Source of the DNA: Novakomyces olei
Lineage: Eukaryota
Length of the DNA: 64,000 nt
Assembly: GCA_016906335.1 (NCBI GenBank)
Contig: JADEYG010000009.1
Coordinates: 1,116,001 to 1,180,000, forward strand
Reading direction: 5' to 3'
The translations under genes and the position numbers were made by a program. Below, piece after piece: positions 1-64,000 of the stretch. Under the pieces are notes generated by a model. It did not search any database. It worked only from the letters and a program-made list of their open reading frames with translations, and was not told the origin of the DNA. The first letter of the stretch is position 1; every line of letters starts with the position of its first letter.

Positions 1-43
1 GTTTCATTACTTTATTACTTTGTTGCTTTGTTGCTTTGATTCT

Positions 44-150
<107 letters not shown>

Positions 151-173
151 TTGGTTTATTCTAATAATTCTAG

Positions 174-587
174 ATATGTTCAATTCTGGAACTTCGGTTT
201 GTTTACGGAAAAACGATGTCTCCTTTCTCAAGCATAGATATTATGATTTTGAATACTTTGGCAGAAACTGGTCTCGGTGACGCTTTAAAGGTGCAGCTAT
301 CTAAATGCACATTAGAGCAGTCGCCAATGGCTCATTTTGAGGAAGCAAAGGCACGCCAAGACACTTTGTTTAAGGAAGCAGTGGGTGAAAATGTTGGTGT
401 ACGGACAAAGCAAATACCGCGAAAGAAAAGGAAAGTGATCGAAAATGGGTCTATTCATCGTGCCAGCCATTTTACAGCAGCCAAGACGGACTTTGACAAG
501 GAAAACAAAGATGATGTGCCTACTGCAGAAGCCATAAGCCTGCAAGAGTCTCTGAAAAGAGCCCGCGACACCATATCTGGGTTATAG
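174..587 (+). CDS. 3' exon of a gene starting upstream of the window; unknown protein
   Basis: CTAAT branch point and TAG acceptor (171-173) follow a (TTTA)n-filled intron. The frame is open from 174 (ICSILELRFVYGKTMSPFSS...) to TAG at 585-587. Confidence 0.55.
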   Translation: MCSILELRFVYGKTMSPFSSIDIMILNTLAETGLGDALKVQLSKCTLEQSPMAHFEEAKARQDTLFKEAVGENVGVRTKQIPRKKRKVIENGSIHRASHFTAAKTDFDKENKDDVPTAEAISLQESLKRARDTISGL

Positions 588-918
588 TGTATGATTATTG
601 ACCACAGCATGTATATACACCTTATTAAAACTGCCGATATAATAAGATTAGTTATTAATTAGCTTTAAAAAAGTAAAACATAATCAATCTCTAATTATTT
701 TCAACGTATTATTCTATATAAATGGAATTATTATAATATGAGGCCCATCATGTTACATAGCAAAGTGGTTGGGATTGTTATCTAAAATAAATAATTCTTT
801 TTCGATTATTAAACCTGATAATATAATTGATCTTCGTATCTTGTATGCCTCAAAATAACAATCACTGAAGTTTATTCTTTTTTTAAAAGCTGGCCGATCT
901 TGACGCAGTATAGAATAG

Positions 919-2643
919 ATGGCAGCTGATTCTAATGGCATTTCGCCATTATCAAATGAAAAAGCGGAAGCATTCAAGGCAGAAGCAAATGCTGAGTTAA
1001 AAAAGGGCAACAACAGCAAAGCAATCGAGCTTTATACGAAAGCTATAGAACAAGATGGCACCAAAGCGGTCTATTATGCAAACAGGGCAATGGCTCAAAC
1101 GAAATGCGAATCTTATGGTTTAGCTATTGCAGACGCTACTGAGGCAGTGAAGCTTGATTCTAATTATTTAAAGGTATGAATTGTTTTGGTTTAAGGTTTT
1201 TTGTTTTAATTTAATCTAATTTTGTTGTTTAATCTCAATTTTTACTCTTTTCATTTTTTCATTTGTTTAAATCACGACCACTGACAATTAAAGGGCTATT
1301 ATCGAAGGGCTGTAGCACATATGGCGATTTTCCAACCGCGGGCTGCTTTGAAGGATTTCAAGACTGTATCTGCTCGAATGCCCAATGACGCTTTGGCACG
1401 ACAGCATGTCGCGGACTGTGAAAAAATCGTCAAGCGTTTAAATTTTGAAGCTGCTATTCAAATGGACGAACCACCTTCTGCGGCCGACGGGATTCGGCTC
1501 GAAGTTATGGGTAAGAAATCCCTTTCCTCTTTTATGAACGTTTAAAAACCCAAATTAAAGTCAGCACAATTTTTTTAATTTTCTGCAATCGCGACCAGTA
1601 CTCTAAACAATACAGTGGTACCAGACGATTACGATGGCAAACGCTTGGGAGACGAAATGAACCTTGACTTTATCCAAGACATGATTGAGCGGTTTAAAGC
1701 TGGCAAGAAGCTTCCACTGAAATATGTGTATCAAATCGTTCTAGCGACGATGGATATTCTCCGTTCAGAGCCACCTTTGACAGAAATCAAAGTGGAATCC
1801 GGAGAGGAAGTAATCGTAGTCGGGGACACCCATGGCCAATTCTTTGATTTGCTAAACATTTTCAAACTAAATCAAATGCCTTCGGCTCATCGTATGTATG
1901 TCTTTAATGGGGATTTTGTGGACAGAGGCTCTTGGAGCACAGAAGTTGCTCTGTTACTATACTCCTTGAAATGGCTTTTCCCCTCACGATTCTTTATGAA
2001 TCGTGGAAATCACGAGACGGACGATATGAACAAGGTGTATGGCTTTGAGGGAGAGTGCAAGGCGAAATACAATGAACGTGTGTTTAAATTATTTTCAGAG
2101 TCGTTCAGTGCGCTTCCACTGGCGACGCTTATTGGACAAAAATATCTAGTGTTACACGGCGGCCTCTTTTCCAATGATGCAGTCACACTGGAAGACATTC
2201 GAAAGATTGACAGGTTCAAGAAACGTCAGCCCGGACAAGAAGGCCTTATGATGGAAATCTTATGGACGGATCCACAAGAAAGTCCTGGACGAGGGCCGAG
2301 CAAGCGTGGAGTGGGTCTTCAATTTGGGCCGGATGTTACAAAGAGGTTTTGTGAGAATAACGGGCTCGATGCTATCATTAGATCGCACGAAGTTCGCGAT
2401 AATGGTTACGGAGTTGAGCATGATGGACGATGCATCACCGTATTTTCTGCTCCAAATTATTGGTAAGTTGATGTATTAAATAATGTATGGATCTAACCAC
2501 AATATAGTGATCAAACTGGGAACAAGGGAGCAGTTATCAGGATTGGGCCCGGTCTTAAACTGGAGTATAGGACGTTTGATGCTGTACCTCATCCTGCGAT
2601 AAAGCCGATGGCCTACGCCAGTAATCTCATGTACGGATCGTGA
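919..2643 (+). CDS. PPT1: Ser/Thr protein phosphatase 5 (TPR + PPP catalytic domain); exons 919-1173, 1294-1510, 1616-2462, 2508-2643
   Basis: TPR repeats; PPP motifs GDTHG, GDFVDRG, RGNHE and SAPNY|C; PP5 C-terminus AVPHPAIKPMAYA; GT-AG introns join in frame. Confidence 0.95.
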
Positions 2644-3419
2644 TAGATGAATTTTTCTTTTTATTCTGCTCCTGTGTTCTTTTTGCATTATAATTATAAT
2701 ACTCATTCACGTGAATATGAATCGTTATTTTTAAAAGAGTGTAGGTAGTGTTAGATAAGCTTAAGGGTTAATATTGACGGTTTGGCGATGAAAGGCAGTT
2801 TTGAGTTTCCCATCTTTGGTAATTTACTGGACAAGTGAGACATCTTTGGTGAAATTTCCAGTCTAGTCGAGCTAGCTAGTTTTCTAGTGACCCAATTTTC
2901 CGGTGAACTTTATTTACCAGCTGTTTCGGAGGCCAAATATGCAGCTATAAATAATGACCAAAATTGAGAAATCCATGTTGAATTAGAGTATGGCGAGGAA
3001 ATGATTCTTTGCTCCAACACCAGTTCTATACTTGAGCCCAGAAGTAGTCTATGTAAATTTCCTTTAAATTTATTTGCTTTGTTGAACTAATTCGTGACCA
3101 CCACTCAAACTGACACAAATTCTACGATTATACTCTTCCCTTTGAGCGAGTACGCGTCCTAAGAAACCGAGTTTGCCATATTCTTCAATGTATCTATGAG
3201 ACCTGTTTCATTATATATGTAATATTTGTATTATATAAAATGGGTTTATGTATATAGCACAACTATAAACTACTATTAAGCGACTCGTCTCATACGCGTA
3301 ATGTAACGCGAATATTATACGTCTAACCGCTAATTAGCGGCATATCCACTGCAACAGGAAAGCACTTTCTACATATACAGTAATAGCAGCAATATATGTT
3401 GAGGAGGAAACTGAACACG

Positions 3420-3456
3420 TATAATAATAATAGTAATAATAATAATAATAATAATA

Positions 3457-3487
<31 letters not shown>

Positions 3488-3518
3488 TAGTAATAATAAT
3501 AATAATAATAATAATATA
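3420..3518. repeat. (AAT)n microsatellite with periodic AGT interruptions
   Basis: Directly visible in the intergenic region. Confidence 0.95.
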
Positions 3519-3824
3519 ATAGAAAACACGGTCCCTCAGTGTATGAGCCAAAGCCAAATTTGTACCGAATAATCGCTGAGCGAAGCTATGAGATCTGTGG
3601 GACGCATCTGGATTGAAGTATAGTGTGTGCAGTTGGTGTGAATATACGCATTCGGCCGAGGGACGAAAGACCCGTTAACTGTCGGCCGAAAAGGCTCCTG
3701 TGTCTATATTTATATTTATTTTTATTTTTATTTCTTCAACTTTTATTTTTATTTTATTTTATTTTTATTTTATTTTTCGACTTTTTATTTTTCGGCAGGG
3801 TTTGCCGACAGGCCGAGTGCGAGT

Positions 3825-5050
3825 ATGGCTCTCCGCATCCGGCGCCGAGCGTTCAACAACCCCTTTGTGTTTATACCAATTGCCTGTGGAATTCTGCTCC
3901 TGATCTGGATGGCAAGCCAGGCGAAAAAGAGCCCTAATCCGCTGCACAAACGGTCGCGCCTGGCCGGCGCAGCGCGGCGGCACACTGTCAACAGGCAAAT
4001 TTGCATGGTCCTCGTCACTGACGAGCAGGACTTTGCCGAGTCAGACAGCCCGACGCCGTATATCCATCAGGTCGTGGAGAACCGGCACGAGTATGCAAAA
4101 GCTCAAGGTACGTCATTTGCTGCTGGCAATTATACCTTACTAAGTGCGCAACAGGTTACGCTATTTACCACGCAAACTCGTCTGTCTTTGACCTCAACGG
4201 GGCCAATACTGTAGGGGCTTTTTTGAGAGTACACTAACACATATACAGGCCTGGGCAAAGATGCCTGCTATTCTCAAGGCAATGCAGGCGTATCCTGACA
4301 TTGATTATTTTTGGTTCTTGGAGAAGGTGAGCCGATTGTGTACAGCGCCGCTGTTGAGGTCCAGCCGCTTGTTGTTTTTGATTATCGTTGTTTCTGGTTA
4401 TTGTGTCTGATTCTCGTTTCTTTTGGTTATTCCGCTTTTCTGCGTGGCCTTGTTATACATCTTTTTCTGAGGCATTCTGCCCGTCTACTACGCGGCTTTG
4501 CCATTTTTCTTTGAATGCGACTGCTTACATACAACAGGATGCTATAATCATGGACCCTTCCATCGATATATACGACCACGTTTTAAGGCCACAGGTCTTG
4601 CGGAAGCTTATAATGCGTGACCACCCAATTGTCCCGCCAGAATCAGCGATTCACACTTTAAAGAACCAGGATGTTAAATCGATTGATCTTATTCTAACAC
4701 AAGACTACCAAGGCGTATCTCAGGCCAACCTGCTTTTCCGGAAAGGCACTTATGCAGAGTTTTTCCTTCAATTCTGGTTCGATCCAATGTACCGGTTCTA
4801 CCCTTTTAATCGCATGGACCAGCAGGCTCTGGAACACATGATTCAATGGCATTATTATATCCTGAACCGGCTGGCTATCATCCCTAACCGTGTGCTAAAC
4901 TCGGTTTCAATTGGCACTGAAGAGTTTCGGTACCAGGAAGGCGACTTTGTCGTTTCTCTAAGTGGCTGCCGCAGTACGGAACGATCGTGTACCAAGGAAT
5001 TTGATCGGTTCTGGTCTTCACGTGGAAGAGCCATATTTCAGGATAACTAG
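3825..5050 (+). CDS. MNN11: GT34 family (GMA12/MNN10/MNN11) Golgi glycosyltransferase, type II membrane protein; exons 3825-4107, 4155-4210, 4249-4326, 4538-5050
   Basis: N-terminal TM; ENRHEYAKAQGY, WAKMPA and QQALEHMIQWH...LNRLAIIP motifs; splice sites join in frame. Confidence 0.8.
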
Positions 5051-5510
5051 TTCATGACGACATTGGTCTTGTATTGTTTGCCATCATTTCATCTTCTTTG
5101 TCATTTCTTTTGGAGGTGGGAAATGTTTGAAGGACGCTGTTCGTTTTACGATCAGTCCACTATATCGTCTGTCTTATAATCACCTTGCAGTTCTAGTAAT
5201 CATGAGTTATACTGCCTATATACCAACGTGATTGTCTAGCGTCTAGTCTATGGCTGATTTGCGTCCACTGGCGTCTGTACCGTTTCGTTTTATATGGACC
5301 TTTGCCCTTTTTCTTCTTCTTTTCGCCATATAAGAATTTAACAGGCCGACTCGCCCGGTCGTGTGTTGAGTCTACTACTATTCGCATTCTGCTTCTCCTT
5401 TCCGATTTCGCTACATAATATGTTTAAGCGCTCTTAACGCGTGGAAATAGTTGAGAGCATTAGAAAATATATTAGAAGGCAGAAAGAAAGAATACTTGAA
5501 ACTAAATTTG

Positions 5511-7213
5511 CTATGAAACAGCCGCCGTATCTGCATCATTGCCGGCGCCAGCGCCTTTGGGTCCGTTTTCCTCCTCTGCAGATACTTTTGTTACGTTATT
5601 ATCGCTCTCACCAATTACTGGACCTCCGTGTTCTTCCTCCGCTTTTGGCTGAGATTCAGCCACAGGCTCAGGAGGAGGTGCAGCTGCGGATCCACCAGAC
5701 ACTGATCTTTGTGATGAAGCAGCATTTAGCCGTTCATCTAGTGCCTTCAACGCGAGTGCTCTACAAAGATTAGAATACTTTAAATGTAATTTTTATAAAA
5801 AATAGCAAAATAAATAAACAGAGGTAAAATATTGCGCAAAGCAATTTAAATGATAAGCATACCTCCTTCGTTCGGCCTCCTGTCTTGGAATGTTCCGACC
5901 ACCATGGCCTCTAATATCAACACCATCAAGAGACGCTCCTCTGAACGGAGAAGAGCTTGATGCCGAGGAGACAAATGTCGATCTTTGCGGTATAAAATGT
6001 AACTTTACAGCAGCTAGGTAAGCGGGAGTAGCGATCAAGCGATTGACTGGAGCCTGAATACGCTCAGGGAAAAACGACGCAAAAGAAAATGCCTCGCTAG
6101 GGTCTCCATGAAGAACAGTACCGGTAGCAGATAATCCGATGCCTGACGCAATATCGGGAATTGTGGCCTTGTAAAAACGTAGATAAGCCCACGAGATAAA
6201 TGTACCGTATAAACAGAGCAAAAAGCCCACAAAAGAGTGGCTTAATAAGATGTAGAAAGCATTGAGAATTAGAAACAGTGCCGGTAATCGCTAGAGTTAG
6301 ATATATGTACGTAAAAATATGATTTATATGTGTGTACATGTATATGGATGCTGTTGTTATATAAATCTTACCTTGACTTTGAATTCGAAAAACCGAAAGA
6401 GCGACAGCGTATACTCTGGACCCAATTGCTTAAAGGCAACGACGAATCCGCTTTGTAAAGCAATCGTTCCAAAGATAGGCTCATTCCTACAAACTTGTTA
6501 GAACCAAAGTGAGGTTGAGGAAAAGACATACACAAAGGAAACGTTTCCCGACAGCACGTAAAGCACTACAGATGTGGAAAACACTGCAGCTGTAGGGAGG
6601 ACGGCAACAACAGCAAAGAATTTGAGGTATTCGCGAGAAGACCACGCACGCTCGAGGAATCGTCCACCGTAGAGTATAGTAACGAGAGTAACGAGTAGCT
6701 ACAATGTAAGTATAGCGCTGAATAAACAAACAAAAACACAAAGTAAATAAAAAATATATATAATTAAATGTAAAATAAAATAAAATAAATATAAAATAAA
6801 TATAAAATAAATATAAAATAAATATAAAATAAATATAAAATAAATATAAAATAAATTTTATAAAATAAATATAAAATAAATATAAAATAAATATAAAATA
6901 GATATAAACATAAAATATAGTAAATGATTAGTTGCGAACCGTTCGCCAATTGAACTCGAGCATTGTACTGACAAACACATACCGTCCACAAGTTACTATC
7001 AACAAGAGCCGCAGTCAAAAACGTCCAAACCATCAAGTACGATTCCGAGGGAACCATAACAATATAAGAGAGCAAAGCACTCGAACTTCCGGATCCCAGA
7101 ATCCAGTTGCGGTAGCGCAGAAAGTTGAATACAATAGTAAGAAACAAAACCGTCAAGAGACAAACTCGAGTTGCCGGCGGTAAGTTGTACACGGCCAGCG
7201 CTGGAGACGCCAT
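5511..7213 (-). CDS. DUF1751/TMEM115-like rhomboid-superfamily membrane protein, 5 exons
   Basis: WTFLTAALV, YGGRFLERAWSSREY, SWAYLRFY, GDPSEAFSFASFFP and AERRR|ALALKALDERL motifs; introns resolved in frame. Confidence 0.85.
6770..6900. repeat. AT-only minisatellite (TAAAA/TAAATA units) inside intron 1 of the DUF1751 gene
   Basis: Directly visible. Confidence 0.9.
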
Positions 7214-7656
7214 ACCGTCGTGAGTAAACGGGGGAAGGGTGAGGATGGAAACGCGGTATTATAATCCCATTTTCTGCGAATATTAAATATCGAATCAAAC
7301 ACGAGAAATATATTAAAATGGATAATATATAACGTGGAATATGAATAATATAAATAATATAAACAGTACGTATAATAAAATATATCTTTTACATTTATTA
7401 GACATTCCGCAGAATATGTGTAAAAGACGCGAAATAAAATTATGCTAGAATTATTTTCACTGTATTTCTCTATGCTTACGCTGTATTTCTATATTTCAAC
7501 GGCAAAGTCAATTTTACTAGAGCGGTGACACTTAAAGAGCGCTACAGATTTCATTCTTTTGAGCTATTAACGACCCTTTAGCGGTGGGCGATAGACATTT
7601 GAAACACTTGAAGCTGATTAGCTTTAGATGGGAATGGCTCAAGGGTCAAATTGCGT

Positions 7657-8743
<1,087 letters not shown>

Positions 8744-9114
8744 GGCGCGCGGTGCGATTGACGCGTTTTATTCAGCAAAAACGGATCGGTTTAGTCTTGC
8801 AACAGCGGCAAGAGTGGCTTTTGCGTGTATTTCGTGTGTATTACGATTCAGCGGGTTATATTTGAAAACTAGGCGTAACCCCATTTTGAGTTTATTATAA
8901 TAATATATTAAGGTTAGGATAAACTATGATTGAGTTAGCGGATTAATTGGCGGGCATGACGCGACTTATAGTGGGCACGAGCATCATTGTCGAATGACTC
9001 TAACTAATCTCAAACTCGATAGCAATTAAAAATTAAAATAAATTATTGGAATCTAGCGAGGGCAAATTGGCAGTTAGAGAAGCGCTTGGGCTGAACTTGT
9101 GTTAGATTGGAACA

Positions 9115-10672
9115 ATGGACAAAGGCAGTAGTTTGAACGAGGACAAATGTCCTCAGCCATTAATTGAAATACAACAAGGGCAAGTCGTAAAACGGTCGCT
9201 CAATTACAGAATCAAGACATTAAAGACCTGTGCTCTGTACGTTTTCGTGGCGGTACGTTACTCTTTCTACTTTTTTTTTAATTCAATTTTTTTCAGCTAA
9301 TATTCAGGTTTTTATTTGTTTATTCTAATTTGATTGTCTGATTGAGGCTAATGAAAACAAGATTGTTCTTTTATTAGCACATCAGGCTGTAGCCTCTTAT
9401 GAACCTCAATCCGCTCGACTAGAGAAATGTGCGTGGCCCGAGGCTCAGAAGCTTTTGCCTCTGGTAGAAGGCGCCCAGCCAATTGCTGCAGCAGAATTTG
9501 AAGAGCGCCGAGCCAAACTCGCCTCTACACTAGACTCAGAGGGCTTGCACGTATGGATCGCAGAGCCAGGCTCTTCTTCTGCATACTTTGCAAATTTCTC
9601 CTCATCTACTGCCGTGTTTCAAGGCCCATCATGGGCACTTTCGGAGAGGCCCTTTCTAATTGCTATTCTAAGCAACGGCACTACTCTTTTTCTAGCGCCC
9701 ACATTTGAAGCCGCTCGGGCTCGCAAAGAAATTCCTCTTTGTTCGTCTACAAAAATTATTACATGGGACGAATCACAGAACCCGTTTGACGTTTTAATTA
9801 ATATATTGAAGCGGGATCTTGCTGTCTCTACACTTAAAATTGCACTTGATCAAGATGCGCGGTACTTTATTGCCAGCGGACTGGCCGAGTGGGGTCAAGT
9901 TATACCAAGTCCTGCCTCAGTTGCCTCTCTGCGAATGAAAAAATCCCACGGAGAATTAGACTTGCTCAGACGCGTAAACCATGCGACTGTAGGACTTGTA
10001 AGGGCAATAAGGCCTTGCTTAGTGCCTCGTCAAGATACAGAGCTGTCAGTCACCATTGCCGTACAAAACCTGTTTGTCAAACTAGGTCTGCCTCCGTCGG
10101 ATATGCCGATTGTTCTTTTCGGTGGAGATGCAGCTTCTCCGCACGGGTCCGGTGCCGCTCGACTCCTCGAGCCTAATGAGTTTGTATTAATGGATATATC
10201 AACGACTCTTTACGGCTACTTTTCCGATGTTACGAGGACCGTCCTTCCCGAGGGACAAGCTGCGGATAAGGCTGCTTGTTCGGTATGGCGTACGGTTCTC
10301 AATGCCCAGTCAAGTGCGCTAGAACTTCTTTCAAACAGGACCAATCTTGCGTCTTCTGCAAATTCTAGGCACGGTGAAATTTATCCCGCTGACTTGGATG
10401 GAGTAGCGAGAAGGTACATTACTAATCAAGGATTTGGCCAGTATTTTACGCACCGACTGGGACACGGTGTCGGCCTCGAAATACACGAGGCTCCTTTTCT
10501 AAATGCTGCTAACTATTTGATTCCAATTGAGGCCGGCAATGTTTTCACTCTAGAACCTGGCGTCTATGTTCCGGAAAAGATTGGAGTCAGAATCGAAGAT
10601 GTAGTGCTTGTGACTGCCGACGGATATGAAATTTTGAGCGGCAAACGTGCAATTTCTCCCTACGAGCCTTGA
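9115..10672 (+). CDS. M24B Xaa-Pro peptidase (creatinase/aminopeptidase fold) with N-terminal signal anchor; exons 9115-9252, 9362-10672
   Basis: Metal ligands in LMDIS, YFSDVTRT, HRLGHGVGLEIHE, LEPG and RIED. The in-frame splice creates the hydrophobic segment CALYVFVAIVLLLA. Confidence 0.85.
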
Positions 10673-11168
10673 TTATGATTAGGTGACAGTTTTGATTTAT
10701 ATATAAAAAAATATATGTATACATATGTGTGTGTATTCAATCGTTGTCGCTTTTTATTGATTACGCCCCTGACGGATTTTGAATACAGCGGTTTTTGAAT
10801 TGATTTTGTTCTCAAAGTATATAATCTGTCTGCCTGTACCTTTCGCTGCTTTGATCCCATTGTTTTCAAATTTTGTTGCTGACTGCAAAGTATTGGAGAA
10901 GGAACAAAAGCTTCAAAAATTTAGATTAGCTAGACACACATACGCTTTGTATTTTATCATCATCATTATTCGAATCAATCGGTGGGAAATGTACTTTTTT
11001 TCATCTTTGCATCAACCCTTTTTGTTTTTTAAATCGTATTTTATTTTATTCTAATTTAATGCTCCATTTGTTTCCTTTATTTTATATTGTCTTGTTGACT
11101 ACATTATTCGTTTTATTTTCATTTTCATTCTGGACATTGCTAATTTTTTAGTATATCTTGCATACAGA

Positions 11169-11510
11169 ATGAGTGGAAGCCAATGGATGTCGAATTCATA
11201 TAGTCCGTCAAGCTTGTGTGAGTGCGGCTCAGCTGCTCCGCAAGAGTCTCCTTGCTGCGGGCCTCGACCTCAGACAATGCTGTGCTACTATTTGCCTCCG
11301 CCGGAACAGCCTTCCCGCTGTCAGCCTCCACCGCCTCCACCACCACCAGAGCCTCCGGTTTGCTGTCCCCAACCGGTTGTACAGAAGCCTGTACCGTGCC
11401 AGACTATACCTATGGCTCCAGTGCAATATTTTCAGCAAGTGCCTTCGTCTAGCTGTGGACCTTCTTCGCCGTCCTATCCTCCGAGCAGTCAGTACCAATC
11501 GTACAGCTGA
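11169..11510 (+). CDS. small Pro/Cys/Ser/Gln-rich orphan protein (113 aa)
   Basis: ATG-initiated GC-richer ORF between AT-rich flanks; strongly biased composition; no recognisable domain. Confidence 0.6.
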   Translation: MSGSQWMSNSYSPSSLCECGSAAPQESPCCGPRPQTMLCYYLPPPEQPSRCQPPPPPPPPEPPVCCPQPVVQKPVPCQTIPMAPVQYFQQVPSSSCGPSSPSYPPSSQYQSYS

Positions 11511-12036
11511 GCTTTGGACATTTGTCCTACTTTATTCATTGTTCTTTGACTCGGTTTACTTTTCTTGTTAAATTTGGGAAATTAGCAGCATATACAGATT
11601 AAAGTTTGGTAATCAACTGAATTTTCCATGAATTTTACCTCATAAAATTATATCTTGCAGGATTTAAAGGCCATAGTAACTTTCCACGGCATTTAAATAA
11701 AGGCCAGATTGGTAACCCCTGTACTCAACATTTTAGATCAGGTGCAATTTTCACGGTAGAGCTCAGTCAGAACAATAAGACAATACGAACGGTAATTGTA
11801 ACAAATGCGATTAAGCGGTAAATCAAGTTGCAAACTGCTCACAATACAATGCTTTATACTCAGAAATAATATATATTTAATCTAATATACAATCAATATG
11901 ATAAGAGCGGTGATTGAACTTGACGGCGTTTCAAAGCTCACTATATATGGCTATAGGGCCGACTCACTTGAGGCCCTGTTGCAAGAAATAAGCCCTCGAC
12001 CTTCTCTTCAGGCCAATTGCCTTCGACCACTGAACA

Positions 12037-12975
12037 ATGTCTTGCTCAAGCGGTATTTGCCCTCAACCGAATTACTATCGTGCTCGATACGAATCCCCGT
12101 GGACAGCATCTAACGGGCAATGGAGCAATTATGTCCAAGTGCCTCAAACACCCTTGATGGCTATGCCTCCTGCTCCTGCTCATTTCCATTCGCAGCAGCA
12201 ATCGCGGCCCGCTGACAATTCTGAAGGCACGAAAAAACGTAAGGAGCAAAAGCGGCGCAGTTCAAGCAAACCTGAGCCTGCAAATGAAAAGGAGCACCCG
12301 ATTATCAATATAATTTTTGCTCCAAATTTCAGTCCGGAGGACAACCAAGATGTTGAAAATGTTTTTGATAGTCAGCAATCGCCTCAAAAAAAACAGCCTT
12401 CCTCGCCTAAATTCCCTGGCGGTAGTAAAGGTCGGGCATTCAGTAGCCCATTGCCAAATCAAAGACCTCAGTTTGAAAATTCTGGCGAGCAAGATCAGAC
12501 TAAAGACAAAGGAGATTCCCATCAGAACGATGCCTTGTTTGAACTATTGGCAAAATTTGCTGGCCATGCTTTTAGCGGCAAAGATAAGGGCGAGGAGGCA
12601 AATGGAAAAGGCAAAACGCAAGAGACAGAAATGTCAGCAAAAGACGGTAAACCTAAGTTGTCGCCAAAGAAAAAGAAGCATAAAGGGCCACGGAAAGACG
12701 ACAGCCCGCCTTTTGATCCAGAGAGCCCGCCGTGGCTAGAGAATCTTGTCAAATCATTGAGAGCTCCAGCAGATCAGGGAAAGCCTGAAACACCTGAGTC
12801 TAATCCAAAAGATGGCAAGACGAAAATGCCTAAGCCTCAAGAGCCAGGCATTCCAAATAGCGGCTTAGAATTATCTGAAAGTGGTGGAGACAAGGGGACA
12901 CCATTAGCATTTCCTTCGCTGGATCATACGAAAAGCCCAAAATCTTTTGCTCAATCCGATTGTTGGCTGCAGTAA
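12037..12975 (+). CDS. hydrophilic, low-complexity orphan protein (312 aa)
   Basis: Long ATG ORF rich in P/K/E/S/Q with basic clusters; no recognised domain. Confidence 0.65.
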   Translation: MSCSSGICPQPNYYRARYESPWTASNGQWSNYVQVPQTPLMAMPPAPAHFHSQQQSRPADNSEGTKKRKEQKRRSSSKPEPANEKEHPIINIIFAPNFSPEDNQDVENVFDSQQSPQKKQPSSPKFPGGSKGRAFSSPLPNQRPQFENSGEQDQTKDKGDSHQNDALFELLAKFAGHAFSGKDKGEEANGKGKTQETEMSAKDGKPKLSPKKKKHKGPRKDDSPPFDPESPPWLENLVKSLRAPADQGKPETPESNPKDGKTKMPKPQEPGIPNSGLELSESGGDKGTPLAFPSLDHTKSPKSFAQSDCWLQ

Positions 12976-13171
12976 TCGAAATGCTATGTGTGATATGCAT
13001 GCTTGATGTGTATCTTATATATAGATACGATATAAATGTACATAGTGAATTTGTTATTTCCCTTGACCTCTTGAATAAATAATTGTTAAAAATATTGTTT
13101 TTAAAATTGTTTTTAGAGATGGGTATCGCAATCGCAATATAATATACAATTGATCTCCGATGAGGCAATTC

Positions 13172-15277
13172 TCACTCTGTGTCCGTTACAAGAGCCGGGC
13201 TTTCATGCAACCGTTTTCGCGGTGCTCCACGGATAATCTGATGAGGCAGTTTGTGATAGATCGAGGCGATTGATCCTATATTTAATAAGAGTTCTTCCAG
13301 TACTTGAGAATCGGCCTGACCAATCTGTATACGAATTGGTGGTAATTCAGTATTGATGATTGCCTTTGCACTTGCTGGTTGCAAAGATATTAATCTCCAA
13401 TACATATAGCCTCGATCTCGAAGGTCAGGATCGTCTGTCTGCTCTGTTGACATTTTGAGAACTTGTGCTACCATACTCGAGCCCTTGGAAGGGTTTGTCA
13501 GAAAGAATTTCATGATAGCCGTCAGTATCGTGAGCTGTACTTGGCCTTGATCCTCTAAAAATCCTTGTAAATATTGCTGTAAGAGCCTCGCAGCCTCGGG
13601 TATTTTATGGCAGTATCGGCCCACGATCCATATTATGGCCGATTTGGCTTCTGGCTCTTCAAACTCGTCTTTGTTCTTGCAAAGTAGAGGCAAAAGGCTA
13701 TCGTATCGGTCTGGATACTTGCGCATTAGATCCCTTATGACCACAACTGCCTCTTGCATTAAGTAATTGATATTTGACTCGATAAATTCGCAAAGAATAT
13801 TGCTACAGCGGGTTGCAATCCCGTCTAATTTGATTGCCAATCGCCCAATTGACCAAATTGCTTTACGCACAAAATCGATATCCAACTCATTCGCATACTC
13901 TCTCAACTCTTCCAGGACGAATCCGATATTGTTATTGTCTGCCAGACCCACAATTATATCCAATTTTGATAATTTTACGTAAATCGGATCATCGTAATTG
14001 CAAAAGAAGATTTTTATGTCTTTACTCAGCAAGAAGGGGTACCGCTCTACTATCAACTCTGTGTTTTTTAGCAGCACAAATTGCAGTTCCGGTGACTTTG
14101 AAGCCAGCAGGCTGACTATACATATTATGTTAATATTGTATGGCTATGCCAAGGCAAAAGGAAAAAGAAAGAATTTTACCTAGAGGTGCAGAAGTCTTGC
14201 GAAGCAGTTCAAGTCTGTCCGTCGAATGGGGTATGTAATTAGTCAAGTAGATGATGACTTTGATAGCGGCCAATACAACAGCTGAGTTTGTGCTTTGCAG
14301 CCTCGAGACGACATTTTCAGCTAGGAACTGAGCGTCATGGCCCTCTTTAGGTACAAACGTAAGCAGGGACTCGAGGACGTAGATCTGGCTCCATCTAGAA
14401 GACTTAGTATTCGTCTCTTTCAACGATCTTATCAAAGAGAGACTTACTCGCTGCACTCGTGGAGGACAGAAGTTATTTTCTTCGAAATTTTTTGATTTAA
14501 AGACAGCGTAATGTTGTCGGATCGGTCGGAAATATCTGCCAAGGCCGTTAAAGCTGCAGCAACTACAGTAGGATTCTCATCCAGAAGCCGTTCCTTCAAC
14601 TCATTCACGAGGTTCGTCCGTTCAATCAATGTACGATCATGGGCATGAGCCTTGGCGACAGCAAGCGCAGCCGTTTTCCGCACGTAAGCGTCTTCGTCAC
14701 GCAAAAGATGACTCAGTGGCTCCACAAGGCTCACGATTATTTCTTTAACATGTATATACGATAAAGTTCGAAGTGCTAGTCCCCTGACCAAGGGATCATT
14801 GTCCTTTAAATCCTGACGGTGTTAGAAGCCACCCGAGAAACAATGAGCAATTATGACAAACAAGCCAGCGGCAGTCTCTCAGCACTTTAATTTGGCCTTT
14901 TATTGCACGATCCTTCTTGTGCCTTGATAAGCAAATCACTTACCTTGACAATAATTGGAAGCGCGTCCGCTGCCGCAATTGAATGTGACCGAGCATAGTT
15001 TATGAGGAAAAGAAAGCACATCTTTTTTATTTCCAGATCGCGGATACCCATACACTCAATGACCTCGGGAAACAACGAACTCATATCGTTCGAAAGAGTC
15101 ATATTGGCAATGATTTTCTTGAGCGCGACGCGTCTTTTTGCATGCTGCTTGTCTTTTGCCGCAGTAAGGTCTTGACGCAGGTCGGATACTTTGCTCTAAA
15201 ACAGATGTTAATACTTTACAAATCAATCGAAATCTGGTCTAATGCACCTTTGCAAATAGCTGTGAGTCGGGCGTCAT
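13172..15277 (-). CDS. APL1: AP-2 adaptor complex beta subunit (adaptin N); exons 15277-15248, 15195-14944, 14812-14448, 14394-14180, 14115-13172
   Basis: ALKKIIANMTLSNDM..LEIKKMCFLFL, YVRKTAALAVAK, FFCNYDDPIYVK and DDPDLRDRGYMYWRL motifs; no ear domain, as in fungal beta-2 adaptins. Confidence 0.85.
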
Positions 15278-17105
15278 CGGTGGCAAAGCAGCGCCTATAC
15301 ACTGCCTACTTTTTCAAGCCGTTGGTTGACAAGGGCACTCGTCCAGATAATTATCATAGCATAAAAGAAATGGGTAATATTAATTAATATATGGCAGTAA
15401 ATACAAAAAAATAGGCTTAAATGAATGAGCGTTTGGCTCGGCAGAGACTGCGACTTCGCTAATATCAAATGCGCTGTTAAATAATGATATGCAATTAACG
15501 ACTAAAGAGTATTCAGAAACTATTTAAAGAATATTTAGAAAATACTTGAAAGAACACCAGAGCCCTGCCGACTGTTCTTGATCTTTAACCCCACTCAAAG
15601 CAGCTTTACTATATATCAAAATCGATGAGTTTACGCCCAATATTCGTTAAAAGAGAGAGTACAACAGAAACCCAGACTAATGGTGAACAGTACACCATCG
15701 CCTCGCTCCACATTCAAGTAACCACGGCACAAGTAAGCGCGTCGATTGGGGCTATAATGGCGAAGGAATCCGACTGCCGCACTATTCGGTGATATTCTTA
15801 CTGGTATATTTAACCCGAATTATCTCCTTATGATAGGAGGATAAGCGTCGAATGCCAAAGTAAGCAGCCAGGGAACGACGTCCAGACTTAATTCAATTCT
15901 AGTTTATCTCTGGCAGTGTGCACGGTCTAGTTTGGTTTCAAGTACAAATCTCTCTGTAACCGCATTAATTTAATTGTTACACATCCGTCTATACAGAATT
16001 AGGTATCTCCCCTTGCAGGGGAAGCATGGCTCTAGAAGCGCACTCAGGCAAACGGTGGCAATTTTTTGGAAAAATACTTGTAATCTTGGCAGTTTTGGTC
16101 ACCTTTGCCCTGCAAACATTGAATAGCCTCAAACTGAACCCTCTGTTTTTCTATAGTGCATCAATTAAAACGCTGTACAATATTCCATATACATCTGTAG
16201 AGTCGTGGACTCCCGGCCGATTTCTACGTCAGTTTTGAATTACCATAAACGAACGATGTGTTATCGTAGCCATGTGTATTGATAACCGCCGAATTCAAGC
16301 AGCGTCATTGGGCCATTCTGACAACATATAATAATTACAAAAGATGTGAAAGCGACGTATAGAGATTAGAGATAATACGGTAGTAGGAGCCATCGAGCGC
16401 GAATACAGAAAAGCTTATAGCTACTGATCGCGTGCAGTTAACTTTCAGTCGCGTGCGCCGGCCAATTTCCTACTCAGACTGCTCGTGCGGACTACTGCCT
16501 CCACCGCTTTATTTATTTGTTTTTCACTTTCCCAAATCCTCTATCAGCGGCAGCCTCGGGACCCGTTTCCGCTGTGAGAGAATCTGGGACGAGATCTTTA
16601 GTGAGCTTTGTGCGAAAATAATATCACAGCTCTCTGCTCCGACTCTGCTTTTATTTACTCACGCGACCGACTGCCTCAGCAAAACCAGGAGCTCCTCTCT
16701 CGGTTCTTGTCCAGGTCCAATAAGCACGTCGCTTGAACCGTCGGCTGAAATATCAGATAAAGCGAGGGTCTACTTGGGTCGACGATACGACTAGATTGAA
16801 ATCTAGTCGGCCAGTTCTAAAGGCGGCAAAAGAGATCACAAGGCTTTTTGCCTGTCTTTTACTCTGCCACCGCAGCCTCTCGGCGCGCTAGCTCTATCTC
16901 TAATACCCAGATCGGCTCTTGCTACATTTTATTTTATTTTTATTTGTTTTTCATTTTTATTTGTTTTTAATTGATTTTTTTTCTATTTGTTTTGTTTCTC
17001 TGTCTCTCTGTCTCCTCTTCTACAGTCGACTATACTACTTTTGGCCTCAACACCTACATCTGCCCAACCTGGACTCGTTTCTGATCCAGCCTGGTCTAAG
17101 GAGAC

Positions 17106-18245
17106 ATGACTCTGGAAGAAGATTTGTATAATCGGCTTCGCGCGCAGCATCAGCATCCACGGAATCCGACAATGGCACAGAGTCGAGGGCCCGAAACGGC
17201 GAGCGATGCAAAGACGAGTACGCAAGCAGTGCAATCAAATCAGCACACAAGCACTGCTCTTAATCAGCAGGCAAACCAGTCATCTAAGCCGCCAGCGAAT
17301 AATCAGGCGCCTGCTCCCTCTGATCCCTCTGTACATACAAATCGACGAAAACCAGCGGCTCCTCTGTCCTCGGCAGCGAGCTCGCTTTCTCCCGACTCTG
17401 TTCTGTCCCGGAACCATAGCCGAATGGCCTCTTCCTCGTCATCGCTCACTCTGCATGCTGCAAACAAAGCAGACGCATGGTCTCAGCCGCCAAACTGCAG
17501 GCAGTTTCATCCGGCTAATCCTCCAAAGACTCCATTGTACAGGCCTGCTCAATTGAGAAACAATAATGTGGCTCTCGCAGCTTCAGGAACAGAGAATTCT
17601 GATGATTGCTGGAGCGATCTAGCCGGCTCTTCAGCTGGCAGTGATGGACCTCACGCTGCTTTTGCCTATGTTCCTCTGCCAAAAAAATCGCACTGGCGGA
17701 GCGATTACGAGGCTCTTTCCTGCGCTGATCTAACATGCAAACGTAGCTTTTCCCTCTTGGGTCGTAGGCACCATTGCCGGAGGTGTGGCGAGGTCTTTTG
17801 CGGCAAGCATAGTAGTAAACGCGTAAGCCTAGATCAAAATGCTCAGTTTAGTGTTCGAGGCCATAACTGTCGGGCCTGTGATGGCTGTGCTGTCGAGTAC
17901 CAAGAGTTCTTGAGCCTCGGCAGTGTTTCCTCAAGTCAGGGAAACACTGGGAACGGTAATGGTCCGGGGGCAGTTGATTCTACTGCTCTAACTAGTGGAT
18001 CCTCTTCTAATGCCTCCGAGTCTGCTCTTTCTGCGGAAGCCAGGCACCGTGATCTTGTAGAGAACAGGCTGAAGCAGCACAGCGAGTCCTTTGGTACTGA
18101 GCGGCCTTCAGCACAGCAAAAGCTAGAGCCTGTTGGATGTAATATGAAAAGCGGAGGCCAGAATGATGGGAACAACCCTCTGCATTATGGCGGAGTAGTT
18201 TCGAGTTTCAAGGGATTCGAAAATTGGACCTGGTCAACCTTTTGA
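17106..18245 (+). CDS. PIB2: FYVE-domain protein, Pib2-like TORC1 activator
   Basis: WxxD and RRHHCRRCG FYVE signature, upstream PLYRPAQLR motif, and C-terminal WTWSTF tail matching the Pib2 tail motif. Confidence 0.8.
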   Translation: MTLEEDLYNRLRAQHQHPRNPTMAQSRGPETASDAKTSTQAVQSNQHTSTALNQQANQSSKPPANNQAPAPSDPSVHTNRRKPAAPLSSAASSLSPDSVLSRNHSRMASSSSSLTLHAANKADAWSQPPNCRQFHPANPPKTPLYRPAQLRNNNVALAASGTENSDDCWSDLAGSSAGSDGPHAAFAYVPLPKKSHWRSDYEALSCADLTCKRSFSLLGRRHHCRRCGEVFCGKHSSKRVSLDQNAQFSVRGHNCRACDGCAVEYQEFLSLGSVSSSQGNTGNGNGPGAVDSTALTSGSSSNASESALSAEARHRDLVENRLKQHSESFGTERPSAQQKLEPVGCNMKSGGQNDGNNPLHYGGVVSSFKGFENWTWSTF

Positions 18246-19195
18246 TGGAGCCCCTTGCCATTTTTATTTATTTTATTAATTTACTGTTTTGTTATTTTCT
18301 GTATTTGTTTATGTCCTCTTTGCACTCTCTTGTCTCGTTACCTCTAATTTTTCCCTCCTTGGTACTAACTCCTGCTCTCCTTTTTCATGTTCACCGATAA
18401 CGGCTGCCATAAGTTGCTGTTTTGTAATGTTTATTTGATTTGTCTTGGAGACGGTTGTTGATTGTCTTTAATGGAAGAAGGCCGGTTAGAATTTGGATGC
18501 GCGTTACATTTTTTTGGTCGCGGTTTTTTATTTAAAGAGTATCAGGACGCCTTTTATTGGCGCGATATGAATTTCATCTACATATCTTCTACATCAATCC
18601 TTATCAATTTGGGTCGGGTTTATTCAGCAGCTCTTGTCATGAATTTATAGATCAATATTTCCTAATTTAAGGCCACAAGGTTTTACTATTCCCGACATGA
18701 TAAGCATTTGGTAAATGCAGCAACAAGTAAGCGGCTTGAGCGAGCAAAACATTGAGAACGTAGAGGGAAGAAGGACAGTTTCGTTTGGGATTTATTGCAC
18801 AAATTCAACAGCAGGAAAACAGTTTAAACAAAATACACTAGACAAGAACAAAAGTGATAATAAGATGAAATAAAATGTAATGTAGAGGTAGTTTTACCAA
18901 TCTCGTTGCCGCCAAGCTATCCCTTGTCTTTATGTACATATTATCCCATCTTGTAGGTAGGACAATACTTGCAATTATTGGTTTTTTCTTTTCATTTTTC
19001 AATCTTTATATATATATATATCCCTTATAGTCTGCAAGCAGCACCACCGGGACAATCGTTGACAGAATGGAAATGAAAACGGGACTAAAAACGGAGACGG
19101 ACTAAAAACGGAGACCTAACGATAAATCGTTCATAAATTAATTTATTAATTAATGTAGGACAAGGGAAAATTTAAGGCATGCAGATACACGCACC

Positions 19196-21799
<2,604 letters not shown>

Positions 21800-21859
21800 T
21801 TCGGCTGGCAAATGCTTAATCGGCTGCCGATGAAAATGAGCCGTTTACAAACAAAACAG

Positions 21860-21868
21860 AGTGGCAAC
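21860..21868. promoter_or_regulatory. putative PACE/Rpn4 site AGTGGCAAC upstream of CDC48
   Basis: Matches the RGTGGCAA Rpn4 motif about 60 nt before the CDC48 ATG; CDC48 is an Rpn4 target in yeasts. Confidence 0.45.
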
Positions 21869-22182
21869 GAGTGCACAGTCGGGTGATGTTACGCAAGCAG
21901 CAGCGTCACAGCGTTGGCTTTATATTATCGCGACGATTGCGTATGCACTATCGAAACTATGGAACAATGGAAAACCCTGTACAGATAGTGTTTGTGTCAA
22001 GTACACTTGCTGCAGGATTGCTTGTTTGGTTTTATCAGGTCAGTTTCGATTTTAAGCAATACTCCGGCAGTATTGCTTGGCCGAGATTACACGATGTCGA
22101 TGTCTTGCCAAATAGCAGGCGACTGACTATTCGGTAATTATCTGCAATAAATTGTTTAATAATTAATTAGGCGTCCAAAGTG

Positions 22183-22270
22183 CCTTTTCAAAGACCTTTT
22201 CAGACCTTTTCAGACCTTTTCAAACCTTTTCAAACCATTTCAAGCCTTTTTCAGACTTTTTCAAACACTT
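22183..22270. repeat. imperfect ~10-bp tandem repeat (CCTTTTCARA) in the CDC48/palH divergent intergenic region
   Basis: About 8 copies directly visible. Confidence 0.85.
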
Positions 22271-22399
22271 TTCAAAGGCCTTTTCAAACTGTGACCGTTT
22301 CTTCAGTGTGGCCGAGGCCATTGTATCGCATAAGCATCGGCACTAGCCTTCCAGCCAGTTCCAGCCAAGGCAGACTGTAGCACAAACAGCGCTTGGCTC

Positions 22400-24040
22400 A
22401 TGTTTGCTGGTCCGGAGAGGACGCTTGATCTGCTCTCGCACTGTCGCTCCACTGTAGCTTACGTCAACAACAGCCTTCAGTACGTGGACCTTCGGCCTGA
22501 TGGGTCTAGCTATGGCCCTCTGCAGCGCATTGAAGGCGATTTTGCCCTGATTGGGTGTATGAGCCTGGACAATCGTGCGAATACAGGCGCGACTACGCTC
22601 GACGGCAGTGGCTACGGCTCATCCGCGTCACACGATCCGTTCTACTCGTCCACGATCCCACAAGCTTACGCAGTAGCAATGGCGTGTAGCATGTGCTGGC
22701 TCTTTGTCGTCATCCTGCTGCTCAATGTCCGGCCCTGGCTGCAGCGGTTAACTGCCCTTCTTATGGCCGTCTACACGACCCTTATAATTTCTCTGTTTAC
22801 TGATAAGCTGAGGGAGCAGTACTACGTGGGCACGTACAACACAAAGCAGGCAAGACGCGTATTCATATCTACCGCGATAGCAGCAATGGGCGTAGTCGCC
22901 GTCTTTGCTGCCCGACTAAGCGAAGTGCAGATTATGGTGAGACTGTACGCAAGGCAGTCCAATAAGACTGTCGTCAAATGGACGGGACTGGCAGTTGCCT
23001 GCCTCGAACTCGTGTTTGAGTGTATCGATAGCTTTGTACGAGAGCCACGAATGACTCGTCCTCACTCTCACTACTTTGCCGATGCAATGACTGCGTGCCA
23101 TGTGCTCAATTATATATTCAAAATTGGCTTTTCTACCTCTTTTGCTCTCGCCGTGCTCTACTACAGCGTCTCCATGCAACGCTACCGCCTGTCTTACTGG
23201 GGCCGAAGGGGTCTCCTCGCTATACTTAGTCTTGTTACACTGTCCGGGCCTATCGTTATCCCCATCGTATTGCTGTGGGACGCTCGCACTACTGGCTGGG
23301 CTAATTCTGCCCGTGTCTGCCTCCTGGTCGCTGAGATTGTGGTCGTTTGGGAGTGGGTGCTGAGGATTGAGAGAGCACTTGACGTTGAGCGTCGGGGAGG
23401 GGCCTTGGGCCGGGAAATTTACGAGGACGAGTTTAACGATGAGCAAGGTGGCAATGACGCAGGCGGGGCAGGTATGGATGAGAAGACGGGAGTTGGCCGG
23501 TCAACTGTCTCCTCCAGATTACTGCGCTCTCTGTCCTCTTGGCGTAAGGCTTCACCAGGTTCCGACTCTGAGAGCTTATCCTCGAGTGGCAGACGCATCT
23601 CCTCAGACAGACGTCGGCTTAAGCCTCGAACTGTGTACAATAATACCTCCAGCAGTAGCAGTAGTGGAAGTAGTACCGGAAACAGTGGCGGCGCTGGGTC
23701 GTTTAGTCCTTGTGGTGGAGAAAGTGCAGCTGCCCCTTCGTCCCGACTGTCCTCGAGCCCGAGTGCCCAGCGTGTAAGCTCACAAGGATCGGGGTCAGGG
23801 TCAGTTTTACTCTCCCGCACGCTTCGGCCGGGAACAATTTCTCGCTCAGATCCGGAAAGCAAAAGGAATCGTTCTGATTCTCAGAGCAATACTGCCCTAG
23901 GCAGCCACGATTCTATGGGAGGACATGGGATTTTTGATGGTTGCTCATTGCCTGCGGCTCAAGATGATCAAGTGCCGCCCGAGTTTGTGCCACATCCTGG
24001 GTTCCAGCAGGGGGATTACTGGGAGGATGAAAAGGTTTGA
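22400..24040 (+). CDS. palH: PalH/Rim21-family 7TM alkaline pH sensor
   Basis: RPWLQ, EVQIMVRLY and WEWVLRIE...GALGREIYEDE motifs, multiple TMs, Ser-rich cytosolic tail. Confidence 0.8.
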   Translation: MFAGPERTLDLLSHCRSTVAYVNNSLQYVDLRPDGSSYGPLQRIEGDFALIGCMSLDNRANTGATTLDGSGYGSSASHDPFYSSTIPQAYAVAMACSMCWLFVVILLLNVRPWLQRLTALLMAVYTTLIISLFTDKLREQYYVGTYNTKQARRVFISTAIAAMGVVAVFAARLSEVQIMVRLYARQSNKTVVKWTGLAVACLELVFECIDSFVREPRMTRPHSHYFADAMTACHVLNYIFKIGFSTSFALAVLYYSVSMQRYRLSYWGRRGLLAILSLVTLSGPIVIPIVLLWDARTTGWANSARVCLLVAEIVVVWEWVLRIERALDVERRGGALGREIYEDEFNDEQGGNDAGGAGMDEKTGVGRSTVSSRLLRSLSSWRKASPGSDSESLSSSGRRISSDRRRLKPRTVYNNTSSSSSSGSSTGNSGGAGSFSPCGGESAAAPSSRLSSSPSAQRVSSQGSGSGSVLLSRTLRPGTISRSDPESKRNRSDSQSNTALGSHDSMGGHGIFDGCSLPAAQDDQVPPEFVPHPGFQQGDYWEDEKV

Positions 24041-24627
24041 TTGAAAGGATTTCGTATAAATTGGGGTTTTCTTTTCGGGTTTCTTGGGGTTATAATTGGT
24101 TGATTTCTACGACTTTTGGCTTTTATTCATGTACTTTATTGCGGCGGATCGGACGTGTACAGTGGCTGCGTTTCGTCTTTTGTATCATTATTACGCATGT
24201 ATTGTACTGGTTATGTACTAGTTTTTTTTTTCCCTAATTTCATATTGTTCTACATGGACACGTAGTGTCCATTTCATTCGCCTCTGTTTGGAATCAGACG
24301 GATGGCGGGATTGCGGTACAATAAATCGTGTTCTTTTTACTGTGCATAATATTGAAAATTGTTTACATGTGAACTTGGACTGATCGTCGGCCGGACGAGT
24401 AACGAACGTGATAATATTGAATTAATCATATGCGACTCTTTTCTATATTCTGATAATGCATGTCGAAAGATGTAACGAGTAAATGATTGAATCCGGGGAA
24501 CTGCAGCCGTGCGCCACTATTCCAGTATGCGTACAGAAATAGTCTACAAATAATTGTCTCTAAATAGAACCTGGCTCGGTATAATAATTTGTACCCAGCG
24601 CAAGAAAAAGAAATCGGAGGAAAAAAG

Positions 24628-24658
<31 letters not shown>

Positions 24659-24760
24659 AAAAGGATAAAAGGCCCAATTGCGGGAATAATAAGAACATAG
24701 ATGATAGATTAAACAGAATGTAAATAGCTCGCTTCCTGTATAGGTCCACAGCTAAGCGGC

Positions 24761-27453
24761 TCAGTTTGTAAACAAAAAACTGAGGTCGTCGACAGAAAGT
24801 CTATTCAAAGAAGCCTCGTCCTTGTTGATGGTAGCATTAATCATATCCGCCTTCTTTGCTTGCAATTCAACAATCTTCGACTCTATAGAGTTTTCTATAA
24901 TGAGCCTTGTAATCCGAATAGGACGCCGCTGGCCCAGACGGTGAACCCGATCAGCAGCCTGCCATTCAAAAGCCGGATTCCACCACGGATCCACGAGAAA
25001 CACTTGAGAGGCCTCTGTCAAATTGAGCGCGACTCCTCCGGCTTTTAACGAGACCAGGAACACTCCAACTTCTGGCTTTTCATTAAACACTTTGATAGTG
25101 GCAGCACGGGCCTCAGGTGTCATGCTTCCATCCAGCCGAAGGCAATTAAACCCGGCTCTACGCAGTCGCCAACCAATCAAGTCCAGCATGGACGTAAACT
25201 GGCTAAAAACGATTGATTTAATTGTTTTGTCATGATGACGCAGCCTAAACAACTCCTCTGCCAGCGCTTCGATCTTTGTTGAGCTCTTCCAGCGCGACAT
25301 ATCGATGCGGTTAAGGATACTCTTCAGTTTGCCAGCCTCCTTTTCTGTATTGGTGGCCAATGGTGGTGCAGACAGGTCAATTTGTATGGGGACATTGCAC
25401 ACAGGGCAGTTTGCAAAACTGTCCTGAGCAGCACTTTCCATATACTCGGATATACACATGCGACAAAACGTATGATGGCATTTAGAAGAGATTGGATCTT
25501 CAGCTACCTCATCACAGATACGGCAAATCAGCTGTTCTTCCCTCGCATCAAACCCCCAATCCTTGCGCGAGATAACGAGCTCTGGATGATTCGCCATCTG
25601 CCTCATTCTTGTAATCAGCTCAAAGATGTTTGCATAATTGTTCAAGACAACTCCCCGCTCAACAAAGGTATTGAACCGTCTTTGACTGGCCGTGAAAAGA
25701 CTATTGTATATGTCTTCTTCCTCCTCATTGAAAACATCACGTCGGCAGGTGACTACCCGAGGCGGAAGACCCAAGTCATCGGCCCTCTCAATTTTTGTTC
25801 GGCGGAGCATTATACGCGACAGCAACAAGTGGACTTTATCGTAGGCTTTTCGGCCATCGCCCACAGCGCCGAGCCTTTGTATAGGCCGTAGCAGTTCACG
25901 GTTAAAGTACCCAAAATGCTGCATGCCTGTGTGTCCACAACCGGCACACCTGGTGCTGTTATATGTGGTAGAGCAAAGCCAGGTCATTGACTTGCAAGGG
26001 CAAGATTTACAGAAATAATAAGCAAACGGCTCAATATTGAGAAAGCGTAAAAGTGAAAAGAGTTCTCCAATACGGTTCTGCAGTGGAGTACCCGACAGGC
26101 ACCAGCGACGGTGGCCTTTAAGCTTGAAGATACTGCGGGCTGCCCCACAAGTCCTGTCCTTTATGTTGTGAGCCTCGTCCAGAACGATTCGAAAAAACTC
26201 TATACTGTGCAGTTTGCTCTTTATTTTGATCTTTTGCTTGTTGCGCTTGACTCCACTCATTTCCTGACGCATTGCATGTTCACACGTGGCGTACGTTGTG
26301 AGGACTACGTCATACTTGCAAATCTCCTGGCACGACAAAGACTTGGCCGCCGTTCCATAGTACAAAAGTGTGGATAGACCGCCCTGCGTGTACCTTTCAA
26401 TCTCTGATTTCCACTGCATAAGAGCCACCGTTGGAGCAATGACGAGTGTAGGTTTTCCCCGTGGCTCACTCAGCAAAAGACCAATCATCTGTATCGTTTT
26501 TCCCATACCCATCTCGTCGGCTAAAATGCCTCCATGGAACTCTGTTTCCTCTTGGGCCCTCATCCAAGCAACTCCTTCGACTTGGAACGGAAGCAGAGAT
26601 ATAGTAAGGCCTTTTGGCTGATTCGCCTCTCGAACAGAGTGGGGCGGTATCGCTTCCAGGGCTGCCCATACCGTTTTGAGCTCGGGATGAATCTCTTCCA
26701 CTTCAGGTGCCGGTGTTGCCGGGACTGATGGTTTACGGTTGCCGGCTCTTTCTCTCCGCCGAGATGTTGAGGATCTAGAAGATTCTACACGCTGAGATGA
26801 GCTGGTGTTTTCTGCTTCCTGTTGTGCAGGTTCCTCTTCCTCGTCGTCAAGGAGCTGTACGTCTTCTGTGTCAGTCGAGTCACGCCCTTTCCCAGAGCTT
26901 TGGTAGGATAAGTCACTGCTAGAGTCAGAGACTTTGGCCGCGTCATCGTCACTGCTCCCGTCTTCGTCAAAGGCGGCAGGAAGAGTCCGTTTGCCTCTAC
27001 GAATTGCACGTTTTCGTGGGCCAAAGTCCTCTTCTGATTCGTCTGATAGTGCCTCGATCTTTACCTCGTCTTTGCCTTGTTCCATCTTGCTTTCATCGCC
27101 TATACTAGAGCCCTCATCGGGTTCAGTGGCCCCGTTTATCCCATTGATTTCTTGATCAAATGTCGCACTTTTATCCTCTTTTTTGGTGGTTATTTGTACA
27201 GCCGGCAGTTTGCCGCTGCGAACTACATTTTTGCCCTTTTCCGCACGTTTTGCAATCGCAGCAGGATCGGTTGCAGAGGCGGGTAAATCATCTACAAAGG
27301 CGGGTGTTTCGGTCTTTGCCTCCGAGAAGCTCGAGCCGTCCAGCGAACGCCGAACCCGATCGCCCGCAGCAATAGCTGCCTGCCGTCGTTGTCCCACTAC
27401 TGCATTCGTCAGTATATTTGTAATCCTTTTTGGCTGTGCTCAGTACCTCGCAT
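24761..27453 (-). CDS. RAD16: Rad16 SNF2/RING nucleotide-excision-repair ATPase; probable 7-nt first coding exon 27453-27447, then 27399-24761
   Basis: GGILADEMGMGKT, DEAH, RING (CRIC...CHH.FC..C...CPVC), KSSTKIEAL, QAADRVHRLGQ. Confidence 0.93.
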
Positions 27454-28552
27454 CGACCGTTGGCCGTTACCGGTCGTCGGTGTAATATACTGATTATATT
27501 ATATTAGCGTGGTTTTTTACACGCTAACATATTAAAGATTGGGTTGTGACAGATTTACCGGATGAAATTGTAAAGAAATTTCGTACCCTGCAGAATAGGT
27601 GAGAGTACGATAAAAGTATACTCTTTCAGCTGCATAATTTAATATAGCAGAGTGATATTATAGGTGTTTATGACTAAAGGCGCAGCACAATCACAAAGTC
27701 ACACACAATGTTTGCATCACAAAGTCACACACAATGTTTGCCTTTTAAATTATTACAATTTATTTTTTATTATCGTGGATTTGGGCTCCCACGCTCCGTG
27801 TGATTATTATCTGTGTCCTTGATGTCATGAAATGTGTGCCATATAAGTTGTAAGTAACGCCACCAGCAGCAATACTTGCGCAAAGATGGTTCATTCATTG
27901 GTACAAATAGGTACAGCGCGTTAGCAGCAGCTCGCAGCAGGTGAGAAATCTCCGCTAAATATAATAAGTCTGTCTGCTCAAGCATGTCAATGTACTCGTC
28001 ATCTATTGCACCTGATTACCCTGATTATACTGACCAGCTCTGCGCGTAACATTGATGACAAGTGAGTTTTCGCATAAAACGATATTTAACGTTATTGCTA
28101 TCACACTCTCTCATACGTTTATATGAAATTAATGGATAGACTCGCTCTTTGGAAAGAAAAACAGGATAAACACGCACAAGAGTTTCAGCTGAGTCCCGTA
28201 AGGATTCGTTCCAACTAATTGTATTACTATATATCGTTAGACGGGCATTCATTCGATAAGCTGTGGTCACAATAGGTTAGTAAGGTAATATGAGAATGAA
28301 TTCATAAATTTTCAACACTTGCAGTTCCAGCATTTGCTCTTCCACATAACTTGAATTTATTATATATCTACTCCACATATGAGGGTGTTTTGTGCGTGGA
28401 TTAGCTCGATAAAGCACGTTGCTGATATAGCAAGCGCAGTTCTCATATATATATTATTCATTTCCGTGCACACTATATTACTTACTACAGGCTAACGGTT
28501 TAGCATATATGCCACGTCCATGACGTAGCAACGTGGCAGACTGGCAGACAGA

Positions 28553-29244
28553 ATGCACGACTATTATGCCCTGCTGCAAGTCGATCCTAACGCGTCCTCA
28601 GAAGTAATTCGAAACGCGTACAAACGCGCTGCACTGCGCGAACACCCGGATCGGTATCCTGATTCAAAGCGCGAGCAGCAAACACGCAAATTCCAGCTTG
28701 TAAATGACGCATACTTTATACTCTCCGATGCCAGCAGGCGCCGCGAGTATGACCAGCAGAGAGCTTCTGGAGGCGCTGAGGCCGATGACAATGCTTCTAC
28801 GTTTAGTGCTGAAGATGCAGATCAACAGTTTGGAGAAGCATTCGACGAGATGATGCAAGATGCCGGTGTTGATGAGCATGGGAATGCTACACACGGCCAA
28901 TTATGGGGCTATGCTGGTGCTGGAGCTGGAGCCGTGCTTGGTTTCATTCTTGCGAATGTGTAAGTTTTTACCGGCACATACAGGGAGCCTTGTTTATATG
29001 TGCTTTTTTTTTTGTTTGGGTTATTTTAGTGTCACTATTCTCCGGACTGTTTGATCTGAAATACTAACTGCACAGTCCTGGAGCTCTTGCAGGCGGTGCC
29101 GCCGGTCATACATTGGGGCGCATTCGCGATCGGCATGGCAAAAGCGTTTATTCGACTTTTCAGGAAATGCCGCAGTCTGAGCGTTTGCGGATACTACAGT
29201 TTCTGGCTGTGCGCTTTCTACAGCAAGCAACAGGTCTCAAGTAG
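28553..29244 (+). CDS. DnaJ-domain protein with Gly-rich hydrophobic C-terminal segment; one intron (~28960-29076)
   Basis: DYY...HPD J domain. Splicing continues in frame as ANVPGALAGGAAGHTLGRIRD...TAG. Confidence 0.85.
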
Positions 29245-30370
29245 AGTCTCTGCGCCAAGTCCACGATGCGTTTTGTCTTATGGCCGTTTTTGAAAACATA
29301 TTGCAAGATGTATTGTAGATCCTGAATGAATTAGTCGTGTATAGTGAGGATTTGAATCATATCAATATCCTGTTTTATTGTTTAATCAAGTTTTTCTTTG
29401 CCGGTGTCCACTTATTGTATACGCAACACAGTTTGTTTGCTCGAGATAAAAGTCCGTAGACAGGTTTTCCGCCATGAGTGGCATCTACTGTTTATCATTG
29501 GCGTGGCGGCTTTAACGATATATAACCAGCGAAACGAGGCTCTGCTCTTGCAAGCACAATTGTACGGATTGATTAGTGCATGAGCACTTGCTCTTTAGGG
29601 ATTAGAGAGCTGTGTGTACAAGTAACGCTACACGCTGTCGCTGGTCTTGAATATCAAACGCCCATCTGAGTTACGTACTAAATGCGGAAAATTCTTACTA
29701 TTAGGAAATATGTCGCGAGGAATTGATCCCTGAATATAATAATGACAGTTCTATTGTCGTTGATTAACACAAAAACGGGTGCAGCTGAACGTACAATCAG
29801 TTTGATAACAATTCTTTAGCCTCAAATTCGGATTTGTGTAATCTATCCAAATTTTTGTAATCTATCCAGATTGTGTAAACTATCCAGATTTGTGTAATTT
29901 GTCCCAGTTTTTGTATCTTGCAATCCCCACTATCGGTGTACCATTTTTGCTTTTTATACGATAGTTGAACCTCGTTGCTTTATACGATAGTGTGCCAGTA
30001 TGAATTTTATTCAAGTAAGACAAGCGTGACAAATCAAGCATGAAAGACTCATACGAAAATCCTCCCGATTGGGAATAGGGGCGCCTCCCTGTTGTTTTAT
30101 TATTTCACCCGCAATCAGTCGCAGGTTCGCGTATACAAACAAATTCGTCCAATTTGTTGAAAAGAGCCAAATTTCGTATAAGTCGTGGCACCTATATATA
30201 TGAGCGTGGCCGAGCATGGAGCAGCATCAGTCGGCCGCAAGCTGTTTTTCAAAGTTGGGGTTCGATATTGGAGGCAGGTGTATTTTGATGTACGCTTGTC
30301 AGACACTTTGGAACTTTTAAAGACCAGACACAGAGGAGAAAAGAAGAAATAAAGAAATAAGCAAAGAGCC

Positions 30371-31228
30371 ATGCTTCACAACACCGGTATAGCGTCAGCA
30401 GTCTATATTGTCTTGTATTTTTTTGCTTGGGCATTCACATCATGGCTGCTAGTCACGCGCCGCGAGAAATGGCTTTCACGATTTCTGTATATTTGGATAC
30501 ACACATTTTTGCGTCTCGGAGCACAGGTTTGTGGTATTGGCACCGACCTGTCGCACTACGATCCAGGCTGGCTAATTGCGTACTATGTACTCCAGGCAGA
30601 GGGCTATCTGTCCCTTGTATTGTGCTGCCTTCGTTTCTTGGTGCATGTGCAAAACGAACTGAACGGTGATTCGTGGATCGAGCCTCGCAGGACTGATGGC
30701 GAATCAAGGAAATCTTATCTGAAGCGTGGGACGTTTACCCCAATGTTCTTTTTGCACTATGTCCTAATCGCCGCTAATGTCATTATCGTAATTGGAGCCG
30801 CTAACTCTGTCAATGAAACAGACCCAAGCGACATTCGCCGGGACACGAATCTGCGACTTGCAGGGAATTGTATTCTAATCGCCACTACACTTCTCGTCGG
30901 CCTGGCTTGTCTCCACACGTATTTTACTTCACCAATGTCTCGAAGCCATCAGCGGCTACATGTAAGTTTAGTTGCAGCTACTATTTCGCCGTTGCTTGTG
31001 CGAGGTGTGTATGGTGTGCTAGTGCTGGAAGCAAGTGGTTTTTCCCTTGTGAACCCCGATAACTACAATGACAATGGCTTGAAGACTGGGACAGTTGTCG
31101 CGGAGTACGTGATGGGCAATACCATGGAGTATCTTGCCTGCTGCATTCTACTGGCCTCGTGGTTTTTCCCAGTTTCTCACGGCACAAGCACGACAAATGT
31201 CGCTGTCAGTGTTGAAAAGATGGGGTGA
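30371..31228 (+). CDS. multi-pass (about 7 TM) membrane protein of unknown function
   Basis: 285-aa ORF with about 7 hydrophobic segments and an LLVRGVYG motif typical of fungal integral membrane proteins. Confidence 0.75.
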   Translation: MLHNTGIASAVYIVLYFFAWAFTSWLLVTRREKWLSRFLYIWIHTFLRLGAQVCGIGTDLSHYDPGWLIAYYVLQAEGYLSLVLCCLRFLVHVQNELNGDSWIEPRRTDGESRKSYLKRGTFTPMFFLHYVLIAANVIIVIGAANSVNETDPSDIRRDTNLRLAGNCILIATTLLVGLACLHTYFTSPMSRSHQRLHVSLVAATISPLLVRGVYGVLVLEASGFSLVNPDNYNDNGLKTGTVVAEYVMGNTMEYLACCILLASWFFPVSHGTSTTNVAVSVEKMG

Positions 31229-31411
31229 ATTGATGAGTTTTTACGCCAGCGTGATTGCTGTTTATACACGTTTATCCTATACATACAACGTTTTGATATG
31301 AATTAATTGAAATTTATTTGAACAAACATTTTTGTGGCAAAGATTCTATACCCAATCCGCCATCGCACCTTTTACCCAGACACCATATGTATATAGGAAA
31401 CGCAAACCCTT

Positions 31412-32365
31412 TCAAGCAAAATGAACTCCGACCTTGTTGAAAGCATACAAAAGACGCAAAAAGTCTGCCTCGGGCATCTTTTGCGCACGACTTTCTCCCA
31501 ATGCGTTTTCCTCAAGGACTTGAGATACGAGTTGCCGTATTCCCGCCTCATCGTAGTCGCACATTGTCTGATTCTGCGAACACCAAGTTTGATAATTAGC
31601 ATAAATCAGTCCAAGGACTGAAGACTGTTTGAAACAAGCATTCAGAGTTTTGTTCTTCCGTAGAAAGCATATACGTAATAAGCCGTCCCATTCGGCGGCG
31701 CTGATAGGCGGAGGCGGTGATTTAGGCTCAATCCGCACTACTGAAGATTCAACTTGCGGCGGCGGCCGAAAGTTGTTCCGTGAGACTTTCATTACATGCT
31801 TAATCTTTGCAAACATTTGTGCATTAACGCTTAAGCGGCAGTATAAGGCGTCGCCTGGCTGCGCTACGAGCCGCATTGCAAATTCACGCTGAAACATGAG
31901 AACACAGCACCGCGGAGCCGGTCGTTGAGCCAGCAGCTTGAAAACCAGTGGAGACGAAATTTGGTAGGGCGTATTCGATATGCATACGTCGAAAGGCGGT
32001 AGTTCTGTCTTTATTACATCGCCCACAATGACCTGCAATCGTTTTTGTTCTGGTTTTCCCTGCACACGTTTCGTGATTTCTGCAGCCATTCGTGGATCCG
32101 CTTCTACTGCAATAACTTGACGCGCTTTCTCCAAAATTCGAACTGTCAAGTTGCCGGTTCCCGGACCCACTTCGAGTACAGTCTCACTGCCTTTTACATC
32201 GGCCTTATCAACGATACCTTGAGCGACAAGAGGATTCTTCAAAATGTGCTGACCAAAATCTTTATTGAATTTGAAATTCAAAGTGCGACCCACTGCTTCT
32301 TCCGCCGCTGATCGCTCGCCTGTATGTCTGCCTTCTTTCCGCCGTTCCTTGACGAATTTGCCCAT
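31412..32365 (-). CDS. DIM1: 18S rRNA dimethyladenosine transferase
   Basis: [30 protein letters not shown] and [16 protein letters not shown] motifs. Confidence 0.97.
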
Positions 32366-33103
32366 CTTGATCTCTGGATTATTATTAATTTTTTTTCCCC
32401 CTTTTTTCTGAATCTGTATCTACGTGATTTTTTCTTTACTTGGGCTCCATGCGAGATTGGCGACTTAAGTTCACTTTAACTGTGTTGTCCCCAGTGCAAA
32501 AATTGTATGTAAATTATATTTTTAGTGTTTATATCTCTTTGTACCAAACAATCCCATAATACGACCATTCTTATCTTATTTGATAAGATTACTAGGGTGT
32601 TATTTTAAGCAATTTAATGCTTTGTTGTTGTTGTTGGAAATAATCTAAATAATACTGAGGATTGATTGATCTACGTTTAGTGATTTAGATAGGACACCCA
32701 GATTCAGATTTAGGTGGCATTCAAGCTGACTTACTGAATAATAAAACTCAACCTTGCAACAGTTTTTAATCTATAGTTTGGGATTATGCTATTTGATCTG
32801 AATCATAAATTGCACATATTAAATTAGTCCAACAAACCTGTCTCCGACTCGAGTCAGAGCTGAGGATGGCGATATAGTTTTTGAATTAAAATAAAACATT
32901 TTTGGTGCGCAAACCCGTATCATGCTGCCATTCACAGCATGACAATTCAATGCAGTAGTAGCAAAAGAACAAAGGAAGGACACCAAATAATATTATTATT
33001 GTGAATATGTATAATGTGTATGAAACACAGACCTAGGTCTAATGCAAAATTAAAAACCAAAATAAAACAATCGGATAAAACCAAATAAATACACCCTAGC
33101 TGA

Positions 33104-33931
33104 TTATACAACGGCAGCACTTGCCGGAGGCTCGTCCGCTTCTACCTCACGTCGAAAACGTGCCTCAGAGGCAACACTACCATCGCGAACATACATCTTT
33201 TCGCCAGTGCCACTGTCGACTTCAACAAAGGCTTGAGTCTTTATACTCGGCCGTAGATCAAAAACTAGTGTCCATAGATAAAAGTCGAACAAGAAAGCAA
33301 TTATCCATTCAAAAACGGCTGCCACACTACCCCGATCGCGATTATAGAGCACGCCAAATACAATAGCCAGTGCAACCGCCAGCGATACAATGACAATTTT
33401 CACAATATACGAGTACCGTAAAAGGCGAGAAGCCGGATGGTTCTCCCGGAGCCAACCGAACTCTGCCGTTGTAAAAATAGCACTCAGCGCAATGCATACA
33501 ATAAATCCAATAGTAAACCGCCAATGTTGAGAAGAATGGTTAAAGGCATCGCGAACGGAGAGGCCGATAAGACTGGCACCGCCACCGGCTGCACAGAGAA
33601 TGGCCATAAAAGACATCCACCGTTCGCGTCGCCTCAAGTCCGGTCGCAAACGTGCCGTGTGTCGCAGATATCTCTCAGCTGTAAGCGCGGCCACAAAGAA
33701 AACCGCGGTTACTACAGAGCAGCCAACAAAAGCATGCTTATAATGAGCGCCAACGTCAGAGATGTACTGGATAGCCGGCGAAGAATCACTGTATCGCGGA
33801 GTGCCATCTCGGCCCCACATACCGAGCATGGCCAGGAGAATTGCCAGCCAAACACATGCGGATATAAGCGGCAACCAGCCATAAGCCAGAAAGCGATGCC
33901 GGTACGGAAGCTTCAGTATCTGGTTGCGCAT
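33104..33931 (-). CDS. SFK1: Frag1/DRAM/Sfk1 family membrane protein
   Basis: YISDVGA, ERYLRH and AAVFEW..F..YLWT...DL motifs; six TMs. Confidence 0.8.
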   Translation of the reverse strand: MRNQILKLPYRHRFLAYGWLPLISACVWLAILLAMLGMWGRDGTPRYSDSSPAIQYISDVGAHYKHAFVGCSVVTAVFFVAALTAERYLRHTARLRPDLRRRERWMSFMAILCAAGGGASLIGLSVRDAFNHSSQHWRFTIGFIVCIALSAIFTTAEFGWLRENHPASRLLRYSYIVKIVIVSLAVALAIVFGVLYNRDRGSVAAVFEWIIAFLFDFYLWTLVFDLRPSIKTQAFVEVDSGTGEKMYVRDGSVASEARFRREVEADEPPASAAVV

Positions 33932-35699
33932 AACCGCTCGACAACGCTTTTGCCAAACCAAATAGTTTGAACAATACAGGAAATAAAGGCACAGGGACTA
34001 AACAATTTGTGCAAAGAATGAACGATTGGAGTCGCCCTTAAAAGTTCAATCCTCAAACTTGCACGTGCCAAAACCAGTGAGACGATGCTAAGAAACGAAA
34101 GAAGAAAGGCTTTGCTTCCAGTGCAGAGGGCAATTCCTCTACCTGTTCTCCCTTTAATTAGGCTTCGGCGTCTACGAAACTTTTTTATTTACTGCTTGAT
34201 CTGTTTTGATTATATTTCCGTTTAAGGCACACGCGAATGATGTCATGTCGGACGAAGCTTGGCGATAGATGTGTGGAAATCTAGTCTATCGTTGAGACAT
34301 GTAAACAGAGTCGGCAACGACGCCAAATAGTACTGTGCGGCAAAGCCATAGAGGTATGGTCTTATGCCTTATTGTCTATATCAAATTCCTCTGTGCTATG
34401 TAACGTTTCGGGCTTTAGTCGCCTCGGTCAGTTGATTGCTAATTGATGTATATCGCTCATACAACTCGGGTATGATTTGTCAGCCATATAGTACGCTTAT
34501 ATCCCACAGGTCGTACGAGTCGAATCAATGTAAACTAAATGTAAATTTGGGTGCTGCTAGTCCATAGAGACTAGCGCAACGAAGCAGGTTTCAGGGTGAA
34601 CCATGTAGGAGTCAGTGAGAAAAACGGCTAATTCTTCCTGCAGGGTTGGGCCTTGCTGTGGCGTTTCATGTAGACTATTTGCAAATATTACGGGAATTGT
34701 ATTTTTAGTATTTAATCTGGAGAACAATATGACAATCTGCCCTTGGATTAGAGTACGCAGGAGTCATGGTAGACGCAAGACTCCGTCGCTTAAACCATAT
34801 TATTATTGACCACTATACCCTCTCCGCATCCTCGAAAATGTACCTGATTGGCCGTTTGTAAGCCCGTTTACATTAACCCTGATTTGGGTTGAGGAAAATA
34901 ATCCCCTTTTGAATCATGCAAACACATTACAACTAGACTTACAAGAACCGTCAGACTGGCAATTCAAAAATGACACTGCTTACATTTGGGCCGGCGGGCT
35001 GGCTTGCCGGCTTGAACCTAGTCGCCGTCGCCTTTCCCCCAATCGCGAGACAGAAAAAGCTGGCTCAGTCAGTTTGCTGTTTATTTACTATAGCCACGGG
35101 GCCCGTGGCACAATATCTTGTCTTTGATAGCGAGTCAATATTACGTAACTATAAGAGATAAAATACAACGTGGTACACTCGTCACTAGACGTACGGAAAA
35201 TGAATTGCGTAAAAAGTATGATACAATAATCCGTAATAATCGAGCAGTGGAAAACGTATATAAATTATTTGGAGCTGGCTTGATTTGCGGTGTAGCAGTT
35301 GGGATGGCGGCTGTCCATTGTAGTTGGATATGATAAACTAGGGCGGATAATATCACACAGGCAGACGCTGTTTGACCAAGGCTCCGGAGGCTCTTTCCCA
35401 CGAGCAAAATTTTATTCAGGAGAAGTGTATGCCGTATCAGTTTCAACAGTTCCTATTTGCAGAATAGCACTCTCAACTTTGCAGCAGGTGGACAATCATA
35501 CCCTCGGGCTCGATAGACTCCTTTCGCACCATTACAAGAATTGGTTTGGCTCTTAGATTGTCTCTGGCACCAGAAAATTGCGAGAGTCACGGCTTTTGCC
35601 CTATTGCACCTTATCATCCGGCATTAAGCAAACAGCGCGCTAACTTGAGCAAAGCAAATCAAGAAACAATCGGGTCCGACAGCTGCAAACTCTCGCGGT

Positions 35700-38600
35700 A
35701 TGGCAAACGCGGGGAGCAAAACTATCGTAGCCTCTCTTTTTCTTCCTTACACTGTCAGTTTCGATGTTGAGCCAACCGCAGAATCAGATTCTGGCGGATA
35801 CTTTTGCACAGTCCCGCGGGAGAACGTGGACGAATTGGACTACGAGTTTAATGACGAGGCTCTTATCCCTTCGAATGCTCCAACTCCGCCTGGAGGCACT
35901 GTTCATGTACCAACGCCTCCGCAAGATGAGCAGCATCGACCCAGTTTGTTCCGTAATAATTCGACAGTCCTTGAATCAGCAGCTCCGTCTGGGCTAGCCA
36001 CTCCGCAGTCCAGCGGCGCAAACGGCCTTAGCTCTGATGATTTAGTTAAAGGCTCTGCCGCTGCTAATGCCTACCACGATGATATCCGAAGGTCTCTTCA
36101 GTCGACTTTTGATCACCAGGCAGCAGCTTCTCAGGCAGAAGCGAAGCTTGGGCGGCCCTTGTTGCCAGGGCAACGAACACCGTCTGCCTCCCGCAGTCAG
36201 TGGCCATTTGCTACTCCAGGCAGTGGTATGACCGCCGCTAATGGTGAATCTTCAGGAGCTGCTACTGCATCTCTCCGAGGCTCTCGCACTGGGCTTTCAG
36301 ACTCGGGCATAATCACACCGTCCGTCACATCTAGTGGCGGAGTAGGATCAGGCCCAGCAGGATCGACGCCAAACACTAGACGGTCTTATCGTCAACCGCC
36401 CTCTCGAGTGGCCTCACCGCCTCCTGCACCAGTCGTGGATCCAAGAAAGAATAGTAAAATGATGGAAAGACCAATGCTTAGTTCTTTTAAGCCTCCTTCA
36501 ACACCCAAAGTACAGGGAATGTCGGGTCGGAGGTTGGCAGATGATTCCGAGCCTACCGGAAGGATGTTTGCCGGATCGAAAGGCAGTGGTACCTCTACAC
36601 GCTCATCAAGCGCATCTCGATCTGATAAAGTTGCGGAATCTGATAAAGCAGTTGAACACGACAAGGGATCTGATAACAACAACATATTAGAACATTCAAC
36701 AGATACAAATAAATCTTCATCAAACTCGGATTTGAGCCGTGCTGCGGAGACGGCCGAGTTCAAGAACGAGTCTAAACGTTCCCACAATCGTCAACAGCAG
36801 CTTAGGCAGCCTTCACTCTACGGCTCTGGGCATCTTACTTCCTCAACTGCCACTGCTCATATCAATAGTAGTAGCAACAGCGGTGGAGGCGATGGCCCTG
36901 CCGGGTCAGTCTTTGATTCTGCTCCATGGACAGTAGAGCAGTCACGCCTTGGCAATGGCGGGCTGAGAAACGCTGTTAATACACTGCCTCCAGACTCAAA
37001 AGAATTTGGCTCTGGCCGTCTGTGGCTCGGGACTCTGGGCATGCCTGGCGATCTACTGGCAACACAAACTCGGGATAAGATAGGCCGACGGTTGCGGGAC
37101 GATTATAACAGTGTAGTCGTTTGGCCTTCAGACGAAACCTTTGACGGAGCTTACAATCATTACTGCAAGCAGATCTTATGGCCAACACTGCACTACCAGA
37201 TACCAGACAATCCAAAGAGCAAAGCTTACGAGGACCATTCATGGGGTCAGTTTGTAGCCCTTAATCGAGCGTTTGCAGATGCAATTGTTCAGCATTATAA
37301 CAGAGGCGATATTGTATGGGTAAATGACTACCATCTCTTTCTCGTTCCCCAGATGGTACGGGAAGCAATACCTGCGGCCATTATCGGGTTCTTTCTCCAT
37401 GTTGCCTTCCCTTCTTCCGAAGTTTTCCGATGTATTGCTATGCGACACGAGCTGCTTGTCGGTGTACTGGGCAGTACAGTGGTGGGGTTCCAGACTGTCG
37501 AGTACCAGAGGCACTTTGCTCAAACGTGCTCAAGGATTCTGCTAGTGGAAGCAGAGCTGACCAAAGTAGAGATTGGTAATCGCACAGTGGCCACTGCTAC
37601 AATGCCCATCGGTATCGATCTCGAAGCGCTAGACCGCCGGCTGCATTCAAATGATGTTAAGCAATGGACTGAAGCACTGAGAGAGCGGTACCAGAATAAA
37701 AAGCTGCTGATTTCAAGGGACAAGCTTGATCCAATCAAGGGAGTAAGGCAAAAGCTGCTCGCCTACGAGCAATTTTTGTTCCGGTATCCAGAATTCCGGG
37801 GCCTTACAGTCCTTTTGCAGGTAGCATTGAGTACGACAGAGCAGCCTGAGCTTTTAGCACAAATCTCAGAGATTGTTACACGCATTAATTCGTACTTTGG
37901 CGACGTTGCCACACAGTACTCGCCTGTGGTTTTCTTGCGACAGGATATAACCTTTGCCCAGTACCTGGGCCTGCTGACAATTGCGGATCTGCTGATTGTA
38001 TCGAGTCTGCGTGAGGGTATGAACCTGACTTCGCACGAGTACATCTGCTGCCAGCGGGAAAAGAAATCGCCATTGATTCTCTCCGAGTTTGTGGGCTCGG
38101 CCAGTCTTTTTGGCAACAATGTCCTGCTCATCAATCCCTGGGCTTTCATCCAGACGGCCGACAGTATCTTTGAGGCATTGACAATGAGCGCAAGTGAGCG
38201 GGAGAGGCGCTACACGAATAATATGAAGAGCATTACACAGAACGATGCTCGGCACTGGATTGTCAGTTTTCTCCACAAAGTCAAGCACGAGTATATTGAA
38301 CAGCTGCGACGCAAGTCTTACAATGTACCACGCCTGCAGGTATCAGTCTACGCAGAAAGGTACGCTAGTGCAAAGAAAAGGCTCTTTTTTATAGACTACG
38401 AGGGCACACTAGTGCACTGGGGCCCTCTGGGCAATATCGTAGTGGGCACGGCTCAGAGGCCAGCGCATATACTATTCGATTTAACTTCGGATCCTCGAAA
38501 TTTAGTGTATGTAACGAGCTCACTAACAATGGACGAACTGGAACGTGTGTTCCGTCGAATTCCCGGCGTTGGTTTAATCGCAGAGAACGGATCGTTTGTT

Positions 38601-39290
38601 CGGCAGGCTTGTCCTGCGGATGCGCAGAGCTACAGGCAGAGTAGCAATCAGCCTACTCGTGCAAACAAGTGGATAAGGTTGCTGAGTGAGAAGGACTGCA
38701 GTTGGCTGGACTCTATTAAGGAATCAATGAGGTTCTATGCCGAACGGACGCCTGGAACGTACGTCGAACCGAAGCGGACACGGCTCGTTTGGCACTATGA
38801 AAATGCGGAAGATCCGTCTTATGCAAATTGGCAGGCGGCCGAGTTGCGTAATCACGTGAACGATTCCTTTTCCAAGATGAATTGCCACTGTGCTGCTATA
38901 AACAATGCAGTTGTTGCTGAGCCGTCGGACCACGACAAATCGTCGGCGGCAGAGTATGTCTGGTCATTGCACGACGCGTCATCAAATGCAACACAAAAGC
39001 CGTGTGCTGCCAACAGCAGCGAAGCTCTGTGTGATAAGCTGCCTCAAGTAAGACCGGATTTTGTAGTGGCAATTGGTGACGAAAGGGATGATGAATCGCT
39101 GTTCCGGTGGGTAAATGACTTGGGCGTTGCTAAAAAGTGCTCTGCTCTGACGGTTCACGTCGGCGCCAAAACCACCGACGCTAAATCCTACGTCAATGGC
39201 GTTGTTGGTGTCCTTTCGCTGTTGCAGACTTTTAGTGATTGGTCGGCCAAGTCTCTGACATCTCCAAGCAAACCAACGGAGCAGGAGTAA
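35700..39290 (+). CDS. TSL1: trehalose synthase complex regulatory subunit (GT20 + degenerate trehalose-phosphate phosphatase domain)
   Basis: N-terminal VASLFLPY motif typical of Tsl1/Tps3, long disordered region, LWPTLHY, WVNDYHL, EGMNL; HAD motif reads DYEGT instead of DYDGT. Confidence 0.85.
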   Translation: MANAGSKTIVASLFLPYTVSFDVEPTAESDSGGYFCTVPRENVDELDYEFNDEALIPSNAPTPPGGTVHVPTPPQDEQHRPSLFRNNSTVLESAAPSGLATPQSSGANGLSSDDLVKGSAAANAYHDDIRRSLQSTFDHQAAASQAEAKLGRPLLPGQRTPSASRSQWPFATPGSGMTAANGESSGAATASLRGSRTGLSDSGIITPSVTSSGGVGSGPAGSTPNTRRSYRQPPSRVASPPPAPVVDPRKNSKMMERPMLSSFKPPSTPKVQGMSGRRLADDSEPTGRMFAGSKGSGTSTRSSSASRSDKVAESDKAVEHDKGSDNNNILEHSTDTNKSSSNSDLSRAAETAEFKNESKRSHNRQQQLRQPSLYGSGHLTSSTATAHINSSSNSGGGDGPAGSVFDSAPWTVEQSRLGNGGLRNAVNTLPPDSKEFGSGRLWLGTLGMPGDLLATQTRDKIGRRLRDDYNSVVVWPSDETFDGAYNHYCKQILWPTLHYQIPDNPKSKAYEDHSWGQFVALNRAFADAIVQHYNRGDIVWVNDYHLFLVPQMVREAIPAAIIGFFLHVAFPSSEVFRCIAMRHELLVGVLGSTVVGFQTVEYQRHFAQTCSRILLVEAELTKVEIGNRTVATATMPIGIDLEALDRRLHSNDVKQWTEALRERYQNKKLLISRDKLDPIKGVRQKLLAYEQFLFRYPEFRGLTVLLQVALSTTEQPELLAQISEIVTRINSYFGDVATQYSPVVFLRQDITFAQYLGLLTIADLLIVSSLREGMNLTSHEYICCQREKKSPLILSEFVGSASLFGNNVLLINPWAFIQTADSIFEALTMSASERERRYTNNMKSITQNDARHWIVSFLHKVKHEYIEQLRRKSYNVPRLQVSVYAERYASAKKRLFFIDYEGTLVHWGPLGNIVVGTAQRPAHILFDLTSDPRNLVYVTSSLTMDELERVFRRIPGVGLIAENGSFVRQACPADAQSYRQSSNQPTRANKWIRLLSEKDCSWLDSIKESMRFYAERTPGTYVEPKRTRLVWHYENAEDPSYANWQAAELRNHVNDSFSKMNCHCAAINNAVVAEPSDHDKSSAAEYVWSLHDASSNATQKPCAANSSEALCDKLPQVRPDFVVAIGDERDDESLFRWVNDLGVAKKCSALTVHVGAKTTDAKSYVNGVVGVLSLLQTFSDWSAKSLTSPSKPTEQE

Positions 39291-39598
39291 CCCTAACCCT
39301 ATTGTCCAGGACAATTTATTCCAGTATGTAGCTTTCGGCTAGATTAATTAATTTGTGGGCTCTTTTAGTTTGATTGCCATCTCCTTTTACGTACTATATC
39401 CAGTCTAATTCATCGCGTCTCGGTCGCGGGACTGGACGCTAAACTATACTAATCCAGGCATGCAACCTTTCTATTCTACGTAAAATGCATGGTTCACGTA
39501 CATTGTGAATGAGCCGTGGAGGCCACCGCGACTGGCGCTCTAGACGCGTAATAATGGCAAAGCATTTGTCCAGCCCGCGATAGCGTTTAGCGCGGAAT

Positions 39599-39666
39599 AG
39601 CAATTAATTAGCAATTAATTAGCAATTAATTAGCAATTAATTAGCAATTAATTAGGAATTAATTAG
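39599..39666. repeat. 11-bp tandem repeat AGCAATTAATT, about 6 copies
   Basis: Directly visible. Confidence 0.9.
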
Positions 39667-40300
39667 TTTTACAACAAATGTTTGTCCACTATACATCTCT
39701 TCCATCATAATCAAGATGAAATTAATCTAGTGCCAAAGTAACGGGAAATATACCACCAAGTTTTACGCATACGATAAAAGTTGGGCTGTATAGGCGAATA
39801 ATTTACTCGTGTGAAGTAACTGCTACTGCCAGCGCCAGACGAACCATGTCATAGCCTTGACCATTGCCTTTGGTGCCGGACGGCAATATCTTGAACTATT
39901 TGGTGATTTGAGCTATCTCGTATTCTTCCAGCAGCATTGAAACACGGTTGCCCGTTGTATGTACTCGCGACCGTATCTTTCCGCTCTCCGCTGGCCGCGA
40001 CTGTTCTGTCTCGGGATCTAGTCCTAGAGATTTAAATTTTGTCCCACAACATCATCGGGGAAGGCAGCGTCTTGGGACGAGCAAGGTCAAGGCCTACTGG
40101 CGAAATCTGCTTTGCTCTATAAGGCTACCGCAACACACCTTGGCTTGATTTGGGCTTTTGTACGATTTAGTTGATTTGTTTTAGTTTTTATTATCAACGG
40201 CGACTTTACAAACGGAATCCGTCGGAGACAAACTGGTTGAGTATAATATTCGTGTCAAACTCAGCCGACACTCGGGCAGAGCCACAGTTCTATTACCGGA

Positions 40301-42501
40301 ATGGCGGGAGATGCGGAAGATGTGCTTTTGCATCTCATTCATTCACAGCCAGAGTCGAACAAGTGTGCTGATTGCGGAACTCCTTCTCCTCGATGGGTAT
40401 GCAGCGCCCTTGGCTACTCTTTTTATTTAGATTTGATTTACATCCCTGCTTTTCTTTTTTTCTTTTTTTTTTTTTGGGTTGATCAGTGCTAATATTATTG
40501 CAGGCGAGCTATAATCTGGGTACAGCTTCAATCGTGACTTTGCAGCTAATATAGTCAGGCATTTTCTTGTGCATGCGCTGTGCCAGCATACACCGGAAGC
40601 TTGGAACGTAAGACTAGCACAGAGGAAGCAAGTATCTAATATTGTTCTAGACACGTCTCTAAAGTGAAATCTATATCGTTGGATTACTGGACGGATGATC
40701 AAATAGAGGTAAAGTCTCCACTGTGTTTGGCCTTAAAGTTTATTACTCTGGCCGGCGGGGAGGGGAATTTGTTTGCGCCGGTCGGTTTTTTCATACTCGT
40801 CTCTTCCATTGTAACTTTATGTATTTTAACGTTTAGAACATGAGGTTATGGGGTAATAAACGGGCAAACGATTACTACAATCCGTATCATCGGTCCATAC
40901 CTCTCGGAGCCATGGACGATGAGCGAGTCATGGAAGACTATATTCGAGACAAATATGAGCGCATGTCGTTACAGACGGCTTCACAGCAGCAGCAGCAGCA
41001 GCAACGACGGCGGCCTCCTCCTCCTCCGCCTCCAGCGTCAGTTACGTCTGCACTGCGACCTTCATCATCTTCAGGCTCACGGAACGGATATGAGGAACAG
41101 TTAAAATCGCTGGCAGAGATGGGATTCCACAATGAACTGAAGAACGTGGAAGCGTTACGTGAATCTAATGGAGACGTGAATAAAGCGCTCGAGACTCTTT
41201 TGGAAAAGTCTACGGAAAATTTGTCGTTGGCTTCCAGCTCAGGAAATACACCGCAAAACAGCCGACCACCGTCTGCTCTAAAGCGAAGCAATAACAATAA
41301 CAGTAGCAGGCCGCGTGAAGAAAAGGCAAGGAGACGCGTTCATTTCGAAGACGGAGTCTATGCGGGTGAGGGTACAGATGAAGGAGAGCAGACGCGTGTG
41401 AAATCGCCGACTCTAAATCCGTTTGAGCAAATGATGGCGTTACAGAATAATGCTCCTCAGCAGGTCTACACTGGACCGGAAAACATGTCCATGTTCCCCT
41501 CGACGTTCCAGTCTGCTCCTCTGCTAATGAAACAGCAGCAACAGCAACAGCCACCGATACAAGACCCCGTCTATCAAAATGTAATGCAAAGGTCAAGCAA
41601 CTCTCCGAGCCCAGTCATCGGTGGAGGTGGGTCTCCCAACTTGATGCCCCCGCCTCCGTCTTCCGGGTACATGCAGCCGCAATTGACGGGGATGGGACTG
41701 TCTCAGTTCCAAAAGGGCCCAACAAACCAGTTTGGGGCTGTCACAAATTCGCCTTCGCCTCTTGCTCAACAACCACCGCAGCAATCTACAGGGCTAGACG
41801 GCCAGAATCAACCGGGAGCCTTCAGTGGCCAGTACGGGTCAGCTAGTCCAAACATTATTGGCCCTGGAAGTCCTAACCCTAACCCTAACCCTAACCTTTC
41901 GCCCATGCCTTCGTCTCAGCCGTATGGGTTTGCGACGGGCAACTTGGGCCCGGGATCAGCGCATTTACTGCAGCAACCACAGCACAACTTCTCTCCATCG
42001 CATACACCTCCGGAGCAACAGTCTTCTCCAGCGCCGATGCTTCAGCCTCCATCACAGCCTCCTCAGCAGCAAATGCTTCAGCCTTCATACACAGGCTTGC
42101 CTTCAAATTACAACATGTACAATAATACCCCTCTTCAAGAAATGAACCTCCAAAGGCCTGCACCTCCTTCGGCTGCTGCTCCATATGGGTTTCAGCAGCC
42201 TCCGCAACAGCCGCCTTATATGCAGTTCCAAGAACCTCAACAAACGGGTCAGTTTCCTATGCAGCAGCAGCCTTCCATGTACCCTCAAGCAGCAAATGGA
42301 CCGCCGCCACAAATGCAGCAGCAGGCTACGTTTATGCCGCAGGGACAAGAATACATGGGGCAGCCTTGGAATATGGGGGGTCAGAGCCAGCCGATGATGT
42401 ACGAGCAGCAAATGCCGCCGCAGCAAATGCCGCTACAGTCACAGCAGACAGGTGGGGATTTCCTACGCAAGATTGCTATGGGCAATCAGTATGATAGATG
42501 A
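40301..42501 (+). CDS. GTS1: ArfGAP + UBA + Q/P-rich protein (Gts1-like); exons 40301-40396, 40504-40519, 40559-40607, 40651-40708, 40837-42501
   Basis: CADC..[32 protein letters not shown] reconstructed across four introns; UBA motif LAEMGF...N..AL. Confidence 0.85.
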
Positions 42502-43151
42502 GAGCAGGCGTGTATGTTGTTGTCAATGGGGGTTTTGTACTTTGCTTTGTATTTTATTTCAAATTTTTTGAAAAGATTTTTATACCTTTTATACACTATT
42601 TTCAATAGCAATCTTTGGCTCATTTTTTCCCCCTTTCTTTTGTGTCCTATTTGTCCGAGTTTCTAAACTTTTACTTCCCACTACATGCTTACTAGGCCAT
42701 TCTGCTATTGATGTTCCTTCCTAATAAAATTTTTCTTATGTTTATTTTTTTACTTTTCTATTTTCTTGGTGTCACTTGATTTATGGCCTTCCATAGAGAT
42801 GGTTATTCGGTCAAAAAATAAAATAAAATGTCACGCCGTCATGTACATACCTAGAGGGACAGAGTATAACGACTACATTAAATAAATCCGGAAATAATAC
42901 TTTCTCATTTTCCAAACAAAGGTCCAGTCTATAGGGTAAACGACGTACAAACGATACTTTGCATTCCACAATAACGTGCAAGCCTCTATCGCCGTTGTAC
43001 TAACAAAATCTTTTAAATATAATTTATTAGTGCATAAAAAGTATGATTCTTCTAAACTCTCATATAAACACGCGTACTCATTTATTCATAATGCCCTAAT
43101 AAAATAGGCTGATAGCCAAACACACCAAACCCGTTGTACGGTCTTTCTCTT

Positions 43152-44261
43152 CTACTCTTCAACAGGCCTTCCCGTCTTTGCTGAGATGGGGCGCTCAGCC
43201 TGAGAAGTAAGACGAGCGCCGTGCCGAGTCTCAGCGCCATCAAAGTCGCTGATGGCGGTATGCAGAGTAACACGGTTGTCCCAGACAACTACAGTGTTTG
43301 GTTGCCAGCGAGCACGAATATGAAGATCTGCACAGTTCTTGATATGGTCAGACAAGAAACGAAGGATCACTTCAGACTCCTCATGTTTGAGGCCCACGAT
43401 AGAGCGAGTAAACTGATCATTCACATATAACGCTTTCTCGCCAGTAACGGGATGTCGGCGGACGACTGGGTGGCGTGATACAATGGCCTCACGACGGATA
43501 TGAGCGCCTCGGCGCCGTGCAATATCGACCTGCTCCATACCCGAGTGTACAGCCTCAAGGCCTTCCAAAAATTCTTGCATTGGCTTAGACAGCCGGTTGA
43601 ATGCAGTAACGGTATCAGCATACAATGTGTCTCCGCCAGACTCTGGGGTCTCCATGAGCCACAGGAAAGTTACGCCAGGAGGCTGGCGCTCATACGAGAC
43701 ATCAGAGTGCCAGGAGACGGCAGATGTATGGGAATTGAAAAGACCTTCGTTCACGCCTTCCTCACGTGCCAAATGAACAACGTGCATTTCCGGAGTATCC
43801 GCAGCTGTTCCGGACGAGTGATGAATGTGCAAGCGTCCAAAACGCTTTGCTAAATCAATCTGCGGTTGTTTGCCAATATCCTGGAAATCCTGGTCACGGA
43901 ACACAACAACTTTGCGCTCTGCTACCAAAAGAGCCAGTTCATCCAGCTCCTTGGGAGTAAGTTTGCTAAGCTGCTTATCAAAGATTTCCGTTCCGGCCTT
44001 TGGAGTGATTTTGCTGGTTCTAGCGCCATTTAGCAGTGCGGCCTTGGCCGGGTCTGCACGTAGCCCGGCATCGACGAAATCAAAATCTTCCAGCGGAGGA
44101 TAAACTAACGACTTGTCCCATGTCGGCAGATAATTCGGGTACCGGGATGTAGCTTTAAGCGATGTGATGTCTTTAAAAGACGTAGCCTGGCCTTCCTTGA
44201 AGTTTGTGGTATTTGCAGGGCGCTCGTTTGCGCGTGACTGAACCTGTACTGACGGAGCCAT
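43152..44261 (-). CDS. JLP1: TauD/Jlp1 alpha-ketoglutarate-dependent sulfonate dioxygenase
   Basis: WHSDVSYE (HxD), GGDTLY, HPVVRRHPVTG, WDNR..LH and RHGAR motifs; likely start MAPSV at 44261. Confidence 0.9.
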   Translation of the reverse strand: MAPSVQVQSRANERPANTTNFKEGQATSFKDITSLKATSRYPNYLPTWDKSLVYPPLEDFDFVDAGLRADPAKAALLNGARTSKITPKAGTEIFDKQLSKLTPKELDELALLVAERKVVVFRDQDFQDIGKQPQIDLAKRFGRLHIHHSSGTAADTPEMHVVHLAREEGVNEGLFNSHTSAVSWHSDVSYERQPPGVTFLWLMETPESGGDTLYADTVTAFNRLSKPMQEFLEGLEAVHSGMEQVDIARRRGAHIRREAIVSRHPVVRRHPVTGEKALYVNDQFTRSIVGLKHEESEVILRFLSDHIKNCADLHIRARWQPNTVVVWDNRVTLHTAISDFDGAETRHGARLTSQAERPISAKTGRPVEE

Positions 44262-44864
44262 ATTTGTTGAACACTTGTGGACGTTGATTGAGTTAATCGC
44301 AGTGCGAGCGCTTACTATATGTACCTGTCCTCCCTTGTTGTGTTCGCAATCGCACGCAATCTCGAGATAATCACGCACCATATCCGCCAGCGCGTTTAAG
44401 TAACGTGTTTTTCATGCTGTCACGTTATCAGACTACTAGATGTGTATATATATCAACAAGAGATAAGGATCAAGTAATAGCGCGGGTAATTAAACGTTCA
44501 TTTTAAACTCGTATTATCAATAGCGTTGTATTATTGCGCCTTATCGATAATTTTAGGCGTGCGCACATATTAAAAATGGCAGCGTTCCGTATTACTTGAG
44601 TATGCGCAAGTATGTACAAGCATGGAAGTCGAATTCCGAGTGAACTGCTGCTGCTAAGCCTAAAATCCCTTCCAACTAAATCCGTAATGTTTAAAAATAC
44701 CCATTAACTTACTTTGAGACCAGAGGATCTCCTCAATGGCGGCAGCTCTCTTCTCCCCAGATTTTATTATGTCATGACGCCGTAATAAGATTAACTAAAT
44801 AATAAGAAATAGTAGTATTCTCCCAACAAAAGAACCTTGGGCATCTATCATACTTGACCTAGAT

Positions 44865-45146
44865 ATGAGATTGGTGCAGACGACAAACAAGCCTATCCTG
44901 AGATGCTTTGCAATTACGCGGCGGCTAAGCCTTTCATCGCGTACAAGGGCAGACGAAAAGCCAAGACCGGCGCCTGATAAGCTTCAAGAATCGCGTTCTA
45001 GCAAATCAAATCATTTTAAGGACCGCAGCCACTCAGCGCCAACACATGGGACAGAACAGAATACAGACCCGAAAGCTGTTGGCGGAACCAGTAGTTCCGA
45101 GGAGGACAAAGATCAAAAAGTAGACAAGAAGTTTTGGTCATCCTAG
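44865..45146 (+). CDS. small hypothetical protein with a mitochondrial-presequence-like N-terminus
   Basis: 93-aa ATG ORF; first ~27 residues are Arg/Ser/Leu-rich and lack acidic residues. Confidence 0.45.
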   Translation: MRLVQTTNKPILRCFAITRRLSLSSRTRADEKPRPAPDKLQESRSSKSNHFKDRSHSAPTHGTEQNTDPKAVGGTSSSEEDKDQKVDKKFWSS

Positions 45147-45635
45147 GATTTTTCTTGTGCAGATTGTTTCGCGGTGGGTTAATTTTATGAGGGTTTTATG
45201 TTAAAGATTTACAATGAAAACTCAAACATGCGCGGGTGTATAGTATTCCAAATACTCGGGTTCATCTATACAATAAGTCGAACCGCGTTGTCTGAATTTA
45301 GTGTAGCATAGCAACTTTAAGGAGTGGGCTGAAATGAAGGAGCATTTATTTAGACCAGTGTATCCCCTTCTGTTGAAATAACCAAAACCTGGCCCTTAAA
45401 TTACGGACAAAACTGCCTCACCATTATACACTAGGATCAAATCCCATACAGTATTCATATTTTTAGACTCAAATCGTCTATGTTCGACATAATTATTGCT
45501 TATCAGTCGAGTAAGGGTATTTTGTCGATCAACGGCGACAGCTGAAATGTGGAGAAGCCCTTAATTAGTGAAGAGAACGCCATTTTATAGGAGAGAAGAC
45601 AAAAGTTGAGAAAGAGAGAGAACGCGGCGGAACGC

Positions 45636-46217
45636 ATGGAAGATTTGGGCCTGCAAAGCCATGATTCAAAAGTAGCAACAAATGGAAATCATAAACGAGC
45701 AGAGTCCTTTGGCACTTTTGGTCGAAGTGGACTATTTTTACCCCCGTTGCCACCTCATCAGAGCTCTCAGCAGCGAGCTCAAATAACAGCAGGAGCTTTC
45801 AGTCTATTTTACAATGCACACGCTGTAAAAGAATTCGGCAGAGGGACAGAAAGTGCCATAGAAGACGACGACACTGAAGAGATAGGGGCTACAACTAGTC
45901 AGGGTTTAAGACGACCTAGTCGGTCTATGAGCTTGTCATCTAAATTGCCGGATAGTTTCATGGGGTCACCGAGCGCAACAAATGCGCAAGATCTTCGTAG
46001 ACTATCACATAACAACGAACGTGCATTATTTTGGTTAAAAAGCCGCCGTCGAAACTCAATGCCGGTGGCCATGGACGCCTCAAAGCATTGTGATGAACGA
46101 GTAATCGCTTCTGTGCAAGGCAAACCGAAATTGACCGAAAGCGCAACTAAACGAGTTGTGCCAGCTCAGGATCCGGAGTGCGAGCGAATGCTGCAAGGCC
46201 AGCTTATGCTGGACTGA
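45636..46217 (+). CDS. hypothetical disordered protein with RRxS sites
   Basis: ATG ORF with RRPS, RRLS and RRNS PKA-like sites; C-terminal DPECERMLQGQLMLD. Confidence 0.6.
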   Translation: MEDLGLQSHDSKVATNGNHKRAESFGTFGRSGLFLPPLPPHQSSQQRAQITAGAFSLFYNAHAVKEFGRGTESAIEDDDTEEIGATTSQGLRRPSRSMSLSSKLPDSFMGSPSATNAQDLRRLSHNNERALFWLKSRRRNSMPVAMDASKHCDERVIASVQGKPKLTESATKRVVPAQDPECERMLQGQLMLD

Positions 46218-46898
46218 TTTTTCAATGATTTTTCACCTTTCTTACGAGACAGTTCATGCCATATTGATGATCTTGAGGTTCTATGTTTAAATATTATGTA
46301 TTGCTTTGATTGTGTTCATTATGCTGCGTTTCTGTAAACATCTAAATAGTCATAAATGTACTCGCTCAAGTCGACTCCTGGTCCCAATAACCTAACTAAA
46401 TAGGCGCCCAAGACAGGATTCCTATCACGAGACAATGCTCTAGAAGGCGCAATCTTTTAGTCCGTAGACTAGTAAGACTGGCAACACAATGCGTATAGCG
46501 AAACACAATGGTCGTGGCTGCCTCCTTGAAAAATTTTTGATCACTTTACAAAATGCCAGCTTGGCCTTATTTATAATTAATGTACATAGAAAACCCTGAC
46601 AAACTTTTGTTCGTTTATATGGTAAACGTCACTAGTCTCGAGCCCATTTTGAAGGCACGCTATAAATCGACGGTGAAGCGCTCATAAGGGATAATATAAA
46701 CACATCCTTGAACGAACTTGCAATTGCCGAAAATTAAAGCCAAAAAGACAGCGCCCTCCATTTGAGGCATCCACTCGTTAAACTACACATCTTCGAGCCA
46801 TTGTTTCTACCACTACATCAAAACAAATACTCTAAAAGCCTCTCCTCGATACTTATAAAATAAATTCGACTATTTACCTATGATCCAATTTCAACAAA

Positions 46899-49800
46899 TT
46901 AAAACGTCTCATGAAAGACAGCAGTATGCTCGTTGCGACTTGGTTCCGGCTTAGACTCATTCGTCAGACTCTCCTCCGATACTTTTTGAGCTGCACTGTC
47001 TGTCACAGGCTGAGCCTCCGACGAAGCTGGTAATTCCGACATCTTGTTTGCTGTCTCGTCGATTCCGGGTTTCGGCTCACCCGATGTCTCCGCCTCAAGG
47101 TGCAGTTGACCCTCCGTGTTTTCTGCAATATTACGCGAGATCTCATCGTCTTTCTTATCTTCTGTGGGGATTCCAAGAGTCTCGTATATCGGAGCTGATC
47201 CTGCGGCTTGCTTGGTGCTGGGCTCTGGATCATTTTTTTGCGTCAAACCTCCAGTACCAGAGTCCAGATTATCATCCTTATCTTCGTTGCTTAACAGCTT
47301 GGACGCTGAAATCCTTTCAGGAGCCAGATTAATAATGTTAAGCGCGTTGAATGGCTTCAATGTGCTCTCACTTGCCGGCTCGGAAGAGGTCCCAGGTACT
47401 GGTTCTTCAGGTTCTTGTCTTTCTCCAGTTGCGCTTACAGAATCAATAGATTTTCTAATTTGCTCTGTTGGCGCTGCAGGTTGGGTAGCGGCCTTTACGT
47501 CATCCTTCGCAGAGCTTTCCCCTGGCATGTCCTTGCTAGACTGCACTGGCTTGCTCACAGATTTTGCAGGATCTGGTTTGCTCTTCCCGATAGAAAATGG
47601 TTTCTTTAGCCAAGCGAAGGAATTCCTTTTCGAGCCTTTAGATTTCTGAGGCGAAACATTACTTCCTGACGTAGTGTTTTGCGTCTTAGTCTGAGAAACA
47701 CTAGCCATTGGCCCAGGCTCTCGTTCAGCGTTCCTTAGTGGACTCTCAGCATCTCCAGTTAGCGGTTGTGACGCAGCAGGTAAACCACTAGATCTCGTAG
47801 TGTAATCTGCAGATGCGACATGATCAACTGGCTCTGGGGCATCCAAAGTTTCATGTTCAGAGGCCTCATCACCAGCGGGAGACTGACCTGCCCCCTGCTC
47901 CGAGGGGGAAGATATAACGGATGTACTTGACGATTCTGTGTCATTCCCAGTTTCATTGTGAGCAAGGCCAGTTGAAAGTGAAGTAGAAGTTTCATGGGAC
48001 TGACGGATTTCATTGGGAGAGCTTTCCACATTCTCTGAAGCTCCTGGCGTTGGTGATGAATGTCCTTCATTCACATGTGATTCTTCAATGCTTGCTTTGT
48101 TAACTGAAGGCTTAATTTCTTCACCAGGAAATTTCATTTTAGAACCTGAAGCGAAGACTCCAGAAAGCCCAGCAAACAGAGCCGGAGCTTTGAGCCCACT
48201 TCGTTCGCGATCAGGTTGATCATCTCTTTCGACTGCTTCTTTCTCCATTTCACGAGCACGGCGGGCCCTCTCCTTCTCATCCTGTTCAAGTGCACTTCTC
48301 TTTGCCCTTTCTCTTTGTTTAGCTGCCTTTTCCTCATCCTTTTTTGCCTTCTTTTCTGCTTTCGCCTTATCCTTCTCTGCCTTTTCCGCCATTTTCAAGC
48401 GCCGTTCCTCATCATATTTGCGATTTTTCTCTGCCTCAACAGCCTGATGTTCCAATCGAGCAGCCTCACGGTCCTGGGCTTTACGGCGACGCTCATCTTC
48501 TTTTCGTTCCGCTTCATGTATTTTGTCTTGTTCTTTGCGTCGGCGCTCGTCCTCTTTCTCTATGGCTTCCTGCTCTCTCCTCCGGCGTTCGTCATCGGCT
48601 TGGGCAGCAATCTCATCCAAAACAGGCTGTACATGGTCTCCTGCGATCCTTTCTACTTCTTCCATAGATATGTACCGACCAGGTCCAAGTTTAATACTAC
48701 CAGTCGCTTTCTCTTCGCGCTTATCACGTGCGTTCTCAGCGGCAATGTTGAGCTCGAAATCAGAGTATTTATATTGATTTTTCCGCTTAATGTTTGCACC
48801 AATCAAGTTCAATTCTCTCTCCATATTTTTTTGTGCTTGAAGCATGAGTTTGCTAGTCTCACTTCCAGGAAGCTTCTGAATGAATGCATTCATTTCGGCC
48901 TCGATCTTGGCTCGCTTCTCTGCCTCTAAACGCAATCTTTCGCTGTCAGACAAAGCCCTTGTAGAGCCACGACGAAATGCGGCACCAGCACCGTTAGTAG
49001 TCATATGAGGATTTGAAGGACTTTTTTGGAGATGAGATGTAGATTTTGCCAATGATTTGAGGGCCGCACGCTCCAAGTCGATCGGCGATACAGAAGTGGT
49101 CCCAGGAATGCCACTAGAGGTTGTTGAGCTTGCTCTTCGACGACCAGACTGGCTTTGTCTAGCGGCAGAAGTAGAAGCCGCAAGGGGTCCAGCGCTCAAG
49201 CTTTTTATAGAAGCTGCTCGGGCTAGATCAGAATGATCCTGTCTAGCCTTATCCATGCTAAGTAAAGCGGCCCGTAATGTTTCCGGTTTAGTTTCGGTCT
49301 TCGGGTAGTCGTACAAACTGTACCGTGTAGCAGATTTTACAATCTCATCATCCTGTGGATCCATTTTTGCGTATTCGCGCATCTGGCGTAGATCAATGTC
49401 AGTCTGGCGTCTTGCGGCTTTGATCAAATCAGAATTTGAGCGCTCGCGGTGTGCAGTTGGCGGCTTCGTTGAGACCATAGTTGCTGCACGGAGTGCACCC
49501 AACTCCCGCGTATTTCCACTACCGTGCAGTGTATTAGCTCGAATTTGAGGACTGGGTTCCTGCTTAGCAGCAATTGATGCCGCGGTCAATGAGCGACTAA
49601 GAACGTTGCTCTCCTTCTTGGGCTCTGCTGCCGGTTTTGAGATACTGGACCGATGGTATCCAGCGCTAGCTGCCACTCCTAATGATACCAGTTAGAGCTT
49701 ATTCACAAAGGCCATCCGCATCTTCCAGCTTGTTGGAGTAATGAATTTAATTTGCAAAACTTACCGGCAGATTCGCTTCTTTCAGGCTTCCAGGCATCTG

Positions 49801-50142
49801 GTGCTTTTACTTCCTTTGCAATAGCCGCCGCACTCGCTAAAAGGAGAAAGTTATTAGGAATTAATTGAACAACGCAAATATTAAGAGACTCGTACCTGAA
49901 TGTGCGCTAGTGCGAATTTTAGGAACATTGTAAGATTTAGTGTCTCGATGAGCTTGCATAGCTGCAGAGCCGGCACCTGCAGCATCCGGAATAGATACTC
50001 GCTCCGGCTCAAACTTCCCAGATTCCTCTGAAGCCGCCGCAGCCGCTGAAGAAAGGGGGTTGTTGGTTTCAATAGCAGGTCCAAACCTTTTAAAAAGGGC
50101 AGCATCAGCGGCTTGGCTGTTCATTTCAGCCTCGGTCGCCAT
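46899..50142 (-). CDS. EIS1: eisosome protein 1-like coiled-coil protein, two short 5' introns
   Basis: IKLGPGRYISMEEVERIA..HVQPVLDEI motif followed by a charged coiled coil and a C-terminal F.E.F; splice sites near 49894/49838 and 49763/49679. Confidence 0.6.
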
Positions 50143-53100
50143 AGCTACTACGTTTTGTACCCCAGATCTACCTACAAACAGGTTTGCTCGCTCAAAGGCG
50201 TAGCTTGATAAATGGTTGCTCTGTTTGACTTGCAGGTGGTGAGGTATAGCGCGAACGAAGCTCTGAGCGTTGAAGCCACCTCAAAGCCTGCACTGCTGTA
50301 AAGAGCCGCTAAGATTCTTTTTGCAAGATTATCTCTAAATGCGGATCCGTGCCAGCTGTTTTGTATTGTGCTCGCTATATAAATGTACCGCATCCTTTCC
50401 TACCACCTTCCGGATTCGATCAGCCTAGCAACGCCGTACACAATATGATGTCATAAGCTTTATTTTCGCTATATTTATTACCTACAAAGTTAGTACAATA
50501 ATGTACACTAAGCACGATTTGCGACACACGATTATTATTCCTCAAGAAAACATAGGTTTGGGACGAAATAATCACTTTAAAAAGGTTGGTTCCTAAGTAA
50601 TAGGTTCTATCCTGAAATTTCAGTGTGCACAGCGATATAATAATTTTAAATAATTCAAGTTTCAGAATAAACATAGTCGTGCCTGCCTGCAGCTGAAGAA
50701 TCGCTCCTCACTTTGATGGCATAGACTACGCAGCATTGGCTTTAGGTACTGTTGAAATGGCATAGTGTCAGTGTAAAAGTTCTGGACCAGCTGTGTTCTT
50801 GAGTTCGCTGAAATGTCTGTCGCGAACCGGTGCAACTATGAGCCTTTGTGGTCCTGAAGGCCGATTACTAGAAGCAGCGCATGGGCGTATGAATGACAGC
50901 ACATATTGCATTATAATAGATATGGAGGTCAAACATAATCAGTCAATCCACTATGAGATGTTGCTTGGTTGGAAAACAAGGAGTATTTTCTCTTATTTTC
51001 TCGCACGGGTACGAGTATAGCTGTGCCACCGGCTGGGAATAGCCAGTACCCAATTGATGAGCCTCGGCGTTAGAGGAAATCAACTTACTAAACGCTAATG
51101 AAAATTGCTTTTGTAGGTACACACTCCATTAGCACGGCAGACTGTGCATTCATTGATAGATCGAACCCAAAACCTGCCAGAGACTGTGCATTTGGACGAA
51201 TTGCAACAATTACTATCTCACACAGATTACCTTTTAATTTTCTTTTCCCTTTTTCAACCCAAAGTGTCATTGATTAAACGAATTGCGTATATTACTATAG
51301 ACTGAGAAAAAACTGCTTTATCTTCGTTTTGGCAAACTTCGATAAACAAACCTCAATAGAGTCATGTTTCGTGCTACACTAATTTTATTATACAATCCTA
51401 TGAGATTAAATTGTCCGTATTTATTTAGCTATTCATGAACAAGACTTGGGTAGCAATGACGTGACGTGTACGGATCCATATCTCCAGGATGCGTCGACCA
51501 CTTAATCCAAGTTGTTTCCTTTAAATGTCAATAATTTGTATTTTTAAGTATCGCTTAACCCTAACCCTGTCCCTCATTTACTCTAAATACACATGACTGT
51601 TTATAGACTGAGGAGCTCTAACACCAGAAGCAAGATTGCCAACGGACTTCTTTTGAAAGCTCGTCCAATATATGGAGCATGAAATAGATAAATTTGGCAA
51701 ATATTTTAAACAATTTCATAGTCTTGGATTTTGTGCTAAGATTGAAACATGCTTTTCGTATACCCTGCCTCTAAAATTTTTTTATTGATCAAAATTCTGT
51801 TTTATTAAAAATAATCTTAGACATCTTTTTCGGTGATTGAAAAAATAAAGAGTTCTGATCACAATTACTGACAAATATAAATATTCTACCAATCGTATCC
51901 TGATTTTTAAACATGCAGAAACAAATTAAGTCAGTTGTTTATTAAGACAAAGCTTACTTCAAAATGAGATAGCTAGCTCATCAAGTCTAAACAACGAGGT
52001 GCTATATTGGTGTAATAAGTATTCGCGTAGAATCGCGCAGTTTTTTCATCCTCCTTTGGAAACTTGTAAAAGTTTTAAAAATTGTATTTGGTCATGTTTC
52101 CAGACATAGCAATTCAGTGCTTTAACAAAGATCAATTTTTTCAGACGTGTGGAGTGATAATGAAACAAAACATACCATAGCCCTTGTTTTAGTCCGATTT
52201 GCCTTGGCTGATACAAGAGTATTGCAGAATACCAAAGCGGATCCCATGAACACGCAGCACCTACATTGTCTAAATTAGAGGCATATGTTGCTTTTATTTA
52301 AAAATTCATAACAATTAGCAATTCTCTAGAAATAAATGCCTAATTATATAGAACATTCGACCGCACAGCACAGCAACATGCTTTAAATTTGTTCTGAAAG
52401 AAATTTCGATGTAATTTAAATTTAAGTAAATCGAGTAGACAAACTCTTAGACCATATTCTATCGCTCTGAAACGATAATCGATTAATTAATGAAGTCGAT
52501 TGACAGAGCATTTTTAATTTCGCTGAGTTTTACGGGGATTTAAGCTTGGCTGCAAAAGGAGGAAAGAGAGCTTTCTCAAGAAAGATATTGTTTGAGGCTC
52601 AAAGGCCAAAATAAACTGAGCATTAAGTATTTTGGTAGTAGAAAATTAAAATTGTCTGTTTTGCTGAAATAAATAATAAGCTTCAAGGGCTCTTTCCACT
52701 TGAAATGGTGGGACTTCATTGATGTTTAGTAAAACCTAAGCTTCAATACTGATTATAAAGGTTCTGCAGCTTGGCGTGATATTGTAGAGCATTCCATTAA
52801 CTCAAACTTGTTTTAATTCAAATTGATTTCTTTAACGGAGGTAAAATACTTAAAAGAAATATATATAAGGACCAACGAAAAGCTAACGACAAACATTATA
52901 AAAATCATATTCCAGACACAGGTGAAAAGAAGAACCACTACTGTCCGTTTTGCTTTTGTTGGGACATGGGGCCTAGGATTTTGGTATAACAAGGGGCAGC
53001 AACATAGAAGCTCAATCAACACATAGCAGCTTAACGATGAGACTTAAAAAACTATAATAACAGTAATATGGTAAGAGCTTCAACACAATTAATCATCAAC

Positions 53101-53263
53101 ATTGTTTTTAAATAATCTTGAGACTAGTTGTTCACAATGAGGGTGTATGTCTTTAATGGAAATGAGTATCTCTACTCATTTAACCACCATAAAGATTGGT
53201 TTAATGATTTAGCTAATAAACCTTATTGCCAATCGTACTCGTCTTTTTAAAATTGGTAAGTTG

Positions 53264-53373
53264 TGTAGAAATTTAATTTGGCTTGTTGTAGAGAATAGTG
53301 TTGTATCTCCTTTTAGCTGTAGCCAGCCTTCCTGTTCTTTTTCTGTGACGTCCAAGCTTGACATATTCCTATA
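53264..53373 (-). mobile_element. internally deleted solo LTR (110 bp), family A, TSD AGTTG
   Basis: Reverse complement of both ends of the 53803-54208 LTR; AGTTG at 53259-53263 and 53374-53378. Confidence 0.9.
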
Positions 53374-53872
53374 AGTTGCTGCGCTTTATTTTCTAAGCCT
53401 ACTAAGCTTCATTCGCGAGCAAAATTGACATAAGAGGGGTTAGAGTGGAATTTCTCTTGCTGAAGATCAGATAGGCATGGTTCTTGAGAAACCCCGATAG
53501 ATTTTAATTTAACAGACGCCTTCTGCGCGCTTGAGTCTAGAGAAGCTTCTCTCTAATTTTCAAGGTTAAGAGCGCTTTTCTCCTTTAGACTTGTGGAATA
53601 TTTATTTTTTTTTGATTATTCCAATGAAGTTGTGTACATGTTTGGGCAAACGATATTTTATACATGAGTTTATTTCGACCTTAATTATTTCATTCTTTTT
53701 GGCAATACAGCGGTTTTGTGTCTACTGACTCTAATAAAATGACCTCTTTTTTTATATACATATTTAAACATAGTTGTATATATTCACAATGACAAGTATA
53801 ATTATAGGAATATGTCAAGCTTGGACGTCACAGAAAAAGAACAGCAAGGCTGGCTACAGAAAAGAGGAGGAA

Positions 53873-54058
53873 TGGCTGGAGTGGCTGGAGTGGCTGGAGT
53901 GGCTGGAGTGGCTGGAGTGGCTGGAGTGGCTGGAGTGGCTGGAGTGGCTGGAGTGGCTGGAGTGGCTGGAGTGGCTGGAGTGGCTGGAGTGGCTGGAGTG
54001 GCTGGAGTGGCTGGAGTGGCTGGAGTGGCTGGAGTGGCTGGAGTGGCTGGAGTGGCTG
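53873..54058. repeat. 9-bp minisatellite TGGCTGGAG, about 20 copies, inside the family A LTR
   Basis: Directly visible perfect array. Confidence 0.97.
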
Positions 54059-55241
54059 AAACTGAGTACAAAGAGGCTTGCGCTACCAAAGTGTAACTCG
54101 GTGGCTGGAACCAAAGAAACTATATAGTACAGCGTCAGTAGACTTAGAAAAGTAGCTAAAAGGAGATACAACACTATTCTTTACAACAAGCCAAATTAAA
54201 TTTCTACAGATTAAGAGTCTGAGTTCAGTCAATATGAGCAAACTCGGGATATTACTCAAGCTCCACGGGCAGGCAGACCTGCCGTACCTCGCAATTCCGC
54301 GATTGGGGAATTTAATCGAGTTTCCCCAATGGAAACAGAAATTGTCGGAGGTGTTGACCACGTACGGGCTTCAGCACGTCATGCCCGATTACAAGGGAGA
54401 AAAAGCTGCGACCGAGGATGTGGCTTACCAGTCAACGATGGCCATACTTCTGCTTACACTAAAGGAAGCTATCTCTGTGCCAGTACTTGACGGACGACCT
54501 GTGCCAAAAGGCGCCAAATCCGGAAATTCTGTTGGCAAATGTCAGCAACGCATTTCAGGAACGAAAATACCGCCTTTTAGTCCAAGTCAGTAGCGAGCTG
54601 TATGGACTAAAAGCACAGAGCTTGGGGGAGGTGGCAGGACTCCACACAAAATTTAATAGTCTGGTCACCAGCTTGGGAGAGCTGCGAAACGACCTTTGTC
54701 AAGAGGAAGTTCTCCAAATTTATCTCAACATGATACGAAATTGCAACTCTTTGAATTCGGAAATTCGTGTTTGGGAACGAGCAAAAAAAGTCCTTCTGAA
54801 GGATATACAAGAAATTGTCGTTGAAGCTACGCAAAGCCACGGCGAAAGCGCCGAAACTGCGCTGACAACGTTCCGCGCCTCTACTTGTCATTACTGCAAA
54901 AAAAGAGGCCATACAGAGGAACGCTGCAGACTTAAAAATAATACTTGTTTTGTCTGTGGAGCAAAGGGCCATTTTAAAAATAATTGTCCTAAAGCAACAA
55001 AACAGATGAATAGTAATAAACTCGGTGAACAATTTTATCAGGATGCCTTTATTAATGCCGTTACACCAAACACCATTAATAAAAATTGGATTCTCGATTG
55101 TGGTGCGTCGCAACACATGACTTATAATAAAACCGACTCAACCAATTTTAAAAAATACAATAGCCATGAAAATCATTTTGTCATAGCTGCCGGAAAAGAA
55201 AAGTTGAGAGTACTGGGCAGTGGGGATATTTCACTTACGAC

Positions 55242-58200
55242 TGTTGAATCTATAATTTCGAACGTGTTAATTTGAAACGTGTTGTATTCAATTTCGTTAG
55301 CCAACATAGTTCTATCTAGATCTATTTATAGTCTTCTCAATGACAGTCACAATTACCAGGGTAAACTTCATTTTTTTTTTCTAAGTAATCAGCTGCTGCA
55401 CAAGCTTGATATACTTTCCTATACTCCCTCTCAAGCTTGTAATGATTCAATTCTAGAGTCCCCTTTCACCAGTTTTTGTCGCAAATGTATAAAAATCTTT
55501 TTACACAAAGGCTTTGTTAAAATATCCGCAAGCTGTTCTTTTGTAGATATATAATCAACAATTACTGTGCCGTTTTCCGTTAAATTGCGCAAAAACATAT
55601 ATCGTACATCAAGGTGCTTTAGTCGTCTCATTGGGCTTGTTTTATGCGCAATACAAATTGCGCTTTTGTTGTCGGAGCAAACACGAATTGGAGACTCAAT
55701 TTTTAAAAGCTCCTTGGCCAGGTTGTAGAGACCTAATGTATGCACAATCGCCGTACAAGCACTTATATATTCAGCCTCGCATGTCGATAACGCAACAACT
55801 TTTTGTTTTGTTGACATCCAATGAATTAATGAATTACCCAGAAACAATGCCATTCCCGAAGTGGATTTCCTTTCGTCTCTATCACTTGCGTAGTCGGCAT
55901 CGCAATAAACTTTCATGACTGGTTCAACCGAATTGCTTTGATATTCCAGTCCCTTGTCTTTTGTATCCCTTAAATAAGCCGTGATACATTGAACCAGTTC
56001 GAGACATTCATCTGTAGGCTTTTCTTGATATCTTGCTGCGTGGGATACAGCGAAGGATATATCTGGCCGAGTGCATCTGCTTATCCAAAGTAGCATGCCA
56101 ATCCATTTGCGGTACTTTTCATTGTTTATAGGTTTCCCATTCAATTCCACGTAATTCCTTATGGGAATTCGTTTTTTAGGCAAGTCGTAGCAATCGAATT
56201 CTTTAATTATTTTTGTAATTGCTGCCTTCTGACTTATTTTCAAATTTCCAATTTTCTGATCATAACAAAATTCCATCCCAAGAAATTGATGAATCTCACC
56301 CAAATCTTTGACCTTAAATGCTCTTTGTAATTTTTCCTTTGTTCGTTTCATTTCATTTAAATTCTCGCCCATAATAATAATGTCATCAACATAAATAAGC
56401 AAAAATAAATTACCTTGGGAGCTGTATAGTATACAGTCTTCGACCTTCGATTCCATAAATCCAATTTCCATTAACACTGTAAAAAGCTTTTTGTACCAAC
56501 ATCTAGGGGCCTGTTTTAAACCGTAGAGCGATCTTTTCAATTTGCATACTTTTCCTGTTCCGTCGTCGAATCCTTCTGGTTGTTTCATATAAACGCATTC
56601 TTCTAATTCGCCGTTTAAGAATGCAGTTGTAACATCCATCTGATGAATATTCCATTTTTGCATTGCTCCATAAGCCAGTAAAGTGCGAAATGATTCTAAG
56701 GACATGGTCGGGGCGTATGTCGCTTGATAATCTACTCCCTCACGCTGACCAAATCCCTTTGCAACCAATCGTGCTCGGTAACGTCCAACTTCCCCATCAA
56801 CATTTGCTTTAGCTTTAAAGACCCATCGATTTCCAATGACATTAGCTCCCTCTGGCGCGCTCACTAGTACCCAAGCGTCATTTTCTTTCATTGCGTCCAA
56901 TTCTGTCTTCATCGCTAATTCCCATTCTGATGCTTGCACGCTTTCTCTAGCTTGTTTCGTATTTGTAGGCTCAATTATACTGTCAATACTAATATGCGCA
57001 TGATCGTATGGTCCTGGCAAACTACGTATTCGGGTTGAGCGTCTTTTACCATCGTCGGTCCATTTAGTTCCAAGCTCCTCCGTTTGCAATTCGGATAATT
57101 CAGAATTGTCATTAATTTTTGGACTCATATTTTCTAGAGTATCTTCAAAACTTTGTTCCGATGCGTCCGAATAATTTTCAATTTCCTCGTCAATTTGCTC
57201 GTCAATTTGCTCGTCATTTTGCTCGTCATTTTGCTCGTTATTTTCCTCGTTATTTTCCTCGTTATTTTCAATTTGTATACCCTGCTGAAATTCAGACACA
57301 TTTGACTGTTGCAAATTATTGACAGTAGAAATATCATTTCCAAGTGCTGGAATAAATGTTGTATTTTCAGAGCTGTTGATGGATTTATTTTCCACAGTTT
57401 CATAAAATTCTGTTTCTTTAAATATTACATCCCTTGAAACAACAATTTTGTTCCTTGACGTATTCCAAAGTCGATAAGCTTTAGCATTGGATTGATACCC
57501 TACAAAGATATGGGGTTCACTTCTAGCATCCAATTTTCTTATATCGTTATGTTTGTTCAGGACATATGCAATGCATCCAAACACTCTCAAATGATCTAAT
57601 AACGGAGGCTTTCCAAATATCATCTCATATGGTGTTTTATTAATTATTCTGCTTGGGCTCCGATTTTTCAAATACACACAGGCATTGACCGCCTCATCCC
57701 ATAGCTTTTGTGGAGTCTTCCTTTGAATCATTGTAGACCTGACCCTGTCAAGAATTGTTCTATTCGCCCTTTCTGCAACTCCATTTTGCTGCGGCGTATA
57801 AGGTGCGGATTTTTCATGAACAATGCCATTTTCGTTTGTAAACTTTTCGAAAGATTTATTAATATACTCGCCTCCATTGTCACTCCGAAATCTTTTGACC
57901 TTAATTCCAAATTGCGTGTAAATCATTTTGATCAAATTCTGAAAACAATCATTCACTTCGAATTTATAATTGATTGTGTTGACAAAAGTGTACCCACTGT
58001 TATCATCAATAAAAGTGACAAAATAACGATGACCAAGCGCTGATACTGGAAACGGCCCACAAACATCACTGTGCAATAATTCAAATTTGTCGGTTGCTCT
58101 CATTCGTCCTTCTGGGAATGGCTGGCGCGCCATTTTTCCTTCAATGCAACTTTCACAACCAACATTTAAGTTGCTTCTATTAACTTCGTGTTGTATTTTC

Positions 58201-59750
58201 CCAGCACCAAGTCCTTTGGCGAGTTCAACCATATATCTCTCATTTAAATGCATTAATCGTTCATGCCAAAGATTTTGTCTGTCCTTTTTTGTAGCATATA
58301 GTGCAAGCATCTTTTTTTTAGGGGCATGGTCAACAGTTTTTGTATCAACAGGATACAAATTATTTTCTTTATCAAAGTCTCCAAGCTTTCTTCCAGTTGT
58401 GTCATAAAGTACAGCTTTGCCTTCTGTGAAATAAACCGATATATGCTCATTATCGAGTGCGCCAAGTGAGATTAAATTGAAACCAAGCGATGGTACCCAC
58501 AAGACATTTTTCAATAAAACTTGGTTATCCTCAGACAAATTTAAACTTATATTTCCGTATCCCAATGCTCTTAATTTTTCTTTTCCCGCAGCAAGTACAA
58601 AATGATGTTCATCACTATTATAACGTTTTAGATTGGTGAAGGCCAATTTATTGTCCGTCATGTGCTGCGATGCTCCACAGTCAAGAATCCATTTTGTGCT
58701 GATACTTTTGGAAATACTTGAAGACTTTATAAATGCCACACGATAGTAATGTTCAGACAATTTATTACTATCAGTTCTTCTCAAATTTTTGTCACAGTCC
58801 GCTCTGAAATGACCTTTCTCACCACAAATAAAACAGCTGCGATTTTTGAATCTGCAGTTAGTTTCGGTATGACCCTTTTTCTTGCAATATTTGCATATCG
58901 CAACACGAGAGGCTGCCAACGCCATTTCCGAGCTTAAGTTATCTCCATTATCTCCTAGCATTGCTTCAAGTACAATTTCTTGTACTTCTTTGAGATTAAT
59001 ATTCTTCGAACGCTCCCAGATACGTATCTCACTTTTGAGCGACTCGCAACCTTTTATCATATTTAGGTATATTTGACAAACTTCTTCAGCATGTAGGTCC
59101 TTTCGCAACTCGCGTAAACTCAGGATGAGACTGTTAAATCGTGTATTCAGTTCCGCAATTTGTCCCAAACCTTGTGTATGCAGTCCATACAGTTCGCCTG
59201 TAACTTGAACGATTAAGCGGTATCTTCTATCCAAGAAGACGGCATCAATGCTGGAGAGCAGTGATTTCGGTGTCAATGCCTTTTGACAAACATCGTCAAG
59301 GACTGGAACCGAAATTATCTCCTTAAGAGTAAGGAGAAGCATAGCCGACGTAGATTTGTAGCCGATATCGTCGGTAAAATTCCCTTCAACTGAGGCATTT
59401 GGCATCACGTGTGCCAGTCCGTAAGTCTCAAGAATTCCGCCCAATTTCGATTTCCACTGAGGATACTCGATCAAGTTAGTCAACCTTGGAATAACCAGGA
59501 ACGGCAAATCTCCATTTCCATGAGGTTTGAAAACCACTCCCGTGCTGCTCATGTTTCAGACTCTTAATCTGTTGAATCTATAATTTCGAACGTGTTAATT
59601 TGAAACGTGTTGTATTCAATTTCGTTAGCCAACATAGTTCTATCTAGATCTATTTATAGTCTTCTCAATGACAGTCACAATTACCAGGGTAAACTTCATT
59701 TTTTTTTCTAAGTAATCAGCTGCTGCACAAGCTTGATATACTTTCCTATA
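55242..59750 (-). mobile_element. intact Ty1/copia (Ty5-like) LTR retrotransposon, family B: 5' LTR 59750-59570, PBS 59569-59556, PPT ~55432-55424, 3' LTR 55423-55242, TSD ACGAC
   Basis: LTRs are identical except one T in a homopolymer; ACGAC at 55237-55241 and 59751-59755. Confidence 0.97.
55431..59552 (-). CDS. single-ORF Gag-Pol polyprotein (Gag/2xCCHC-PR-IN-RT-RNase H), 1373 aa
   Basis: WILDCGA, HHCC, HSDVCGP/SDNGGEY/NGVAERANR, HQMDVTTAFLNG, YVDD and YCDADYA...LADILTK in copia domain order. Confidence 0.97.
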   Translation of the reverse strand: MSSTGVVFKPHGNGDLPFLVIPRLTNLIEYPQWKSKLGGILETYGLAHVMPNASVEGNFTDDIGYKSTSAMLLLTLKEIISVPVLDDVCQKALTPKSLLSSIDAVFLDRRYRLIVQVTGELYGLHTQGLGQIAELNTRFNSLILSLRELRKDLHAEEVCQIYLNMIKGCESLKSEIRIWERSKNINLKEVQEIVLEAMLGDNGDNLSSEMALAASRVAICKYCKKKGHTETNCRFKNRSCFICGEKGHFRADCDKNLRRTDSNKLSEHYYRVAFIKSSSISKSISTKWILDCGASQHMTDNKLAFTNLKRYNSDEHHFVLAAGKEKLRALGYGNISLNLSEDNQVLLKNVLWVPSLGFNLISLGALDNEHISVYFTEGKAVLYDTTGRKLGDFDKENNLYPVDTKTVDHAPKKKMLALYATKKDRQNLWHERLMHLNERYMVELAKGLGAGKIQHEVNRSNLNVGCESCIEGKMARQPFPEGRMRATDKFELLHSDVCGPFPVSALGHRYFVTFIDDNSGYTFVNTINYKFEVNDCFQNLIKMIYTQFGIKVKRFRSDNGGEYINKSFEKFTNENGIVHEKSAPYTPQQNGVAERANRTILDRVRSTMIQRKTPQKLWDEAVNACVYLKNRSPSRIINKTPYEMIFGKPPLLDHLRVFGCIAYVLNKHNDIRKLDARSEPHIFVGYQSNAKAYRLWNTSRNKIVVSRDVIFKETEFYETVENKSINSSENTTFIPALGNDISTVNNLQQSNVSEFQQGIQIENNEENNEENNEQNDEQNDEQIDEQIDEEIENYSDASEQSFEDTLENMSPKINDNSELSELQTEELGTKWTDDGKRRSTRIRSLPGPYDHAHISIDSIIEPTNTKQARESVQASEWELAMKTELDAMKENDAWVLVSAPEGANVIGNRWVFKAKANVDGEVGRYRARLVAKGFGQREGVDYQATYAPTMSLESFRTLLAYGAMQKWNIHQMDVTTAFLNGELEECVYMKQPEGFDDGTGKVCKLKRSLYGLKQAPRCWYKKLFTVLMEIGFMESKVEDCILYSSQGNLFLLIYVDDIIIMGENLNEMKRTKEKLQRAFKVKDLGEIHQFLGMEFCYDQKIGNLKISQKAAITKIIKEFDCYDLPKKRIPIRNYVELNGKPINNEKYRKWIGMLLWISRCTRPDISFAVSHAARYQEKPTDECLELVQCITAYLRDTKDKGLEYQSNSVEPVMKVYCDADYASDRDERKSTSGMALFLGNSLIHWMSTKQKVVALSTCEAEYISACTAIVHTLGLYNLAKELLKIESPIRVCSDNKSAICIAHKTSPMRRLKHLDVRYMFLRNLTENGTVIVDYISTKEQLADILTKPLCKKIFIHLRQKLVKGDSRIESLQA

Positions 59751-60352
59751 ACGACGTCCCAAAACAAACAATTTATTTTGAAAAATGTGCTGTGGGTTCC
59801 CCAACTGGGGTACAATTTAATTTCACTTGGCGCATTAGACACAGAATTAATTTCTGTCACATTTGATAATGGAAAAGCTACACTGTTTAAGACACAGAAT
59901 AAAGAAGTGCTTGAAACATTTGAGAAAGAAAATAACCTTTATCCCCTTCGGACAAAACAAATTGGTTATATTGCAGAAAACAAAGCTCTTGCGATAAGTG
60001 TTCCTGAGAAACAAAAATTATGGCACGACCGCTTAATGCACTTGAACGAAAATTATATGATAAAACTCGCTAAAGGCCTTGGAGCAGGAAAAATACAACA
60101 AGACCTTGACAAGACAAATATAAAAGTTAAATGCGAAAGTTGTATCAAAGGAAAAATGGCACGCCAACCATTTCCAGAAGGACGCCTAAGAGCAGAAACA
60201 AAGTTTGAATTACTGCACAGTGATGTATGTGGACCATTTCCAGTTTCAGCTTCAGGGAAATGTTACTTTGTTACGTTGATTGATGATTTAACCGGATATA
60301 CATTTTTATTCACAATCGCCAATAAATTTGACGTTAACAATTGCATACAAAA

Positions 60353-60473
60353 TATTTATAGACATTTTCCCCACTGTTGGTTTTGTGTGTTCATTAGAGT
60401 TGCTTTGAAATGTGTCAAGAGTAGAAAACAAAATTGAGCAGGTTTGCAGTCAATCAGAAAACACACTACAACA
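60353..60473. mobile_element. truncated LTR, family C-like
   Basis: Aligns by eye with 60660-60802 (TATTTATA...TTTCCCC...CAAGAGT...AAAATTGAG.AGGTT...CAATCAGAAAACAC..TACAACA). Confidence 0.7.
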
Positions 60474-60599
60474 AATCCACCTGAAAAGGCAAATTGCTTT
60501 ATAACAGATGGGTTTAAAAAATCAAGACCAAAACAGAAGACACCATCGACAGATACAGATCATGATTGGTTGCAAGAGGTTTTAGTCAACAGGAAGGGA
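60474..60599 (+). pseudogene. degenerate copia RT N-terminal fragment
   Basis: PPEKAN...RWV.KIKTKTEDTIDRYRS*LVARGFSQQEG with frameshift and stop. Confidence 0.75.
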
Positions 60600-60802
60600 T
60601 GTAGTTGTGAGCAATTTATGATTGTTAATATTGTTAATTAATTTGTTGCTCGACTATTTATTTATATACGTTTCCCCCTCTGTGGCTTAGATGTATTTAT
60701 CAGAGTATTTTGAGAATGTACCAAGAGTAGTTTGGGAATGTGCCAAGAGTGCGATAAGAAAATTGAGTAGGTTGGCACCCAATCAGAAAACACGTTACAA
60801 CA
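60600..60802. mobile_element. LTR, family C (TGTAG...CAACA), no matching TSD
   Basis: TG...CA ends, interrupts RT coding sequence on both sides; flanks AGGGA and CATAG differ. Confidence 0.7.
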
Positions 60803-63615
60803 CATAGTTGGTGCGTATGTATCGACAAAGTCAATTCCTTCCCGTTGACTAAAGCCTCGCGCAACCAATCGTGCTCTGTATCTTTCAATGGTTCCGTCTG
60901 TCTTGGTCTTAATTTTATAAACCTGTTATAACTGTGGAAATTACTCACTGTTATAACTTTTAGATTAATTAAATCTACCCTTAAACTATGGAAAACCTTG
61001 TCCTTTTATAGACTTCAAGGCTCAGCTCTTATCTTCGTAATTTGCCAAGAGATAGGATCAAGACTTTCCTATCAATTAGTAATCAGATAGGATCAGAAGT
61101 AACCGATCAATTAGTAATCACCTTATCATTGATAAGATACAGATACCCGATCAGTGGCTTGATTTAATGATTAGTAATTAAATATTCCTCCAAATCGGTT
61201 AAATTCCGTATTTGGAGTGAATTAATTTAATTTAATTATGTCATTTCTAATTTTATTTTTACTATCTACACTATGGCCTAACAAAACCCGTCTGTTATCA
61301 ACCACATTTGCTTTTTTAGGAGGAACTACCAGTTCCCAGGTGTTATTTTCTTTCATTGCATTTAATTCTTCTTTCATTGCATTTTCCCATTCGGACGCAT
61401 TTATGCTCAATCTTGCTTTTTCGGGCGTGAGTGGTTCAGACATTTCTGGTACAGTGTTAAGTGCGTGCAAATTATGCACGCCATCATATATTCCTGGTTT
61501 GTTTCGAATTCGCGTAGACCGTCTGCCACTTTCTGTAGTGGTACCAAGCGGTTCTTCAACGGTTTGCACATCTGGCTCAATTTCATTGATATTATTATTA
61601 TTTGACACGACTGTTTCTTCATCGCAGCTGGCGAATTCTTCGGGTACGCTTTCATCATAAATGTCAGAAACGCTGGAGCTCTGTGTTGAATCCAATGTTT
61701 CTGTAGGAGGAATTTCGTTATTGTCGCTGTTAAATTTGTTTTCATTTTCGTTTTCGTTATCAGTATGATTTTCGATAAATCCATCATCACGAACAGTATT
61801 ATGTTCATTGTATTTCAAATTTCGTGACGGTAATAAAATCCCTCCACTAGACAACAAACTCCCTCTTTTATCATCATGTGTGGAATATTGTCTTAATTCT
61901 TCCAATGAGAAATATTCATTTTCAAAGAATTTAACATCCCTGGAGATAATCATTTTGTTAGTCACAGGATTTCATAATCGAAAGAATTTTGCATTCGACT
62001 GATAACCGACCATAGCATATTTTTCTCCCCTGACAATTAATTTGTTTGACCTGTCGGGCTTGGGTTTCGAATAAACATTTCAACCAAAAACTCTCAACTG
62101 ATTCACTTGTGGTACTTTTCCGTAAACCATCTCGTAAGGAGTGCGTCCGTGAATTCGCGTTGGAACACGATTTTTCATGTAAACACTTGTGCGAACTGCT
62201 TCAGGCCAAAGGCATTCTGGAAGATTACTGCCGATAAGAGCGGTTCTGGCCTTGTCTAAAATTGTTCTGTTTGCGCGTTCAGCAACACCGTTTTGCTGAG
62301 GTGTATGCGGAACAGTTGTCTCAGCATTAATGCCTTTGTCTGTATAAAATTGTTTGAGCTCGTTATTGACAAATTCACCGCCATTGTCAGTTCGAATAAT
62401 TTTTACTCGCTTGTTAAATTATGTTTCAATTAAATTGACAACCGTTTTCACGAGTTGACACACTTCGCTTTTATTTATTATTTAGAATAAAATATACGAA
62501 CGTATAACCCGAGTAATTGTAGATAAGAGTCAAGAAATACCGCAATTTCTTTTGTGAACTCACGCGAACTTCACACACATCGCTGTGAATTCGTTCGAAT
62601 AAACTTGTTGTGCGGTCCTGTCGTTTTTCAAATTGTAGACGCGTAAATTTTCCCTGTGCGCATTTGTGACATGAAAATGTCGCCGGAATTTTAAGGTCAT
62701 TCAATTTTCCATTCGCACATCCGTTAATTAATTCTGATAAATAATTCAGGTTGACATGCATAAACCGATAATGCCATTGTTCAGCACTGTTTTCTGGTGT
62801 TGTAATTAAGGCACTTTGATAATCATTATTTTTATTGTCTCTTACAACCGTGTAAAGACCTCGTTTAATTTTTCCAGTCGTAATAATACTTCCGTTTGCT
62901 CTATCAATTATTTTAACTGAATCTTCGGCGGTAAAACAGACATAAATTTTTTCTCGACCTAGTTTTCTTATCGATAGCAAATTAAATTCAAGCTCAGGAA
63001 CCCACAGTGTTTCTTTCAAGTCAAGAACGATATTTGGCCCCAGTTGAATACTCACCGTTCCAAATGCTTTAGCAAGCGTTGTATCTCCAGCAGCGGTTTT
63101 TATATTAATGTTGCATGGATGCAGAGTACCTTTAAACATTGCTTTATTAAATGTCATGTGTGCTGTTGCTCCGCTGTCTAGTATCCATTCATTGGATTTA
63201 ATATTATCGATATTCATAAGAAGCGCACTAAAGTATGGTTGAACAATATTATTATTATTAAACTCCTTTTTGTTGCATGTTGCAACACGATGACTAGGCT
63301 TCCCACATCTGAGGCATTTATTCTGTTTTTTCCAGCACACGTCTTCCGTATGTCCAGATTTATTACAGAACTTGCAATTCATATTGGACGTCGCAACGTT
63401 TGCAGTTGTCTTAACACATTTTCGCGCAAATGACCGGACCCAAAATATTGCTTCTGCCAAACTCATCTTTATACATTTCTCTGGGGAACGTTGAGAGACA
63501 AAAGACTCGATTCCAGCACAATTCTCAATCGCATTAAAATATGCTGTGACAAAAAACTTTTCCAATTTTCCATAGTCGCGTGACATGGAATCAAACGTAA
63601 GGGGAAGTTGGTCGG
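60803..63615 (-). mobile_element. degenerate Ty1/copia element (gag-PR-IN-RT start) with stops and frameshifts
   Basis: CKFC...C, CLRC...C, WILDSGATAHM, IHSDVC, TDNGGEF, QQNGVAER, NNTWELV and YRARLVARGFSQ motifs. Confidence 0.9.
60924..61283. mobile_element. solo LTR (360 bp, TGTTA...TAACA), fourth LTR family, TSD AAACC
   Basis: AAACC at 60919-60923 and 61284-61288. Removing it restores RT frame ..DNRRVYKIKTK.. Confidence 0.88.
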
Positions 63616-64000
63616 TGTTGAATCTATAATTTCGAACGTGTTAATTTGAAACGTGTTGTATTCAATTTCGTTGGCCAACATAGTTCTATCTAGATCTATT
63701 TATAGTCTTCTCAATGACAGTCACAATTACCAGGGTAAACTTCATTTTTTTTCTAAGTAATCAGCTGCTGCACAAGCTTGATATACTTTCCTATACTCCC
63801 TCTCAAGCTTGTAATGATTCAATTCTAGAGTCCCCTTTCACCAGTTTTTGTCGCAAATGTATAAAAATCTTTTTACACAAAGGCTTTGTTAAAATATCCG
63901 CAAGCTGTTCTTTTGTAGATATATAATCAACAATTACTGTGCCGTTTTCCGTTAAATTGCGCAAAACATATATCGTACATCAAGGTGCTTTAGTCGTCTC
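63616..64000 (-). mobile_element. 3' end of a second family B copy: LTR 63616-63795 plus RNase H end, running off the window
   Basis: Nearly identical to 55242-55629; inserted in the gag of the degenerate element; left flank GTCGG. Confidence 0.95.

Follow-up and report, generated by a model that had tools for sequence, protein, structure and literature searches.

Element A, a young and apparently intact Ty1/copia element in the 64-kb stretch of DNA analysed here (the window), carries directly beside its 5′ LTR a 14-base primer-binding site (PBS) that is specifically complementary to the anticodon arm of tRNA-Lys(CUU), and the same 14 bases are conserved at the equivalent position of a sister element, C. 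The best reading of this arrangement is that reverse transcription of these elements is probably primed by a cleaved 5′ part of tRNA-Lys(CUU), in the manner of initiator tRNA-Met for copia and Ty5. For Ty5, priming from an internally cleaved initiator tRNA-Met reportedly goes back to Ke et al. in 1999. In LTR retroelements, the choice of primer marks lineages and is also a respect in which the element depends on its host.

Element A occupies positions 55242–59750 of the window on the minus strand (4509 bp). Its 5′ LTR (59570..59750, minus strand, 181 nt, TATAGG...TTCAACA) and 3′ LTR (55242..55423, minus strand, 182 nt) differ solely by one A in an A-run, an identity of 99.45% over 182 positions. 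A target-site duplication, GTCGT on the minus strand, was read directly on the 5′ side (59751..59755) and has its partner on the 3′ side (55237..55241). The polypurine tract GAGAGGGAG (55424..55432, minus strand), also read directly, adjoins the 3′ LTR on its upstream side and overlaps the stop codon of a single gag-PR-IN-RT-RNase H open reading frame (ORF) that encodes 1373 amino acids (55431..59552, minus strand, with the ATG at 59552). Pfam assigns to this ORF the domains zf-CCHC (residues 239–255), Pol_BBD (288–369), gag_pre-integrs (398–474), rve (490–587), SH3_retrovirus and RVT_2 (891–1131), giving the copia order of zinc knuckle, protease barrel, integrase, reverse transcriptase (RVT_2) and RNase H region. 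The position of integrase ahead of reverse transcriptase in the domain order identifies the element as Ty1/copia (Pseudoviridae), and the direct LTRs, the 5-bp target-site duplication and the polypurine tract before the 3′ LTR are the structural features of the same group. Element A is a recent insertion and is probably active.

The 14-mer GATTAAGAGTCTGA lies at 59569..59556 on the minus strand, directly after the terminal CA of the 5′ LTR, with the start codon three bases beyond it; the plus strand of 59556–59571 reads TCAGACTCTTAATCTG. Three copies of the LTR end fix this boundary. After TTCAACA, whose last A in the 5′ LTR is position 59570, the sequence continues with GATTAAG at the 5′ LTR, with GTCGT at the 3′ LTR and with CCGAC at the 3′ LTR of a second A-family copy (63616..63795, minus strand, its last base at 63616), whose body leaves the window. 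The last base of the LTR is therefore established, the G that follows it is internal and the 14-mer begins at the first internal base. No TGG-type PBS follows the 5′ LTR of element A, and there is no room for another site, because the ATG of the ORF is at 59552.

Element A is part of a nest of copia insertions that extends from 53.2 to 64 kb. It is inserted within element C, which lies on the plus strand and whose body resumes at about 59742. The 5′ LTR of element C (53803..54208, plus strand, 406 nt) contains a (GGAGTGGCT)n array at 53869–54058 and ends in ...TTTCTACA; directly after this end comes a 14-mer identical to that of element A (54209..54222, plus strand), and the gag ATG follows at 54234. 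The ends of the C LTR, TATAGG...TTTCTACA, are fixed by a solo LTR of the C family with its own duplication, CAACT on both sides (53264..53373, minus strand, 110 nt); this solo LTR lacks the tandem array. The nest also includes a third copia lineage, D, on the minus strand (63631..61282, 31–40% identical), which is interrupted by the second A copy.

Across the entire 64 kb, the exact 14-mer occurs twice, at 59569..59556 (minus strand) and at 54209–54222 (plus strand), and both occurrences are the first internal bases after the LTR of a copia element. In a shuffle control with up to two mismatches allowed, the mean number of matches was 0.61 and at least two matches arose in 13 of 100 shuffles, a count that ignores position and admits mismatches, whereas both real matches are exact and stand at an equivalent functional position. 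The proteins of elements A and C are 50–63% identical. When the 5′ ends of the two elements are aligned, ACA together with the 14-mer forms the longest invariant run (17 columns). Upstream of the 14-mer, 35 of 78 aligned U5 positions are identical and the LTRs are otherwise unrelated; the bases immediately after the 14-mer differ. The PBS has thus been kept as a unit of 14 bases, since the upstream U5 has mostly diverged and the bases just beyond the site are not shared. Because A and C represent two sister families that share a genome, their agreement counts as one or two observations rather than many.

The likely identity of the complementary RNA emerges from tRNA genes elsewhere. The 16-mer TCAGACTCTTAATCTG is found in 35 stretches of viral contigs, and in 14 of these it falls within tRNA-Lys(ctt) genes called by ARAGORN, at the anticodon arm. 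As CTT is the anticodon in those genes, the complement of the 14-mer covers tRNA positions 27–40, which take in the 5′ stem strand of the anticodon arm, all seven loop bases and the two opening bases of the 3′ strand. Among the 14 matches, those in L013, L019 and L020 are eukaryote-like tRNAs from giant-virus contigs. To gauge specificity, the 14-mer was compared with all 218 tRNAs called in the viral loci, 17 of them tRNA-Lys(ctt) and 201 others. All 14 bases are present in 14 of the 17 tRNA-Lys(ctt) genes, which had been selected by the pattern, and the three unselected genes share 13, 8 and 7 bases with it. The 201 other tRNAs have at most 8 bases in common with the 14-mer (a maximum reached by one tRNA-Gln), and tRNA-Lys(ttt) at most 6. 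Because the 14 exact matches were picked by the pattern itself, they establish that such anticodon arms exist rather than that the host possesses one. Two sequences outside the pattern selection also contain the core GACTCTTAATC, one a tRNA fragment from human and the other the tRNA-Lys attB site of a Mycobacterium. The stem bases beyond this 11-base core vary among taxa, and the human and Mycobacterium sequences both differ there.

A sequence-only reading of this DNA had placed a minus-strand PBS without the usual TGG at 59556–59571 and had taken its complement for the anticodon arm of tRNA-Lys(CUU). The direct reading and the LTR ends from three copies bear out the first statement, and the second agrees both with the 14 of 35 matches that lie in tRNA-Lys(ctt) genes and with the ceiling of 8 shared bases in the other 201 tRNAs. 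In sequence, the site has the features of half-tRNA priming: it stands next to the 5′ LTR and complements an anticodon stem-loop, reaching its end within the 3′ stem strand. Taken together, the LTR end and the PBS supply 16 bases of a 17-base anticodon hairpin.

ARAGORN and Rfam found no tRNA gene, and hence no host tRNA-Lys, in the 64-kb window. When the viral tRNA-Lys(ctt) gene L013:8430-8504 was compared with sequencing runs that contain host DNA, run X1 returned 0 records and runs X2 and X3 returned five short pieces each, all less than 90% alike, an outcome that speaks neither for nor against a matching arm in the host. From the PBS itself and the youth of the insertion, the host tRNA-Lys(CUU) would be expected to carry the stem TCAGA/TCTGA. 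We infer this host arm and, purely by analogy, a cleavage of the tRNA, a nuclease responsible for it and the exact 3′ end of the primer, all of which stay conditional in the scheme that follows.

In the proposed mechanism, cytoplasmic tRNA-Lys(CUU) would enter the particle and its anticodon arm would anneal to the 14-mer. Since a primer requires a free 3′-OH opposite the first base of the PBS, cleavage of the tRNA would have to occur after position 40, within the 3′ strand of the anticodon stem. Were the terminal CA of the LTR to pair as well, as the hairpin-completing TG on the plus strand allows, the cut would instead fall after position 42. The resulting 5′ fragment would then prime minus-strand strong-stop synthesis into the short U5-R. 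Complementarity between the two 7-base loops is complete, and a loop–loop (kissing) contact could therefore begin the annealing or capture the primer. We also considered whether the PBS ends at position 27 owing to a blocking modification at position 26, and dropped this idea; the eukaryote-like sequences have A there.

A fungal precedent for the site is in print. Donnart et al. 2017 (BMC Genomics 18:410, PMC5445492), in the passages that deal with the PBS, give an 11-mer from an internal region of tRNA-Lys as the PBS of the fungal FunCo1 Copia elements, a group of 39 families detected in 270 fungal species. According to the same passages, its hosts are almost all Pezizomycotina, with two further copies in Lipomyces starkeyi, and the group was not found in 57 other ascomycete and 245 basidiomycete genomes (PMC5445492). 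The FunCo1 11-mer corresponds to bases 2–12, the core, of the 14-mer in both A and C, a likeness drawn from the PBS core alone; the site described here is longer, at 14 nt, with one extra base towards the LTR and two at the opposite end. The FunCo1 passages of the survey make no mention of a half-tRNA and speak of a classical PBS (PMC5445492). In the main texts of the literature searched, neither the 14-mer nor its complement is printed, in DNA or RNA letters, and Donnart et al. 2017 (PMC5445492) is alone in connecting a Copia PBS with an internal region of tRNA-Lys. The sequence-only reading had presented the primer as novel while granting that the novelty would be lost if fungal families with this PBS had already been described; on that very clause the claim fails, as the PBS core of FunCo1, in the published passages, is such a case (PMC5445492).

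Half-tRNA priming itself is well precedented. A review of Ty3 states, in its passages on primers, that copia primes with a half-tRNA and that the starting point for Ty5 is an initiator tRNA-Met cut internally (PMC5371799), and the relevant passages of another review describe Candida elements whose PBSs match internal regions of tRNA-Arg(UCU) and tRNA-iMet (PMC4139406). With these passages the sequence-only reading agrees in what it had said of copia and Ty5, namely that they prime from a 5′ half of initiator tRNA-Met, and of Tca2, to which it had assigned an internal tRNA-Arg(UCU) site. Element A resembles Drosophila copia and yeast Ty5 in that its PBS adjoins the LTR, lacks TGG and complements an anticodon stem-loop, so that internal cleavage of the tRNA would have to create the 3′ end of the primer; it differs in the tRNA, initiator tRNA-Met there and tRNA-Lys(CUU) here, and in that its primer is predicted from sequence. 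The Candida tRNA-Arg(UCU) element, as the review passages present it, is likewise an ascomycete copia element with a PBS that matches an internal region of an elongator tRNA, although the tRNA is a different one. Among plant copia lineages, the primers listed by Neumann et al. 2019 (PMC6317226) include 1/2tRNA-Ile for Bianca and 1/2tRNA-Met for Osser, Bryco and Gymco-II. These plant lineages share with the elements described here the use of lineage-specific half-molecule tRNA primers within Ty1/copia; their hosts, however, are plants, and 1/2tRNA-Lys is not among the primers reported in the relevant passages (PMC6317226).

A fungal Copia with an internal tRNA-Lys PBS was thus already known, and our results open no new mechanism. 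To the Copia elements with a tRNA-Lys(CUU)-arm PBS they add one that is young and apparently intact and whose host belongs to an ascomycete lineage that has been little sampled, with the site mapped to positions 27–40. In print, the tRNA-Lys half mode amounts to one sentence in one survey (Donnart et al. 2017, PMC5445492), and a biochemical demonstration, to go by the passages of that survey, has never been reported. For a first biochemical test of such priming by half of tRNA-Lys, element A would lend itself well.

Among the alternatives to priming by a tRNA-Lys(CUU) half cleaved in the particle, we regard as unlikely that the primer is a different RNA with a fitting 3′ end, whether a host tRNA-Lys fragment already produced by a stress nuclease, as opposed to one cleaved in the particle, or a tRNA-Lys-like or other small RNA. 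The sequence is silent on how and where the 3′ end of the primer arises, which leaves space for such a source. Known stress-induced tRNA halves, however, end in the loop and not at stem position 40, which counts against a stress fragment. We also found no other candidate RNA, and tRNA-Lys(ttt) has at most 6 bases in common with the site. On the other side, ends made by the host have a precedent, in that the Ty3 review, in its passage on Ty5, ascribes the Ty5 primer end to cleavage by host RNase P (PMC5371799).

Slightly less probable still is a main role of the conserved sequence as an RNA hairpin, in dimerisation, packaging or some other mode of initiation, with the likeness to tRNA-Lys secondary. 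The LTR end and PBS do fold into a hairpin in both element A (−5.2 kcal/mol) and element C (−4.1 kcal/mol), with a stem of CAGA and UCUG around a 7-nt loop that draws on the last CA of the LTR, and a conserved hairpin stands at the PBS position of fungal GalEa elements in the account of Donnart et al. 2017 (PMC5445492). As a non-classical, hairpin-capable sequence at the PBS position, the site indeed resembles both the GalEa Conserved Hairpin Site, as that account presents it, and Tf1. Such a fold, however, is bound to arise in any sequence complementary to an anticodon hairpin. In its loop and closing pairs the site corresponds exactly to tRNA-Lys(CUU), and nothing comparable occurs in the 201 other tRNAs. 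GalEa elements have a 9-bp palindrome, of which the final A of the LTR forms part, whereas the sequence here is not palindromic, has no complement in the LTR and matches a tRNA instead; moreover, it is as a classical PBS, not a hairpin, that the FunCo1 passages of the survey treat the site matching tRNA-Lys (PMC5445492). Self-priming of the Tf1 type, in which the 5′ end of the transcript would fold back onto the site, was considered because the site lacks TGG and adjoins the LTR, and is very improbable: no supporting point was found, the PBS region and the LTR share no complementary stretch longer than 6 nt, a length that 528 of 1000 shuffles also reach, and a second copy of the complement is absent from the window at up to two mismatches.

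Neither word-indexed searches nor an exhaustive HMMER search, which covered 1.84 billion cluster representatives, turned up a public protein more than 43% identical to the element A polyprotein. The few named top matches are plant or generic copia proteins, and the cluster names of the best 10 matches are uninformative, with one from a plant and one labelled ‘transposase InsO’. Exact copies of six window proteins were absent from the protein collection. A polyprotein scan of metagenomes yielded 10 distant copia loci (24–37% identity), all 10 of which lack the 11-mer ATTAAGAGTCT. No copia was found among the 35 viral-contig loci with the 16-mer, nor among 31 prokaryote-genome loci with the 17-mer, four of which are tRNA-Lys(ctt) genes. 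Searches of metagenomes, viral contigs and prokaryote genomes thus recovered no element with this PBS beyond the window.

What is new here is the divergence of the polyprotein, at 43% identity or less, and the position of the host in a tree of CDC48. It is conceivable, though we hold it only tentatively, that A and C belong to an undescribed deep Copia lineage of an ascomycete outside Pezizomycotina and Saccharomycotina, one that shares half-tRNA-Lys(CUU) priming with FunCo1. If that were true, Lys-half priming would either go back to the ancestor of a pan-ascomycete Copia group or have been gained on two occasions, and would stand as a major primer class, predicted from sequence, beside 1/2 iMet, 1/2 Arg and 1/2 Ile. 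That the host is an ascomycete is indicated by an eisosome protein. In the CDC48 tree, a single-gene tree of 35 rows, the host and one 93%-identical protein form a long branch of their own, which lies outside the Saccharomycotina clade (100/100) and the Pezizomycotina clade (100/100) and falls in an unresolved group with Schizosaccharomyces, Saitoella, Pneumocystis and non-ascomycete rows. This provisionally places the host outside both Pezizomycotina and Saccharomycotina and, if the placement holds, a Copia lineage with a Lys-arm PBS exists outside the reported range of FunCo1.

The end of the window is occupied by a nest of copia elements (53264-64000) that comprises at least four insertions from three lineages. 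An intact minus-strand element (A, 55242-59750) lies within a sister-family element on the plus strand (C), the tail of a second A-family copy lies within a minus-strand element of the third lineage (D, 63631..61282), and one solo LTR of the C family (53264-53373, minus strand) completes the nest. GC content falls to 36-39% across this region, and the rest of the window is gene-bearing.

In families A and C alike, the LTRs, including the solo LTR, start with TATAGG (59745-59750 and 55418-55423 in A, 53803-53808 in the C 5′ LTR and 53368-53373 in the solo LTR), and thus with TA rather than the canonical TG, and close with the usual CA. Directly inside the 5′ LTRs of A and C is a 14-nt primer-binding site. 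The complement of this site together with the terminal CA of the LTR is identical to the anticodon arm of eukaryote-like tRNA-Lys(ctt) genes on giant-virus-type contigs (L013:8430-8504, L019:2481-2555 and L020:11004-11078); each of these genes belongs to a small cluster of tRNA genes, Asn-Leu-Lys-Arg(-Ile).

Within element C, the 5′ LTR carries about 21 copies of the 9-bp unit GGAGTGGCT (53869-54058). This array is absent from the 110-nt solo LTR of the same family, indicating that it represents an expansion within an LTR. In the A ORF, a low-complexity acidic Asn/Glu/Gln-rich stretch starting NNEENNEENNEQNDEQ (57134-57403, residues ~717-806) is placed between integrase and reverse transcriptase; when metagenomes were scanned, it was also a source of spurious pattern hits.

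Compared with its homologues, the host CDC48 ORF (19196-21532, minus strand) lacks about 40 residues at its start, suggesting a 5′ intron. The nearest protein is 93% identical, and a 35-row tree places the host sequence outside both Saccharomycotina and Pezizomycotina. In the same tree, a row labelled as a basidiomycete, ‘Cerrena_BASID’ (P0125), clusters with Candida albicans (96/93); this record is probably mislabelled or contaminated. Another tandem array in the window, with an 11-base period, comprises 12 overlapping copies of 64-75% identity (6711-6936).
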